Shown here in pieces: positions 1-64,000 of a stretch of 64,000 bases of DNA. The translations under genes were made by a program, and so were the position numbers. The DNA lies in IMG/VR virus record IMGVR_UViG_3300042973_000021, positions 64,001 through 128,000 of that record; one strand, given 5' to 3'. Source of the DNA: a virus (taxonomy: Duplodnaviria; Caudoviricetes). The notes under the pieces are model-generated. The model searched no databases. It worked only from the letters and a program-made list of their open reading frames with translations, and was not told the DNA's origin. The stretch's first letter is position 1. Every line of letters begins with the position of its first letter.

Positions 1-2148
1 GAAAACCTGAAACTCACTATCCCATGTTACACCGGTTCTTGCCAGCCGCCCATACTCAGTTGTGGTTCCATCCGGGAAGGTTACATCAAACCTTTCATAA
101 GGTTCATAAGTCCAGGCATCTCCCAGTCTAAGTAATTCACATAGAATACGTCCATCAGACCGAACCCCGGCATACCCTCCTGAAAAACCACTAAGCGTCG
201 CTGTAAAGCGCAAAACATTGCTTGCTCCAGAATAAACCCTCACAGAGTTACCTCGTATCCTCATTTCAATGGTGTACATTCTTGGATTTGAGCGAAGATC
301 TGCTGATGCCGTTTTAACGATTTCAGTGGTGTAACTGCCAATTAAAGAAGCACCATTATATAGTTCAATACGCTGTGTATTAAAGTTTAAACAGCAAAAG
401 ACATTACCACAAAAAATGCCTGCACGACCACTTCCCTCTGGAGTAAAGGCCAACCTTGCCCGCAAATGAACATCTGAAAACCCACTATACTTCCACGCCA
501 ATTGGCCATACCCGTCAAGCTGCGAATAGGGACGACTGGCGGGATCATTTTGATTTTGCCATACCTGCCACTCGCCGCTTAGTGCTGTCCAGTAGCTGGA
601 GGGAAGTGGATTGTCATCTCTGAAGTCTTCATACCAAATTAGTGCTGAATCAGGCTTTCTGCGTAGCACCTCAGTGGTCAATTTAAAACCTTTATCGGGT
701 TCAGCCATTAAACCGTTCACATCTTTAAATTTGCGAGGAGATAGCATAAACTCTGCCTCTCCAGCAGAAGGTTCTTCAGAAAAACTCGAACATACTCGAA
801 ATCCATAGAACTGCACACCTGGTACTGAGGTACTAACGCTGACAGTATGGGTACCAGCTGAAAGAAATACACCAGAAACCAAGGAAAGCCAACAAGTTGT
901 TCGCCAATATGGCCACCACAGCCTATTCTCGCTAAATACCTTACTTGTCCCGTCAAGTGAAACATGAATGCTATTCTTATCCCAGAAGGGAAATGAGATG
1001 CGAATGGCTACATCATAAATACCAGCAGATGAAATTTCAAATTCGTATTCGGCTTCACCTTCTTCACCAAGTGTTATCATTTGAGAAGAAACCGATACAT
1101 TACCAGTATAGCTATCAGGAGTTCCGCCACTACGATCTACATATATCGTGCCAAATTCAGTTTTTTGCTGCTTGCTATAGGCAGTCAAATACCTGCGACG
1201 GTTATAAGTTTCACCCAGTAAAGGATAGGTTCTTGAAACTGCATCCCAGCCTTCCATGTAGTCATACACATGTGGCAAGGCCCAAGGCACCTTATCATAA
1301 TCATCCCAATACGCTATGATAGGAATCATGGGCTGTGGTGGTCCATCATCCGTAAAGTTATATCCCCCTGTCATCCAAAGCTGTGCCGCATAATATGTGT
1401 TTGAAATCCCACGATAAGTGATGCCCAGATTTTCTGGTGTATCGTGGATTCTCCAGTTCCAACCATATGCAGGCAGTCCTAAAAATATTTTTTCAGGAGT
1501 CATAACCCGGACTGCATAATCATAAATGCCTTCCAACCAATCCCTGGGAGATACCGAACCCGGTGCAGAGCCTGCCCACGCCATGCCATAACTCATAATC
1601 GCTGCTGTATCACAATAGGCATTCAAGTCTTCATAAACACACCAGTTTTCGCCACCAACCGAGCCTTGTACTCCAGTCATGCCCGGTAGACAAATATTTA
1701 CGAGTTTCGAAGAATCATAGGCTTTAACAGAGTTATATATGTCTCGAAATAGAGCATTAGCAGCATCCTTGTTTTCATAGCCACCTCCACGTTCCAAGTC
1801 TATATCCACTCCAGCACACCAAGGATACTTATTCATGATGCGAATAATCTCAGTAAGAAATTTATCCTTTGCACCATTGGTGTTATTTCTAAGGGCTGTA
1901 AAAATAGAAGCCGTACCATGGTTCATGATTGTAAGCAGCCATTTGATATGAGGCCAGCGGTTAATGTAAGTAAGCATACTGGATATGCTTGTTCCTGTTT
2001 CTGTTATGGTCCCGGTGATATCCACTTCAAAAGTAAAAATACCCACCGTATCAATTCGATCACCATAGTCTCGTAATGCTTGATACATGCGGGTATTCCC
2101 CATGAAACTCCAGACCATACAACGCTTACCTTTTAAATAGTCAATCAA
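1..2148 (-). CDS. Glycoside hydrolase family 18 domain tail-associated protein (runs off window; not in ORF track)
   Basis: Frame reads open from TTG at 2148 (overlapping TGA of upstream gene) to base 1; GH18 catalytic motif AGVDIDLE (DxDxE), MSYG..W and LGLPAYGWNW motifs, then beta-rich C-terminal domains. Confidence 0.85.
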   Translation of the reverse strand, partial: MIDYLKGKRCMVWSFMGNTRMYQALRDYGDRIDTVGIFTFEVDITGTITETGTSISSMLTYINRWPHIKWLLTIMNHGTASIFTALRNNTNGAKDKFLTEIIRIMNKYPWCAGVDIDLERGGGYENKDAANALFRDIYNSVKAYDSSKLVNICLPGMTGVQGSVGGENWCVYEDLNAYCDTAAIMSYGMAWAGSAPGSVSPRDWLEGIYDYAVRVMTPEKIFLGLPAYGWNWRIHDTPENLGITYRGISNTYYAAQLWMTGGYNFTDDGPPQPMIPIIAYWDDYDKVPWALPHVYDYMEGWDAVSRTYPLLGETYNRRRYLTAYSKQQKTEFGTIYVDRSGGTPDSYTGNVSVSSQMITLGEEGEAEYEFEISSAGIYDVAIRISFPFWDKNSIHVSLDGTSKVFSENRLWWPYWRTTCWLSLVSGVFLSAGTHTVSVSTSVPGVQFYGFRVCSSFSEEPSAGEAEFMLSPRKFKDVNGLMAEPDKGFKLTTEVLRRKPDSALIWYEDFRDDNPLPSSYWTALSGEWQVWQNQNDPASRPYSQLDGYGQLAWKYSGFSDVHLRARLAFTPEGSGRAGIFCGNVFCCLNFNTQRIELYNGASLIGSYTTEIVKTASADLRSNPRMYTIEMRIRGNSVRVYSGASNVLRFTATLSGFSGGYAGVRSDGRILCELLRLGDAWTYEPYERFDVTFPDGTTTEYGRLARTGVTWDSEFQVF

Positions 2149-2735
2149 AGGCGCTCACTTCCTTCCTGCATTTCTTGAAACTCAAATAATACCCGGGCTG
2201 ATTTTCTGTCTTCTAGCTTTATCACATGTTTGCTATCACCGGATGCTGTATATTGAAAAAAACCTTCCTTATCAGTTGGGTTTCCGTTCTTTAAACACTG
2301 CCTAGTTGATGCTAGTAGCGAAAAGGTATCACCTGGACTAACTGCCTCATTAAATATCACCTTGTGCGCCCCTGCTCCTTGAGACAATTGGATACTGCCT
2401 GCAGCCATATTTTGGTTGGGATAAATATGACAGTCAAGGCCAGCGGAAGTTGAACCCAGATTGAAGAGAATAACCGTCTCTCCGCTACGAACCACTCCGT
2501 TATAAAAACGAGCGGGAACAATAACACCGCCCTCCCGGAATTTTTGAAGCATCGTTTCTGTATTAATTGTATAACCAGTTAGACGATCACCTTCCTGAGC
2601 CTGAATATCAGTGAAATAAACAGTACCTGTGCAATCTCCAAGAAGTAGTTTCACTGTTACGCTTACTACTCGTTTATCCTCTTTACAATGAATCGTCTCA
2701 GCAAACCTGGTAAATGTTACTGACATCTGCACCAC
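2145..2735 (-). CDS. Phage tail-associated hypothetical protein
   Basis: ORF in tail operon; N-terminus paralogous to 2736-2930 (DCTGTVYFTD vs DCSGEVFFTD); true start probably ATG 2726. Confidence 0.7.
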   Translation of the reverse strand: MVQMSVTFTRFAETIHCKEDKRVVSVTVKLLLGDCTGTVYFTDIQAQEGDRLTGYTINTETMLQKFREGGVIVPARFYNGVVRSGETVILFNLGSTSAGLDCHIYPNQNMAAGSIQLSQGAGAHKVIFNEAVSPGDTFSLLASTRQCLKNGNPTDKEGFFQYTASGDSKHVIKLEDRKSARVLFEFQEMQEGSERL

Positions 2736-2930
2736 CTACCCATCCAACGTCCACTTAATTTCTGACACATGACCAATCCAGCCCGTAGCAACAGAACCAC
2801 CTTGCAAAAGCATATCTGTAAAGAACACCTCACCAGAACAATCAGTAATGAAAAGACGGATGGTAAGCGACTTTATCTTTCCAATACCTCTCGGTGTAAT
2901 AGCATGTGCTGTCTGTGAAAAATAAGCCAT
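2736..2930 (-). CDS. Small tail-associated protein (jelly-roll C-terminal fragment-like)
   Basis: RBS AGGAG upstream; motif VFFTDMLLQGGSVATGW typical of phage tail beta-sandwich ends. Confidence 0.65.
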   Translation of the reverse strand: MAYFSQTAHAITPRGIGKIKSLTIRLFITDCSGEVFFTDMLLQGGSVATGWIGHVSEIKWTLDG

Positions 2931-2945
2931 AGCACTGGCTCCTTC

Positions 2946-5468
2946 CTAAAAGAGATCAATAAACCTGGTTTCTGTCGACCCATCCTCATATTCAATGACA
3001 ACTTCAATCCCAACTTGCCCGTTTGGCCCTTTCTGAAGATTTTCCGATGCAATCTGCGCTGAGAAAGTGTAACTCTTCCTACTGGCAGGATAAACGGTCT
3101 GGGATAGACTTTTCGTCATCCCTAAAACGCCCTCAGCTTTAAAAGAAGCTGTTCCTGATACACCATTATTAGGGTCAACTGTAAAACCTGAACTTAACCA
3201 ATAGGTTAGACCATCATCAGCTCGTGAATTTCGTAGATGATTAAAAGGCACTAAGTCTTTTAATTCCTGACGGTCAAGAACATCAGTGGAAGATAAAATA
3301 TCGGCTGCTTTATCCCATCCAGCAGAGGAATCTCCTAATTCTCTTAAAGTTGTTGATAGCTCCAGCACTGTTTTCCATGGTTCTTGTAGATTATATTGTC
3401 TGCGAACTACACGAGTTTTGACAGATAACTTCAAATCTCTATCATCCACAGTTACTATATCACCTAGTTTCCATGCCTCATGCTCATATCCTGTCAACAC
3501 TGATAAGTCCATTGCAGAGAGAACATATGAGATTCGTGGCTTCGCATACTGAGCTAAGCGCATATTAGCGAACTCAAGCAGCTGATAAGGGTTGCTGATT
3601 GATGAAGCATCCAGCGTTCCAACTCTAACTTCTGATGAATAGCTATAATCCTCAACATACTCTTTATTACCATTGATAGAAGCAAATGTTATACCATCTT
3701 TTCCATAAGCATAAAGGCGAGTGATTAGACTTCTAGTATCCACTACGCGCTGTATACTTTTCATGTTCTTTCTATAGCAAAATAATGCCCCACTATCAGT
3801 ACCTCCAAATGTCAAAAGGTGTACCAGACGATTGGCACTATCGAAAATCAAGTCACCACCATGAATATTCTGTATGGCTCGAAGAATAGATAAAGCATTC
3901 TTCTCTGTTGATTGCCATGTTCGTTTTGTACTGACAGTGACATTTCCTAATGACCAGCCAGTACCAAGTAAGGCATAGCGCATAGGTACTTCTGGTGTCT
4001 CTGCGACAAATTCCATGGGTTCTTTTTCAGCGCTAAAGGAAAGATCATAAAATGCAGCTTCCGCATATACCTGAGTTACAACTCTTCCATCTGAGCTTTT
4101 CTCATCTGTTATGGTTCGAATACGATAAACATCATTGACAATCTGCACCTGTTTTTCATTGTCTAAGGTCTCGCGCTTGGAATCATGAAATGGCAGTTTA
4201 AACTCCAAAATATCAGCTCCATTCACCTCACTTGTTACCACAATATCAAAGGCATTTTCTAACACCGCTTCCCAAGCCCCGTTAGTATCCAACACAACTG
4301 GTCTGGCAAATCCAAGTCTCTCATAAGGAGGTTTTGGTATATCATGTAGTTGTATTTCAAGAAGTTTAGGAGTTCTACTGGTGTCTTGAGTAGATAATGT
4401 AATTCGATAACGGATATATTCTCTGTTAGGCGACTGCAGTTCCCCACTTGCTCCAACGGCCTGCCATTCAGTCCAGCTAGACAGATCGTCTGATGTAGAA
4501 GTTTCCACTAGGCTTATGGCTGTTATACCTGCGGTGTATTCACTTGTAACTGATACCCTGCCCGTTCCTGCAAGACTACAGGCAGCTGCTATCGTAAAAA
4601 GCTGACCACTTTGTGCATAGACTCCGTTTGTTGCTTTCAACATGACAGAGCCAGGGTCCGCAAGAGCATCTACATCAGCAGCACTGTCACCACCGTTTGC
4701 CAAAATTGAAGATTTGAAATAGGAAATAAGATCCTCCATGGTAAGTAAAGAATCTTTTTCATAAAACCAGTCATCAAATCCTCCTGCGTAATAATAGGTA
4801 TTTGCATGCATCCCCATCACAATATCCGCAACACAAGATTGATTTAAGTCTCCAGTGAATGTTCGAACTGGAGATTGCCAAACAGCGCCATCACTTCGGT
4901 CACAAAGTAAGTTCTGCACCCTTTTGTTGTTTACCTCGATAACAGAAGCGATAAAGTACCACCCGTTATTCTTTAGGGTAATAGTAGGCGTTTCGGTCTG
5001 ATCATATATCAAGGAGCCTGAGGCATTATACAGCATTAATCGCAACCTTCCCTGAAATAAAGAAACATAAAAAATTGGCTGACCAGGCCCTTGTCTAGTA
5101 TTAAAAATCGGGATATACGTCTGCCCTACAGAATAAGTAGTTGGATTTATCCATCCGCCAACAACAATCTTTTCACCTAAATCACTAAAAAAGCTACCGT
5201 CATTGGTAGCCACTAAATGAGTCTTTTCACTTGTTGGATTAATGATATTCTGCCTGAAATATCTTCCTAATCTACCGGATAACAAGTTGGCTGATGTGCC
5301 TGACCATCCGGATACAAAGAAGTTTCTGTTATGACCGGAGTCATCTGTAAGCATATTGTTGCTATCTGGTGCGGCTTCATTAAATCGCCACAGAGCAACT
5401 GTCTTCTCGCTTACAGGAAACTCACCCGTAAAATCCGTCTGTGATGTTAAGATTGATTTAATTGCCAC
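2946..5468 (-). CDS. Tail spike/minor structural protein (LamG-like N-terminus + prophage tail endopeptidase-like domain)
   Basis: 840 aa after Dit; ALWRFNE/WYFIA LamG-like motifs; ITRLYAYGKDG and LGDIVTV motifs of Tal-type proteins. Confidence 0.85.
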   Translation of the reverse strand: MAIKSILTSQTDFTGEFPVSEKTVALWRFNEAAPDSNNMLTDDSGHNRNFFVSGWSGTSANLLSGRLGRYFRQNIINPTSEKTHLVATNDGSFFSDLGEKIVVGGWINPTTYSVGQTYIPIFNTRQGPGQPIFYVSLFQGRLRLMLYNASGSLIYDQTETPTITLKNNGWYFIASVIEVNNKRVQNLLCDRSDGAVWQSPVRTFTGDLNQSCVADIVMGMHANTYYYAGGFDDWFYEKDSLLTMEDLISYFKSSILANGGDSAADVDALADPGSVMLKATNGVYAQSGQLFTIAAACSLAGTGRVSVTSEYTAGITAISLVETSTSDDLSSWTEWQAVGASGELQSPNREYIRYRITLSTQDTSRTPKLLEIQLHDIPKPPYERLGFARPVVLDTNGAWEAVLENAFDIVVTSEVNGADILEFKLPFHDSKRETLDNEKQVQIVNDVYRIRTITDEKSSDGRVVTQVYAEAAFYDLSFSAEKEPMEFVAETPEVPMRYALLGTGWSLGNVTVSTKRTWQSTEKNALSILRAIQNIHGGDLIFDSANRLVHLLTFGGTDSGALFCYRKNMKSIQRVVDTRSLITRLYAYGKDGITFASINGNKEYVEDYSYSSEVRVGTLDASSISNPYQLLEFANMRLAQYAKPRISYVLSAMDLSVLTGYEHEAWKLGDIVTVDDRDLKLSVKTRVVRRQYNLQEPWKTVLELSTTLRELGDSSAGWDKAADILSSTDVLDRQELKDLVPFNHLRNSRADDGLTYWLSSGFTVDPNNGVSGTASFKAEGVLGMTKSLSQTVYPASRKSYTFSAQIASENLQKGPNGQVGIEVVIEYEDGSTETRFIDLF

Positions 5469-5472
5469 CAGA

Positions 5473-6246
5473 TCACCTCCATCTGCTTTTGGCCAGAATC
5501 TTCAGCTCCGAAAATGTTGCTCCCACAGCTGATACTGTTATTTCATTTTCACCTTTGTGAAGTACAGGGAAGTTTAACTCATCCAGGACTGGAAGCCCAT
5601 TTCGAAGTGTATTTCCGTTGGCATCGGTTATTTTTGCTGTCACTAATCCGCTATCAATTACAAGCACTTCATCTGCCGTCAAAGCTCCAACTACTCGAAG
5701 TTCCTCTCCATTCGTGGTAATAGAAATATATGTGGATGTAGATCCACTTATTGATCCCTTAAGTTGATATATCGGTTCTGAATCTGTATTCCCGGTTATT
5801 CTTTGGATCTCATGAGTTCCAACACTTGAAATCGTGAATTGTTCATCTGTCAGCGCATAGGCGTGAGGATCAGGACAGATAAACTTCAACTCAAAGGCAC
5901 CTGCAGTTCTAAGTAATCTCTCGCATTCTACTTGTTCAGTGAGGCGAGCAAAAAAGAATCGATTCGGAATATCCTCTAATATAAGCTGCTTAAGGCCGTT
6001 CATAGGGTTGAGCCACTCTGCAAGATCATCTAACACGCTCACTAAATCTGCAAAGCTCTTTTGAGGATATATGCTACAGCTAATCGTAATGATCCGCTCT
6101 GAGATATCACAACCAAAGTCAGCAACCCCTGCCTTCCCCGGAACAACCTCATACGCGTTTCTTAATGCGGGCGATGCCTGCCAACTTGTGAGCCTTGCTT
6201 TTATCTTCATATTCTTTGAGTTAATACCGTTATAAATAAAGCCCAT
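5473..6246 (-). CDS. Distal tail protein (Dit)
   Basis: Follows tape measure; FxYNGINS start, FICPDPHAY, LHKGENEI motifs. Confidence 0.85.
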   Translation of the reverse strand: MGFIYNGINSKNMKIKARLTSWQASPALRNAYEVVPGKAGVADFGCDISERIITISCSIYPQKSFADLVSVLDDLAEWLNPMNGLKQLILEDIPNRFFFARLTEQVECERLLRTAGAFELKFICPDPHAYALTDEQFTISSVGTHEIQRITGNTDSEPIYQLKGSISGSTSTYISITTNGEELRVVGALTADEVLVIDSGLVTAKITDANGNTLRNGLPVLDELNFPVLHKGENEITVSAVGATFSELKILAKSRWR

Positions 6247-7383
6247 ACATCGCCCTCCTTTACGCAGTTATAAATCTTCCTTGTGCTCGAGATCCTGTCT
6301 GCATCAAATTGTATAACTCCTGTGAAATCTTCCGAATATCGTCTTCACTTCGAACAATCATCTGCTGTATCGTAATTAATGACCCTCCAAATGTTCCATA
6401 TCCGCTACTAATACCGGCTCCATTCATATTCAGATTAGGGTTAATGTCAAAATCAGTAGGGATAGCGTTTTGCATATCCTGGCTAACACTATTCATGGCT
6501 TTTTCAAAACCGACACCAATACCCTCTCCCATGTTTTCGCCAATTCCAGCAAACAATGTAGATGGCGATCGAATTCCAAAGAAATTTTTTATTTTATCTA
6601 CTACACCACCAAAAAAGCCTGAGATTTTATCCCAAAGCCAGGCTCCAGCATCTGAAATACCCTGCCACAAACCTTTGATTAAATTGGTCCCAACCTGGGC
6701 AATTTGCCAAATAGATCCTGTAAAACCTTTAACCAGTGCCGCAATAATTTGTGGCACTGCTTTAACAACCTCTACTATAATGGCTGGAAGGTTCTTAATC
6801 AGCGAAACCAACAGCATGATTCCTGCTTGAATGATCTGTGGTATGCTGCCAATAATAGCATTCACAAGGGAGGATACAATCTTTGGTATAGCAGTAATAA
6901 CTGTTGTAATAATTAGTGGTAGATTTTGAATCAGTGCCACTAGCAGTTGAACCCCAGCATCAATGAGCAGTGGGATTGAGCCCAAAATCGCTGTGATTAA
7001 CCCGTCAACAATCTGAGGAATTGCTTCTACAATGGCGGTAATGATTTCTGGCAAAGCACCAATTAAAGATGTCAGAAGTTGAATACCAGCCTCGATTATT
7101 TGAGGTATTGCGCCTATAACAAAATTTACTATGCCAGTAATAATGGCTGGCAAAGCCGCGATCAGCACTGGAAGGGCATCTAAAATACCTTGAGTTAATC
7201 CAAGTACAAGTTGCAGAGCTGCTTCTAAAACCATAGGAAGGTTATCCAAAAGCCCCTGTACGATTTGTACCACCGCTGAAACTGCAGCAGGAATTAACTG
7301 TGGCAGAGCTTCTGCAATTCCACTTATTATGGTTCCAATCATTTGAATACCTGCTGTAATTAGCGCTGGAAGTGTTTCAATGA

Positions 7384-8833
7384 GGGTTTGTCAAGTTAAG
7401 TGTGTAAGTCTTTTTAAATTATCTCGGATGGAATATTTTTCCACCCGAGATTTTTGGCTTTAGTACTCTTCATATTTCAGAAGCCGATCCTTCATTGACT
7501 CTTCCAGAAGCAGCTGATTCCGCACCATCGCCCAGTTAGATACCGGTCTGGTCCAACGCTTGTAAAGCTCGGTAATGCGAAGATAGAGAATCTTGAATAC
7601 GGCGTCTTCGCTTGGAAATGCGCCCTTTTTGGTCACTTTTCGGAAGCTGGAGTTTACTGATTCGATCGGGTTGGTGGTGTACATGACCTTCCTGACAGCG
7701 CTGCCATAGTCAAACAGCTGCTCGACGTGGTTCCAATTCCTGACCCAGACATCAACGGCTCCCGGATAGCTGCCTCCCCAGGTCTCCTTAAATCGGGCAA
7801 ATTCGGCCTGTGCCGCCTTTAAACTGGAGGCTCCGTAGATTTTCTTTAACTGTGCGGTAAAGCGCTTGTATTCTTTCGATGGAATGTACTTCACGGAATT
7901 CCGGATCAGATGGACAATGCACCGCTGGACCACCACGCCAGGGAAAATCGCTTTTGCACCTTCTTCCAGGCCAGAGACACCGTCCATACTGATGAACAGC
8001 ACATCTTCAACGCCGCGGCCCTTCAATTCATCAAAAATCTGCATCCAGCTGTGCTTGCCTTCAGTGTCCGTAATCCAGAGACCCAGGACATCTTTCATTC
8101 CGTTCACATCATAGCCAAGGATGACATAAACAGCGCATTCTTTCGCCTCATACTCCCTGCGGATGGTCACATACATGCAGTCCACGAAAAGGAATGTGTA
8201 GAACTTCTTGAGCGGTCTGTTCTGCCACTCGTCAACCTGATCCAGAACACGGTCCGTGATGTTGGAAACGGTTTCTGCTGAAATTTCAAAGCCATAGATG
8301 TCATCGATGGTCGCTTGGATATCTCTCTGGCTCATACCGCGGGCATACATAGCCAGAACCTTGTCCTCAATGCCGCTAACGTCTCTGGTCCGCTTTGGAA
8401 TTGTCTGTGGTTCAAAGGAGGCGTCACGATCACGTGGAACACTGACCGGTACTTCTCCAAACTTTGTTTTCACATTTTTCTGAATATATCCGTTTCGACG
8501 GTTGTCGGTAGACTTGCCTCCACGTTCATTGGATTTGTAACCGAGGTGGCTGTCCATCTCTCCCTGCAGCATGGCTTCGAACATAGGTCCGAAGATATCC
8601 TTCAGTGCATCCTGCATTTCATCAACATTTTTAGGCTGATATTCATCGATGATCTTCTGGGCGATCGTTCTTCCAGTATCGTTCTTATCGCGTTTTTTAC
8701 GTGTCATAGGTGCTGTATTCATCCTTTCAATTATTTCTTTCTACCATACCGCACTCTATGAAAAAGATAAAGTGCGTAAGTTACGTGTTTGAAATTAGTT
8801 ACCGGTAACTTACACACTTAATATTACACCCTC
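7384..8833 (-). mobile_element. IS256-family insertion sequence
   Basis: Imperfect 25-bp terminal IRs (GGGTTTGTCAAGTTAAGTGTGTAAG / GAGGGTGTAATATTAAGTGTGTAAG); 8-bp target duplication TTCAATGA at 7376-7383 and 8834-8841. Confidence 0.95.
7460..8722 (-). CDS. IS256-family DDE transposase
   Basis: NRRNGY, VPRDR, QRCIVHLIRN, YTTNPIES motifs. Confidence 0.95.
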   Translation of the reverse strand: MNTAPMTRKKRDKNDTGRTIAQKIIDEYQPKNVDEMQDALKDIFGPMFEAMLQGEMDSHLGYKSNERGGKSTDNRRNGYIQKNVKTKFGEVPVSVPRDRDASFEPQTIPKRTRDVSGIEDKVLAMYARGMSQRDIQATIDDIYGFEISAETVSNITDRVLDQVDEWQNRPLKKFYTFLFVDCMYVTIRREYEAKECAVYVILGYDVNGMKDVLGLWITDTEGKHSWMQIFDELKGRGVEDVLFISMDGVSGLEEGAKAIFPGVVVQRCIVHLIRNSVKYIPSKEYKRFTAQLKKIYGASSLKAAQAEFARFKETWGGSYPGAVDVWVRNWNHVEQLFDYGSAVRKVMYTTNPIESVNSSFRKVTKKGAFPSEDAVFKILYLRITELYKRWTRPVSNWAMVRNQLLLEESMKDRLLKYEEY

Positions 8834-10303
8834 TTCAATGATTCCATTGACTAATGTCATCAGTAGCATGACTGCAGCTTCTGTTATTTGCGGTAATGCA
8901 GTGGTAAGCCCTTGAACCAGAGAAATAATAATCTGCGAAGCAATATCTACTACAATTGGCAACTGCTCAGATATAAACTGAACTGCTTCCTCTAAGATTC
9001 CTCCAAAAGCATCAATTAAGCCTTGAACACCGTCTTTTTCAAATGCTCCAGACAATTCATCGACCCAACCATTAACCATGGGAAGAACGGTACCGGAAAG
9101 CATAGTTGTTAAGCCTTCAGCAAGTTGGCCCTTCAATGAAGCAACACCATCTTCGAGAGTTGCCATCTGCCCAGAAAAGGTTTTTGACTGAGCTTCCATT
9201 GACCCATAGAAACGCCCACCTTCCGATGTAGCTGAGGCAAACGCTTCTGCGACCATATCTGCAGATATTGCCCCTTTGGACATTTCATCCTTAAGTTCAC
9301 CAATGGATTTTCCTGTCTTACGCGAGATCTCCTCTAGTGGGTTAAATCCTGCATTAATCATTTGCATCAAGTCCTGTCCGGTTAACTTACCAGTAGAGGA
9401 CATTTGTGCAAATGCCAGTGTCAGGCTTTTGAACTTCTCGGCATCTCCCTGAGATATATCACCCAGCTGCTTCATGCGTTTTTGAGCTTCTTCTGCAGAC
9501 ATACCAAAGCTCATAAGGGTTTGAGCTGATTGGGCAAGATCCTGCATTCCAAATGGTGTAGCTGCTGCTTCTTTTTTCAGATCATTAACCAGCTTTTGAG
9601 CTTTAGCCTCATCACCAAGCATGGTGGTAAAGGAAGCTGTGTAGTTTTCCATTTGAGCGTTGTACTCAACGCCATCTTTCATAGCGCCTATAAAGGCTTT
9701 TCCAATTCCCGCAATGGCTGAGCCTAAAGCTTTTACCCCACCAATTATGGCTTCTGATAACAAATTTGCTTTAAGTACATCTCCAAAAACAGAGGTTTTC
9801 TTGCTAGCATCATCCATTTCATCGCCAACATCATCAACATTATCTGCAAGTTCATTGGCTGCATCAGCGGCATCTTCCATGTTATCAGCACTATCATCTG
9901 TGGCGTCGGCATGGTCTCGTAGCGCTTTATGGTTATTTTCAAGTTCCCGCTCCATGCCATTAAGTTCAGCCAATGCTTTATTTAGTTGAATCTGCCAGTT
10001 TTGGGTTCTACGATCGTTTTCTCCAAAAGAAGTAGAGGCGTTATCTAGGGCAGCACGTAGTGTCTCTATTTTTTCTTTTTGTGCATCAATGGATTTTTCT
10101 AATACTTCATTTCTTGCAGTTAAGGCTTGGATGGATTTATCGTTTTTATCAAACTGGGAACTGACTAGAGCCATCTCACTACCTAATACTTTAAATGCTT
10201 GGTTAATGTCACGAAGTGCATTTTTGAATTCCTTTTCGCCTTCCACTCCGATTTTTAAACCAAAATTATCTGCCAAGATTACCGCCTCCTTTCTTTTGAA
10301 AGA

Positions 10304-10513
10304 TCAAATACCATAAGGAATAATGTCATCGATGTAAATCTTCCGTTTTGGTTTGGACATTCCAAGAAACTGCTTATGGCACTCCCATAAATCCATAAGC
10401 AAGCCAATAGGTGTAAGCCATGTTTCCTCTTCGGTACGATTTAAATGAACTGTCCCGTAATATAAAAGCCGGGTAAAGAGTTCATTCTCGTTTACCCGGT
10501 TTAAACGTTTTTT
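10304..10513 (-). CDS. Tail assembly chaperone C-terminal extension (gpGT-like, -1 frameshift product)
   Basis: -1 frame open from slippery AAAAAAC (10507-10513) to TGA 10304: ...RLNRVNENELFTRLLYYGTVHL...DDIIPYGI. Confidence 0.8.
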   Translation of the reverse strand, partial: KKRLNRVNENELFTRLLYYGTVHLNRTEEETWLTPIGLLMDLWECHKQFLGMSKPKRKIYIDDIIPYGI

Positions 10514-10875
10514 GAGTCATCTTCAGATTCTACATTTCTCTTGGTTCCCTTAAACATTGCTTCTGTCAAAGCATTCTTATAAGTAGCTAGTTCCAAAGGA
10601 GATGTGAGAAGTTCAACTTCTTCTTGAGTAAGCAGCGGCTTTTTGTTATCTGGATTTCGAAGGTTGTGAATGAGTAGGCTCTGATTGGCCATTAAAGTTA
10701 TCAGCCAGACTATTTCATCCAGTGCCATTTCGAAGTTCTCAGACTTCAGTAATTTCTCACCCAAATTTTCAAGACCGCCATATCTCCCAGCAATTTCTTT
10801 TGTGGCTTTAGTGGTAAGAATAAGCTCATACTCCTGCCCGCCAATATTGATCTTTGCACTTCTTTCGTTATCCAT
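10501..10875 (-). CDS. Tail assembly chaperone (gpG-like)
   Basis: Position between major tail and tape measure; ends at slippery site. Confidence 0.8.
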   Translation of the reverse strand: MDNERSAKINIGGQEYELILTTKATKEIAGRYGGLENLGEKLLKSENFEMALDEIVWLITLMANQSLLIHNLRNPDNKKPLLTQEEVELLTSPLELATYKNALTEAMFKGTKRNVESEDDSKNV

Positions 10876-10887
10876 TCCAATCCCCCC

Positions 10888-20453: not shown

Positions 20454-21353
20454 TCAGGCCGCCCGAAACCGCCATGCAGCTGAACCCGAAAGTGCTGCGG
20501 TCAAATGCTCTCTGCAGTTTGCAAATTCATCACCAATGAAACCAATCCGGTTTAGGTAGGTTCTCATGGCAAATTTCTCGTTCTCCACCTGTGGTTTCTT
20601 TGCTGATGCACACTTTTGTGTTAAGGCTTGATGGTTGATGGCAAGCGCTAGAACAATGTAGCTTCTCATCTTTCCAGCATGAAGCTCGCTGTTAAAACCT
20701 CTAAGTTCAACTGTATGGTTTCCGGTAAAAAAGCTGTGAAGGTTGAGGAAATGGTAGCGGCTGTTGTGGTAATGAGTGCTTCTACTCTCGCTGTAACCCT
20801 CGTACCAAATGTCCTCAATTTGTCTCATGGTTTTAGGCTTTTTGTGGTTCATCTTCTCAACCAAAATGCTGTCCATCTTTTTGCAGTAGCGCATTCGCTC
20901 CGGTGCAATCTGTAGTGCTTTATAAAATAAGTCATTTTTACTTGCAATGATATTTATAAAGTTTCGAATACTTCTTGGGGTATGTTCAGCACCGTCTAGA
21001 TGAATGTGAATGCCGCAAGATGTATTTGTAAAGGCTCCAGCTTTGCGAAGCTTTCTTACTATCTCCTGCAAAGTTTCAATGTCCTCCCGGTAAGTTAGGA
21101 TTGGGCTAACTAGCTCAACGCTATAATCTCTACCTGCAGCTACTTTTCTTCTGCCTTCTTTTCTTTGACAGTGAATGCTCCCATCATACATAAATCTCCA
21201 AACTCTACCATCTGGAGTTTTTACCTTCTTAGTGTCGTAGTAAGTCCCGCCTTCACTATAAGTGCCTTGCAAAAACTCTGCAGCAACTCTGGCTGCCCTT
21301 TCCCTTGTAATCCCTGTAAATTCAATCTCGATTCCGAATTTTGCACTTAACAT
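20454..21353 (-). CDS. Putative amidoligase (COOH-NH2 ligase type 2)
   Basis: FGIEIE, ELVSPIL, SCGIHIH, RYHFLN, TVELR motifs. Confidence 0.88.
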   Translation of the reverse strand: MLSAKFGIEIEFTGITRERAARVAAEFLQGTYSEGGTYYDTKKVKTPDGRVWRFMYDGSIHCQRKEGRRKVAAGRDYSVELVSPILTYREDIETLQEIVRKLRKAGAFTNTSCGIHIHLDGAEHTPRSIRNFINIIASKNDLFYKALQIAPERMRYCKKMDSILVEKMNHKKPKTMRQIEDIWYEGYSESRSTHYHNSRYHFLNLHSFFTGNHTVELRGFNSELHAGKMRSYIVLALAINHQALTQKCASAKKPQVENEKFAMRTYLNRIGFIGDEFANCREHLTAALSGSAAWRFRAA

Positions 21354-21397
21354 CGTATCTCGCTCCTTTTAAAGTGTGTTTGTCCTTTCGGCATGTA

Positions 21398-21429
21398 CAT
21401 ATATCACTCTAAAAGGCTTATATAGCAAG
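21398..21429 (-). promoter_or_regulatory. Conserved motif CTTG(C/A)TA-N11-TAGAGTGAT(A/T)TATG upstream of amidoligase
   Basis: Same 32-bp motif at 22437-22468 and 60941-60972. Confidence 0.6.
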
Positions 21430-21488
21430 ACAATTCTGCAATATAAATCTACATATTTACTGCCATATTGGTCTTAAAATGTGTATGT

Positions 21489-21716
21489 TTACTCTTCGAT
21501 TTTCCTGCATAAATCCTCTCCAAAGACCACTCCAAGGGAACTGCCTGAATCCCAACTGACGTGGATGGTTCCCATGTCATCAACACTAGTAACCGTACCT
21601 TTAGTTCCAGGCTGAAGCTTGGTATAAGGGTCATTCATTTTAAGTAGCATGACACGAGTTCCCGGAGTGTAATAACTCCTAAGTTGTTTTAGCATTTCTG
21701 GGTGAATGATATTCAT
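21489..21716 (-). CDS. DUF4314-like protein
   Basis: PGTRV.L..MNDPY, GTV..VDDMGTIHVSWD.GS.L motifs. Confidence 0.8.
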   Translation of the reverse strand: MNIIHPEMLKQLRSYYTPGTRVMLLKMNDPYTKLQPGTKGTVTSVDDMGTIHVSWDSGSSLGVVFGEDLCRKIEE

Positions 21717-22417
21717 TATTCACTCACCTCCTTATGCTTGGCAATTCCGCTTTTGAAGGCAGAGCTACCCGACAGTTTGGAGAGGAGAATTTTTCGTTCG
21801 GTTTTGTATTCTGGACCGATAAAGCCAAGTCTTAGAAGGAAACAACGAAAGGCATACTTTTCATTATCCACTTCCTTAGCTGTGGCAGTGATTCTCTTCT
21901 GTTTTTTTGCCATATCACAAAGGGCTGTAATGAAATGCGTGTAAGCTTTAACTTTCTCAGCATCTTCATCAAAGGAAAACCAAGGGAATCGTAGAGTTTC
22001 CTCTGTTTGCTCAATAGGTAATTCCTCTACTCCAAGTGCTTTTTTAATGAGATCTCCTTTGCTTTCCAGAATCTTTTCCAAGTTACTTAAGGCAATGTCG
22101 GTGAAGTTTTCCTTAGGTATTTCAATTACCAACAAATCTGTATTATTTGTAAGCCCCTGTTCCAGGCCTTCTGGTTTCACATAAGTAAATCCTCGACTAT
22201 TAAGTTCATCAAGCAGTTTGACCGCTTTTTCGCCCACAACACCCTCATCAAAAATAAGAGCACCTTCCTTATCCACTTCAAATCTGCCTATTTGATAAAT
22301 AAATGTTGGTGCGCCTTTGTATTCAGGCTTTTCACCTAGTACTTCTCCAATCGCAGTAACGAGGGCCTTTCTCTCACCACCAGTACGATTAAATTCAATT
22401 TTCATCCTACATACCAC
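21716..22417 (-). CDS. Conserved phage 'virulence-related' hypothetical protein
   Basis: RKALV.AI, YKGAPTF.Y, NEKYAFRCFLLRLGFIG (C-terminus resembles that of the amidoligase). Confidence 0.7.
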   Translation of the reverse strand: MVCRMKIEFNRTGGERKALVTAIGEVLGEKPEYKGAPTFIYQIGRFEVDKEGALIFDEGVVGEKAVKLLDELNSRGFTYVKPEGLEQGLTNNTDLLVIEIPKENFTDIALSNLEKILESKGDLIKKALGVEELPIEQTEETLRFPWFSFDEDAEKVKAYTHFITALCDMAKKQKRITATAKEVDNEKYAFRCFLLRLGFIGPEYKTERKILLSKLSGSSAFKSGIAKHKEVSE

Positions 22418-22436
22418 CTTTCTTATTTGGTAGTAC

Positions 22437-22468
22437 CATATATCACTCTAACGCTACACAATAGCAAG
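22437..22468 (-). promoter_or_regulatory. Second copy of CTTGCTA-N11-TAGAGTGATATATG motif
   Basis: Identical spacing to 21398-21429; just upstream of gene start. Confidence 0.6.
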
Positions 22469-22505
22469 TTATTTCTGTGCAAAAATGAATTTAAAACTTG
22501 CTCTA

Positions 22506-23750
22506 TCAATCTAATTCATCAGAAGATGTGGCTGCCACATTAAATGGAATCTTCTCTTTTTCTCGAATGACATATACCTCTTTATCTGTTCCAACCTGCT
22601 CGATGTAACGCTTCACAATAACATCGCAGTACTTTTCATCCAGCTCGATGGTATAGCAAATTCTATCGGTCTGTTCACAGGCAATCAGCGTCGAGCCAGA
22701 ACCTCCAAAAGGATCAAGTACGATACTATTAGTAAGGCTAGAATTCATAATGGGGTAGGCAATTAAAGCAATGGGCTTCATAGTCGGATGATCTGCATTC
22801 TTTTTCGGCTTATCAAATTCCCAAATGGTTGATTGCTTACGGTCTGAATACCAGAGATGCTTCCCCTTCTTTTTCCAACCGAATAGCACCGGTTCATGCT
22901 GCCACTGATAAGGGGATCTTCCAAGAACCAATGACTGTTTCTTCCAAATACAAGTACCGGAAAGATAAAAGCCTGCGTCAACAAAGGCTTTTCTAAAATT
23001 AAGTCCTTCTGTATCAGCATGGAAAACATATATACTTCCATCTGATGCCAATACCGATTCGATATTCTTAAAGGCATCTAATAAAAATTGATAAAATGCG
23101 TCATTGGCCATATTATCATTTTTGATTTTCCCAGCGGTTCCTTCATAGTTGACATTGTATGGGGGATCAGTTACCACCAGATTGGCGACCTTTCCTTCCA
23201 TTAAAATGTTATATGTTTCTTTTTTTGTGCTGTCTCCACATACCAGTCTGTGCTTACCAAGTATCCATACATCTCCTAAACGCGAAACAGCGGGCTTATT
23301 CAGCTCGCTGTCCACATCAAAATCATCTTCTTTTATTTTTTCTTTCATCGTATCCTTGAAAAGATCATCTAGTTCTCCGGGGTCAAAGCCTGTCAGCGAT
23401 ACATCAAAGTCTGCAGCATTTAAGTCTGTAATGAGAAGTGCTAGTTTCTCCCTATCCCAATCTCCATTTATTTTGTTCAATGCAATATTGAGGGCTTTTT
23501 CCTTTTCCTCATTCATCTCAACAACTACGCAATCCACTTCTTCCATACCCATGTTCAGTAGGATTTTCAACCGCTGATGGCCACCAACTACTCTGCCTGT
23601 GGTTCTATTCCAAATAACTGGTTCAACATAGCCAAACTCCGCAAGTGAGCGTTTTAACTTTTCGTACTCTGGATCACCCGGTTTTAAATCCTTTCTAGGA
23701 TTATAATCAGCAGGGATCAGCAGTTTCGTCTTAATTTTCTCAATCTGCAT
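22506..23750 (-). CDS. ParB-N-terminal domain + N6/N4 DNA methyltransferase
   Basis: YNPRK..GGHQR ParB motifs; DPPY catalytic and VLDPFGGSGST SAM-binding motifs. Confidence 0.92.
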   Translation of the reverse strand: MQIEKIKTKLLIPADYNPRKDLKPGDPEYEKLKRSLAEFGYVEPVIWNRTTGRVVGGHQRLKILLNMGMEEVDCVVVEMNEEKEKALNIALNKINGDWDREKLALLITDLNAADFDVSLTGFDPGELDDLFKDTMKEKIKEDDFDVDSELNKPAVSRLGDVWILGKHRLVCGDSTKKETYNILMEGKVANLVVTDPPYNVNYEGTAGKIKNDNMANDAFYQFLLDAFKNIESVLASDGSIYVFHADTEGLNFRKAFVDAGFYLSGTCIWKKQSLVLGRSPYQWQHEPVLFGWKKKGKHLWYSDRKQSTIWEFDKPKKNADHPTMKPIALIAYPIMNSSLTNSIVLDPFGGSGSTLIACEQTDRICYTIELDEKYCDVIVKRYIEQVGTDKEVYVIREKEKIPFNVAATSSDELD

Positions 23751-24906
23751 ATTTTTCCACCGCCTCTTTTAGTTCGCTATATTTATTAACATCCTCCCAA
23801 GGGAAGAGGCAACTGTTAAAGTGACCATAGACTGCTGTATCAGAGTAATGAATGTTTCTAAGTCGCAACTTTTCTATAATTGCTGCAGGCCTCAAATTAA
23901 ATACTTCTTGAGCAGCAATGGTTAGAACTTCATCAGAAACTGTTCCTGTTCCAAAAGTATTTATAGAAAAAGCTACAGGATTTGCCTTGCCAATGGCATA
24001 GGAAATAGCCACTTCACATTTCTCTGCCAAATCACACCACACAATATGTTTAGCAATATACCTAGCCATGTAAGCTCCGCTTCGGTCAACTTTGGTCGGA
24101 TCTTTCCCACAAAGTGCTCCGCCACCATGTGATGCAAGTCCACCATAAGTATCCACCATGATCTTTCTTCCAGTTAAACCTGTATCTGCAGCAGGTCCTC
24201 CTAATACAAACTGTCCAGATGGATTAATAAGAATTTCTGTTTCATCATCAAAAGGGAAATCCTCAAAACACTGCCATAACACATTATTTAGAATATCTGA
24301 TTTTAACTCTTCCTGAGTTTTATTCTTTTCATGCTGAACTGACACTACAATGGTCTTAACTCTCACTGGAACATCATCATTATACTCAATGGTCACCTGT
24401 GCTTTTCCATCGGGAAGGATACCTTTAATAAGTTTACCTTTCCTTGCCTCATCTAGTTTCTTTACAATTCGATGAGATAAGACAAGGGGAAAGGGAAGCA
24501 TTTCTCTGGTTTCTTTTGTGGCATAACCATACATAGTACCTTGATCACCAGCGCCGATGGAACCATATTGTTCGTTTATACCATTTCGTGCTTCTAGTGC
24601 AGTATTCACACCAGCTGCAATATCAGAACTCTGATTGTGTACATATACATAAATTAAAAATTTCAAAGGGTTATAACCTAGTTCTTTTAGCACATTCTTA
24701 ACAATGCTTCTGATATCGATTTTCTCGCTGCAGGAGATCTCGCCCGCCACGATAATTTTTCCTTTAGTAGCCATAACCTCACAAGCTACGCGTGAGGCCT
24801 TATCTTTTCTAAGACATGCTTCCAAAATGCTGTCAGCAATAATATCGCACAGTTTATCAGGATGTCCTGCACATACACTTTCTGCTGTTAAATATCTCTT
24901 ACTCAT
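23740..24906 (-). CDS. metK: Methionine adenosyltransferase (SAM synthetase)
   Basis: ESV..GHPDK, GAGDQG, GLTGRKI.VDTYGG, GKDPTKVDRS motifs. Confidence 0.95.
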   Translation of the reverse strand: MSKRYLTAESVCAGHPDKLCDIIADSILEACLRKDKASRVACEVMATKGKIIVAGEISCSEKIDIRSIVKNVLKELGYNPLKFLIYVYVHNQSSDIAAGVNTALEARNGINEQYGSIGAGDQGTMYGYATKETREMLPFPLVLSHRIVKKLDEARKGKLIKGILPDGKAQVTIEYNDDVPVRVKTIVVSVQHEKNKTQEELKSDILNNVLWQCFEDFPFDDETEILINPSGQFVLGGPAADTGLTGRKIMVDTYGGLASHGGGALCGKDPTKVDRSGAYMARYIAKHIVWCDLAEKCEVAISYAIGKANPVAFSINTFGTGTVSDEVLTIAAQEVFNLRPAAIIEKLRLRNIHYSDTAVYGHFNSCLFPWEDVNKYSELKEAVEKYAD

Positions 24907-24923
24907 CTCACATCTCCTTATTA

Positions 24924-25475
24924 TTATTTACCTCTACGGGCAGTCAACAGTCGTTCCATCACATCATCCTGTGGATTTGTACCGGAATACTCTGTCGCAC
25001 AGTTTTCACGAACAATCTGATATATTTCCATCCAGAGTCTGTTGGTTTGACTCATAAAATTATGGCTCATGGAAACGTATGGACTTTGGATAGCGTTGCC
25101 AGTAGTTGGATGCTTAGCAAGAAAACCAAACTCACTTATTGCTTCCTCACACTGTATCCACCTAGCAGCACTCATGGCATATCTTTCTAATAGCTGTGGT
25201 AGAACTAGATGTGCACACCCTCGCTCCTCAAGCCATTTCCACGTAAGCTCATAAATTTCGCTAGCTACTAAGGTTTTACCATCCTTTTGTACTGCTGAAA
25301 GCATAGCCCTTGGCTGTGGCATCTCCTGCCCTTGAAGTTCTGCAGTATTTTTAAATTCAATAACTTCCAGTTTTCTTTTTCCGGGATTTCCCTCAGCAAT
25401 TTTATCTATAAGTGCTTTCTTTTTCTGGCCAGATCCAATACGGGCACCACCTCGATTTGTACCATCTTTGGCCAT
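24924..25475 (-). CDS. terS: Terminase small subunit (P27-like)
   Basis: RGGAR..SG.K, GNPGKR motifs; follows HNH gene. Confidence 0.85.
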   Translation of the reverse strand: MAKDGTNRGGARIGSGQKKKALIDKIAEGNPGKRKLEVIEFKNTAELQGQEMPQPRAMLSAVQKDGKTLVASEIYELTWKWLEERGCAHLVLPQLLERYAMSAARWIQCEEAISEFGFLAKHPTTGNAIQSPYVSMSHNFMSQTNRLWMEIYQIVRENCATEYSGTNPQDDVMERLLTARRGK

Positions 25476-25494
25476 TAACTCACCTCTTTTCTTA

Positions 25495-25587
25495 TTAAGG
25501 GGGTATTACCCCGTTTGAAACTGCGACTTTTTGCACGAAGCCCCACGCCCGTTGTCCGCTTAAAAAGCTGTAGAGATTCGACTCCCC
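25495..25587. other. Probable cos packaging region
   Basis: GC-rich segment (CGGACAACGGGCGTGGGGC on - strand) between HNH and terS, the usual cos location in HK97-like phages. Confidence 0.5.
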
Positions 25588-25947
25588 CTACCGGGATGGC
25601 CAACGGTCTCCATCTCTTGCTGTGATGGCTGAGTGACAAGGAGTACAAAGAGCCATCAAGTTGCTTTCATCGTGTGTTCCTCCTCGAGACAAAGGAAGGA
25701 TGTGATGGACTTCAGCTGCTGGTGTCAGCTTTCCCTCTCTTTTGCACTCTTCACATAATGGATGAGCTGTAATGTAACGGTCACGTATTCTTTTCCACGC
25801 ACGCCCGTAACGCTTCCTCGTTTCAGGATCTCGCTGATATTTTTCATATCGTGAAGCTTCCTTTTTGGCATGATCAGGACAAAAGCGTCCATCAGTCAGC
25901 TCAGGACAACCGGGAGAAGAACATGGTCGTTTAGGTTTCCTTGGCAT
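25588..25947 (-). CDS. HNH endonuclease (terminase-associated)
   Basis: HPLCEEC, EVHHILPL, NLMALC..CH motifs. Confidence 0.92.
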   Translation of the reverse strand: MPRKPKRPCSSPGCPELTDGRFCPDHAKKEASRYEKYQRDPETRKRYGRAWKRIRDRYITAHPLCEECKREGKLTPAAEVHHILPLSRGGTHDESNLMALCTPCHSAITARDGDRWPSR

Positions 25948-26067
25948 TTTGCACCTCCATTTGGGCATAGAAAAAGCCCTCGTGTTTTTTCCACGAAGGC
26001 TCTCTACAGTTTTTCACAATACCATTGTATAACCGATTGTGAGTAAAATCGTCCACGATATTACTCA

Positions 26068-26526
26068 TTACTTTCCGTAGAGTAGTAGTGCTAAATGCTG
26101 AAGCGCGCGATTCTTCTTGTTGTAAGCTGAAGAGCGTTCAATGTTAAAACGTTCACAGATGTTGTACACTGCATCAATCTGCTTTTGTTCATCGTCCAAA
26201 TAGAACTCCTTTAACACATACTGCTCATCCTCCGTTAAGGCATCCCACGCCGGTTGAAACCAGTCCATGTATTCCAGTGCTTGGCGATAGCGTTCTTTTA
26301 ATACATCAATTTCATTAATGCAGGCAATGAGCCTTTTCTCTCCAGCTTTTGGATCATGCGTTGATGGCATGCCATTTAGAACTGGAGAAACAGGAGAACT
26401 CATTTCTTCGTTGAGGGTGGCAATGTCCTCATCGGTATGTTCTATGATGTACTTCATGCTGCTGTAATCTTTTAAGGCATTGATTGCCGCTGCCCTTTTA
26501 TCTAAATATTGCTAGACAATGTTCAT
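26068..26526 (-). pseudogene. ArpU/RinA-like transcriptional regulator with TAG at codon 5 (26512-26514)
   Basis: RBS-ATG at 26526 reads MNIV*QYLDKRAAAINALKDYSSMKY...; C-terminal sigma4-like HTH. Confidence 0.65.
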
Positions 26527-26530
26527 TGTA

Positions 26531-27880
26531 TCAGACCTCCTTTAGCGTTGCTTTTACCGCATCTATCAGTGCGGCTTGGGTATTGTTTTTATCATTTAGG
26601 GCTTTCATTACACGTTCATCAATGGTGCCTTTGGCAATCAAGTGATGGATCACTACCGTTTCATTTTGTCCTTGACGCCAAAGACGGGCATTGGTTTGCT
26701 GGTAAAGCTCCAAGCTCCAAGTCAGGCCAAACCATACAAGTGTTGATCCTCCGGCTTGCAAGTTGAGGCCATGTCCTGCGGATGCGGGATGGATGACTGC
26801 AATGGGAATCTTTCCATCGTTCCATCTCTTAATAGAATCCCTAGTGGACAATACTTCGACCTCAAAGCGCTTTTGTATTCGAGATAAATCATGCTTAAAC
26901 CAATAAGCAATCAGAACAGGCTTGCCATTAGCGGCTTCGATTAAGTCTTCCAGTGCATCCAGCTTACGGTCATGTATATGAATAACGACACCTTGATCAT
27001 CATAGACTGCTCCGTTTGCCATCTGCAGGAGCTTTCCTGAAAGAGCCGCTGCATTGGCAGCAGTAATTTCCTCACCTTTCACCGTTGTAATGAAATCCCG
27101 CTTCATGGTATCGAGGGTTTTCATTTCTTTTTCAGAAAGCTTCACTGGCACTTCGTTTATAACCAACTCCGGCAGCTTAAGGTAATCAGAACCTTTCATG
27201 CTAATAGTGATGTCAGATATGAGCCTATAAATTGCTTCTTCCGCTCCTGGTTTTGGTTTGTAGGAGAAGATTACTTGTTGATTACGTTTATCCGGTACAA
27301 AGTAGTCCTCTCGATATCTGCCAATAAAGCGCCCAAGCCTTTGACCCATATCCAAGAGTCGATACTCTGCCCACAAATCCATCAATCCATTGGAGGATGG
27401 TGTTCCAGTGAGCCCTACGATCCTTTTTACCTTTGGCCTGACTTTAAGCAGACTTTTAAATCGTTTTGCTTGATGGGATTTGAAGGATGACAGCTCATCA
27501 ATTACCACCATGTCAAAATCAAAGGAGATTCCACTTCTTGAAATTAACCATTCGATATTTTCTCGATTGATGATGTATACCTGAGCTCTTTTCATTAGCG
27601 CTCGTTTTCTCTGAGCCACAGTACCAACTGCTACGGTGTAGTTAAGGCCTTTTAGATGATCCCACTTTTCAATCTCTGCAGGCCATGTATCTCTGGCAAC
27701 TCGAAAGGGTGCAATGACCAGAACCTTACGAACAAGAAAACTATCCAGTGTTAGATCAAAGATAGCAGATAAGGTAATAACGCTCTTGCCTAATCCCATA
27801 TCTAACAGCACTGCTGCTATGGGATGGGTGAGAATATACTCAGTGGCATAAACCTGATATTCATGAGGCTTGTATTTCAC
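26531..27880 (-). CDS. SNF2-type phage helicase
   Basis: DMGLGKS, VVIDELS, LTGTP, GHGLNLQ, RLWRQGQ motifs. Confidence 0.92.
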   Translation of the reverse strand: MKYKPHEYQVYATEYILTHPIAAVLLDMGLGKSVITLSAIFDLTLDSFLVRKVLVIAPFRVARDTWPAEIEKWDHLKGLNYTVAVGTVAQRKRALMKRAQVYIINRENIEWLISRSGISFDFDMVVIDELSSFKSHQAKRFKSLLKVRPKVKRIVGLTGTPSSNGLMDLWAEYRLLDMGQRLGRFIGRYREDYFVPDKRNQQVIFSYKPKPGAEEAIYRLISDITISMKGSDYLKLPELVINEVPVKLSEKEMKTLDTMKRDFITTVKGEEITAANAAALSGKLLQMANGAVYDDQGVVIHIHDRKLDALEDLIEAANGKPVLIAYWFKHDLSRIQKRFEVEVLSTRDSIKRWNDGKIPIAVIHPASAGHGLNLQAGGSTLVWFGLTWSLELYQQTNARLWRQGQNETVVIHHLIAKGTIDERVMKALNDKNNTQAALIDAVKATLKEV

Positions 27881-28142
27881 GAAGTATCCCTCCAATCTGT
27901 TCTATGTGATCCAGGCAGAATACCAAAAAACCAAGTGATTCTAACTGTCTTTTTCTCTTTTCTTGAAGTGGCCTTAAGGCTTTACCTGGAGCTTTCACCT
28001 CCACAAAAGCTAGTTTCCTACCCGGCAAAAGAATCAATCTGTCTGGCATTCCATCTAAACCTGATGATACAATCTTCAGCGCAATACCGCCTATATCTTT
28101 CACTGCTTTTACCAGTTGTTGTTCAATCCATTTTTCTCTCAT
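27861..28142 (-). CDS. VRR-NUC domain nuclease
   Basis: GMPDRL, FVEVKAPG, LRPLQ motifs. Confidence 0.9.
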   Translation of the reverse strand: MREKWIEQQLVKAVKDIGGIALKIVSSGLDGMPDRLILLPGRKLAFVEVKAPGKALRPLQEKRKRQLESLGFLVFCLDHIEQIGGILREIQAS

Positions 28143-28149
28143 AGTTCCT

Positions 28150-28415
28150 CCATGTTCCCTAAATCCAAAAAATCTCTATACGCGCGTATATATGCGTCTG
28201 CAGGTAATTTCCTCTTTTTGTCTTTAGGATTACTTTTAATAATTATTTTTGGAACAATGGAACAGAAGTTATAAAGTAGCCTACTTTACAAGGGGCTGCC
28301 GCCTGTTCCAATGAGGTGTACCAAAAGACCGTTTTTGTTTCACCGGAACAGGTGAAATCTGTTCCTGAAGAAAAATTGTTCCATACGTTCCAAACTAAAT
28401 TATGCTTTGGGAACA
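28150..28415. repeat. Putative replication origin with GGAACA/TGTTCC repeats
   Basis: Non-coding gap after primase with many GGAACA copies in both orientations, an AT-rich patch and a TATACGCGCGTATA palindrome. Confidence 0.55.
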
Positions 28416-30745
28416 TAAACCCATTGTGGTCCATAAAGCGGGATACGTTCTTTTCTCACTAGTCCCGTCCAGCCTCCGATACTTGCCATAATTGCAGATA
28501 TCTCATTGCCATCCACTCGTCGAAGATTGGCTCGATCCTTCCCAAAGCACTCACACCAGATTTCCATATTAGAAACCGATTTTCGTTTCCAAACACCTAC
28601 CCTTTGACTTTCACCAAACTCAGTCCCGTTGATATAGGCTCGGCGTTCATATAAATCCATGGTGTCCCAGTCTTCTGGTAAGAGCATATCTAGGTATTCA
28701 CGTACCAAACCTTCACGCTCATCTGATTCCATAGCTTCCCGCTGTTCTTCTTTTGCAAGTTTCTCAAGATTGGTATCAAGGTACAATTTTTCTCCAGCTT
28801 TCACAAAGGTAAGAGCCTCAGCCCATATCTGCAGAATTTCATCATGCTTTAGTTGCCAAGACTTTTTTGTACCATTTCCTGGAGTTTTTACCGGCCAGAA
28901 ACGACGGTTTCCTGTGGTGTCCCGCAAATAGCCTTTCTCAGCATTGGTGGTTCCGAAAAAGATACATTGTCTTAAGTGCGGAGTAGCTCTCCTGCCAAAG
29001 CTGGCACGATAAATGTCATTTTGGCGAGACAAGAAACTTCGAAGTGTTTCAACTTCAGCTTTTTTAAGTCCGGCTAGTTCTCCAATTTCTAAAATCCAGT
29101 AACCCTGAAGCTTTTCCGCCGCAGTCTTGTCCTTGGTATCCGACAAGTTCAAGCTATCTGAAAACCAGTCTCCACCTAACTTAGCAATGAGAGTGCTTTT
29201 TCCAACTCCCTGTGGGCCATTTAAAACCAACATGGAATCAAACTTGATGCCTGGAGTCAGTACACGAGAGATAGCCGCACATAGAGTTTTTCTTGTGACA
29301 GCCCGAACATATGGGTTATCTGATGCACCTAAATAATCGATGAGCAATGTATCTACTCGTGGTACCTTATCCCATTCAGGGAGTGCTTCAATAAACTCCC
29401 GAATCGGATGATAAGACCGGTCATCAGCTACTTTTGCTACTGCCACATCATAGTTTCTTGCAGAGAAGGTTCCGTAGCGGGTGTCGATGTAACTAATCAA
29501 CTGGGCATCGTCTGCATCTCTCCAGAACTTTGATGGATGCGGCCAAGGAACATCACCCTTTATTTCGAGACTATCGGATAGCTGATTAAATACAATGCTT
29601 TTCAGGTTTGGATCATTTTCGAGTATTAAAATCAAGTTTCTAAGGGTATTTTTAACTGATCCTGTCTTGTCAAGCTCCAGCTGCTTTTCCCAATCTTCAT
29701 CAATAAACTCCTTTTCAGCCTGAGCCTTTCTTTCTTCAGCAAACTGCTCTTTTACCCGTTCATCCTCCAAAGCCAGATCTGTCATGGCTTTAAACGAAGG
29801 CAGTTTACTTGGCGATGTATTTTCTGCAGCCTTTTCATCTAAGCCGCGAAACTTATGCACTCGTACCAAATCAAAAGCGTTTAGCAGCATTCCGCAAGCC
29901 GGATCGGTGGCATGATGGCTATAAGCAAATTTACCGTCATAGATTACCAAGCCCGCTGAAGAATCTGCTGGAATATAATCAAACCTGCCATTCATAGCAC
30001 TTGGTTCATATACATCCGCCAAAAATGTATTGATAGCTTCTTCAATGGTATAAGCTCTGCAAAATGCCCCGACAACGCCCTCTTTACTTAAAGGATCTGC
30101 TTGCTTTTTGATTTTCCTTTGTACAACCTCTGATTGTCTTGTGGATACAGGCCACATGGATGTATCCCGCCAATCTGCATATTTGGAAAGATAAACATCA
30201 GGATCTAAAAGCTCTCCATCCTTTTCTTTAAAGACAAATTCTCCATCAGACGGTGTAGATGGCCAATACATTAATCTTGAAGGTTCATAAGTGGTATCAT
30301 CGAATAAATTAATCCCAATCTCCTTTGCAACCATCCGGCCAAGGGCTGGGTATTCATCTTCTGTCACTTCTCTTCTTAGTGGTATGATTAGTCTCAGTCT
30401 TGGAGCTTCCGGTGTATGTTTATGTGTGGAATAGATGCAGCATTGAAAATCATGAAGTGATTCAATCTGCTCCCAAATCCCTGGTTTGGCATAATCCATA
30501 TCCAATGTAAGAAGGGAGCGGGAGAGGACATAACCATTTCTGCGCTTTCCTTCACGGAGAGCTCCTCCCACAAATCCACCCACATCTTTTATTGAGTCCT
30601 GCTGAGCGCGACTCATTTTGCGAAATTCAGACACTGTTTCTGTTGTTCGTATGGTAGACCCCACTCGGGCGATGAAGTCTTCCCATGTGATGTCTTTGTT
30701 CTTCCACTTTTTATCCATCCGGCTGTTACCAACCGCTATCTTCAT
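28400..30745 (-). CDS. Primase-helicase (VapE/virulence-associated E family)
   Basis: N-terminal primpol motifs (LTLDMD, STHKH..PRLR); Walker A GPQGVGKST, DTTGNRRFWP. Confidence 0.92.
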   Translation of the reverse strand: MKIAVGNSRMDKKWKNKDITWEDFIARVGSTIRTTETVSEFRKMSRAQQDSIKDVGGFVGGALREGKRRNGYVLSRSLLTLDMDYAKPGIWEQIESLHDFQCCIYSTHKHTPEAPRLRLIIPLRREVTEDEYPALGRMVAKEIGINLFDDTTYEPSRLMYWPSTPSDGEFVFKEKDGELLDPDVYLSKYADWRDTSMWPVSTRQSEVVQRKIKKQADPLSKEGVVGAFCRAYTIEEAINTFLADVYEPSAMNGRFDYIPADSSAGLVIYDGKFAYSHHATDPACGMLLNAFDLVRVHKFRGLDEKAAENTSPSKLPSFKAMTDLALEDERVKEQFAEERKAQAEKEFIDEDWEKQLELDKTGSVKNTLRNLILILENDPNLKSIVFNQLSDSLEIKGDVPWPHPSKFWRDADDAQLISYIDTRYGTFSARNYDVAVAKVADDRSYHPIREFIEALPEWDKVPRVDTLLIDYLGASDNPYVRAVTRKTLCAAISRVLTPGIKFDSMLVLNGPQGVGKSTLIAKLGGDWFSDSLNLSDTKDKTAAEKLQGYWILEIGELAGLKKAEVETLRSFLSRQNDIYRASFGRRATPHLRQCIFFGTTNAEKGYLRDTTGNRRFWPVKTPGNGTKKSWQLKHDEILQIWAEALTFVKAGEKLYLDTNLEKLAKEEQREAMESDEREGLVREYLDMLLPEDWDTMDLYERRAYINGTEFGESQRVGVWKRKSVSNMEIWCECFGKDRANLRRVDGNEISAIMASIGGWTGLVRKERIPLYGPQWVYVPKA

Positions 30746-31161
30746 ATCTTCTGCACCTCCTCGCAGTTTTCGGTAAAATACCGAATAGGAATACGATGCT
30801 TCGACGCTTTATCTATTTCTGCTTGCATTCCTTTTGAGATGTAGCGACCAAATACCCACAATTCCTCGCACTTTCTAAGCCAAACCATTCCAAAGAATAG
30901 TCCTAGTTTTCTTTGTTCAGGATCGCTATCATCTAGCACTTGTGGGTATAGCAGATGAGGAGCAAAAGGAATAGTTCCTTGCTCCACTGCAAACTTCAGG
31001 TATTTTCTAGCTTCATTTAGATTTTTCTCTATGTCTCCAGCAAAAGGAGAACAAATAAAAACGCAAGGTTTATAGCTTTTTGCTTTTTCTTCACGCATGA
31101 TATTTTCCATGGCTTCTGCTGCAGCCTCTTCTGGATAGCCTTCAGCGTTATATCTATCCAT
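30742..31161 (-). CDS. Nucleoside deoxyribosyltransferase-like/DUF4406-like protein
   Basis: VFICSPFAGD, PFAPHL, CEELWVFG..S.GM..EI motifs. Confidence 0.7.
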   Translation of the reverse strand: MDRYNAEGYPEEAAAEAMENIMREEKAKSYKPCVFICSPFAGDIEKNLNEARKYLKFAVEQGTIPFAPHLLYPQVLDDSDPEQRKLGLFFGMVWLRKCEELWVFGRYISKGMQAEIDKASKHRIPIRYFTENCEEVQKI

Positions 31162-31164
31162 AAG

Positions 31165-31956
31165 TTACATCTCCTCGAATTCGGACTCTTGTTCAATCAA
31201 TGGTAAAATGCCATGATCCTTAAGAAGCTCATAAATGAACAAGCGTCCTTTCTGAGTCCAGTAGGTATGAACCTTTGAATGCATCGTTCCATCATTTCCA
31301 GGGTACGTATGGGTTTTTGTCGTCGTATATCCATGTTGGGCATATTTTTGATATAAGAGCCAGATTTTCCCTTGACGGAACTGAACGCCAAGATCATGTA
31401 GATACTCATTGAACCAACGACCAGACTTTCCATAATCCTTGGCGATGGTTGTGATAGACACCGCATCCTTGCAGTTAAGCACCACATCGTAATAACTGGC
31501 TTTGGGTTTCATTTCTGCAATCTGCTGTTCTTGAATGCTAATGGTAGTTGTTAGCTCGGCATTTTTGGCTCTTTCGGCTTTAAGCTCCTGCAGTGCTTGA
31601 ATCAAAAAGTCCGGATTAGCAAGCAACTCATCTGTAGCATAAAGTCCATGCCTTCTGATGGAAGGAAGAACTTCATGAGTTACCCAGCGCTTGAACTTTT
31701 TAGCCCCTGGCTTTCGAGAAACCAATATCACGCTATAAAGGCCACTTTCATTGATAATAGATACTTCCTGTTTTCCTCCAGGGGTGTCGATAATATCGAC
31801 TCCCTTTTCATCACTGTCCAATCGAGATGTAACATCACGACTGTTTCCAATTTCTAGCACAGAACAGACATCCTTGAGTACCCACCAAGGATTGCCTTCC
31901 CTTAAAATTGTTCTGACATTGTTGCCCTCGTAGTTAAAAATCGTTAATTTGTTCAT
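31165..31956 (-). CDS. Phage antirepressor (BRO-N + ANT/KilAC)
   Basis: DVC.VL, INESGLY, FKRWVTHEVLPSIR, WTQKGR.FI; ATG 31956 with GGAGG RBS. Confidence 0.9.
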   Translation of the reverse strand: MNKLTIFNYEGNNVRTILREGNPWWVLKDVCSVLEIGNSRDVTSRLDSDEKGVDIIDTPGGKQEVSIINESGLYSVILVSRKPGAKKFKRWVTHEVLPSIRRHGLYATDELLANPDFLIQALQELKAERAKNAELTTTISIQEQQIAEMKPKASYYDVVLNCKDAVSITTIAKDYGKSGRWFNEYLHDLGVQFRQGKIWLLYQKYAQHGYTTTKTHTYPGNDGTMHSKVHTYWTQKGRLFIYELLKDHGILPLIEQESEFEEM

Positions 31957-32005
31957 ATCGAACCTCCAGCATATAGTTGTAGAGCGATAAAACTTGCCCT
32001 CAGCT

Positions 32006-32037
32006 ATAAGCAAAAAAAGAGGGGGCTTCGAACCCCC
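32006..32037 (-). promoter_or_regulatory. Putative phage-sigma promoter motif GGGGGTTCGAA...CTCTTTTT.GCTTAT
   Basis: Second copy at 36225-36256; both just upstream of gene starts. Confidence 0.55.
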
Positions 32038-32042
32038 TCAAA

Positions 32043-33977
32043 TTAATCTTTTTTATAAAAATCACATTCAAATCCATCCGCACGAAGTAGAAGCCCAAGT
32101 GCCCAAGAAGGTACCTGAACCATAAGGACACAGACGTCTTGTACGCATATTTCTAAAGGAACCTCTAAAACTACCTCATCATGGACATGCATGACAATAT
32201 TTAGTCCTGCTTCATCCAAATTTCGCATGGAATGGCAAAGAAGATCTCTTGAAATGGCCTGCACGATGTTCTCAACAAACTTCGGACCATAGCTTTCAAT
32301 ACGCTCCCACTTCTTTGTGGCACCAACGCCTTCATACGTCACTGCTTCACTGCCGAATCTGTTAATCCCAATCCTTGGTTTGACATAGGTAAGCTGTCTC
32401 CCGGATGGTAGCCATATCAACAGCATTCCACTGCGATATTCAAATCGGATACGATGAGTTTCTGTTCCGCATCTTTCTTTTACAGCTTTTTTAACTGCTC
32501 TATCGACATCCCACCAAAGTCTAACAATGTTTGGATTCGCATTTCTCCACGCATTTACCAATGGTTTTAACTCTTCTTCGGTAAGACCCATATCAAGTGC
32601 TCCCATCGCTTTTAACGCACCAACTGATCCACCATAACCCAAGGCCAACTCCGCAATTTTTCCTTTTTGTCTGAGTGGACTACCTTTTGTGACTTCTTCC
32701 AAGGGGACCCTAAACATCTGGGAAGCGGATGCTTCGTAAATCTTGCCATGGGTAGCGAATACCTCATTTCTCCATGTCTCGCCTGCGAGCCAGGCAATCA
32801 CTCTAGCTTCAATTGCACTAAAATCAGCAACAATAAACTTATATCCTTTCTTTGGAACAAAGGCAGTACGGATTAACTCGGACAAAACCCCTGGAACAGA
32901 ATCGTACAATAATTCCAATGTCTCAAAATGACCACCTCTAATTAGCCTTCTCGCCTGCTCCAGATCCGGCAAATGGTTCTGCGGAAGATTTTGAACTTGT
33001 ATAAGCCTTCCTGCAAATCTGCCGGTTCGATTGGCACCATAAAACTGCAATAGGCCACGTGCTCTTCCATCAGCACATACTGCATTTTCCATAGCGGTGT
33101 ATTTCTTTACACTGGACTTTGCTAGTTGTTGCCTCAGTTCCAGCACTTCACTCAGGTGATCTGGAGCTTCCTTTAATAGTGCCTTAACTGACGCCTTATC
33201 AAGACTATCCGTTTCCATACCTCTTTCCAATAGCCAGGTTTTCATCTGGGTCACTGAGTTTGGATTTTCAAGTTTAGTAACCTCTTTTAGTCGGCTTGTG
33301 AACTCTTCTCGGGTTTGTTCATCACACTGGATAGCCTTCCTTACCAATTCTAAATCCAATTGAATACCTCGATCATTAATCTGCTGGTCTAGAATATAGT
33401 TCTGCCACTCCTCTTCTGGCATAGGGAACTTCTGAAGCTTTGCCTGTATGGAAAGTTCAGTTTCAACATCTCGAAGGTTATATGCTTTGAAACTCTCCCA
33501 CTTTTCTAAAGCATGCTCCGGTAGATTGCGAGTTCGGCCTCCATTAGACTGAGTAGCTTTGCATGGAACAGAGAAATATCGGATGAGCTCCTTACCCTCA
33601 GTCAGCTTTTTCTTATCTGCTCCTGTTACGATTGCTGCCCCTTCCAGAGTTAGAGGAAGGCCTAGGTAGGCTGACCACACCATCGTACAACGCCATGAAG
33701 CAGGCTCAAGCCAGACACCAAAATGGCGAGACAAGCAGATTCGCTCAAATTGAGCATTAAATGCCCACTTTATAATCTGGCTATCTAGAACAGCATTCTG
33801 GATTTCTTGCGGGATCTTTTCGCCACATGCCAAATCAACTACCTGCACAGGACCACCATCTACACTGTAGCCAAAAAGTAGGATTTCAAAATCCGGTGCT
33901 TCAGCGTAACGATAGACCCCGCTTTTGGCGAGGTCTACGCTACTATATGTTTCTATATCAAGATGCAAGGTTCTCAT
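32043..33977 (-). CDS. Phage family-A DNA polymerase (intein-free)
   Basis: DIETYS exonuclease motif, RTGR, ADFSAIEAR, K.AELALGYG, MHVHDE. Confidence 0.95.
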   Translation of the reverse strand: MRTLHLDIETYSSVDLAKSGVYRYAEAPDFEILLFGYSVDGGPVQVVDLACGEKIPQEIQNAVLDSQIIKWAFNAQFERICLSRHFGVWLEPASWRCTMVWSAYLGLPLTLEGAAIVTGADKKKLTEGKELIRYFSVPCKATQSNGGRTRNLPEHALEKWESFKAYNLRDVETELSIQAKLQKFPMPEEEWQNYILDQQINDRGIQLDLELVRKAIQCDEQTREEFTSRLKEVTKLENPNSVTQMKTWLLERGMETDSLDKASVKALLKEAPDHLSEVLELRQQLAKSSVKKYTAMENAVCADGRARGLLQFYGANRTGRFAGRLIQVQNLPQNHLPDLEQARRLIRGGHFETLELLYDSVPGVLSELIRTAFVPKKGYKFIVADFSAIEARVIAWLAGETWRNEVFATHGKIYEASASQMFRVPLEEVTKGSPLRQKGKIAELALGYGGSVGALKAMGALDMGLTEEELKPLVNAWRNANPNIVRLWWDVDRAVKKAVKERCGTETHRIRFEYRSGMLLIWLPSGRQLTYVKPRIGINRFGSEAVTYEGVGATKKWERIESYGPKFVENIVQAISRDLLCHSMRNLDEAGLNIVMHVHDEVVLEVPLEICVQDVCVLMVQVPSWALGLLLRADGFECDFYKKD

Positions 33978-34534
33978 GATAAAAAGTCGTCATCCACGTC
34001 AGTGGCAAAGTCATCAGCTGCATTGGTTCTACCGCCTAAAGGCTCACCATCGCGGATTTTTTGAATGTTTCCGAGACCACACGCTATACCCTTATTTCCA
34101 TTGGAGTTAAAGGCGTAGAAGTTGATACTCACTCTTGCATAGACACCGGAGTACACTTCTGAACGATCAAGGATTGGATTGACGTTTCTGTCTACAATTT
34201 GTGGAGCAGTATTGCTGTTTGCATTGACAAAATAGCTGTTGGCATAAGCCTCATCATCCGGACGATCAATGTCGCCATCACGCAGAGGGAGCTTGAGAAC
34301 TGCTTTATTGGGAATCTTGCCACCAAATTTACCTTTGCCTTCCTCAATAGCAGCATTAACTGCTTCGTTGATAGCACTTAAGGTTTTAGTATCACTCTTA
34401 GGAATAATCAGACTTACACTGTATTTTTCAGCACCGCCATTGATGGATTTAGGTTCCCAGACATTGGCATAAGAGAGTCGCACAACTCCTGTGATTACTT
34501 TCGTTGGGTTCATTCTTTTTGCTGTTTTTGACAT
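33974..34534 (-). CDS. DUF2815 ssDNA-binding protein (gp2.5-like)
   Basis: VRLSYANVWEP, LRDGD, YSGVYAR, acidic C-terminal tail DDDFLS. Confidence 0.88.
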   Translation of the reverse strand: MSKTAKRMNPTKVITGVVRLSYANVWEPKSINGGAEKYSVSLIIPKSDTKTLSAINEAVNAAIEEGKGKFGGKIPNKAVLKLPLRDGDIDRPDDEAYANSYFVNANSNTAPQIVDRNVNPILDRSEVYSGVYARVSINFYAFNSNGNKGIACGLGNIQKIRDGEPLGGRTNAADDFATDVDDDFLS

Positions 34535-34538
34535 AGTT

Positions 34539-35666
34539 TTATACCTCCATAAAATCATTTTTTGCTGATGATGTGTTCATTTCAGGACGCTTGTCGGAAA
34601 CTGGTACTAGCGTCGGTTTGCCTGGTGGCTTCATAATTAGTCCACCAAGGACTTCATTAAATTTTGTCTTGCCCATCAATTTCTCCATTTCAGTAATAGT
34701 GATGAGACTTTGCTTGTATATGTCGGGATAACCTGCGTTCTTTGCTGCTTCTGCGACCGCTTCTTCATCTTTGTATTTACGGTTGGAACGGCCTTCGACT
34801 ACTTTAAAGCCAGGCCACTTCTTTCCATGATTAACCGCTGCATCTGTCGCATATGCTATAATCTCATTTGCCCAGCTGGTGAGATCACCGATAGAAGATA
34901 GAATGTCAGCAATTTCTTCATCTGATAAAAGTGGCGGTAGCGCAAACTCAAATGTAGCCAGTTTCATTTTTGCTTCTGCTCTTGATCTACATTTCACTGC
35001 TGCTCGACAAAATTGACACCATTCTCCAGGGCAGTAGTTTCCGTCACCAGCGAAGGCCAGTTCAGCTTTAGGCTTCAAAACTTCTTCAGCCCACTGATAT
35101 AAGCTTTCTTTTGAGACTGTGGACGTGCTGACATTTTCACGACGGGGCTGATAGATTGTCATTGAAACCATCTCGATGTCATAAATACCATCAAAGAGAT
35201 CCAGTGCACCAAGGGCATATAGTTTCATTTGAGGATTGTCCTCTGCGCTGACCAAGACACCCTGACCATACTTAAAATCAATAATGTGAAGAGTTCCGTC
35301 AGCGATAATTACACAATCCCCGGTTCCAAAGCCATCAGGCACATACTTTGAAAAATCAAGCTGCTGTTCTATCAAGATCAAGGGATCACTACAGGCCTGC
35401 TTGGCTTGCGCAATCACTTCAAGCACAAACTCCACGTAACCATCGGTGTAATTGTCCATCTCAACTGAGTCATATGGAGAAACCGGCTTTTTTGATCTCA
35501 TCCTAAGTGCCTTGCGGAGCTTGTGTTCACTTAACGCATGGGCAGCTGTGCCTTCAGCTGCAGCTTCACCGCTGTTGTCGTCAAACTCCAGCTCCAACCT
35601 CGCTGATGGTGTACAGTTCATCCAGCGATGGGCTCCAGATGCAGAGAGAATTGCATGTTTACTCAT
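34539..35666 (-). CDS. DUF2800 Cas4-like PD-(D/E)xK nuclease
   Basis: HA.LS.S..HRW..C, GTAAH, GTGD, DFKYG, WCQFC motifs. Confidence 0.88.
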   Translation of the reverse strand: MSKHAILSASGAHRWMNCTPSARLELEFDDNSGEAAAEGTAAHALSEHKLRKALRMRSKKPVSPYDSVEMDNYTDGYVEFVLEVIAQAKQACSDPLILIEQQLDFSKYVPDGFGTGDCVIIADGTLHIIDFKYGQGVLVSAEDNPQMKLYALGALDLFDGIYDIEMVSMTIYQPRRENVSTSTVSKESLYQWAEEVLKPKAELAFAGDGNYCPGEWCQFCRAAVKCRSRAEAKMKLATFEFALPPLLSDEEIADILSSIGDLTSWANEIIAYATDAAVNHGKKWPGFKVVEGRSNRKYKDEEAVAEAAKNAGYPDIYKQSLITITEMEKLMGKTKFNEVLGGLIMKPPGKPTLVPVSDKRPEMNTSSAKNDFMEV

Positions 35667-35980
35667 TTCAATCCCTCCGCATCGGCAAGAAGTGCAGCAT
35701 ACTTGCTTGGATCAATCTGGCTGAGTTTTGATGCACCATACTTTTCTAGAAGTGCTCTTACTTCAGCTGTAAATCCGTCATGGCTTTTTTCTGCAAGTAC
35801 CGCCCTTACTTCTTCTAAAGTGAGCTGCTTTTCTTCAGATTGTTTTTCAGGCTTTGGTTGCTCTGGCTTTGTAATCTCATGAGGCCCATTACTTGCTATT
35901 GCATCAGCTACAGCCTGAACACTATCTGCCAGAGCTCTAAGATCTGACACCACATCGAGAAGGAGCTTAATCTTACTCAT
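35663..35980 (-). CDS. Conserved phage hypothetical protein
   Basis: TLEEVRAVLAEKS...YGA.KLS motif; RBS; synteny. Confidence 0.75.
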   Translation of the reverse strand: MSKIKLLLDVVSDLRALADSVQAVADAIASNGPHEITKPEQPKPEKQSEEKQLTLEEVRAVLAEKSHDGFTAEVRALLEKYGASKLSQIDPSKYAALLADAEGLK

Positions 35981-36182
35981 GACCCACACCTCCTTCCTTG
36001 ATTTCCTTTATTTCTACCGTCTCAACTGAGTCACCGGGAGTAATTACAAGCAGACTGACTTTCTTTCCAAATAGGAAATCAAGCATTCTCGCTCGGATTG
36101 TCTTCCGACTGCTTTGAATTACTGAGCTTCTTTCGCCACCGGGCCTTGCCACATTGATTGTAACTTTGTGTTTAAGGTTCAT
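35973..36182 (-). CDS. Conserved phage hypothetical protein
   Basis: RBS and synteny; VITPGDSV motif. Confidence 0.65.
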   Translation of the reverse strand: MNLKHKVTINVARPGGERSSVIQSSRKTIRARMLDFLFGKKVSLLVITPGDSVETVEIKEIKEGGVGHE

Positions 36183-36224
36183 ATTCCATCTCCTTTCTGG
36201 GGGCGATTTATCTGCCCCTCACCG

Positions 36225-36256
36225 ATAAGCGAAAAAGAGAGTTCTTTCGAACCCCC
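36225..36256 (-). promoter_or_regulatory. Putative phage-sigma promoter motif (copy at head of replication operon)
   Basis: GGGGGTTCGAA...CTCTTTTTCGCTTAT; matches 32006-32037. Confidence 0.55.
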
Positions 36257-36281
36257 TTTTCAGAAAAGATTTTTTTATAAA

Positions 36282-38245
36282 GGGGCTGTTGCACTAAGCA
36301 TATATTTATGCCTTAGTGCAGGGGCCCTTTTTTCTTGTTTGTAAAAGGCCCGACCGAGGAAATTGTTTTTTCCTTCCGGTCAGGCCTTTTAGGGTATACT
36401 TCTCCCTTCTTAAGGAAACGTTTCTTTTTTACTATGCTGTTTTTAACGGATAGAGATGTTCTCCTAACCTACCGCTTTGGATCCTGCGGTGGAAATGATC
36501 AATATTTTGGGAGATTGCCATTAGAACACTCTCTGCATACACGTTTTCCTTTCCACGTGTCAGAAATCTTCGGAAGCCGCGATCTTCTTTCAGCGTTGCA
36601 AAAGCGCCCTCTGCCTGAATAGTCCGGTTCATCCGCAGCATTGTACCTTCCTCGCTTGTAATATTCCGCAGACTTTTCAGACGCTGTCTTTCAAATTTTC
36701 GGGATACATTCAGTTTTTTGAAGCGCTCTTCCTCTGGTGTTTTCCAGTTCCGCCCTTTGATACAATCGGCTTTCCACGGACATCCTTTACAGTTATGGCA
36801 CTGATAGGTGGTGACCATTTGAACGTAGCCATCTTTTTTCTTTCGGCGGTACATACCAAACGGATAAAGCCTGTATCCGCCCCGGCATGTGTAGAAATCA
36901 CCATCGTAGTTGTAATCCATGTTTTCACGCCGGCTGATGTCCTTCTGGAATTTCCTGCTTTTAGAGATTTCGTAGTTGGAAGGCTTGATCATAGCACGTA
37001 TTCCATGATCCTCAAGATAAGTGTAATTCCGTTCACTCTCATAACCTGAATCCGCGACAACGGTTTCATATTGGAATTTCAAGGCACGTCTCATGGAAGT
37101 CAGAAACGGAACAAGCGTCCTTGTATCTGTTGGATTCGGTGTTATGCTCAGCCATGAGATATAGCCGGAATCCACTCCAAACTGCAGATTGTAGCCAGGC
37201 TTCAACTGACCATTTCTCATGTAATCTTCTTTCATCCGCATAAAGGTAGCATCATGATCGGTCTTGGAATAACTGTTTCTGGAACCGCAGATATGACACT
37301 TCTGGATATACTCTGTCAGCTTTTTGCGGTAAGCTCGTAGTGTTTCAAGGTCCCGCTGAAGCTGTGTTTTCCGATGACCTGCTCCATGAACAAACTGAAT
37401 GCCTTCCTCCCTCTTGATTCTGCACAGTTTTCGTTCAATTTGTTTCAGATGATGACGATGCAGCAGACCATGCCAGATTGGCTTTAAACCATATCGATTC
37501 ACAAGGCTCTCAACCAGCGCTGCTGTCTTATCCATTAGTCTGCGCATATTTTTCGTTGTCGACTTTTTCCAGACAAAGGTATATTTGTTAGCATTTGCTT
37601 CAATTTTCGTTCCATCGATAAAAATTTCCTTTCCACTGATTTCACCGTTCTTCTGAAGGAATCTGGTGAACTGGGCCATCAGATTCCGGGCGCATGGTCC
37701 GAAGTGAAGGGTACGGAAACGGGCAATGGTGGAATAATCCGGAACAGGTTTCCCCTGGAGCAGATACATGAAATTGATATCACGACAGCATGCGGTTTCA
37801 ATTTTTCTGGACGAATAAATTCCTTCATGATAAGCATAGAGAAGGATAGACAGCATCTGTGCCGGAGAGGCCTGATCTTCATGCAGACGAGCGTAAGTAG
37901 CATAGAGCTGCTTTAGATCTAACTGACATATGATCTGACGGAACAGTCTCACGCTGTCATTGTCAGGAATGATTGTACTTAATTCAATGGGTAACTTCAG
38001 TTGATATGGTTGTTCGTTAGATGTATAATTTTCTCGTAAAATATTGTTTTGTTTCATATTTATATTTTACCATTTTTCCCATGTCACAATGGCATGGGAA
38101 AACATGTTTTTTGTAGTATTTTATAACCATAATCATTGAAATTCCAACGAAATATCAAAATGAAAGTTTAACAGTTAAGAGCTAGAATAGCGAAAGCGGG
38201 GGCCATTGCCCCAAGTCAGTTTCCCTAACTTAGTGCAACAGCCCC
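36282..38245 (-). mobile_element. IS1182-family insertion sequence (intergenic)
   Basis: Perfect 17-bp IRs GGGGCTGTTGCACTAAG / CTTAGTGCAACAGCCCC; target duplication unclear (at most AA). Confidence 0.92.
36432..38057 (-). CDS. IS1182-family transposase
   Basis: SSRKIE, PDYSTIARF, IDGTKIEANA, SKTDHDATFMRMK, ADSGY motifs. Confidence 0.93.
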   Translation of the reverse strand: MKQNNILRENYTSNEQPYQLKLPIELSTIIPDNDSVRLFRQIICQLDLKQLYATYARLHEDQASPAQMLSILLYAYHEGIYSSRKIETACCRDINFMYLLQGKPVPDYSTIARFRTLHFGPCARNLMAQFTRFLQKNGEISGKEIFIDGTKIEANANKYTFVWKKSTTKNMRRLMDKTAALVESLVNRYGLKPIWHGLLHRHHLKQIERKLCRIKREEGIQFVHGAGHRKTQLQRDLETLRAYRKKLTEYIQKCHICGSRNSYSKTDHDATFMRMKEDYMRNGQLKPGYNLQFGVDSGYISWLSITPNPTDTRTLVPFLTSMRRALKFQYETVVADSGYESERNYTYLEDHGIRAMIKPSNYEISKSRKFQKDISRRENMDYNYDGDFYTCRGGYRLYPFGMYRRKKKDGYVQMVTTYQCHNCKGCPWKADCIKGRNWKTPEEERFKKLNVSRKFERQRLKSLRNITSEEGTMLRMNRTIQAEGAFATLKEDRGFRRFLTRGKENVYAESVLMAISQNIDHFHRRIQSGRLGEHLYPLKTA

Positions 38246-38247
38246 AA

Positions 38248-38742
38248 TTAGGATAGAATTTTTCTAAGTCTTTCTTGAAGCTTCTTAAGGCGACCACGAA
38301 TAGCCGCTTCTGTAACACCTTCTTCTGTTGCAATATCAGTGTTGGATCGTTTTTCAAGGTATACTTTTTTGAAGAGTTCTTTTTGTTGTGGTAAAAGACA
38401 CTCCATTGCCTTGGTTAACTTGTCCAGCATATCTTGATGTTCAGCCTCATCTTCTGCTTGTATAATTAGCTGTTCTGGATTCGCAGTATCATCTGCAAGA
38501 TACTTATTGCGGTCATTTGCCGCTTCCTCTTCGCCATCATGATAAGCATCCAGATGTGTTGTCACTCGATAATCGTACCGGCGCTGCTCGTCCACTTCGT
38601 CATCATCCATAGTATGTAAAAGCTCGATATCAGCTTCGGTGACTCCATCTTCACCTGGGGTAATCACAATCTTTGTTCCTTCAGCAGTGTAATAAATGTA
38701 GTTAGTTCTCTTCTTTTTACTTGTTTTGTACGCTCTTTTCAT
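38248..38742 (-). CDS. Sigma-70 region 4-like phage regulator
   Basis: C-terminal L...Q......Y......DIA.EEGVTEAAIR.RL HTH. Confidence 0.8.
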   Translation of the reverse strand: MKRAYKTSKKKRTNYIYYTAEGTKIVITPGEDGVTEADIELLHTMDDDEVDEQRRYDYRVTTHLDAYHDGEEEAANDRNKYLADDTANPEQLIIQAEDEAEHQDMLDKLTKAMECLLPQQKELFKKVYLEKRSNTDIATEEGVTEAAIRGRLKKLQERLRKILS

Positions 38743-38744
38743 AA

Positions 38745-38885
38745 TTTGACTCCTTTGGTTTTCAAAATTTGGCTTTGAAAAATCCGCAGGAGCCGGTTTT
38801 CTTTTATCCGCAGAGCAGAAAAAAAAGACGGGCAGGAAACACTTTCAAAGTGTTTATCCTGTCCGTCTAGCGGCTCTGCGGATTA
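38745..38885 (-). promoter_or_regulatory. Structured leader: intrinsic terminator with alternative pairings
   Basis: Long hairpin 38826-38868 followed by U-run; flanking ATCCGCAGAGC segment complementary to two downstream segments. Confidence 0.6.
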
Positions 38886-38912
38886 TTTCGTATAATTGCT
38901 TGATTACTAGTC

Positions 38913-39062
38913 TTAAACTGCCTCAGAGTTAATAACTTTCATGGTGCCATCTTCCATGAACTGAATAACGGTCTTAAACCCTCTCTGAACAATTTCAACT
39001 ATTTTATTTGAAGCATCTGCTCGACAAACTGTCTTACCATTACCATTCTTAATCACTTCCAT
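38913..39062 (-). CDS. Small hypothetical protein (49 aa; not in ORF track)
   Basis: GGAGGTG RBS; MEVIKNGNGKTVCRADASNKIVEIVQRGFKTVIQFMEDGTMKVINSEAV. Confidence 0.6.
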   Translation of the reverse strand: MEVIKNGNGKTVCRADASNKIVEIVQRGFKTVIQFMEDGTMKVINSEAV

Positions 39063-39140
39063 GCCCTCACCTCCGTTTCACTTAATAAAGATAATTTGTT
39101 TTTATTCGCGCAGTATATTGATGCGTTCGCAAATATAAAA

Positions 39141-39169
39141 TTGAAATTTGCGAAAATACGTGATATAAT
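39141..39169 (+). promoter_or_regulatory. SigA promoter of defence operon, overlapped by inverted repeat
   Basis: TTGAAA-17-TATAAT with extended TG; IR TTCGCAAAT...ATTTGCGAA at 39126-39154. Confidence 0.75.
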
Positions 39170-39312
39170 TGTAAAAAGTTGTGTACATTACAGATGGACT
39201 GTACAGTGTCAACTTCCTTTGAAACAATTGTAGTAAAAATAAAAAAACCATCTCTAACAGATGGGTACAGATGGATACAACCGGATACAAAGCATGAAGG
39301 AGGTAATTTCTA

Positions 39313-40467
39313 TTGATATTGACATTTAGCGAATTCGCACAAATCCTGTTGCCCATATTAGGTTCTGGGGCAAATACTGCAGAATTTACTAAAGAGTTGT
39401 TCTCTAATATCACTACTTTTCCAGATGATATGGATGGAGATTACAACCCTATTCATGACGTTACAAGTTCAGCTCTAAAAAGCTATTTTAATGGCACTAG
39501 GCCTATTTCATCTATGGCGAAAAAAATTAATAAATACATAGATATAGATAAGTTTGAGAACTATATTAATTCGGCAAATGAAGACGCTCAAAGCTCCTTA
39601 GGTAGTAAACTTTCGGAGTATTTTCCAGACATTAATGCGTTCAATACGCCTGAAAAGTGCGCTAAAATTTTCAAAGATATTCTTATTGAAAGTGCAACAC
39701 CAGGAAAAAACAAAAAAGCCACTTCTACCTCAAGTAAAAGTGGCCAATTAATAAGTGTTGACGTTCTAAAAAATGAATTTGGTCTACGTCTAATTTTAGA
39801 GTCAAATGGTATTTGCCCCAACGATAATTGCTATCAACCTCTGTATGTTACGAGCAACAATGGTAAGACAGCAGCTAATTACGAAATTGCTCAAATCGAT
39901 CCAAAATTGAAACCTGATAGCTATGAAAACCTTATTGCTTTGTGTCCAAAATGTAAAAATAAGTATTTGTTATCTCCAAGTCAAGATGATATTAAACGCA
40001 TGGCAGATATTAAAAGACATCTTATGCTAGAAGCTAATGCTATTGAAGCTTTGGCTGATTCAAAGATAGAAGAGGGCGTAAATAGAGTTTTAAGAAAAAT
40101 AAGCACTACTCCATTCACAGAATTGATTCCTTTAAACTACGATCCAGTTGAAGTAAAAAGAAAGATTAAGAGAGACAATGTCCCTCTTTTTATCAAAATT
40201 CAAAGCAGTGTTAATATCTACTATCTTTATGTTGAGAATTTATTTCAACAGTTGAGTAAAGAAGGTCAATTACGGTTTGAGCCATTCTCCATGCAAGTGA
40301 AATTAAATTACTGGAATCTACGTGATCAGGGTTTATCACAATCTGATATCTATTATAAATTAGTTGATTGGCTTGCTAAAAACACAAATGAAAGTAAAGA
40401 ACCGTGCGAAGTGATTATTTCATATTTCGTACAGAAGTGCGAGGTGTTCGATGTTATTGCCGAATAA
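39313..40467 (+). CDS. Lamassu/ABC-three-component effector (HNH-like domain + ABC-3C C-terminal domain)
   Basis: CPNDNC...NLIALCPKC; C-terminal K...N / IISYFVQKCEVF; first gene of overlapping triad. Confidence 0.75.
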   Translation: MILTFSEFAQILLPILGSGANTAEFTKELFSNITTFPDDMDGDYNPIHDVTSSALKSYFNGTRPISSMAKKINKYIDIDKFENYINSANEDAQSSLGSKLSEYFPDINAFNTPEKCAKIFKDILIESATPGKNKKATSTSSKSGQLISVDVLKNEFGLRLILESNGICPNDNCYQPLYVTSNNGKTAANYEIAQIDPKLKPDSYENLIALCPKCKNKYLLSPSQDDIKRMADIKRHLMLEANAIEALADSKIEEGVNRVLRKISTTPFTELIPLNYDPVEVKRKIKRDNVPLFIKIQSSVNIYYLYVENLFQQLSKEGQLRFEPFSMQVKLNYWNLRDQGLSQSDIYYKLVDWLAKNTNESKEPCEVIISYFVQKCEVFDVIAE

Positions 40468-40678
40468 AATTTTCACATATAACGAAAGTATATTGTCTAA
40501 ATTCCCTTTTGTCCTTAAAGAACTGTCAATTTCTCCACAATCAGTAATAACTCTTTACATGAAGATGCGGCCTCTGATATCTGATGTGGGCGAATATATA
40601 GAAATCCTCGATTCTCTTTATGCATTACAGAAGATTGAATACGACGAAGATCGAGAGGTGTTGATATATGTTAGTTGA
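40451..40678 (+). CDS. ABC-three-component middle component (LmuC-like)
   Basis: 75 aa, MLLPNK..YNES, LDSLYALQKI; between effector and ATPase. Confidence 0.75.
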   Translation: MLLPNKIFTYNESILSKFPFVLKELSISPQSVITLYMKMRPLISDVGEYIEILDSLYALQKIEYDEDREVLIYVS

Positions 40679-42320
40679 AATACATTGTGATGAATTTATG
40701 TCCTATGGAAAACCCCGAAAACCTATCATTTTCCATGAAGGACTTAATACTGTGCTCGGCGGCCAATCAGCAGATAATTCTATTGGTAAATCTACGTTCC
40801 TTCTAATCATAGATTATGTTTTTGGAGGCGATACTTACAAGTATTCAGATGCTGCACACAAACTGAAAAACCACTTTATTAAATTTGCTTTTAAGTTTGA
40901 TAATCAACACTATTATTTTTGTAGAGATATTGTTGACAGTGAGGAGGTTTCTGTTTGCGATAAAAACTATAATATTCAAAAAACTATACCACTTCAGGAG
41001 TTTAAAGATTTTCTATTTTCAAAATACAATATTAATCTTCCTCATGTTACTTTTAGAGATGTTGTCGGACGCTATTTCAGAATTTACGGTAAAGATAATC
41101 ATTCTGAGAAAAAGCCTCTCCACTCAACCAGCTCAGAACCAGCTGAAAAGGCAATCACTGCTTTAGAAAAACTTTTTAATGTTTTTGATAGAATTCAAGA
41201 ATATAAAACGGTTGAGTCAATGAAGAAAGATAAGTTTGCAACATTTAAAAAGGCAAGGAAATTTGAGCTTTTGCCCTTCTCAATTACAACAAAACGTCAG
41301 TATAAAGAAAATGAAAAGGAAATTGCAAGATTACGGGAAGCTTTAGTTAATCTCACAGAACAAATAGACAAAGATTTATCACATGATGATCTAGTCCATG
41401 CGGAAGAAGCGTCAGCCATAAAAGCTGAAATAACCTCTATTAAGAGGCAGAGAAGCAGACTATTATCTCAACTTAAAGTTGTAACAAAAAACTTGAGTGG
41501 CGAACGCGTTATATCTGAAAGCGATATAGTTGAATTAGCGCAATTCTTTCCAGAGGCGGATATAAGAAAAATTAAAGATATTAACAGATTTCATGGTAAG
41601 ATGCAGCAAATATTAAGCGACGAAATGACTGAAGAGGCGGAAAGATTGCGGGTATTAATTGAGTCTACTGAAATAGAAATATCTAGACTTGAAGATGATT
41701 TACGGAAACTTGGTATTCCTGCTAATCTTTCAAAGCGTTTTTTAGAAAATTATTCAGAAATAGAACGAAAAATCAATATGCTGGAAGCACAAAATAGTGC
41801 CTATATTAATTCAACTAATCTAAAGGAGGAGGTAAAAATAGCCTCTGAAAATCTTAGAATAGCCCAAGAAAAAGAACTGCGTTTTATAGAGAGCGAAATT
41901 AATGAGCAGATGGTCCGTTTCAATGATTTTATTTATGATGAAACCCGTAAGGCTCCTGTTATTGATTTGGATAATGGAAAGAGATATGAATTTTACACTC
42001 CTGATGATACCGGTACGGGGACTTCATTTAAAAGCCTTATTATTTTTGACTTGAGCATTCTTAAATTAACTCCACTACCTGCTATTGCTCACGATTCTCT
42101 AATTTTTAAAAACATAGGTGATGCTCCGATTGACAAGATAATGGAGTTGTACATGCAAAGTAAAAAACAGATTTTCATCTCTCTTGATAAAGATGGTGCT
42201 TACTCTGAAAAAACAAGGTCTATACTTAACAAAACAGCCGTATTGCATCTTAATGAAGGCGGCGATGAATTATTTGGTCGCTCTTGGAACAAAAAAGATT
42301 CGACCCAAGGAGGCTTATAA
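40668..42320 (+). CDS. SMC-like ABC ATPase, DUF2326 (LmuB-like)
   Basis: Walker A NSIGKST, central coiled coil, GTG signature, Walker B AIAHDS. Confidence 0.85.
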   Translation: MLVEIHCDEFMSYGKPRKPIIFHEGLNTVLGGQSADNSIGKSTFLLIIDYVFGGDTYKYSDAAHKLKNHFIKFAFKFDNQHYYFCRDIVDSEEVSVCDKNYNIQKTIPLQEFKDFLFSKYNINLPHVTFRDVVGRYFRIYGKDNHSEKKPLHSTSSEPAEKAITALEKLFNVFDRIQEYKTVESMKKDKFATFKKARKFELLPFSITTKRQYKENEKEIARLREALVNLTEQIDKDLSHDDLVHAEEASAIKAEITSIKRQRSRLLSQLKVVTKNLSGERVISESDIVELAQFFPEADIRKIKDINRFHGKMQQILSDEMTEEAERLRVLIESTEIEISRLEDDLRKLGIPANLSKRFLENYSEIERKINMLEAQNSAYINSTNLKEEVKIASENLRIAQEKELRFIESEINEQMVRFNDFIYDETRKAPVIDLDNGKRYEFYTPDDTGTGTSFKSLIIFDLSILKLTPLPAIAHDSLIFKNIGDAPIDKIMELYMQSKKQIFISLDKDGAYSEKTRSILNKTAVLHLNEGGDELFGRSWNKKDSTQGGL

Positions 42321-42532
42321 TGTATATAAGTTATAACAAACTATGGAAGCTGCTAATTGACAAAAATATGAATAAGCAAGATCTAAAAAAACTTAGCGGT
42401 GTTAGTTCTGCCTCTATTGCAAAACTAGGTAAAGGCGAAAACATCACTACAGATGTATTAGTTAAAATCTGTAAAGCACTTGATTGTGATATCACAGATA
42501 TTATGGAGTTAATTCACGAAGAGAAGAAATGA
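42320..42532 (+). CDS. Cro/C1-type HTH regulator
   Basis: ISYNKLWKLLID, SIAKLGKGENI, KICKALDC; ATG overlaps upstream TAA. Confidence 0.88.
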   Translation: MYISYNKLWKLLIDKNMNKQDLKKLSGVSSASIAKLGKGENITTDVLVKICKALDCDITDIMELIHEEKK

Positions 42533-42572
42533 ACATTCAACAACAAAGAAATATGGAAAGGAAGCGTTTTAT

Positions 42573-44399
42573 ATAGATAACCAAACCTATAATTCAATAG
42601 TAAACTTTATTTGGGGAATAGCCGACGATTGTCTGCGAGACGTATATGTACGAGGTAAATATAGAGATGTAATCCTGCCTATGACAGTAATCCGCAGATT
42701 AGATGCTGTATTAGAGGAAACTAAACCTGCTGTTCTTGAAATGAAAAAGAAACTAGACGAGGCAGGTATCACCAATCAGACTGCTGCACTATGCAATGCT
42801 GCTGGACAGTCATTTTGCAACAGTTCACCTTTTTGCTTGCGTGATTTAACCTCTAGAGCAAAGAAACAAACTTTAAAGGCAGATTTTATAGCGTATTTGG
42901 ATGGTTTCTCTCCTAATGTTCAGGAGATATTAGATAAATTCAAATTCCGCAACCAGATAGACACTATGATCGATGCAGATATACTTGGTGCTGTTATCGA
43001 AAAATTTGTATCACCTACAATCAATTTAAGTCCCAACCCGGTTTATAAAGATGATGAAAAAAAGGAAATTCGTCTACCAGGTCTTGATAACCATACCATG
43101 GGGGTAATATTTGAAGAACTTATTCGCCGCTTTAATGAAGAAAACAATGAAGAGGCCGGAGAACACTTTACCCCTCGTGATGTTGTCGAATTAATGGCCG
43201 ATCTTATTTTTGTACCAGTAGCGGATAAAATTAAGGATGCAACTTATTCATGCTATGATGGGGCTTGCGGTACAGGTGGTATGCTTACCGTAGCCCAAGA
43301 CCGTCTGATGGAGCTTGCTGAAAAAGCTGGCAAGAAAGTATCTATTCATCTTTTTGGCCAGGAAATAAATCCAGAAACGTATGCTATAGCTAAGTCTGAT
43401 TTATTATTACAAGGACAAGGAGATCAAGCAGACCATATTGGGTTTGGTTCCACCCTCTCTAACGACCAATTTCCTACCTACCAGTTCGACTTCATGCTAA
43501 GTAATCCACCGTATGGTAAATCATGGAAAGTTGATGCGGATAAGCTCGGTGGCAAGAAAGATATTATGGACAGTCGTTTTGTGACCAACTTTAGTGATGA
43601 TCCTAATTTCAGTATGATTCCAAGAACAAGTGACGGACAGTTACTTTTCCTACTAAACAATGTTGCAAAAATGAAGAAAACTACCGAGTTAGGTAGCCGT
43701 ATCGCAGAAGTGCATAATGGTTCCTCCTTATTTACAGGTGATGCCGGACAAGGTGAAAGTAATGCCCGACGCTATATGATAGAGAACGACCTTGTAGAGG
43801 CGATTATTGCGCTACCAGAAAATATGTTCTATAACACAGGAATTGGCACTTTTATTTGGATTCTTTCTAACAATAAAGCTGAACACAGAAAGGGTAAGAT
43901 CCAACTTATAGATGCTACTTCTTTAAAGTCGCCTCTTCGTAAAAACCTTGGGAAAAAGAACTGTGAATTCACTTCTGAGATTAGGCGCCAGATTTTGGAT
44001 TTATATATGGCTTTTGAAGAAAATGAGTATAGCAAAATTTTTGATAACAACGAGTTTGGTTATTGGAAAGTAACTGTTCTTCGCCCTGCATACAACGAAG
44101 ATGGCACTATTAAAAAAGATAAAAAAGGAAAACCTGTTGTAAATAAAGAGCTAACAGATACAGAACAAATACCTTTTACCTATGAAGGTGGCATCGAAGC
44201 ATTCTTTGAAAAAGAAGTAAAGCCCTTTGCTCCCGATGCCTGGATTGACGAAAAGCAGACAAAAATTGGTTATGAAATTAGTTTTACAAAATATTTCTAT
44301 AAACCGATTCAGCTACGAACACTAGAAGAAATAACAGCAGACATTCGTTCACTCGAAGAAGAGACAGACGGATTACTTGCTGAGATTATAGGGGGTTGA
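42573..44399 (+). CDS. hsdM: Type I R-M methyltransferase subunit (apparent start codon is ATA)
   Basis: FIWGIADD..LR N-terminus upstream of first ATG; GEHFTPR, YDGACGTGGM, NPPY motifs. Confidence 0.9.
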   Translation: MDNQTYNSIVNFIWGIADDCLRDVYVRGKYRDVILPMTVIRRLDAVLEETKPAVLEMKKKLDEAGITNQTAALCNAAGQSFCNSSPFCLRDLTSRAKKQTLKADFIAYLDGFSPNVQEILDKFKFRNQIDTMIDADILGAVIEKFVSPTINLSPNPVYKDDEKKEIRLPGLDNHTMGVIFEELIRRFNEENNEEAGEHFTPRDVVELMADLIFVPVADKIKDATYSCYDGACGTGGMLTVAQDRLMELAEKAGKKVSIHLFGQEINPETYAIAKSDLLLQGQGDQADHIGFGSTLSNDQFPTYQFDFMLSNPPYGKSWKVDADKLGGKKDIMDSRFVTNFSDDPNFSMIPRTSDGQLLFLLNNVAKMKKTTELGSRIAEVHNGSSLFTGDAGQGESNARRYMIENDLVEAIIALPENMFYNTGIGTFIWILSNNKAEHRKGKIQLIDATSLKSPLRKNLGKKNCEFTSEIRRQILDLYMAFEENEYSKIFDNNEFGYWKVTVLRPAYNEDGTIKKDKKGKPVVNKELTDTEQIPFTYEGGIEAFFEKEVKPFAPDAWIDEKQTKIGYEISFTKYFYKPIQLRTLEEITADIRSLEEETDGLLAEIIGG

Positions 44400-44403
44400 G
44401 AGA

Positions 44404-45771
44404 ATGTTGAAACCCTATAAGGAATATAGATATTTCGGGTTACCTTGGTTAGAAGAAGTTCCTAGCCACTGGGCTATACTGCGTAATAAAAATGTGCTAA
44501 TTGAAAAGAAAGAAGTTGTAGGTAGTTCAGCAAATAATTATTTACTTCTTTCCTTAACTCTTAATGGCGTTATAGCACGTGATATGATAAATGCAAAAGG
44601 TAAATTTCCAAAAGACTTTAATACCTATAAAGTAGTAGAACCAGGCAATCTTATCTTTTGTTTATTCGATATTGATGAAACACCAAGAACCGTCGGTTTA
44701 TCACCCTTAAATGGAATGATAACCGGAGCGTATGATGTTTTTCAACCCGTTAATATCAATGGTAAATATTTATATTATTATTACCTTTCAATTGATAACG
44801 TCAAAGGGCTGAAGCCTTTATATACAGGATTGCGAAAAGTCATAAACATACAGACATTTTTAGGAACAAAACTACCTGTTCCTCCTAAGGAAGAGCAGGA
44901 CCAAATTGTGCGTTTTCTCGATTGGAAGCTTTCAAAAATTAATAAACTAATTCGAGCAAAGAAAAAGCAGATTGCATTATTAAACGAACAGAAGCAGGTT
45001 ATTATCAATAACGCTGTCACAAAAGGCGTTGATCCTAATGTACCAATGAAAGATAGTGGGATTGAATGGATTAATCAAATTCCGGGGCATTGGAGTGTTC
45101 TTTATTTATCACAAACAGCAACTGAACAAAAAATATCAAATAAAGATTTTAACAACCAAAACCTACTGTCTTTAAGTTATGGAAAAATTATAAATAAAGA
45201 TATTAATAAAACGGATGGCTTGCTTCCAACCTCTTTCGAGACATACCAGGTTGTCCATGATGGGAATATCATTCTAAGATTAACAGATTTGCAAAATGAC
45301 CACAAAAGTTTACGAGTAGGCCTAGCAACTCAAACTGGTATAATTACTTCTGCATATACATGCTTGCTACCTAGAGAAAGTATTTCCCCTGAATTTTTGT
45401 ATTTATTATTGCATTCATACGATGTATGCAAAGTATTTTATGGTATGGGTGGAGGTGTTCGTCAGAGCATAAGTTATAAAGATATACGTAAGTTATTTAT
45501 ACCTGTTCCGCCCTTAGAAGAACAGATACAAATAGCAGAGTTTTGTAAAAACCGAAGCAAGTTTATTGAGAACTTTATTGTTAATATAGAAAAAGAAATA
45601 CTGTTACTGACCGAATATCGCACTCGCCTTATTTCTGATGTGGTAACGGGAAAAGTCGATGTACTTGATATCGAAATACCTAAATATGAAGCCGACTCTG
45701 ATGATTTTAACGATAACGAAATTGATAATCTCGTCTTTGATGAAGAGGACGGTGAAACGGAGGTGGAATAA
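44404..45771 (+). CDS. hsdM-associated hsdS: Type I R-M specificity subunit
   Basis: Two TRDs, repeated PVPP.EEQ..I, central MKDSGIEW..IP.HW, LISDVVTGK. Confidence 0.92.
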   Translation: MLKPYKEYRYFGLPWLEEVPSHWAILRNKNVLIEKKEVVGSSANNYLLLSLTLNGVIARDMINAKGKFPKDFNTYKVVEPGNLIFCLFDIDETPRTVGLSPLNGMITGAYDVFQPVNINGKYLYYYYLSIDNVKGLKPLYTGLRKVINIQTFLGTKLPVPPKEEQDQIVRFLDWKLSKINKLIRAKKKQIALLNEQKQVIINNAVTKGVDPNVPMKDSGIEWINQIPGHWSVLYLSQTATEQKISNKDFNNQNLLSLSYGKIINKDINKTDGLLPTSFETYQVVHDGNIILRLTDLQNDHKSLRVGLATQTGIITSAYTCLLPRESISPEFLYLLLHSYDVCKVFYGMGGGVRQSISYKDIRKLFIPVPPLEEQIQIAEFCKNRSKFIENFIVNIEKEILLLTEYRTRLISDVVTGKVDVLDIEIPKYEADSDDFNDNEIDNLVFDEEDGETEVE

Positions 45772-45772
45772 C

Positions 45773-46234
45773 ATGAGCGACGATTTTCATATGGAAATAT
45801 CTATACCAGCAGATAACGATGGATATATACTTTTGCAATGCCCCAACTGTGGTACTTTCTTCAAAGCTACTCCTTCTGATATTGAGGACGATGGCGTATT
45901 TGAACTTTTTTGTCCAAGTTGTGGCCTTGTAGGAGAAGACTATATTACAGAGGATGTATTAGAGTTGGCTATGGCAATGGCGCAAAACAAGGCGATGGAC
46001 ATGATCCACGAAGAATTTAAAAAAATGGAGCGTCAATTTAGGAAAGGACCTGTTACTTTTAAGGCTGGAAAACGTCCCAAGCATGAGCCTGAAAATCCAA
46101 TTCGTTCTGGCATTGAAGCTCTAGAAATCGTATCATTTCCGTGTTGCAAGCGCACTGCCAAAGTAAAGCCTATTCTAAGTATGACCGGGTGCTACTGCCC
46201 GTTTTGTGGGGTGAAAAATTATGAAGTTGAATAG
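45773..46234 (+). CDS. Cys-rich zinc-ribbon protein of unknown function
   Basis: CPNC, CPSC, CC, CYCPFC; RBS GGAGG before ATG 45773. Confidence 0.75.
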   Translation: MSDDFHMEISIPADNDGYILLQCPNCGTFFKATPSDIEDDGVFELFCPSCGLVGEDYITEDVLELAMAMAQNKAMDMIHEEFKKMERQFRKGPVTFKAGKRPKHEPENPIRSGIEALEIVSFPCCKRTAKVKPILSMTGCYCPFCGVKNYEVE

Positions 46235-47006
46235 AGCAGACTTAAGAAAAATCATGTATGATTTCAACAGTATTTCTAGTCGTCTTCTACAAGCTGATTT
46301 CAACGACTATACAAATGTGCTATCAAAATTTATTGCATTTATTAAAAATACACCTATTATTATTGATTACATTATAGCTTGTGGAGTTTGTGATCAAGAC
46401 TTGAAACAAGAGTTTGACGAAGTTAGTCGTTCTTACGGAAGATGTATTTTTTCTCTTGGAGATACAGATGAAGAAGAGATTCGAAATGTCTTTGCAATCT
46501 TAAACTATATTGCTGAAAATAACATCGAAATACATCTAGGCGTTGCCTTTGGATATTCGTCTTCAAAAAAATATCAAGACAAAATCAAAGGATTCAACGA
46601 CCGAGTTGTTATGGTATTAATTCACCATATAGAAAGATACTTAACCAAGATAGGAATTGATATGGGAGTTGATGAAAAAATTATTTATTCAATTACAGTA
46701 CAAAATGGACAAGTCAATATTGCCAACGACAATGCTTCCATTTCAGCAACCAATACAGTGGGCATTGATACTACCCAACTTGAAAAGTTGATACAAGCAG
46801 TGAGAAAAACTGCTGATGGTTTATCAAACGAAGATGCTGAAATTTTGAATAGCAATTTAGAAGTTATAGAAGAAGAAGTAAAATCTGAAAACCCTAGAAA
46901 AGGTTTTATAAAAACTGCAGTTTCCGGATTGAAAATGCTAAAAGGAACCGCTGAGTTTGCTGCGGCAATTACGGCGCTAATTCAATTTATTAATCCATTG
47001 TTATAA
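46221..47006 (+). CDS. Hypothetical protein inside R-M operon
   Basis: 261-aa ORF overlapping upstream gene; Asn/Gln-rich linker and helical C-terminus. Confidence 0.8.
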   Translation: MKLNRADLRKIMYDFNSISSRLLQADFNDYTNVLSKFIAFIKNTPIIIDYIIACGVCDQDLKQEFDEVSRSYGRCIFSLGDTDEEEIRNVFAILNYIAENNIEIHLGVAFGYSSSKKYQDKIKGFNDRVVMVLIHHIERYLTKIGIDMGVDEKIIYSITVQNGQVNIANDNASISATNTVGIDTTQLEKLIQAVRKTADGLSNEDAEILNSNLEVIEEEVKSENPRKGFIKTAVSGLKMLKGTAEFAAAITALIQFINPLL

Positions 47007-49361
47007 CAAGAACGGAGGTGGAATAAATGACTGCTACTAATACACGAGAAAGTGGTCTGGAATCTTTGATTGTAGATTGGCTTGTAAATCAAAACGGTTA
47101 TGAGCAAGGAAGCAATGCTGACTATAACCGAGACTATGCTATTGATGAAACACGTCTATTCCGTTTTCTTTCAGCGACGCAGCCGGATGAAATGGAAAAG
47201 CTCGGTGTATTTAAAAGCGACTTAAAAAAGTCTCAGTTTCTAAACCGACTGCGTGGTGAAATAGCAAAACGCGGAATTATTGATGTACTTCGTAATGGAA
47301 TTAAGGTTTATCCTGCCGACCTGGTTATGTTTTATCTAACACCAAGTGAGAAGAACATAAAAGCAAAAGCGCTATTTGAGCAAAATATTTTCAGCGTTAC
47401 ACGACAACTCCAATATTCAAAGGATGCGACTCGTCTTGCCCTTGATCTGTGCATTTTTATCAATGGCTTGCCGGTTATAACATGCGAGCTTAAAAATCAA
47501 CTTACAAAGCAGAATGTTGATGATGCAGTATATCAATATAAAACCGATCGTGATCCAAAGGAACTGCTTTTCCAGTTTAAACGCTGCATGGTTCATTTTG
47601 CAGTAGATGATGCAAGAGTCAAGTTCTGTACTAAGCTTGATGGCAAAGCTTCCTGGTTCTTGCCATTTGACAAAGGGTACAATGATGGAGCCGGCAACCC
47701 TCCAAATTCTTCTGGTATAATGACAGATTATTTATGGAAGGATATCCTTGAAAAGTATATGCTTGCACATATAATCGAAAATTACGCTCAAGTTGTTGAA
47801 AAAGTAGACCAGGAAACAAAAAAGAAAACATATACACAAATTTTCCCACGTTACCATCAACTGTCTGCTGTTGAAAGTCTCCTCGCAGATGTACGCCACA
47901 ATGGTGTTGGCCAGAGATACCTAATACAACACAGTGCCGGTAGTGGAAAATCAAATTCTATTGCATGGCTGGCTCATCAACTCGTAGGACTCGAAAAGAA
48001 TGGCAAAGCCATCATTGACTCTGTGGTAATTGTTACAGACCGTGTAATACTTGATAAACAAATTCGGGATACGATAAAACAGTTTATGCAGGTTTCTAGC
48101 ACAGTAGCATGGGCAGAACACTCTGATGATTTAAGGAAAGCAATCAATGGCGGTAAGAAGATTATAATAACTACTGTACATAAGTTCCCTATTATTCTTG
48201 ATAGTATTGGCTCAGAACACAAAGGGCGCTCTTTCGCCATAATTATTGACGAGGCCCATTCATCACAAAGCGGTAACATGTCGGCTAAGATGAATATTGT
48301 ATTATCAGGTGAAGTTACTGGAGAAGAGGAAGATTTTGAAGATAAAATCAACCGTCTTATGGAAGGGCGCAAAATGCTGAAGAACGCCAGCTATTTTGCA
48401 TTTACCGCTACTCCTAAAAACAAAACCCTTGAAATGTTTGGTATCCCATACCAAGACGGAGATGAAATTAAACATCGTCCGTTCCATGTATATACAATGA
48501 AGCAAGCCATTCAAGAAGGTTTTATTTTAGATGTACTTAAATACTATACCCCTGTAGACAGTTATTACAGGCTTGCTAAAACCATTGAAGATGATCCTTT
48601 ATTTGACAAGAAAAAAGCACAAAAGAAACTCCGTCAATTTGTAGAAAGTAATAAGTTTGCCATATCACAAAAAGCAGAAATCATGGTGAATCACTTTCAT
48701 GATCAGGTTATTTCAAAAGGGAAAATCGGAGGAAAAGCACGAGCTATGGTGGTTACGAGTAGTATAGAGCGCTGTATCGAATACTATTACGCAATTAATA
48801 AATGCCTTGCTGACAGGCGTAGTCCTTATAAAGCTATTATTGCTTTTTCCGGGGAAAAAGAATATGGTGGTAAAACTTTAACCTCTGCAGCAATTAATGG
48901 CTTCCCAGATAATACAATTGAGAAGGTGTTCCGTAAGGATCCATATCGATTTCTTATAGTGGCTGATATGTTCCAAACGGGTTATGATGAACCACTACTC
49001 CATACAATGTACGTTGATAAAATGCTATCTGATATAAAGGCTGTTCAGACTCTATCTCGGCTGAACCGCTCTCATCCGCAGAAACATGATACTTTTGTAC
49101 TTGATTTTGCAAATAAAACAGAGACCATTGAAGCAGCATTCTCAAAATATTATCGGACAACTATTCTGTCTAATGAAACTGATCCGAACAAGCTTTATGA
49201 TCTCATAGCAATTATGGAAGCCCATCAAGTATACGAAAATGGGCATGTTGATTCGCTTGTTGAACTTTACTTAAATGGTGCAGATCGCGATAGGTTAGAT
49301 CCTATCCTCGATGCATGTACTGCTATTTACAAAGAGCTTGATGACGAAGGGAAAATTGAAT

Positions 49362-50578
49362 CGTAAATTGCAAGTTCAAATTGAACAGTAGCAGTTACGA
49401 AGCTGATTGAACCTTGTCAACTGAATATACCTGATCGAGAAACTTCTCGAATAGCTCCTCTGGAGTGCAGTAGCCTAGCGCCTTTCGGGGCAATGCGTTG
49501 ATCTCATCTGCAAAGCTGCAGATTTGTTCCGCACTGTATCGCTCTATCGAGGCACCCTTGGGAATAAATCTGCGAAGAATGCGATTGTGCCGTTCATTCT
49601 GTGGCCTTTCCCAGGACGAATATGGATGGGCAAAATATACATATATACCATATTTTTCCATCTCACAAAGTCTGGCAAACTCATTGCCATTGTCGGCTGT
49701 AATGGATTGGAAGATCTCCGTGAAGTGCTCCTGGTATTCTTCACGCAACACTTCCAGAGCCGTCATGACAGAGTCAGCGTCCTTTCCCGGGATTTTGATG
49801 GCCATATAGTAATCAGTCTTCTTCTCAAGCAGAGTAAGGACAACCGATTCTTTGCCGCTTTTATGGCCTACTACCGTATCAATCTCCCAGTGACCACAGT
49901 GAATCCGTTCCATCACTTCCTCAGGGCGTTCTTCGATGCTTTTGCCCAGGATATGCTTGTTCTGGCGGACTCTGTGATTTTTGTGGGACTTTCTGGACAG
50001 TGCTTCCGGAACATCTGCAGGGTGAATCTCGAGATTTCCTGCCCAGAGCTCATTGTACAAAGTTTTTGTGCATGGAATCTGTTCTGCTGGAAACAGCTGC
50101 TCCCGTTTGGCATAACCCACACAGGCATCAAGAGACCACTTGTGATGTTTGATCTTTCCATACATCCATTCCAGGAAGGGCTGGGCACCCGCAATCTTGT
50201 GTGCCTTGTGACAACGGGATCGATTGATCTCATAGTTCTGCTGGCCACGTCTGGCGGAGTATTGTGGAAATCTTCCTCTGCTGCCCCTGCGTTCGCCTGT
50301 ACCACGCCGAAGTTCGTACATCACAGTGGATGGAGAGCAGTCGATCTGCTGAGCAATCTTGCGGAGAGAGTAACCAAGCTTTTTGAAGATCCTGATACTG
50401 CATCTTTCTTCAAATCTCAGGTGCTGACCCCTTTCGCGATCGGGTGTAATCATGGTAGAATTAAGTTGATCCATAGTGGACTCCTTTCGGTGAATTTTTG
50501 TTTCGCGACTTTATTCTACCAGAAATCCACTATGGATTTTACTCTATTCAGCTGTTCAAGTTCATTTTACAATCTACC
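49362..50578 (-). mobile_element. IS30-family insertion sequence
   Basis: Imperfect 27-bp IRs; 14-bp direct repeat AGGGAAAATTGAAT at 49348-49361 and 50579-50592. Confidence 0.93.
49395..50474 (-). CDS. IS30-family transposase
   Basis: GHWEIDTV, ITADNG.EF, AHPYSSWER.QNE, PRK.LGY.TP motifs. Confidence 0.95.
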   Translation of the reverse strand: MDQLNSTMITPDRERGQHLRFEERCSIRIFKKLGYSLRKIAQQIDCSPSTVMYELRRGTGERRGSRGRFPQYSARRGQQNYEINRSRCHKAHKIAGAQPFLEWMYGKIKHHKWSLDACVGYAKREQLFPAEQIPCTKTLYNELWAGNLEIHPADVPEALSRKSHKNHRVRQNKHILGKSIEERPEEVMERIHCGHWEIDTVVGHKSGKESVVLTLLEKKTDYYMAIKIPGKDADSVMTALEVLREEYQEHFTEIFQSITADNGNEFARLCEMEKYGIYVYFAHPYSSWERPQNERHNRILRRFIPKGASIERYSAEQICSFADEINALPRKALGYCTPEELFEKFLDQVYSVDKVQSAS

Positions 50579-51938
50579 AGGGAAAATTGAATTCAAAAGT
50601 GCAGCAAAAGCATTTGTTCGAACATACGGCTTTCTTGGAGCTATTCTTCCTTACGGTAATGCAGAATGGGAAAAGCTATCAATATTTTTAAATTTATTAA
50701 TACCTAAACTTCCTTCTCCCAAAGAAGATGATTTGTCTCAAGGAATACTAGATTCAATTGATTTAGATAGTTACCGAGTCGAAGCTCGTGATTCTATGTC
50801 TCTTGTATTAGATGATGCTGACGCTGAGATTGGCCCTGTACCTGCTGGTCGTGTAGGCGGCATAGTGGAGCCAGAAATGGATTTGCTTTCTAGCATTCTT
50901 TCATCATTTAATGACTTGTTCGGCAATATAGACTGGAACGATGCTGATAATGTTCGCCGCCAAATTCTAGAAATACCAGGAATGGTTACAAAAGACGAGC
51001 GCTATATTAACGCAATGAAAAATTCAGACAAGCAAAATGCGCGTATGGAAAGTGAACGTGCCCTTCAGTCTGTTATATTTAGTATAATGGCGGATAATAT
51101 GGAGTTATTTAAGCAGTTTAATGATAATCCTTCGTTTAAGAAATGGCTGTCGGATCTTGTTTTCAATTTAACGTATAACCCTGAAGGAAAGCCATTTGAA
51201 ACTCCTTCCAATGATTCAAATAACAAATAAGCTGTTACGGAGGGAGGTAAAGGATTATGGCTAAACGAGGAAAAAGTATAAATCTGTTTTTGATGGATGG
51301 CACACCAAATGGGAGAATAAAGTGTACTTTGGCTAATTGGACTGGCGTTGCTTACAAGATACCTCGCACTGAACTAGATAAATGCAAAGGACGCGAAGAT
51401 TTATCCCAGAGCGGCGTTTACTTTTTATTTGGCACTTCAGATCAAACAGATGACAATATGGTATATATTGGGCAAGCCGGTGTTCGGAAAAACGGAGAGG
51501 GTCTTCTTTGTCGGTTAATAGAACACAAGCGAAATCCAGATAAGGATTATTGGACAGAAGCTGTTGTAATTACTACGTCCAATAACTCCTTTGGTCCCAC
51601 AGAGATAAGTTATCTTGAGAATCGTTTTTGTGGGCTTGCAGTAGAGGCAAACCGGTATGTGGTTAAGAACGGAAACGACCCTACTCCAGGAAATATAACC
51701 GAGGAAAAAGAAAGTGAGCTCGAAGAATTCATTGATTACGCTAAAATTATAATGGGTGCTCTTGGGCATAAATTATTCGAACCACTGACCGATAAACCTA
51801 AACCAGCTAATACAGTGTTAGGGTCGGGCGATATTAACCAATAAGTGTCGGCGATAAATCGCCATTTTGGGTCGGGCTATTTCGCCAGTCAATTTAAAAT
51901 CGCCATTGAGATTTCTGTCTATTGTCTTAAACTGATGT

Positions 51939-53282
51939 ATGACCAATGCATCAGCCAAGAAGATGATTATGACAGAGAATTTCAATGGCTTTAATAAAAT
52001 CATATCACAAGCGCTGGATGAAATGAAGTCAGCAGGTGGACCGGATTTCGATCTTAACAAGGTCAATCTGGCTGAACTGGAACGCAGAACCGGGATAAGC
52101 AGGGCTCGGCTTCGGAGATTAAAGGCAAACCAATTCAAAGTTCTGCCTGACAAGCGTTGCGGAAGAAAAGCTCCTGTAACAAAACTGACTGGATTTACAG
52201 ATATCATCGATGCGCTTCTTAGAAAGGATGTGACTAATTCCAATGCGATCTATGACCGCCTTGTAGAAAATGGATATCAGGGCGGGAAGACGATTATCAA
52301 GAACTACATACAACAGCATAAGTATCTGATACCGCCGCGCAGACGAATCGTAGACTCTCGCGGAAACCGCGGCAGACGCTACACGACGGCTCCGGGAGAA
52401 TGTTACCAGATGGACTGGGGTTTCGTAACGGTCGAGGATCAGTCAGGGAATTCTTACCGCATAGCATGCTTTGCCATGATATGCCACTGCTGTGGAAAGC
52501 AGTACATCGAATTCTTCCCGAATGCACGCCAGGAAAACCTGTTTATCGGAATGATCCACGGATTCATGTACCTGGGTGTCCCTGGGTATGTTCTGACCGA
52601 TAATATGAAAAGCGTCGTCATCCGGCGTGACCTCGCCGGCAGACCGATCTGGCAGAAGGACTACGAGCTATTCATGAAGAATCTGGACTTTTCTACCCGC
52701 TTATGCAAACCAAGACACCCTTTTACCAAAGGGTCAGTAGAACGACTGGTCCGATTCGTAAAGGATAATTTCCTCCCGGGAAGAGATTTCCGGGAGCTCA
52801 CAGACCTGAATTATGAGGCTGTGCGTTGGTGTGAACGCCAGAATGGAAATTATCACAAAGCGGTGGATTGCGTACCTGACGTAAAGCATCAGGAAGTCTG
52901 CATGATAACTGCACGGGAGCTGGAAGAGTCTGTCAAGCTCAACTACTATCTTTGTCCAGAGCGGAAGATCTCCTTCGATGGCTTCGTAAACTATGAAGGC
53001 CGACGGTTTGGCGTCCCATACTGGTACACAGAAAAGACCTGTCGTGTACGGCGTGATGGCTATGTTCTTCAGATATTTGATTCCAGCTTAACACGACTCC
53101 TCTGTGAACATGATGTATCATGGAGCAGAACAGATAGTTTCTGCAAAGATCAGTACTGTGAAAGCCAGCCGGAAGAGAAGCCAACCATGCCGGTCCGTAC
53201 GCGGATCCACCAGTTAGATCCACCAGAATATGGTTCCGGTTTCGATCGATTCAATTTCGGAGAGGTGGGCAGCGATGAGTGA
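51939..53282 (+). CDS. istA: IS21 transposase
   Basis: PGE..QMDWG, TDNMKS, P.TKG.VER motifs. Confidence 0.93.
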   Translation: MTNASAKKMIMTENFNGFNKIISQALDEMKSAGGPDFDLNKVNLAELERRTGISRARLRRLKANQFKVLPDKRCGRKAPVTKLTGFTDIIDALLRKDVTNSNAIYDRLVENGYQGGKTIIKNYIQQHKYLIPPRRRIVDSRGNRGRRYTTAPGECYQMDWGFVTVEDQSGNSYRIACFAMICHCCGKQYIEFFPNARQENLFIGMIHGFMYLGVPGYVLTDNMKSVVIRRDLAGRPIWQKDYELFMKNLDFSTRLCKPRHPFTKGSVERLVRFVKDNFLPGRDFRELTDLNYEAVRWCERQNGNYHKAVDCVPDVKHQEVCMITARELEESVKLNYYLCPERKISFDGFVNYEGRRFGVPYWYTEKTCRVRRDGYVLQIFDSSLTRLLCEHDVSWSRTDSFCKDQYCESQPEEKPTMPVRTRIHQLDPPEYGSGFDRFNFGEVGSDE

Positions 53283-54078
53283 TTCCATTTACGAGCAGAT
53301 CGGCAGAGACGCTTTTTATCTGAAACTGGATCTCAGCGCAGAACACATCGCTAAACTGTCGATGAACGAAAGCTGGTCGGATGAGCATCTCCAGGCGGTC
53401 GCAGATATTTTCACCTATATGCGGGAGCAGAAAGAGCAGAAAACGATTTCGACGCTTCTGAGACTCAGCAGACTGCCACTGAAAGAGCCGAAGACATTTG
53501 AAAACTTTGATTTCAGCCAGATCCGCGGAAAAGATATGACTGCACTGCAGGAACTCCCAACACTTGCGGCGCTGTATGGTCATCGTAATCTGGCATTTAT
53601 TGGGCCACAGGGAGTTGGAAAGACCCACCTCGCAATGGCTTTCGGAAGGGCCTGCTGTGAAAAGGGATACAAGACCTATTTCCTGAAAGCCACAGAACTG
53701 AATCAGAAACTGTTGGATGCCAGAAAGTATGGCCGGGAAAAGTCCACGATCAACGGATTAGTGAAACCATCATGCCTGATTATCGATGAGATCGGCAGAT
53801 GCGTGTTCGACAAGGTCAATACCCGGATGTTCTTTGATATTATCGACCGGAGATACAACAAAGAAGGCCCTAACACGCTGATCCTGACGAGCAATCTAAT
53901 GCCCGGGAAATGGGGAGAGTTCTTCAGTGAGGATTCATCACTCCTGTGTTCTTTGGACAGGATATTCGACATAGCGACTGTATTCACGATCAAGGGACAG
54001 ACATACCGTGGAAAACAGTGTAATACAATAACTCTGGCTGCGGGACGACCGAGCGCGCTACCTAAGCAGGACATTTAA
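53275..54078 (+). CDS. istB: IS21 helper ATPase
   Basis: GPQGVGKTHLA, LIIDEIG, LTSN, LDR motifs. Confidence 0.93.
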   Translation: MSDSIYEQIGRDAFYLKLDLSAEHIAKLSMNESWSDEHLQAVADIFTYMREQKEQKTISTLLRLSRLPLKEPKTFENFDFSQIRGKDMTALQELPTLAALYGHRNLAFIGPQGVGKTHLAMAFGRACCEKGYKTYFLKATELNQKLLDARKYGREKSTINGLVKPSCLIIDEIGRCVFDKVNTRMFFDIIDRRYNKEGPNTLILTSNLMPGKWGEFFSEDSSLLCSLDRIFDIATVFTIKGQTYRGKQCNTITLAAGRPSALPKQDI

Positions 54079-54718
54079 AGAAAGGAAAAGGCTGATGCAT
54101 TGGTCGAAATGGATTGACCCAAAATGGCGATTTTAATCCGGCTATCTGTGGCGTTTATCGCCCGACGCTAACAACAGTAGAATCTGCTGAAGAGGAATTA
54201 CTTCTCTTTATGAAGCGAAAAAGTCGTAAGAGCGGACAAGTAATTGAAGCAAGCTGTAAGCAAACGAACGAAGGTTTTGTCGTCTTACAGGGCAGTCATA
54301 TTGAAACGATAGATTCTGAAAGTATTCCGCCTGGAATTAAAGACCGTAGACAAAAAGCCAAAATAGATGAAAATGGCATACTTCAAGAAAACATCTTATT
54401 TCGTAGCCCATCATATGCTGCTGCTTTTGTCATTGGCGGGCACGTAAATGGACTGGTAGAATGGAAAACGAAAGACGGGGTATCATTGAAAGAAATAGAA
54501 AACAGTGAAGAAAATTAAGCATAATTTACATCCATCCTGTCTCCTCAACCCTGTTAATATATCTAACCTATCAACTCAACCCTATCACTTTTAGGGCAGT
54601 TGATATGTTCCCGTGAACAATAAAAATAAGGGTTTCCCGACATTGGCATCTCCGGCAAAGTAGCCGCAAGAAAAACTCAATGTCTGGAAACCCTTTATTT
54701 ATGGGCACTTTCAGCTAT

Positions 54719-54760
54719 CTATTTCTCAACTCTTGACATCAATACCACGCACTCAACATG
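54719..54760 (-). other. att arm of left prophage encoding rlmD/rumA-like C-terminus (HVECVVLMSRVEK*)
   Basis: CATGTTGAGTGCGTGGTATTGATGTCAAGAGTTGAGAAATAG; matches my recollection of the RlmD C-terminal HVE motif, a known serine-integrase target. Confidence 0.75.
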
Positions 54761-54866
54761 TGAAAGTTAGGCTATTTCACACATTTGCAGATTTCCCTTT
54801 ATTTACAAGGGTTTTCTGGCTGTTTGAGTGTATCGTACATCCATATCGCCGTCTCAGATGAGTAGG

Positions 54867-55811
54867 CTATTTTTGCTTTTTGGAGCTGTATTTCGTGCTC
54901 TTCCTCTTCCTTTCACCAGATTCGGTAATAACAATATTGCTTCGTTTCGCTCGTGCTTCTTGAGCAGCTCGGAATACGTCCTCTGTAATGATCGGCGGAT
55001 GGCAGTCCTTCATCTCAAACATCTGACCCTCCGTCACAGAGTCTGCCAGCCGCACTGTTCCTATATATTTCTCGTTTGATAGCAGGGTATCTACTGACCT
55101 CTTGCTCCACCGTTCCTTCCCCGTAGGGGAGGGAATCTTTTGTTCAGCCAGTTTCTTTGTAATCCCCAATATGCTTGCTCCGTCAATGTACCAACGGAAT
55201 ATATCACGTACCACTTGTGCCTGTGTCGGCTCTACCACGAGATTTCCATCATCGTCCTTCACATAACCATACAGGCGCTTTCGGTAATTGCCGGAACTGC
55301 CGTTCAAAGCGCGGTTCCTGAGTCCCATGCGGATATTCATGCTTCTAGTCTCATTTTCAGCCTGCGCAAATGACTCAGCAACAGAAATGAGCAGATCATC
55401 ATCAACTACATCCGTATCAAGACCATCCTCATCAAATATGACACGTACCCCAGCGGCTTTTAGTCTTCGAAGCGCCTCAAGCGTATCAACGGTATCTCTT
55501 CCAAACCGGCTGATGCTTTTTGTAAGGATAACCGATATATGATGCGCCTCAGCCTCTCGGATCATCCGCTCAAATTCTCGGCGCGATGCCTCTCCCCTTG
55601 CGGTATCAATATCTATAAACGTATCAGTCAGTTTCCATTGCTCGACATTGGCCACCGCTCTTGTTAGAGCTGCTATTTGTGCGGCAAGGCTATTTAGTTG
55701 GTTCTTTTCACCGGTACTAACCCTGCAGTAGATGCCAACATTCATACCCGGATCAGTTCTTTTGGCAGGTATATACCACACCTTTTGGCTCACTGTACCG
55801 CCTCCTTTCAC
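54867..55811 (-). CDS. Serine recombinase (resolvase + recombinase domain; probable GTG start 55793)
   Basis: YCRVST catalytic Ser, KSISRFGR, AQAE, YGY, LSNEKYIG, HPPII. Confidence 0.92.
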   Translation of the reverse strand: MKGGGTVSQKVWYIPAKRTDPGMNVGIYCRVSTGEKNQLNSLAAQIAALTRAVANVEQWKLTDTFIDIDTARGEASRREFERMIREAEAHHISVILTKSISRFGRDTVDTLEALRRLKAAGVRVIFDEDGLDTDVVDDDLLISVAESFAQAENETRSMNIRMGLRNRALNGSSGNYRKRLYGYVKDDDGNLVVEPTQAQVVRDIFRWYIDGASILGITKKLAEQKIPSPTGKERWSKRSVDTLLSNEKYIGTVRLADSVTEGQMFEMKDCHPPIITEDVFRAAQEARAKRSNIVITESGERKRKSTKYSSKKQK

Positions 55812-55885
55812 CTCATTTTAGCCTAATTATATCGAATAATTCTACCAATGTACAGTAGTCTATTATTGGCCTTTTCCGTCTCAAA

Positions 55886-55933
55886 ACACAAGATATAGGA
55901 GCCGAGTCGCCATTCATGCACTACATATTGTAT
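55886..55933. promoter_or_regulatory. Tandem NrdR-box-like sites (copy 1)
   Basis: acaCaAgATaTaGgag (55886) and gcaCtAcATaTtGtat (55918), 32 bp apart, fit acaCwAtATaTwGtgt. Confidence 0.55.
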
Positions 55934-56066
55934 GACATCAACGCTACCGTCTCAACGTGTGAAAGTTAGGCTATTTCACACATTTTGTAGAATTTCCTTT
56001 ATTTACAAGGGTTTTCTGGCTGTTTGAGTGTATCGTACATCCATATCCCCGTCTCAGATGAGTAGG

Positions 56067-57011
56067 CTATTTTTGCTTTTTGGAGCTGTATTTCGTGCTC
56101 TTCCTCTTCCTTTCACCAGATTCGGTAATAACAATATTGCTTCGTTTCACTCGTGCTTCTTGAGCGGCTCGGAATACGTCCTCTGTAATGATCGGCGGAT
56201 GGCAGTCCTTCATCTCAAACATCTGACCCTCCGTCACAGAGTCTGCCAGGCGCACAGTTCCTATGTATTTCTCGTTTGATAGCAGGGTGTCTACTGACCT
56301 CTTGCTCCACCGTTCCTTCCCCGTAGGGGAGGGAATCTTTTGTTCAGCCAGTTTCTTTGTAATACCCAATATGCTTGCTCCGTCAATGTACCAACGGAAT
56401 ATATCACGTACCACTTGTGCCTGTGTCGGCTCTATGACAAGGTTCCCATCATCGTCCTTCACATAACCATACAGGCGCTTTCGGTAATTGCCGGAACTGC
56501 CGTTCAAAGCGCGGTTCCTGAGTCCCATGCGGATGTTCATGCTTCTGGTCTCATTTTCAGCCTGCGCAAATGACTCAGCAACAGAAATGAGCAGATCATC
56601 ATCAACTACATCCGTATCAAGACCATCCTCATCAAATATGACACGTACCCCAGCGGCTTTTAGTCTTCGAAGCGCCTCAAGCGTATCAACGGTATCTCTT
56701 CCAAACCGGCTGATGCTTTTTGTAAGGATAACCGATATATGATGCGCCTCAGCCTCTCGGATCATCCGCTCAAATTCTCGGCGCGATGCCTCTCCCCTTG
56801 CGGTATCAATATCTATAAACGTATCAGTCAGTTTCCATTGCTCGACATTGGCCACCGCTCTTGTTAGAGCTGCTATTTGTGCGGCAAGGCTATTTAGTTG
56901 GTTCTTTTCACCGGTACTAACCCTGCAGTAGATGCCAACATTCATACCCGGATCAGTTCTTTTGGCAGGTATATACCACACCTTTTGGCTCACTGTACCG
57001 CCTCCTTTCAC
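56067..57011 (-). CDS. Serine recombinase, second copy (2 aa differences)
   Basis: As copy 1; LVIEP vs LVVEP, RVKR vs RAKR. Confidence 0.92.
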   Translation of the reverse strand: MKGGGTVSQKVWYIPAKRTDPGMNVGIYCRVSTGEKNQLNSLAAQIAALTRAVANVEQWKLTDTFIDIDTARGEASRREFERMIREAEAHHISVILTKSISRFGRDTVDTLEALRRLKAAGVRVIFDEDGLDTDVVDDDLLISVAESFAQAENETRSMNIRMGLRNRALNGSSGNYRKRLYGYVKDDDGNLVIEPTQAQVVRDIFRWYIDGASILGITKKLAEQKIPSPTGKERWSKRSVDTLLSNEKYIGTVRLADSVTEGQMFEMKDCHPPIITEDVFRAAQEARVKRSNIVITESGERKRKSTKYSSKKQK

Positions 57012-57085
57012 CTCATTTTAGCCTAATTATATCGAATAATTCTACCAATGTACAGTAGTCTATTATTGGCCTTTTCCGTCTCAAA

Positions 57086-57133
57086 ACACAAGATATAGGA
57101 GCCGAGTCGCCATTCATGCACTACATATTGTAT
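57086..57133. promoter_or_regulatory. Tandem NrdR-box-like sites (copy 2)
   Basis: Identical to 55886-55933. Confidence 0.55.
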
Positions 57134-57333
57134 GACATCAACGCTACCGTCTCAACGTGCCTAAGAGTCGTACTATTAATCTCCCAACTGTGAGCATGTA
57201 ATTATTTACATAAATTCAAAACGCAGGAAAAGTTCATAGGAATCATCCGGCAAATCCCTATATATAAACACTATAATACAGTGTTCACTATAAATGCAAT
57301 AAAAATATAATATGCGAAATATTACGCAAAAAT

Positions 57334-57362
57334 AGCCGCGGTCCAGTATTCGGACTGCGGCT
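57334..57362. terminator. Intrinsic terminator after recombinase operon
   Basis: AGCCGCGGTCC-loop-GGACTGCGGCT hairpin with A/T runs on both sides. Confidence 0.7.
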
Positions 57363-57378
57363 GTTTTTTGCTCACTTG

Positions 57379-58953
57379 CTAAGCTTCGACTTCTACCCTA
57401 AGGCCTGATTTGAATTCGACTATGACCTTCTCCTGGCAGATTATTACCCTTCCTACCAGGCGCGTTACCAGAAGGTCTGAGTATTCGCTTACGGCCTCGG
57501 TCTGGTTTCCAAGGAAACGGGCCAGGTCATCCGTGCGCTTTTTGGTTTCGGTGTCTTTTGACCTGTTCATAAGAACAGACATCCTCTGGCTCTGCAGTTT
57601 TCTGATTTTATTTCCTATCTTTTCAATCTTCTCTTCATCGGACCCGGCTGCAAGAAGTTTTTCCTGCTGCTTTTTAAGCTCCGCATCGATCTCCTCAAGT
57701 CCCAGGCCGCTCTCCTCCTCAAGAACGGACCGGACATTATCCTGAAGCTGCGGGATAACAGAATTCCTGTCTGCCCAGGCATCGTTTACTGCGGTGACAA
57801 TGGCGGCATGAAGTTCCTCCTCGCTTATAGTCCGGGCCTGGCACTTCCTCCCGGTCTGCTTCATGCTAAGCCGGGTCACGCATCTCCAGACAATGGAGAT
57901 CTTCCCGTTGCGGCGGTACCACTTGACCCTCCGGTAGATATCTCCGCAAAGTCCGCAAAATACGATCCCTGAAAGAGCATACTTGCTGGAAAAGCATCTC
58001 TTTCTTCCGTTTGAGGACATATTGGCTCGCCTCTCCATCTCGGCCTGGACCCGCATGTAAGTATCCCGGTCGATGATCGGCGGCTGGCTGTTTTTCACAT
58101 AATACTGGGGAGCAGACCCGTCATTTCGCTTTCTTGTCTTGTCGAGGACACTCACCGTAACAGTCTTCTGCAGTAGAGCATCACCGATGTACTTCTCGTT
58201 TTTCAGGATCTGCTTGACATTCGTAGGCCACCACTTGGTGCTGCCGGACCCGTTTTTGATGCCGTCTCTTGCAAGGCCTTCTGCTATTTTTCCGTAGCTG
58301 TTTCCGTCCAGGTAGTCTCTGAAGATCCGCCTTACCGTCCTGGCCTGCTCTTCATTGATGACAAGTTTTCCGTCAGGTCCTTTGTCGTAGCCTAAGAACC
58401 TGGTGTAGTTTACCCTCACCTGTCCCTGCTGGTTACGAAACTGTATTCCCATCTTTACGTTTGCCGACAGGGATTCAGATTCCTGCTGGGCAAGGGATGC
58501 CATAATGGTAAGCAGGACCTCACCCTTGGCATCGAGGGTATTGATGTTTTCTTTCTCGAAGTAGACGGCAATGTTTAAGTTCTTTAGCTCCCTTGTGTAT
58601 TTCAGGCAGTCGACCGTGTTTCTTGAAAACCGGCTTATAGACTTGGTTATGATCATATCGATCTTGCCAGCCTTGCAGTCCTCGATCATATTGTTAAAGG
58701 CAGTCCGCTTTGCCGTGCTGGTGCCTGAAATTCCATCGTCGGCAAAGATCCCCGCAAGTTCCCAGGCAGGATTTGCCTTGATGTAGTCAGTGTAATGCTT
58801 CACCTGCGTCTCATAGCTTGACTCCTGTTCTTCATAGTCTGTCGATACCCGGCAGTAAGCAGCGACCCTGGTCTTATGAATGCCACTGCCTTCTGTCCGG
58901 GTTCCTGTTACCTTGCTCGCCGGGATGACGGTTACATTGTTTGCTACATCCAT
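57379..58953 (-). CDS. Large serine recombinase
   Basis: [29 protein letters not shown] zinc ribbon, coiled coil. Confidence 0.95.
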
Positions 58954-59375
58954 TACTTGATCACCTTCTCTTTCACAAGTCCGTACATGTACTCAGCCTG
59001 CTTTCTAGGATCAGCATGAAACTTCCGCGGCGAGAGGAGTACGAACTCTGTCTCAGGCTTTGGCGGTACTCTTTTTCTGCGTCCCCGCTTTGCGATACCA
59101 TGCACGCAGTATCTTCTCTGAATTTCCTCCTCGCAGGCTGTTATTTCCTCCTCGGTAAGAATCTGCGGATAAAAGTCATCGCCCAGGTATTTCCTGTTGG
59201 TGATGAGCTTTTTCACCCAGGCGTGGCTATGCGAAAGGCCCTCCGCGGAAGCCGCCGAGGCAAGGCTCATCCCGCCAAGATAATTCTTTATAATCCGGTG
59301 AATGGTTTCGGCCTCCTCTTCAACGATTAGGGCCTTTCCGTTCTCAATTCTGTAGCCGTATGGTGTATGTTTCAT
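58953..59375 (-). CDS. Small recombinase-domain protein (middle gene of triplet)
   Basis: PYGY.IENG, N.KYLGD..YPQI; no catalytic domain. Confidence 0.85.
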
Positions 59376-60910
59376 CGAATCACCTCCTTAAAAGTCGGTC
59401 CGCATTTCAGGACAAATTCGATTTCCGTTTTGCTGCGGACGATTATCTTCTCCACAAAGTCTGTAAACAGATCTCCGTCAAACTCTGTGAGCATCCGGCC
59501 CTTTCCGGTATAGCGCATCAGTTTCTCAAGCTCCTCTTCCCTGTCCAAAGAGCTCTCATCTTTTGCAGAAAGAAGCTTCTTTTCTTCAGAAAGTCTGGCC
59601 TTCTCCTTTTCAAGACCGGCACTTTCTCTTTCGTAAGTCTCTGAATCAATTAGTCTCATGGTATAAAAGGAGAGGATCTGCTTTCTTCTCTCCTCGTTCT
59701 TTTTTAGAAGCTCATCGATTCTGGAAAGCTGCTCTCCTCCAGCCGTATGGGACTTATTCCTTACCGAATATCTGTAAGGAACCAGGATCACTTCTCTTGC
59801 AAAAGTAAGCTTGTTCAGCATAGTTGCAAATGCTGCCTGCAGGGCATCCTCCCTGATGGGCTTCTGGCTGCAGGAGTTTCTGTTCTCAAGATGCCCGGAG
59901 CAGGCATAACACCTTCTGCCTTCTGCCCCGATTCTTTTCCACTTTGACCCGCACTCACCGCATATGACTTTTCCTGACATCGGATAGCGGTTCTGCGTCT
60001 GGTCTGTTCCGTAGAAGTTTCCCTTTTCCGCACCGTTCTTTGACATGACTCTGCATGCGGCATCGAAAACCTCCTGGCTGATAATGGCTTCATGATGATC
60101 GGCTACCCTGTACTTCTGCCTCTCACCGTTATTTATGTGGCGGTTGTAATTATCATCTGTGTAGGTCTTCTGCAGGATAAGAGAGCCGGTATAGGTTTCA
60201 TTTCTTATCACGTCCCGGATTGTGCTGCTTCTCCATCTGCCGCCCCTCTTTGTGGTAATGCCATCTGCATTCAGCTCCTTTGCGATTTCTGTTGTGGACT
60301 TGCCGTTTAAGACCCCGTCAAAGATCCGCTTTACCACCCTGGCCTGATCGGAAACCGGTACCATTTTCCTGCCCGCGTATTTATAGCCGTAAGGAGCGGG
60401 GCTTAAGTAAGTCCCGTTGGCAAAGCGCTTCTGCAAGGCCCATCTTTCATTTGAGGAGATTGACTTCGACTCGCTCTGGGCAAGGCTTGAGAGAATGGAG
60501 AGCATAAGTTCGCTTTCCATCTTTCCGGTGTCAATGTTCTCCTTCTCGAAATACATGTAGACGCCTTTGCTCTGAAGCTCCCTTACGATTGCAATGCTGT
60601 CCACGGTATTTCTTGAAAACCGACTTATGGACTTTACGATGACATAGTCGATAAGGCCCTTCTCGCAGTCTTTTATCATCTTAAGTAGTCCTTCTCTCTT
60701 TGCCGTCTTTGTCCCGCTGATGCCCTCATCATAGTAGAGCCCGGCAAACTCCCAGTCCGGCCTTGCCTTTATGTAGGCTTCGTAGTGCCTCTTCTGTGCT
60801 TCAAGGCTTATGAGCTGGTCATCCGAACCTGTGGACACTCTGGCATAGGCAGCCACGCGGAGCTTGATCTTTCCGGCCTTTGCTGCCTCTATCTTTGTTA
60901 TCTGTGCCAT
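59372..60910 (-). CDS. Large serine recombinase
   Basis: [28 protein letters not shown] zinc ribbon. Confidence 0.95.
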   Translation of the reverse strand: MAQITKIEAAKAGKIKLRVAAYARVSTGSDDQLISLEAQKRHYEAYIKARPDWEFAGLYYDEGISGTKTAKREGLLKMIKDCEKGLIDYVIVKSISRFSRNTVDSIAIVRELQSKGVYMYFEKENIDTGKMESELMLSILSSLAQSESKSISSNERWALQKRFANGTYLSPAPYGYKYAGRKMVPVSDQARVVKRIFDGVLNGKSTTEIAKELNADGITTKRGGRWRSSTIRDVIRNETYTGSLILQKTYTDDNYNRHINNGERQKYRVADHHEAIISQEVFDAACRVMSKNGAEKGNFYGTDQTQNRYPMSGKVICGECGSKWKRIGAEGRRCYACSGHLENRNSCSQKPIREDALQAAFATMLNKLTFAREVILVPYRYSVRNKSHTAGGEQLSRIDELLKKNEERRKQILSFYTMRLIDSETYERESAGLEKEKARLSEEKKLLSAKDESSLDREEELEKLMRYTGKGRMLTEFDGDLFTDFVEKIIVRSKTEIEFVLKCGPTFKEVIR

Positions 60911-60940
60911 TTATCTCACCTTCCTTTCTATGGCGCACTA

Positions 60941-60972
60941 CATAAATCACTCTAAAGCGGCTATTTATCAAG
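60941..60972 (-). promoter_or_regulatory. Third copy of CTTGATA-N11-TAGAGTGATTTATG motif, upstream of recombinase operon
   Basis: Same spacing as copies at 21398 and 22437. Confidence 0.55.
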
Positions 60973-61185
60973 TTCATTCGCATCAATCCCGGCGCTTCGC
61001 GGAGAAAAGCTTTCTCTGTTTTTCTCCATGATCCGATCAAACTCCTCCTGGCTGATAAGTCCTTCCTGCAAGAGCTTTTCTGTAAGCTCCCTGGCAAGAA
61101 GATAGCGGTATTCAGCTCTCATGTCCTCGTCCGTTATCTGCCTCGCCTCCGTATTAAACTGTTCAGTTATCTTTGTTACATCCAT
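60961..61185 (-). CDS. SHOCT-like small protein
   Basis: LL.EGLIS.EEF..I motif; precedes recombinase triplet. Confidence 0.75.
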   Translation of the reverse strand: MDVTKITEQFNTEARQITDEDMRAEYRYLLARELTEKLLQEGLISQEEFDRIMEKNRESFSPRSAGIDANELDK

Positions 61186-61241
61186 AAAAAAACACCTCCT
61201 GTCATGTAGCCTTGGCAGGAGGTGAAATCTGACGTTTTTTA

Positions 61242-64000
61242 TTAATCTTTCTGGTAAAATTCGCAGGTGTACCCATCTGCCCGGAGATTAAGGCCAGGTG
61301 CCCAGGAAGGAGCTCTGCCCATCTGCTCACAGAGGGCATTTAAGGAAACCTCTGGATCTGCCTCAATTACAAGCTCGTCATGGATATGCATGACGATAGA
61401 GCAGTTTCTTAAAGTCTTCATAGAGTTGCAGAGAATGTCGCGGGACGTGGCCTGGACGATGTTTTCGACAAACTTCGGCCCGTAGGATTCAAGGCGCTCC
61501 CACTTTCTGGTGCTGCCAGTCCCCTCATAGGTCACGCACTCGCCTCCGAAGCGGTTAACTCCGATTCTCGGACGTGCGTAGGCAAGCTTTCTCCCTGAGG
61601 GAAGAGTGATAAAAAGCATGCCGGACTGATAAAATATGGTGAGCCTTCCAAGCTTCGTGGTCTTATGATATTTCACAGCATCCTTAACAGCCCGGTCCAC
61701 TTCCCACCAGAAGCGGACGATCTGCTTATTTGCACTTCTCCAGGAGGAGACAATGCCCGGAAGCTCATCCTCAGACAGTCCCATCTCGATGGCGCCCATC
61801 GCCTTAAGGGCTCCGGTCGAGCCGCCATAACCACATGCCAATTCCGCTATTTTCCCTTTCTGCCTGAGCTCGCCGTTTACACCATGCTTTACAACCGGCA
61901 CTCCAAACATGCGGCTTGCCGTGGAGCAGTAGATATCTTCTCCGTTTGCAAAGGCTTCTGACTTCCAAGTTTCGCCGGCATACCAGGCGATGACCCTGGC
62001 CTCGATGGCGGAAAAGTCAGCGACATAAAACTTCTGGCCTTCACGAGGGATAAAGGCAGTCCGTATAAGCTGAGACAAAGTGTCCGGGACATCCTCGTAG
62101 AGGAGCTTTACCGAGTCAAAGTCTCCTGAGCGAACCAGGGCTCTTGCTTCTGAAAGGTCGGGCAGATGATTCTGAGGTAGATTTTGTAATTGAATTAAGC
62201 GGCCAGAATTGCCAGTTACCCATACTTTCCCGTTTCTCCTTACCAGAAAATACCCTGTCTTTGTAGCAGCACAGTAAACCTTCCCGTCATAGTCAGTTAT
62301 CGTCGGCTTGACACGGATCTCGTGACCAGCCCCTGGGCTGAGCCAGATATCGAGGATATAAGCGTCTTTCCAGTTTTTATGCTCCCCACTTAGCTTTTTA
62401 AGCCGCAGGGAAGCGCATCTTCCGGACATATGCGCAAGTGCCTGGACAATATCGGCATTCTGCCTGTTGCAGGTGGTGTACTGGATGCTGTTCGGTGCAG
62501 GACAATATCCATCCCACTGCGGAAGCTCATCAAAAAATATATCGGGATTTTCATCAAGGAGCCAGAATCCGAATGTCTTGGTGCGAAATTCCCGAAGCCA
62601 TAGCGGCACGCATCGTGCTGGAATGGTGATTGTCACAGTTCCGTTTGTGTTTTCACGTTCAACAAAGGATATTTCCGCTTTACGCAGAAGATGCTTGCAG
62701 CGCGCAATCTTACGCAGCTTCTTAAAATGGAATCTCACCTCACCGTCAGCCGTATAGTACCCGTCAGCCTGCGTCATGATAAGAACACGGATCCATGCCG
62801 GACTGGCACATCCGCGGTGATATCGGTAACCATTCAATGGTATGCAGGGTTGGCATTTAGCCATTTCTTCAACTGTCATATCTGTCCAGTTGCCCCCATA
62901 TCTTTTCTTTACACGCATTTTGTGATCCGGAGTGGAGCATTGGTCAATCCTGTTGTCCTGATATGTGTACATCTTCCCGCGGTAATCGAATTCCAGTTTT
63001 TCTGCTTTCTGAAAAGATACTGCTTCGGATGTGGCATTCCAGCAGGCGATAGCTCCTCCCTGCCATTCATCAAGTCTCTCCCATCCATCCTGTGTCAGAA
63101 CTTCGTGGTCTCCTGTAAGACACCATCTGCCTGTACGGTTTGCCCCGTAGAACATAAACATTCCTCTGGCCCTGCCGTCAGAGCAGACTGCCCGCTCCAT
63201 CGTCTGGTATTTCTTGACAGACGATTTGGCAAGCTGCAAACGCAGTACAAGGACCTCCTTGATCCCGTCAGGAGCTTCCTTAATCGCGGCTGCCACTTCC
63301 TTTTTACCAAGGCTCTCAAGAGGAAAGCCCTTTTCCTCAAGCCAGTCCTTAAGCTGCATGACGCTGTTCGGGTTAGAAAGCCCTGTCAGCTTTTTAAGCT
63401 CCTCAGTAATCTCACCTTTAGAGATTTCATCCATCTGGATAGCCTTATGGACCAGCTCCATATCAAGCCGGACCCCTCTGTCATTTATCTCCTGGTCGAT
63501 CGTATACTCATCCCATACAAAGTCAGGAACCGGAAAATGTGACAGGCGCTTTTGAATTGCCATTTCAACTTCCACATCTCTTTTGTTATAACGCTTGAAG
63601 GTCTCCCATTTGTCGGGAGCATCAGATGGCAGGTTCCTTTTCCTTCCCCCGTTTGCCTTTGTCGGAGTGCAGGGAAGGGAGAAATACTTGATAAGAGCTT
63701 TTCCTTCATCCATCTTCTGATCTTCTAGTTTCAGGACTTCGCCGGCTCCCTTAAGAGACAACGGAAGTCCAAGAGTCGCTGCCCAGACCATTGAGCAGTG
63801 CCAGCCGGAAGGATTTAAGAACCTGGCAGGCACTGCAGTCAAAGGGTGGTGATCGTAAAAGGGATACAGGCTTACTCCCCGGTCCCGAAGGTACCTTGAC
63901 AGGCAGACCCGCTCAAAGTTAGCGTTAAAGGCCCACTTGATCACTGTATCATCGGTAAGGGCATCAAGAACATCATCCGGGATTGTTTCACCAGATGCCA
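61242..64000 (-). CDS. Phage family-A DNA polymerase containing an intein (start outside window)
   Basis: Collinear with 32043-33977 apart from a 305-aa insert; ADFSAIEAR, MHIHDE motifs. Confidence 0.93.
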   Translation of the reverse strand, partial: ASGETIPDDVLDALTDDTVIKWAFNANFERVCLSRYLRDRGVSLYPFYDHHPLTAVPARFLNPSGWHCSMVWAATLGLPLSLKGAGEVLKLEDQKMDEGKALIKYFSLPCTPTKANGGRKRNLPSDAPDKWETFKRYNKRDVEVEMAIQKRLSHFPVPDFVWDEYTIDQEINDRGVRLDMELVHKAIQMDEISKGEITEELKKLTGLSNPNSVMQLKDWLEEKGFPLESLGKKEVAAAIKEAPDGIKEVLVLRLQLAKSSVKKYQTMERAVCSDGRARGMFMFYGANRTGRWCLTGDHEVLTQDGWERLDEWQGGAIACWNATSEAVSFQKAEKLEFDYRGKMYTYQDNRIDQCSTPDHKMRVKKRYGGNWTDMTVEEMAKCQPCIPLNGYRYHRGCASPAWIRVLIMTQADGYYTADGEVRFHFKKLRKIARCKHLLRKAEISFVERENTNGTVTITIPARCVPLWLREFRTKTFGFWLLDENPDIFFDELPQWDGYCPAPNSIQYTTCNRQNADIVQALAHMSGRCASLRLKKLSGEHKNWKDAYILDIWLSPGAGHEIRVKPTITDYDGKVYCAATKTGYFLVRRNGKVWVTGNSGRLIQLQNLPQNHLPDLSEARALVRSGDFDSVKLLYEDVPDTLSQLIRTAFIPREGQKFYVADFSAIEARVIAWYAGETWKSEAFANGEDIYCSTASRMFGVPVVKHGVNGELRQKGKIAELACGYGGSTGALKAMGAIEMGLSEDELPGIVSSWRSANKQIVRFWWEVDRAVKDAVKYHKTTKLGRLTIFYQSGMLFITLPSGRKLAYARPRIGVNRFGGECVTYEGTGSTRKWERLESYGPKFVENIVQATSRDILCNSMKTLRNCSIVMHIHDELVIEADPEVSLNALCEQMGRAPSWAPGLNLRADGYTCEFYQKD
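62208..63122 (-). mobile_element. Intein with LAGLIDADG-type homing endonuclease
   Basis: Starts CLTGDHEVLT..GW, block B STPDH, ends VYC....GYFLVRRNGKVWVTGN followed by Ser; central TQADG and QWDG motifs. Confidence 0.9.

Follow-up and report, generated by a model that had tools for sequence, protein, structure and literature searches.

The window, the whole stretch of 64,000 nucleotides of viral DNA analysed here, contains a direct repeat with a period of 1200 bp between a prophage end and the 3' end of rlmD. The repeat consists of two head-to-tail units on the minus strand, and it bears out the two direct units of about 1.2 kb described in an earlier sequence-only reading, with exact sizes of 1199 and 1200 bp. 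As that reading also had it, both copies begin with a replacement for the 3' end of rlmD, the mimic HVETVALMSYNM followed by a stop. Each unit holds one gene for a short serine recombinase. In the alignment of copies A and B the first ~630 nt, comprising the att core, the leader and the catalytic domain, are 100% identical and the last ~570 nt are ~3.5% diverged. The features are collected in Table 1.

Table 1. Features of the stack of elements at the rlmD end, in window positions
Feature	Position	Strand	Remarks
Hairpin 3' of native rlmD stop	54623-54700	.	Inverted repeat, 23-nt arms, 87% complementary; probable rlmD terminator
Native rlmD 3' end	54719-54760	-	Last 13 codons (HVECVVLMSRVEK) and stop; right arm of the outermost att junction, J3
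Mini-element copy A	54761-55959	-	1199 bp; rlmD-distal
Distal (left-arm) end, copy A	54761-54777	-	AAATAGCCTAACTTTCA; motif recurs at 55960-55976, the end of copy B
Short serine recombinase A	54867-55793	-	308 aa; Resolvase 27-171, Recombinase 195-290 (314-aa numbering); basic tail ends KYSSKKQK
Inverted heptamer pair, copy A	55818-55864	-
Promoter-like P2, copy A	55826-55854	-
NrdR-box pair, copy A	55886-55933	-	Same as copy B
Proximal arm, copy A	55921-55959	-	Identical in sequence to the copy B arm
Promoter-like P1, copy A	55927-55955	-
Mini-element copy B	55960-57159	-	1200 bp; adjoins prophage end
Short serine recombinase B	56067-56993	-	308 aa; 2 aa differences from A
Inverted element-end heptamer pair, copy B	57018-57064	-	TAGACTA...TAGGCTA, 37 bp apart, bracketing P2
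Promoter-like P2, copy B	57026-57054	-	TGTACA-17-TATAAT, in front of the recombinase gene
NrdR-box pair, copy B	57086-57133	-	Box A 57118-57133, box B 57086-57101, 16-bp linker
Proximal arm, copy B	57121-57159	-	att core CACGTTGAG and replacement rlmD 3' end (HVETVALMSYNM and stop)
Promoter-like P1, copy B	57127-57155	-	-35 TTGAGA inside att core, -10 TACAAT inside NrdR box A
End of larger element (prophage) in same att core	57160-60910	-	Terminal ...CTCTTAGG
LSR	57379-58953	-	Resolvase, Recombinase, Zn_ribbon_recom
140-aa ORF	58953-59375	-	Weak, sub-threshold Recombinase-domain match
LSR	59372-60910	-	Resolvase, Recombinase, Zn_ribbon_recom

The stack has junctions at 57159/57160, 55959/55960 and 54760/54761, and a 27-nt att core occurs only three times in the whole 162-kb contig. 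The cores at 57133-57159 and 55933-55959 are identical and the third, at 54734-54760, has diverged from the other two (HVECVVLMSRVEK and stop). At the other end of the element, the family logo reads AAATAGCCTAAnTATCA. The site has the properties of the rlmD/rumA target: the insertion lies in the His-Val-Glu codons near the 3' end of rlmD, the end of the gene is replaced, and core repeats flank the insert. The body of rlmD was searched for on the contig and not found; this IMG/VR record is of a trimmed provirus, and the 5' part of the target gene is therefore absent. When att junctions from different loci and contigs were compared, the crossover could be narrowed down to a shared 9-bp core, CAYGTNGAG, any position of which would fit. 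The proposal that unit boundaries are crossover points stands to that resolution, the boundaries coinciding with att cores in every locus. A dyad symmetry, in which T..CCT-type motifs are roughly equidistant, favours the first CA of the core as the crossover. Extra copies of TTGAGACGG (57073-57085 and 56049-57) were considered as conserved accessory sites and dropped, as they are not kept in relatives. The tandem junction has the sequence expected of a circle junction, and with all runs in the form of contigs, circles and tandems are indistinguishable in these data.

The recombinase genes of the two copies differ by 12 synonymous and 2 non-synonymous changes. Their likely start is a GTG 7 nt past the ribosome-binding site AAAGGAGG. 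A protein of about 308-314 aa with catalytic and recombinase domains and without zinc ribbon or coiled coil had been described; Pfam agrees on the domains, and the corrected start gives 308 aa, not 314. Resolvase and Recombinase domains were found in both short proteins, to which the two neighbouring LSRs add Zn_ribbon_recom. The resolvase-type catalytic domain with its Ser nucleophile is present (PF00239, E 7e-27; matches to the catalytic-domain structures 3g13 and 3bvp), as is the Recombinase domain after a long alpha-E helix (PF07508, E 8e-22). The protein aligns to residues 59-295 of SprA (9dxh) and to the recombinase domain of A118 Int (4kis), and the matches to solved structures end where the recombinase domain ends. 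The zinc beta-ribbon PF13408 matched both neighbouring LSRs and gave no match in the short protein, which stops ~20 residues past the recombinase domain and has two Cys only, neither in a ribbon context. With 308 aa (305-312 aa in the family) and no coiled-coil insertion, it is not an LSR of 400-700 aa. Nor does it belong to the resolvase/invertase class (~180-200 aa, HTH_7), for its C-terminal part is a ~100-aa Recombinase domain; its context suggests a function in integration at a chromosomal gene, unlike the small serine recombinases acting on res, hix or gix. IS607-type enzymes have a MerR-like HTH first and the catalytic domain last; here the catalytic domain comes first, and similarity to the IS607 type (6dgc) is confined to it. 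A structure model built from a 12-sequence alignment had a mean pLDDT of 61, with the catalytic domain below 50 and the recombinase-domain part confident. The recombinase gene also contains antisense ORFs (54-84 aa), judged spurious because substitutions follow the recombinase frame. The whole recombinase is under strong purifying selection: dN/dS is 0.05 for copies A and B and 0.11 in the comparison with the relative at locus L015.

The family was found at 79 genome loci, mostly in Firmicutes, and extends over many phyla. The best 120 relatives (64-99% identity) contain Resolvase and Recombinase domains only and measure 230-312 aa, mostly 305-312, the shortest being derived from ~1-kb contigs. 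From 99% down to ~45% identity the relatives keep ~306 aa including the C-terminal tail (KYSSKK), and the family alignment is conserved end to end (tail KRSN..KYSSK), with the catalytic motifs YCRVS and SRFGRD invariant. Because length and tail are kept over this range and dN/dS is 0.05-0.1, the short recombinase is not a truncated integrase. An intact rlmD ends just before the recombinase in 41 of the 66 loci with upstream flank, every element is bordered by att cores (CAYGTNGAG), and the family shares a conserved distal end. Fifty elements with clean boundaries range from 1181 to 3590 bp (median 2140). Nine of them, of 1.18-1.30 kb and spread across 50-99% recombinase identity, hold the recombinase only; the others add one or two same-strand cargo genes of many kinds, some of them resistance-like. 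The cargo includes aminoglycoside nucleotidyl- and phosphotransferase-like, acetyltransferase, glyoxalase/bleomycin-type and macrolide-glycosyltransferase-like genes and spare tRNA-synthetase genes. No relaxase, coupling-protein or replication families were found among the cargo of the larger members, and the 1.2-kb units, holding the recombinase alone, have neither the conjugation module of an ICE nor the relaxase, oriT or mobilisation genes of an IME. Most members carry cargo, so a lone recombinase marks the family's minimum rather than its usual state. Thus the lack of replication, transfer and cargo genes noted in the sequence-only reading holds for both window units and not, as regards cargo, for most of the family. 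Its expectation of homologues alone between rlmD att arms in variable copy number was likewise confirmed for the arms (dozens of unrelated genomes) and the copy number (1-3) and not for the solitude.

The family data also bear on the possibility that the units are decay products, in which the LSR gene of a bigger element was truncated and the remnant then duplicated by unequal homologous recombination. The protein does end where the zinc ribbon of an LSR would start, and the tandem copies share a 630-nt identical stretch. Against this, length and C-terminal tail are kept over 45-99% identity in many phyla with the stops conserved, dN/dS is 0.05-0.1, and att cores mark the unit boundaries in every locus. 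Stacks are composed of unlike elements with different cargo (L013, L035, L039, L046, L067 and L069), and a unit of the copy A type occurs in several contexts within one sample (X2). Decay is contradicted by these data already and is very improbable. Homologues that occur only as truncated ends of larger elements had been named as a result that would speak against a distinct element; instead, 13 of the 21 loci with full 10-kb flanks have no nearby LSR, and recombinase-only units of 1.18-1.30 kb recur throughout the family. The conserved family between rlmD-type att arms supports a self-contained element over a random duplication, as first proposed. Literature searches returned no published description of such a mini-element family, in agreement with the suggestion that the class is undescribed.

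The leader of each unit carries a putative regulatory region. NrdR operators have been described as two 16-bp boxes with key positions C4, A6, A8, T9, T11 and G13 and a 15-16 bp linker, located at a promoter (PMC13584703). The box pair in the window agrees with this operator at 12 of 12 key positions, and in 29 of 33 clade elements, where its offset is constant (+26/+27), at least 11 of 12 are kept. NrdR is encoded by the hosts, whose RNR genes have similar box pairs. No published case of an NrdR operator on the recombinase of a mobile element was found. The inverted heptamer pair around P2 is present in 25 of 28 clade members (0.1 expected from shuffles) and is a candidate recombinase-binding or autoregulation site. 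The TAGCCTA motif also sits at the distal element end, and its occurrence at both the crossover arm and the element's own promoter fits binding by the element's own protein.

Evidence of mobility at the population level came from presence/absence polymorphism and multiple contexts. In landfill metagenome X7, an empty site was found on a contig that joins the flank 54600-54760 (0 mismatches) to an uninterrupted rlmD (...FVDMFPHSG/HVE). In run X2 the unit forms one unitig (54759-55959) with three different left contexts. The recombinase gene, in part, and the attP-type junction are represented on one metatranscriptome contig (X15); DNA carry-over is possible and it was not counted as expression. 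Copy B is 99% identical to L013:4610-5810, which in a Clostridia MAG follows an intact rlmD and a further mini-element, and an identical recombinase protein is accompanied by different cargo at L009 and L010. Near-identical elements also occur in unrelated hosts (e.g., L071, L073 and L075). The constant linkage to rlmD in the same orientation, together with the operator for a host regulator in the leader, would be expected of a host-domesticated module tied to rlmD, for example one varying the rlmD 3' end or the downstream gene, rather than a selfish element. Such a role is hardly credible in view of the patchy presence with an empty site in a near-identical flank, the copy number of 1-3, the differing cargo that includes resistance-like genes, the near-identical elements in unrelated hosts, and the occurrence of the element inside prophage records.

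Larger elements are frequent neighbours. LSR elements are adjacent in the window and in 8 of the 21 fully flanked loci, and phages neighbour the element in the window, at L009 and in the phage records MW387018 and Javan102/105/108/112. The same order of LSR, small ORF, LSR and short-recombinase element is found in Gardnerella phage vB_Gva_AB1. This phage was rejected as proof of co-packaging because its contigs were ordered and concatenated on a bacterial reference genome. The proximity raises the question of whether the units are satellites immobile alone, in which the LSRs of co-resident rlmD-targeting prophages or ICEs exchange the strands and the short protein is an accessory, a regulator or a competitor. 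The att core is common to the ends of LSR-type elements: at J1 in the window ...CTCTTAGG is joined to CACGTTGAG, and similar ends occur at L020, L023, L025, L029, L037, L049 and L056 and at a loose end in X2. In the 61-68% clade the attP left arm carries GACATGTTTCC, a copy of the rlmD motif GAYATGTTYCC (DMFP) shifted 8 bp outward, which also speaks for strand exchange by the LSRs, as does their adjacency. No integrase is known to work without a zinc ribbon. Dependence on LSRs is nevertheless unlikely. No LSR lies within 10 kb at 13 of the 21 fully flanked loci; the short protein is under strong purifying selection throughout, with YCRVS and SRFGRD unvaried; and element-specific TAGCCTA sites occur both at the crossover arm and at the promoter of the recombinase itself. 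Moreover, published rumA-targeting LSR elements differ in layout, with a GA crossover and att inside the LSR gene (PMC4120198, PMC4701971).

Overall, each 1.2-kb unit is probably an autonomous, site-specific integrative element, complete in itself and of the minimal form of its family. This widespread family has the short recombinase as its sole constant gene, and its members would travel with neighbouring rlmD-targeting prophages or ICEs. A circular form would carry attP, with a left arm ending in AAATAGCCTAAnnnTCA and a right arm mimicking the last 10-13 rlmD codons. Strand exchange by the recombinase would take place within the His-Val-Glu codons (CAYGTNGAG) of the chromosomal site, and rlmD would retain a working end. 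Because the right arm mimics the native arm, the new rlmD/element junction could again be used as a target. Further mini-elements and LSR-bearing prophages or ICEs that use the same core would then accumulate, the newest arrival adjoining rlmD; the stack in the window would read, from the unseen rlmD outward, prophage, copy B, copy A and native rlmD end. Expression of the recombinase is probably under double control, by the NrdR operator pair overlapping P1 and by the recombinase itself via the TAGCCTA sites around P2. Transfer genes are absent, and spread would most likely occur by co-excision or co-packaging with a neighbouring rlmD-targeting prophage or ICE.

A bolder form of this proposal is put forward tentatively: the ~306-aa enzyme alone may be a site-specific integrase, and the units may be the smallest known autonomous elements (1.2 kb), target-regenerating, self-inserting single-gene cassettes in Firmicutes that are NrdR-gated and so mobilised when the neighbouring prophage or ICE replicates. 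Characterised large serine integrases need zinc-ribbon and coiled-coil domains for site binding and direction. Recognition of ~30-bp half-sites and avoidance of futile excision would have to be explained without these domains, and the outward-shifted rlmD motif in the attP left arm resembles the attP/attB logic of integrases that bear a zinc ribbon. If the short enzyme works alone, this would overturn the view that serine integrases require these two domains for site recognition and synapsis, make available a far smaller integrase whose landing site is natural and conserved, and set a new lower size bound for autonomous integrative elements. The family resembles a cassette system parallel to integrons, in which single genes are carried and piled up at a single hotspot in bacteria of gut, sludge and fermentations, and such cargo carriage matters for the tracking of gene flow. 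The NrdR operator on the recombinase, if functional, would tie mobility to nucleotide-pool stress.

Several known systems share parts of this design. SCCmec and related SCC elements of staphylococci (20-60 kb) insert at the 3' end of orfX/rlmH by means of CcrAB or CcrC, which are full LSRs of 450-560 aa. The mini-elements likewise lie at the 3' end of a gene for an rRNA methyltransferase, where a serine recombinase would insert them and the site is regenerated, and they share tandem composites, resistance-like cargo and a lack of transfer genes of their own; the target gene, host range, element size and recombinase length differ. CIMEs, known from accretion-mobilisation of ICESt1/ICESt3 (reviewed in PMC5704250), no longer have a recombinase and rely on a tyrosine integrase supplied in trans. 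Like them, the present elements are small, att-flanked and in tandem with a larger self-transmissible element with which they may spread by co-excision, but they have kept a conserved recombinase of their own. The closest in target are the LSR elements in rumA/rlmD, namely ICE-r, vanG-1/2, ICE_Spy2096_rumA, IME_SpnAP200_rumA and CTn5 (PMC4120198, PMC4701971, PMC5357655, PMC5704250, PMC11578063). These ICEs, IMEs, vanG elements and prophages also target the His-Val-Glu codons ~11 codons from the end of rumA, replace the 3' end with a mimic, show documented stacking at the site and use serine-recombinase chemistry. They measure 10-80 kb with conjugation, mobilisation or virion genes and encode integrases of 520-640 aa with zinc ribbon and coiled coil, whereas the present elements measure 1.2-3.6 kb, lack transfer and replication genes and encode 306 aa. 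Streptococcal ICEs cross over at GA and have att within the integrase gene; in the mini-elements the recombinase gene stops well short of the element end. Tn4451 (6.3 kb, with a mobilisation gene and low target specificity) and Tn4453 use TnpX, of 707 aa with C-terminal DNA-binding domains (PMC5704250). With these and the small serine-recombinase IMEs of Firmicutes the mini-elements share small size and resistance cargo and, as proposed here, a circular intermediate and excision and insertion without a directionality factor. Integron cassettes carry no recombinase, and a tyrosine integrase acts on their folded attC sites. The mini-elements resemble them in the single promoter-less or same-strand and often resistance-like cargo and in the head-to-tail arrangement at one site, but every cassette here brings its own serine recombinase. 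The Tn3/gamma-delta resolvases (~185 aa, with a small helix-turn-helix domain) resolve cointegrates and do not integrate circles into a chromosomal gene. As in their res sites, serine-recombinase sites, still candidates here, overlap the enzyme's own promoter, with accessory sites beside the crossover site.

Repeat analysis and alignment of the units have resolved, within the 162-kb IMG/VR provirus record of which the window is part, two units in direct orientation, 1199 and 1200 bp long. Each begins, as the sequence-only reading held, with a replacement of the rlmD 3' end. On the minus strand, the 27-nt core CACGTTGAGACGGTAGCGTTGATGTCA opens the unit and runs on to a stop, encoding HVETVALMSYNM, and AAATAGCCTAACTTTCA closes it. 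A third, diverged core (HVECVVLMSRVEK and a stop) lies after copy A, and a search of the whole 162-kb contig found no further copies. The first ~630 nt of copies A and B are identical and, by alignment, the remainder is 3.5% different. The changes comprise 12 synonymous and 2 non-synonymous ones (dN/dS 0.05). On these figures together, the duplication is not recent and simple, and the recombinase gene has been under selection. Variants of the copy A unit from sequencing runs X2, X7 and X9 are mosaics of A-type and B-type differences with additional changes, which suggests frequent recombination among co-circulating copies.

Coordinates of the features discussed (window positions unless a locus or contig is named; LSR, large serine recombinase)
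Feature	Coordinates	Description
Copy A	54761-55959	Mini-element, minus strand
Copy B	55960-57159	Mini-element, minus strand
Third core	54734-54760	
Left flank matched in X7	54600-54760	
IS21-type pair	51939-54078	447-aa IstA-like transposase and 282-aa IstB-like ATPase, flanked by a 195-aa ORF (no Pfam match) and a DUF4357/RAMA gene
Prophage end	57379-60910	Triad of 524-aa LSR, 140-aa ORF (weak, sub-threshold Recombinase-domain match) and 512-aa LSR
DNA polymerase gene	61242-63998	Phage-type, with large LAGLIDADG-like insertion (intein); extends past the window
Two LSR gene clusters	G000:2033-3708; G000:59559-62012	On the window's contig, outside the window
Phage vB_Gva_AB1	L100:1106-4660	LSR, small ORF, LSR after lysin and sigma factor; then short-recombinase element
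Tepidibacillus element	L009:5837-7752	Cargo DUF2992
Element of locus L010	L010:5837-8328	Cargo unknown 214-aa protein and GNAT
Element of locus L035	L035:9837-13281	Cargo ECF sigma factor and 481-aa serpin

The single recombinase of about 308-314 aa first proposed for each unit stands as one gene, its length now set at 308 aa from a GTG start placed by a ribosome-binding site. Its only Pfam matches are to the Resolvase catalytic domain and the Recombinase domain, while both LSRs of the adjoining prophage end match a zinc-ribbon family too, in agreement with the missing zinc ribbon noted earlier. A search of a 5.8-billion-protein collection (permitted length 172-550 aa) returned, as its best 120 matches, proteins of 64-99% identity and 230-312 aa, most of 305-312 aa, the shortest deriving from ~1-kb contigs; all 120 have the two-domain make-up. 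Twelve aligned relatives are conserved over their full length, with both the catalytic motifs and a basic tail, KRSN...KYSSKK, retained. Compared with solved structures, the family matches the catalytic and recombinase domains of SPbeta SprA and A118 integrase and ends there. Judged from these comparisons, the short recombinase is not a truncated integrase.

A family scan of one genome per species has yielded 163 confirmed relatives, with 79 loci kept, from Clostridia (many families), Bacilli, Tissierellia, Negativicutes, one mollicute, and Actinomycetota and spirochaete MAGs. The expected placement between rlmD att arms was recovered: an intact rlmD, identified as TRAM plus U5-methyltransferase, ends just upstream of the recombinase gene in 41 of the 66 loci having sufficient upstream DNA, and each element is bordered by cores of the form CAYGTNGAG... 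(His-Val-Glu...). The conserved distal end is AAATAGCCTAAnTATCA. Copy number varies as predicted, with two or three unlike elements stacked in L013, L035, L039, L046, L067 and L069; directly behind rlmD, L013 has elements of 1184 and 1200 bp whose recombinases are 80% and 99% like the window's.

Cleanly bounded elements (n=50) measure 1181-3590 bp (median 2140), and nine of them, 1.18-1.30 kb long, carry the recombinase alone. The recombinases of these nine are 50-99% identical to the window's, so the minimal form is found across the family; it is not the rule, as the remaining elements carry one or two extra genes on the recombinase's strand. This cargo includes an AadA-type nucleotidyltransferase, an APH-like kinase, GNAT acetyltransferases, a glyoxalase/bleomycin-type protein, an EryCIII-like glycosyltransferase, a Trp/Tyr-tRNA synthetase (a spare class-I enzyme, in L044), an EamA transporter, metallophosphoesterases, a CAAX protease, and the combinations SAD/SRA with NUDIX and ECF sigma with serpin; many cargo genes match no family. 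The L009 and L010 elements encode an identical 306-aa recombinase with differing cargo, and the first ~25 nt of their proximal arms are unlike, which points to modular swapping of cargo and arms among elements.

Logan contigs from four runs have been compared with copy A plus its flanks. In X7, a landfill metagenome, the left flank, matched without mismatch, runs directly into an uninterrupted rlmD (...FVDMFPHSG-HVE). This junction is an empty site, and it identifies the sequence to the left of 54760 as what natively lies downstream of rlmD. The IS21-type region belongs to this native DNA and lies beside an apparent type I restriction-modification region. In X2, from sludge, the unit is a single unitig with ends at 54759 and 55959; attached at its proximal end are the prophage end, another mini-element and another host's rlmD (...FDNFPGTK). 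Every divergence point was located at the core. The contigs show insertion polymorphism and several contexts, as distinct from excision in action.

The sequence-only reading would have been refuted had homologues occurred only as truncated ends of larger elements; 13 of the 21 loci having full 10-kb flanks contain no LSR. Given this, and given that selection has acted on the protein as a whole, the most economical reading is that the short enzyme itself catalyses recombination. The difficulty lies in the mechanism: serine integrases studied so far bind the outer half-site through the zinc ribbon, and their coiled coil determines direction. The conserved left arm of attP extends ~31 bp from the core and, in the 61-68% clade, includes GACATGTTTCC, the rlmD motif GAYATGTTYCC moved 8 bp outward. 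Such a layout recalls zinc-ribbon logic, and for this reason a model in which mini-elements are moved with help, not by the short enzyme alone, keeps a low though real probability. When the attP left arms of L009-L057 were compared with rlmD left arms, the distal-arm copy of the rlmD Asp-Met-Phe-Pro codons read TGGACATGTTTCC and lay 8 bp farther from the core than in rlmD, a placement that is puzzling for an enzyme lacking the zinc ribbon.

The right arm of an element imitates the native right arm, and after insertion the rlmD/element junction again sets the rlmD left arm beside a competent right arm. Because the junction nearest rlmD would stay a usable target, copy A presumably arrived first and the prophage last. 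Ends of larger elements abut the same core (...CTCAAGG, ...CTCGAGC, in the window ...CTCTTAGG); LSR-bearing prophages and ICEs therefore share the hotspot, as known for vanG/ICE-r and streptococcal ICEs (PMC4120198, PMC4701971). The two further LSR clusters on the contig are without the rlmD-type core, and the record accordingly seems to contain several elements that differ in target.

Transfer genes are absent from the units. Co-excision with the neighbouring element is the likely route of spread, since phage LSR gene(s) are directly followed by a short-recombinase element both in the window and in Tepidibacillus (L009), and again in phage records, namely the mitomycin-induced Gardnerella phage vB_Gva_AB1 and prophages Javan102/105/108/112 of Streptococcus constellatus. 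The module order of vB_Gva_AB1 is that of the window's prophage; because this record was put in order against a bacterial reference, it is only suggestive of co-excision.

The leaders of both copies have two 16-bp NrdR-like boxes with a 16-bp linker, agreeing with all twelve critical positions defined by mutational work (PMC13584703). A promoter-like site has its -35 in the core and its -10 overlapped by box A. At a fixed offset of +26/+27, a pair scoring at least 11/12 is present in 29 of the 33 elements from the 61-99% clade, against none from the ~50% clade. NrdR is encoded in all four host genomes checked; three have an RNR match, each such locus with exactly one box pair. In 25 of 28 elements (0.1 expected), two inverted copies of the element-end heptamer TAGCCTA, 37-38 bp apart, bracket a second promoter; the pair looks like a putative binding site for the element's own recombinase, as for resolvase at res.

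Literature searches have returned no report of a 1.2-kb element whose only gene is a ~306-aa two-domain recombinase, of a cassette-like family built on such an enzyme, or of a recombinase that has an NrdR operator. Serine-integrase ICEs, IMEs, vanG elements and nested islands are known to gather at the rumA/rlmD 3' end, an established hotspot (PMC4120198, PMC4701971, PMC5357655, PMC5704250, PMC11578063). Stacking and gene-end replacement are already known for elements at this site, and likewise for SCC elements at rlmH.
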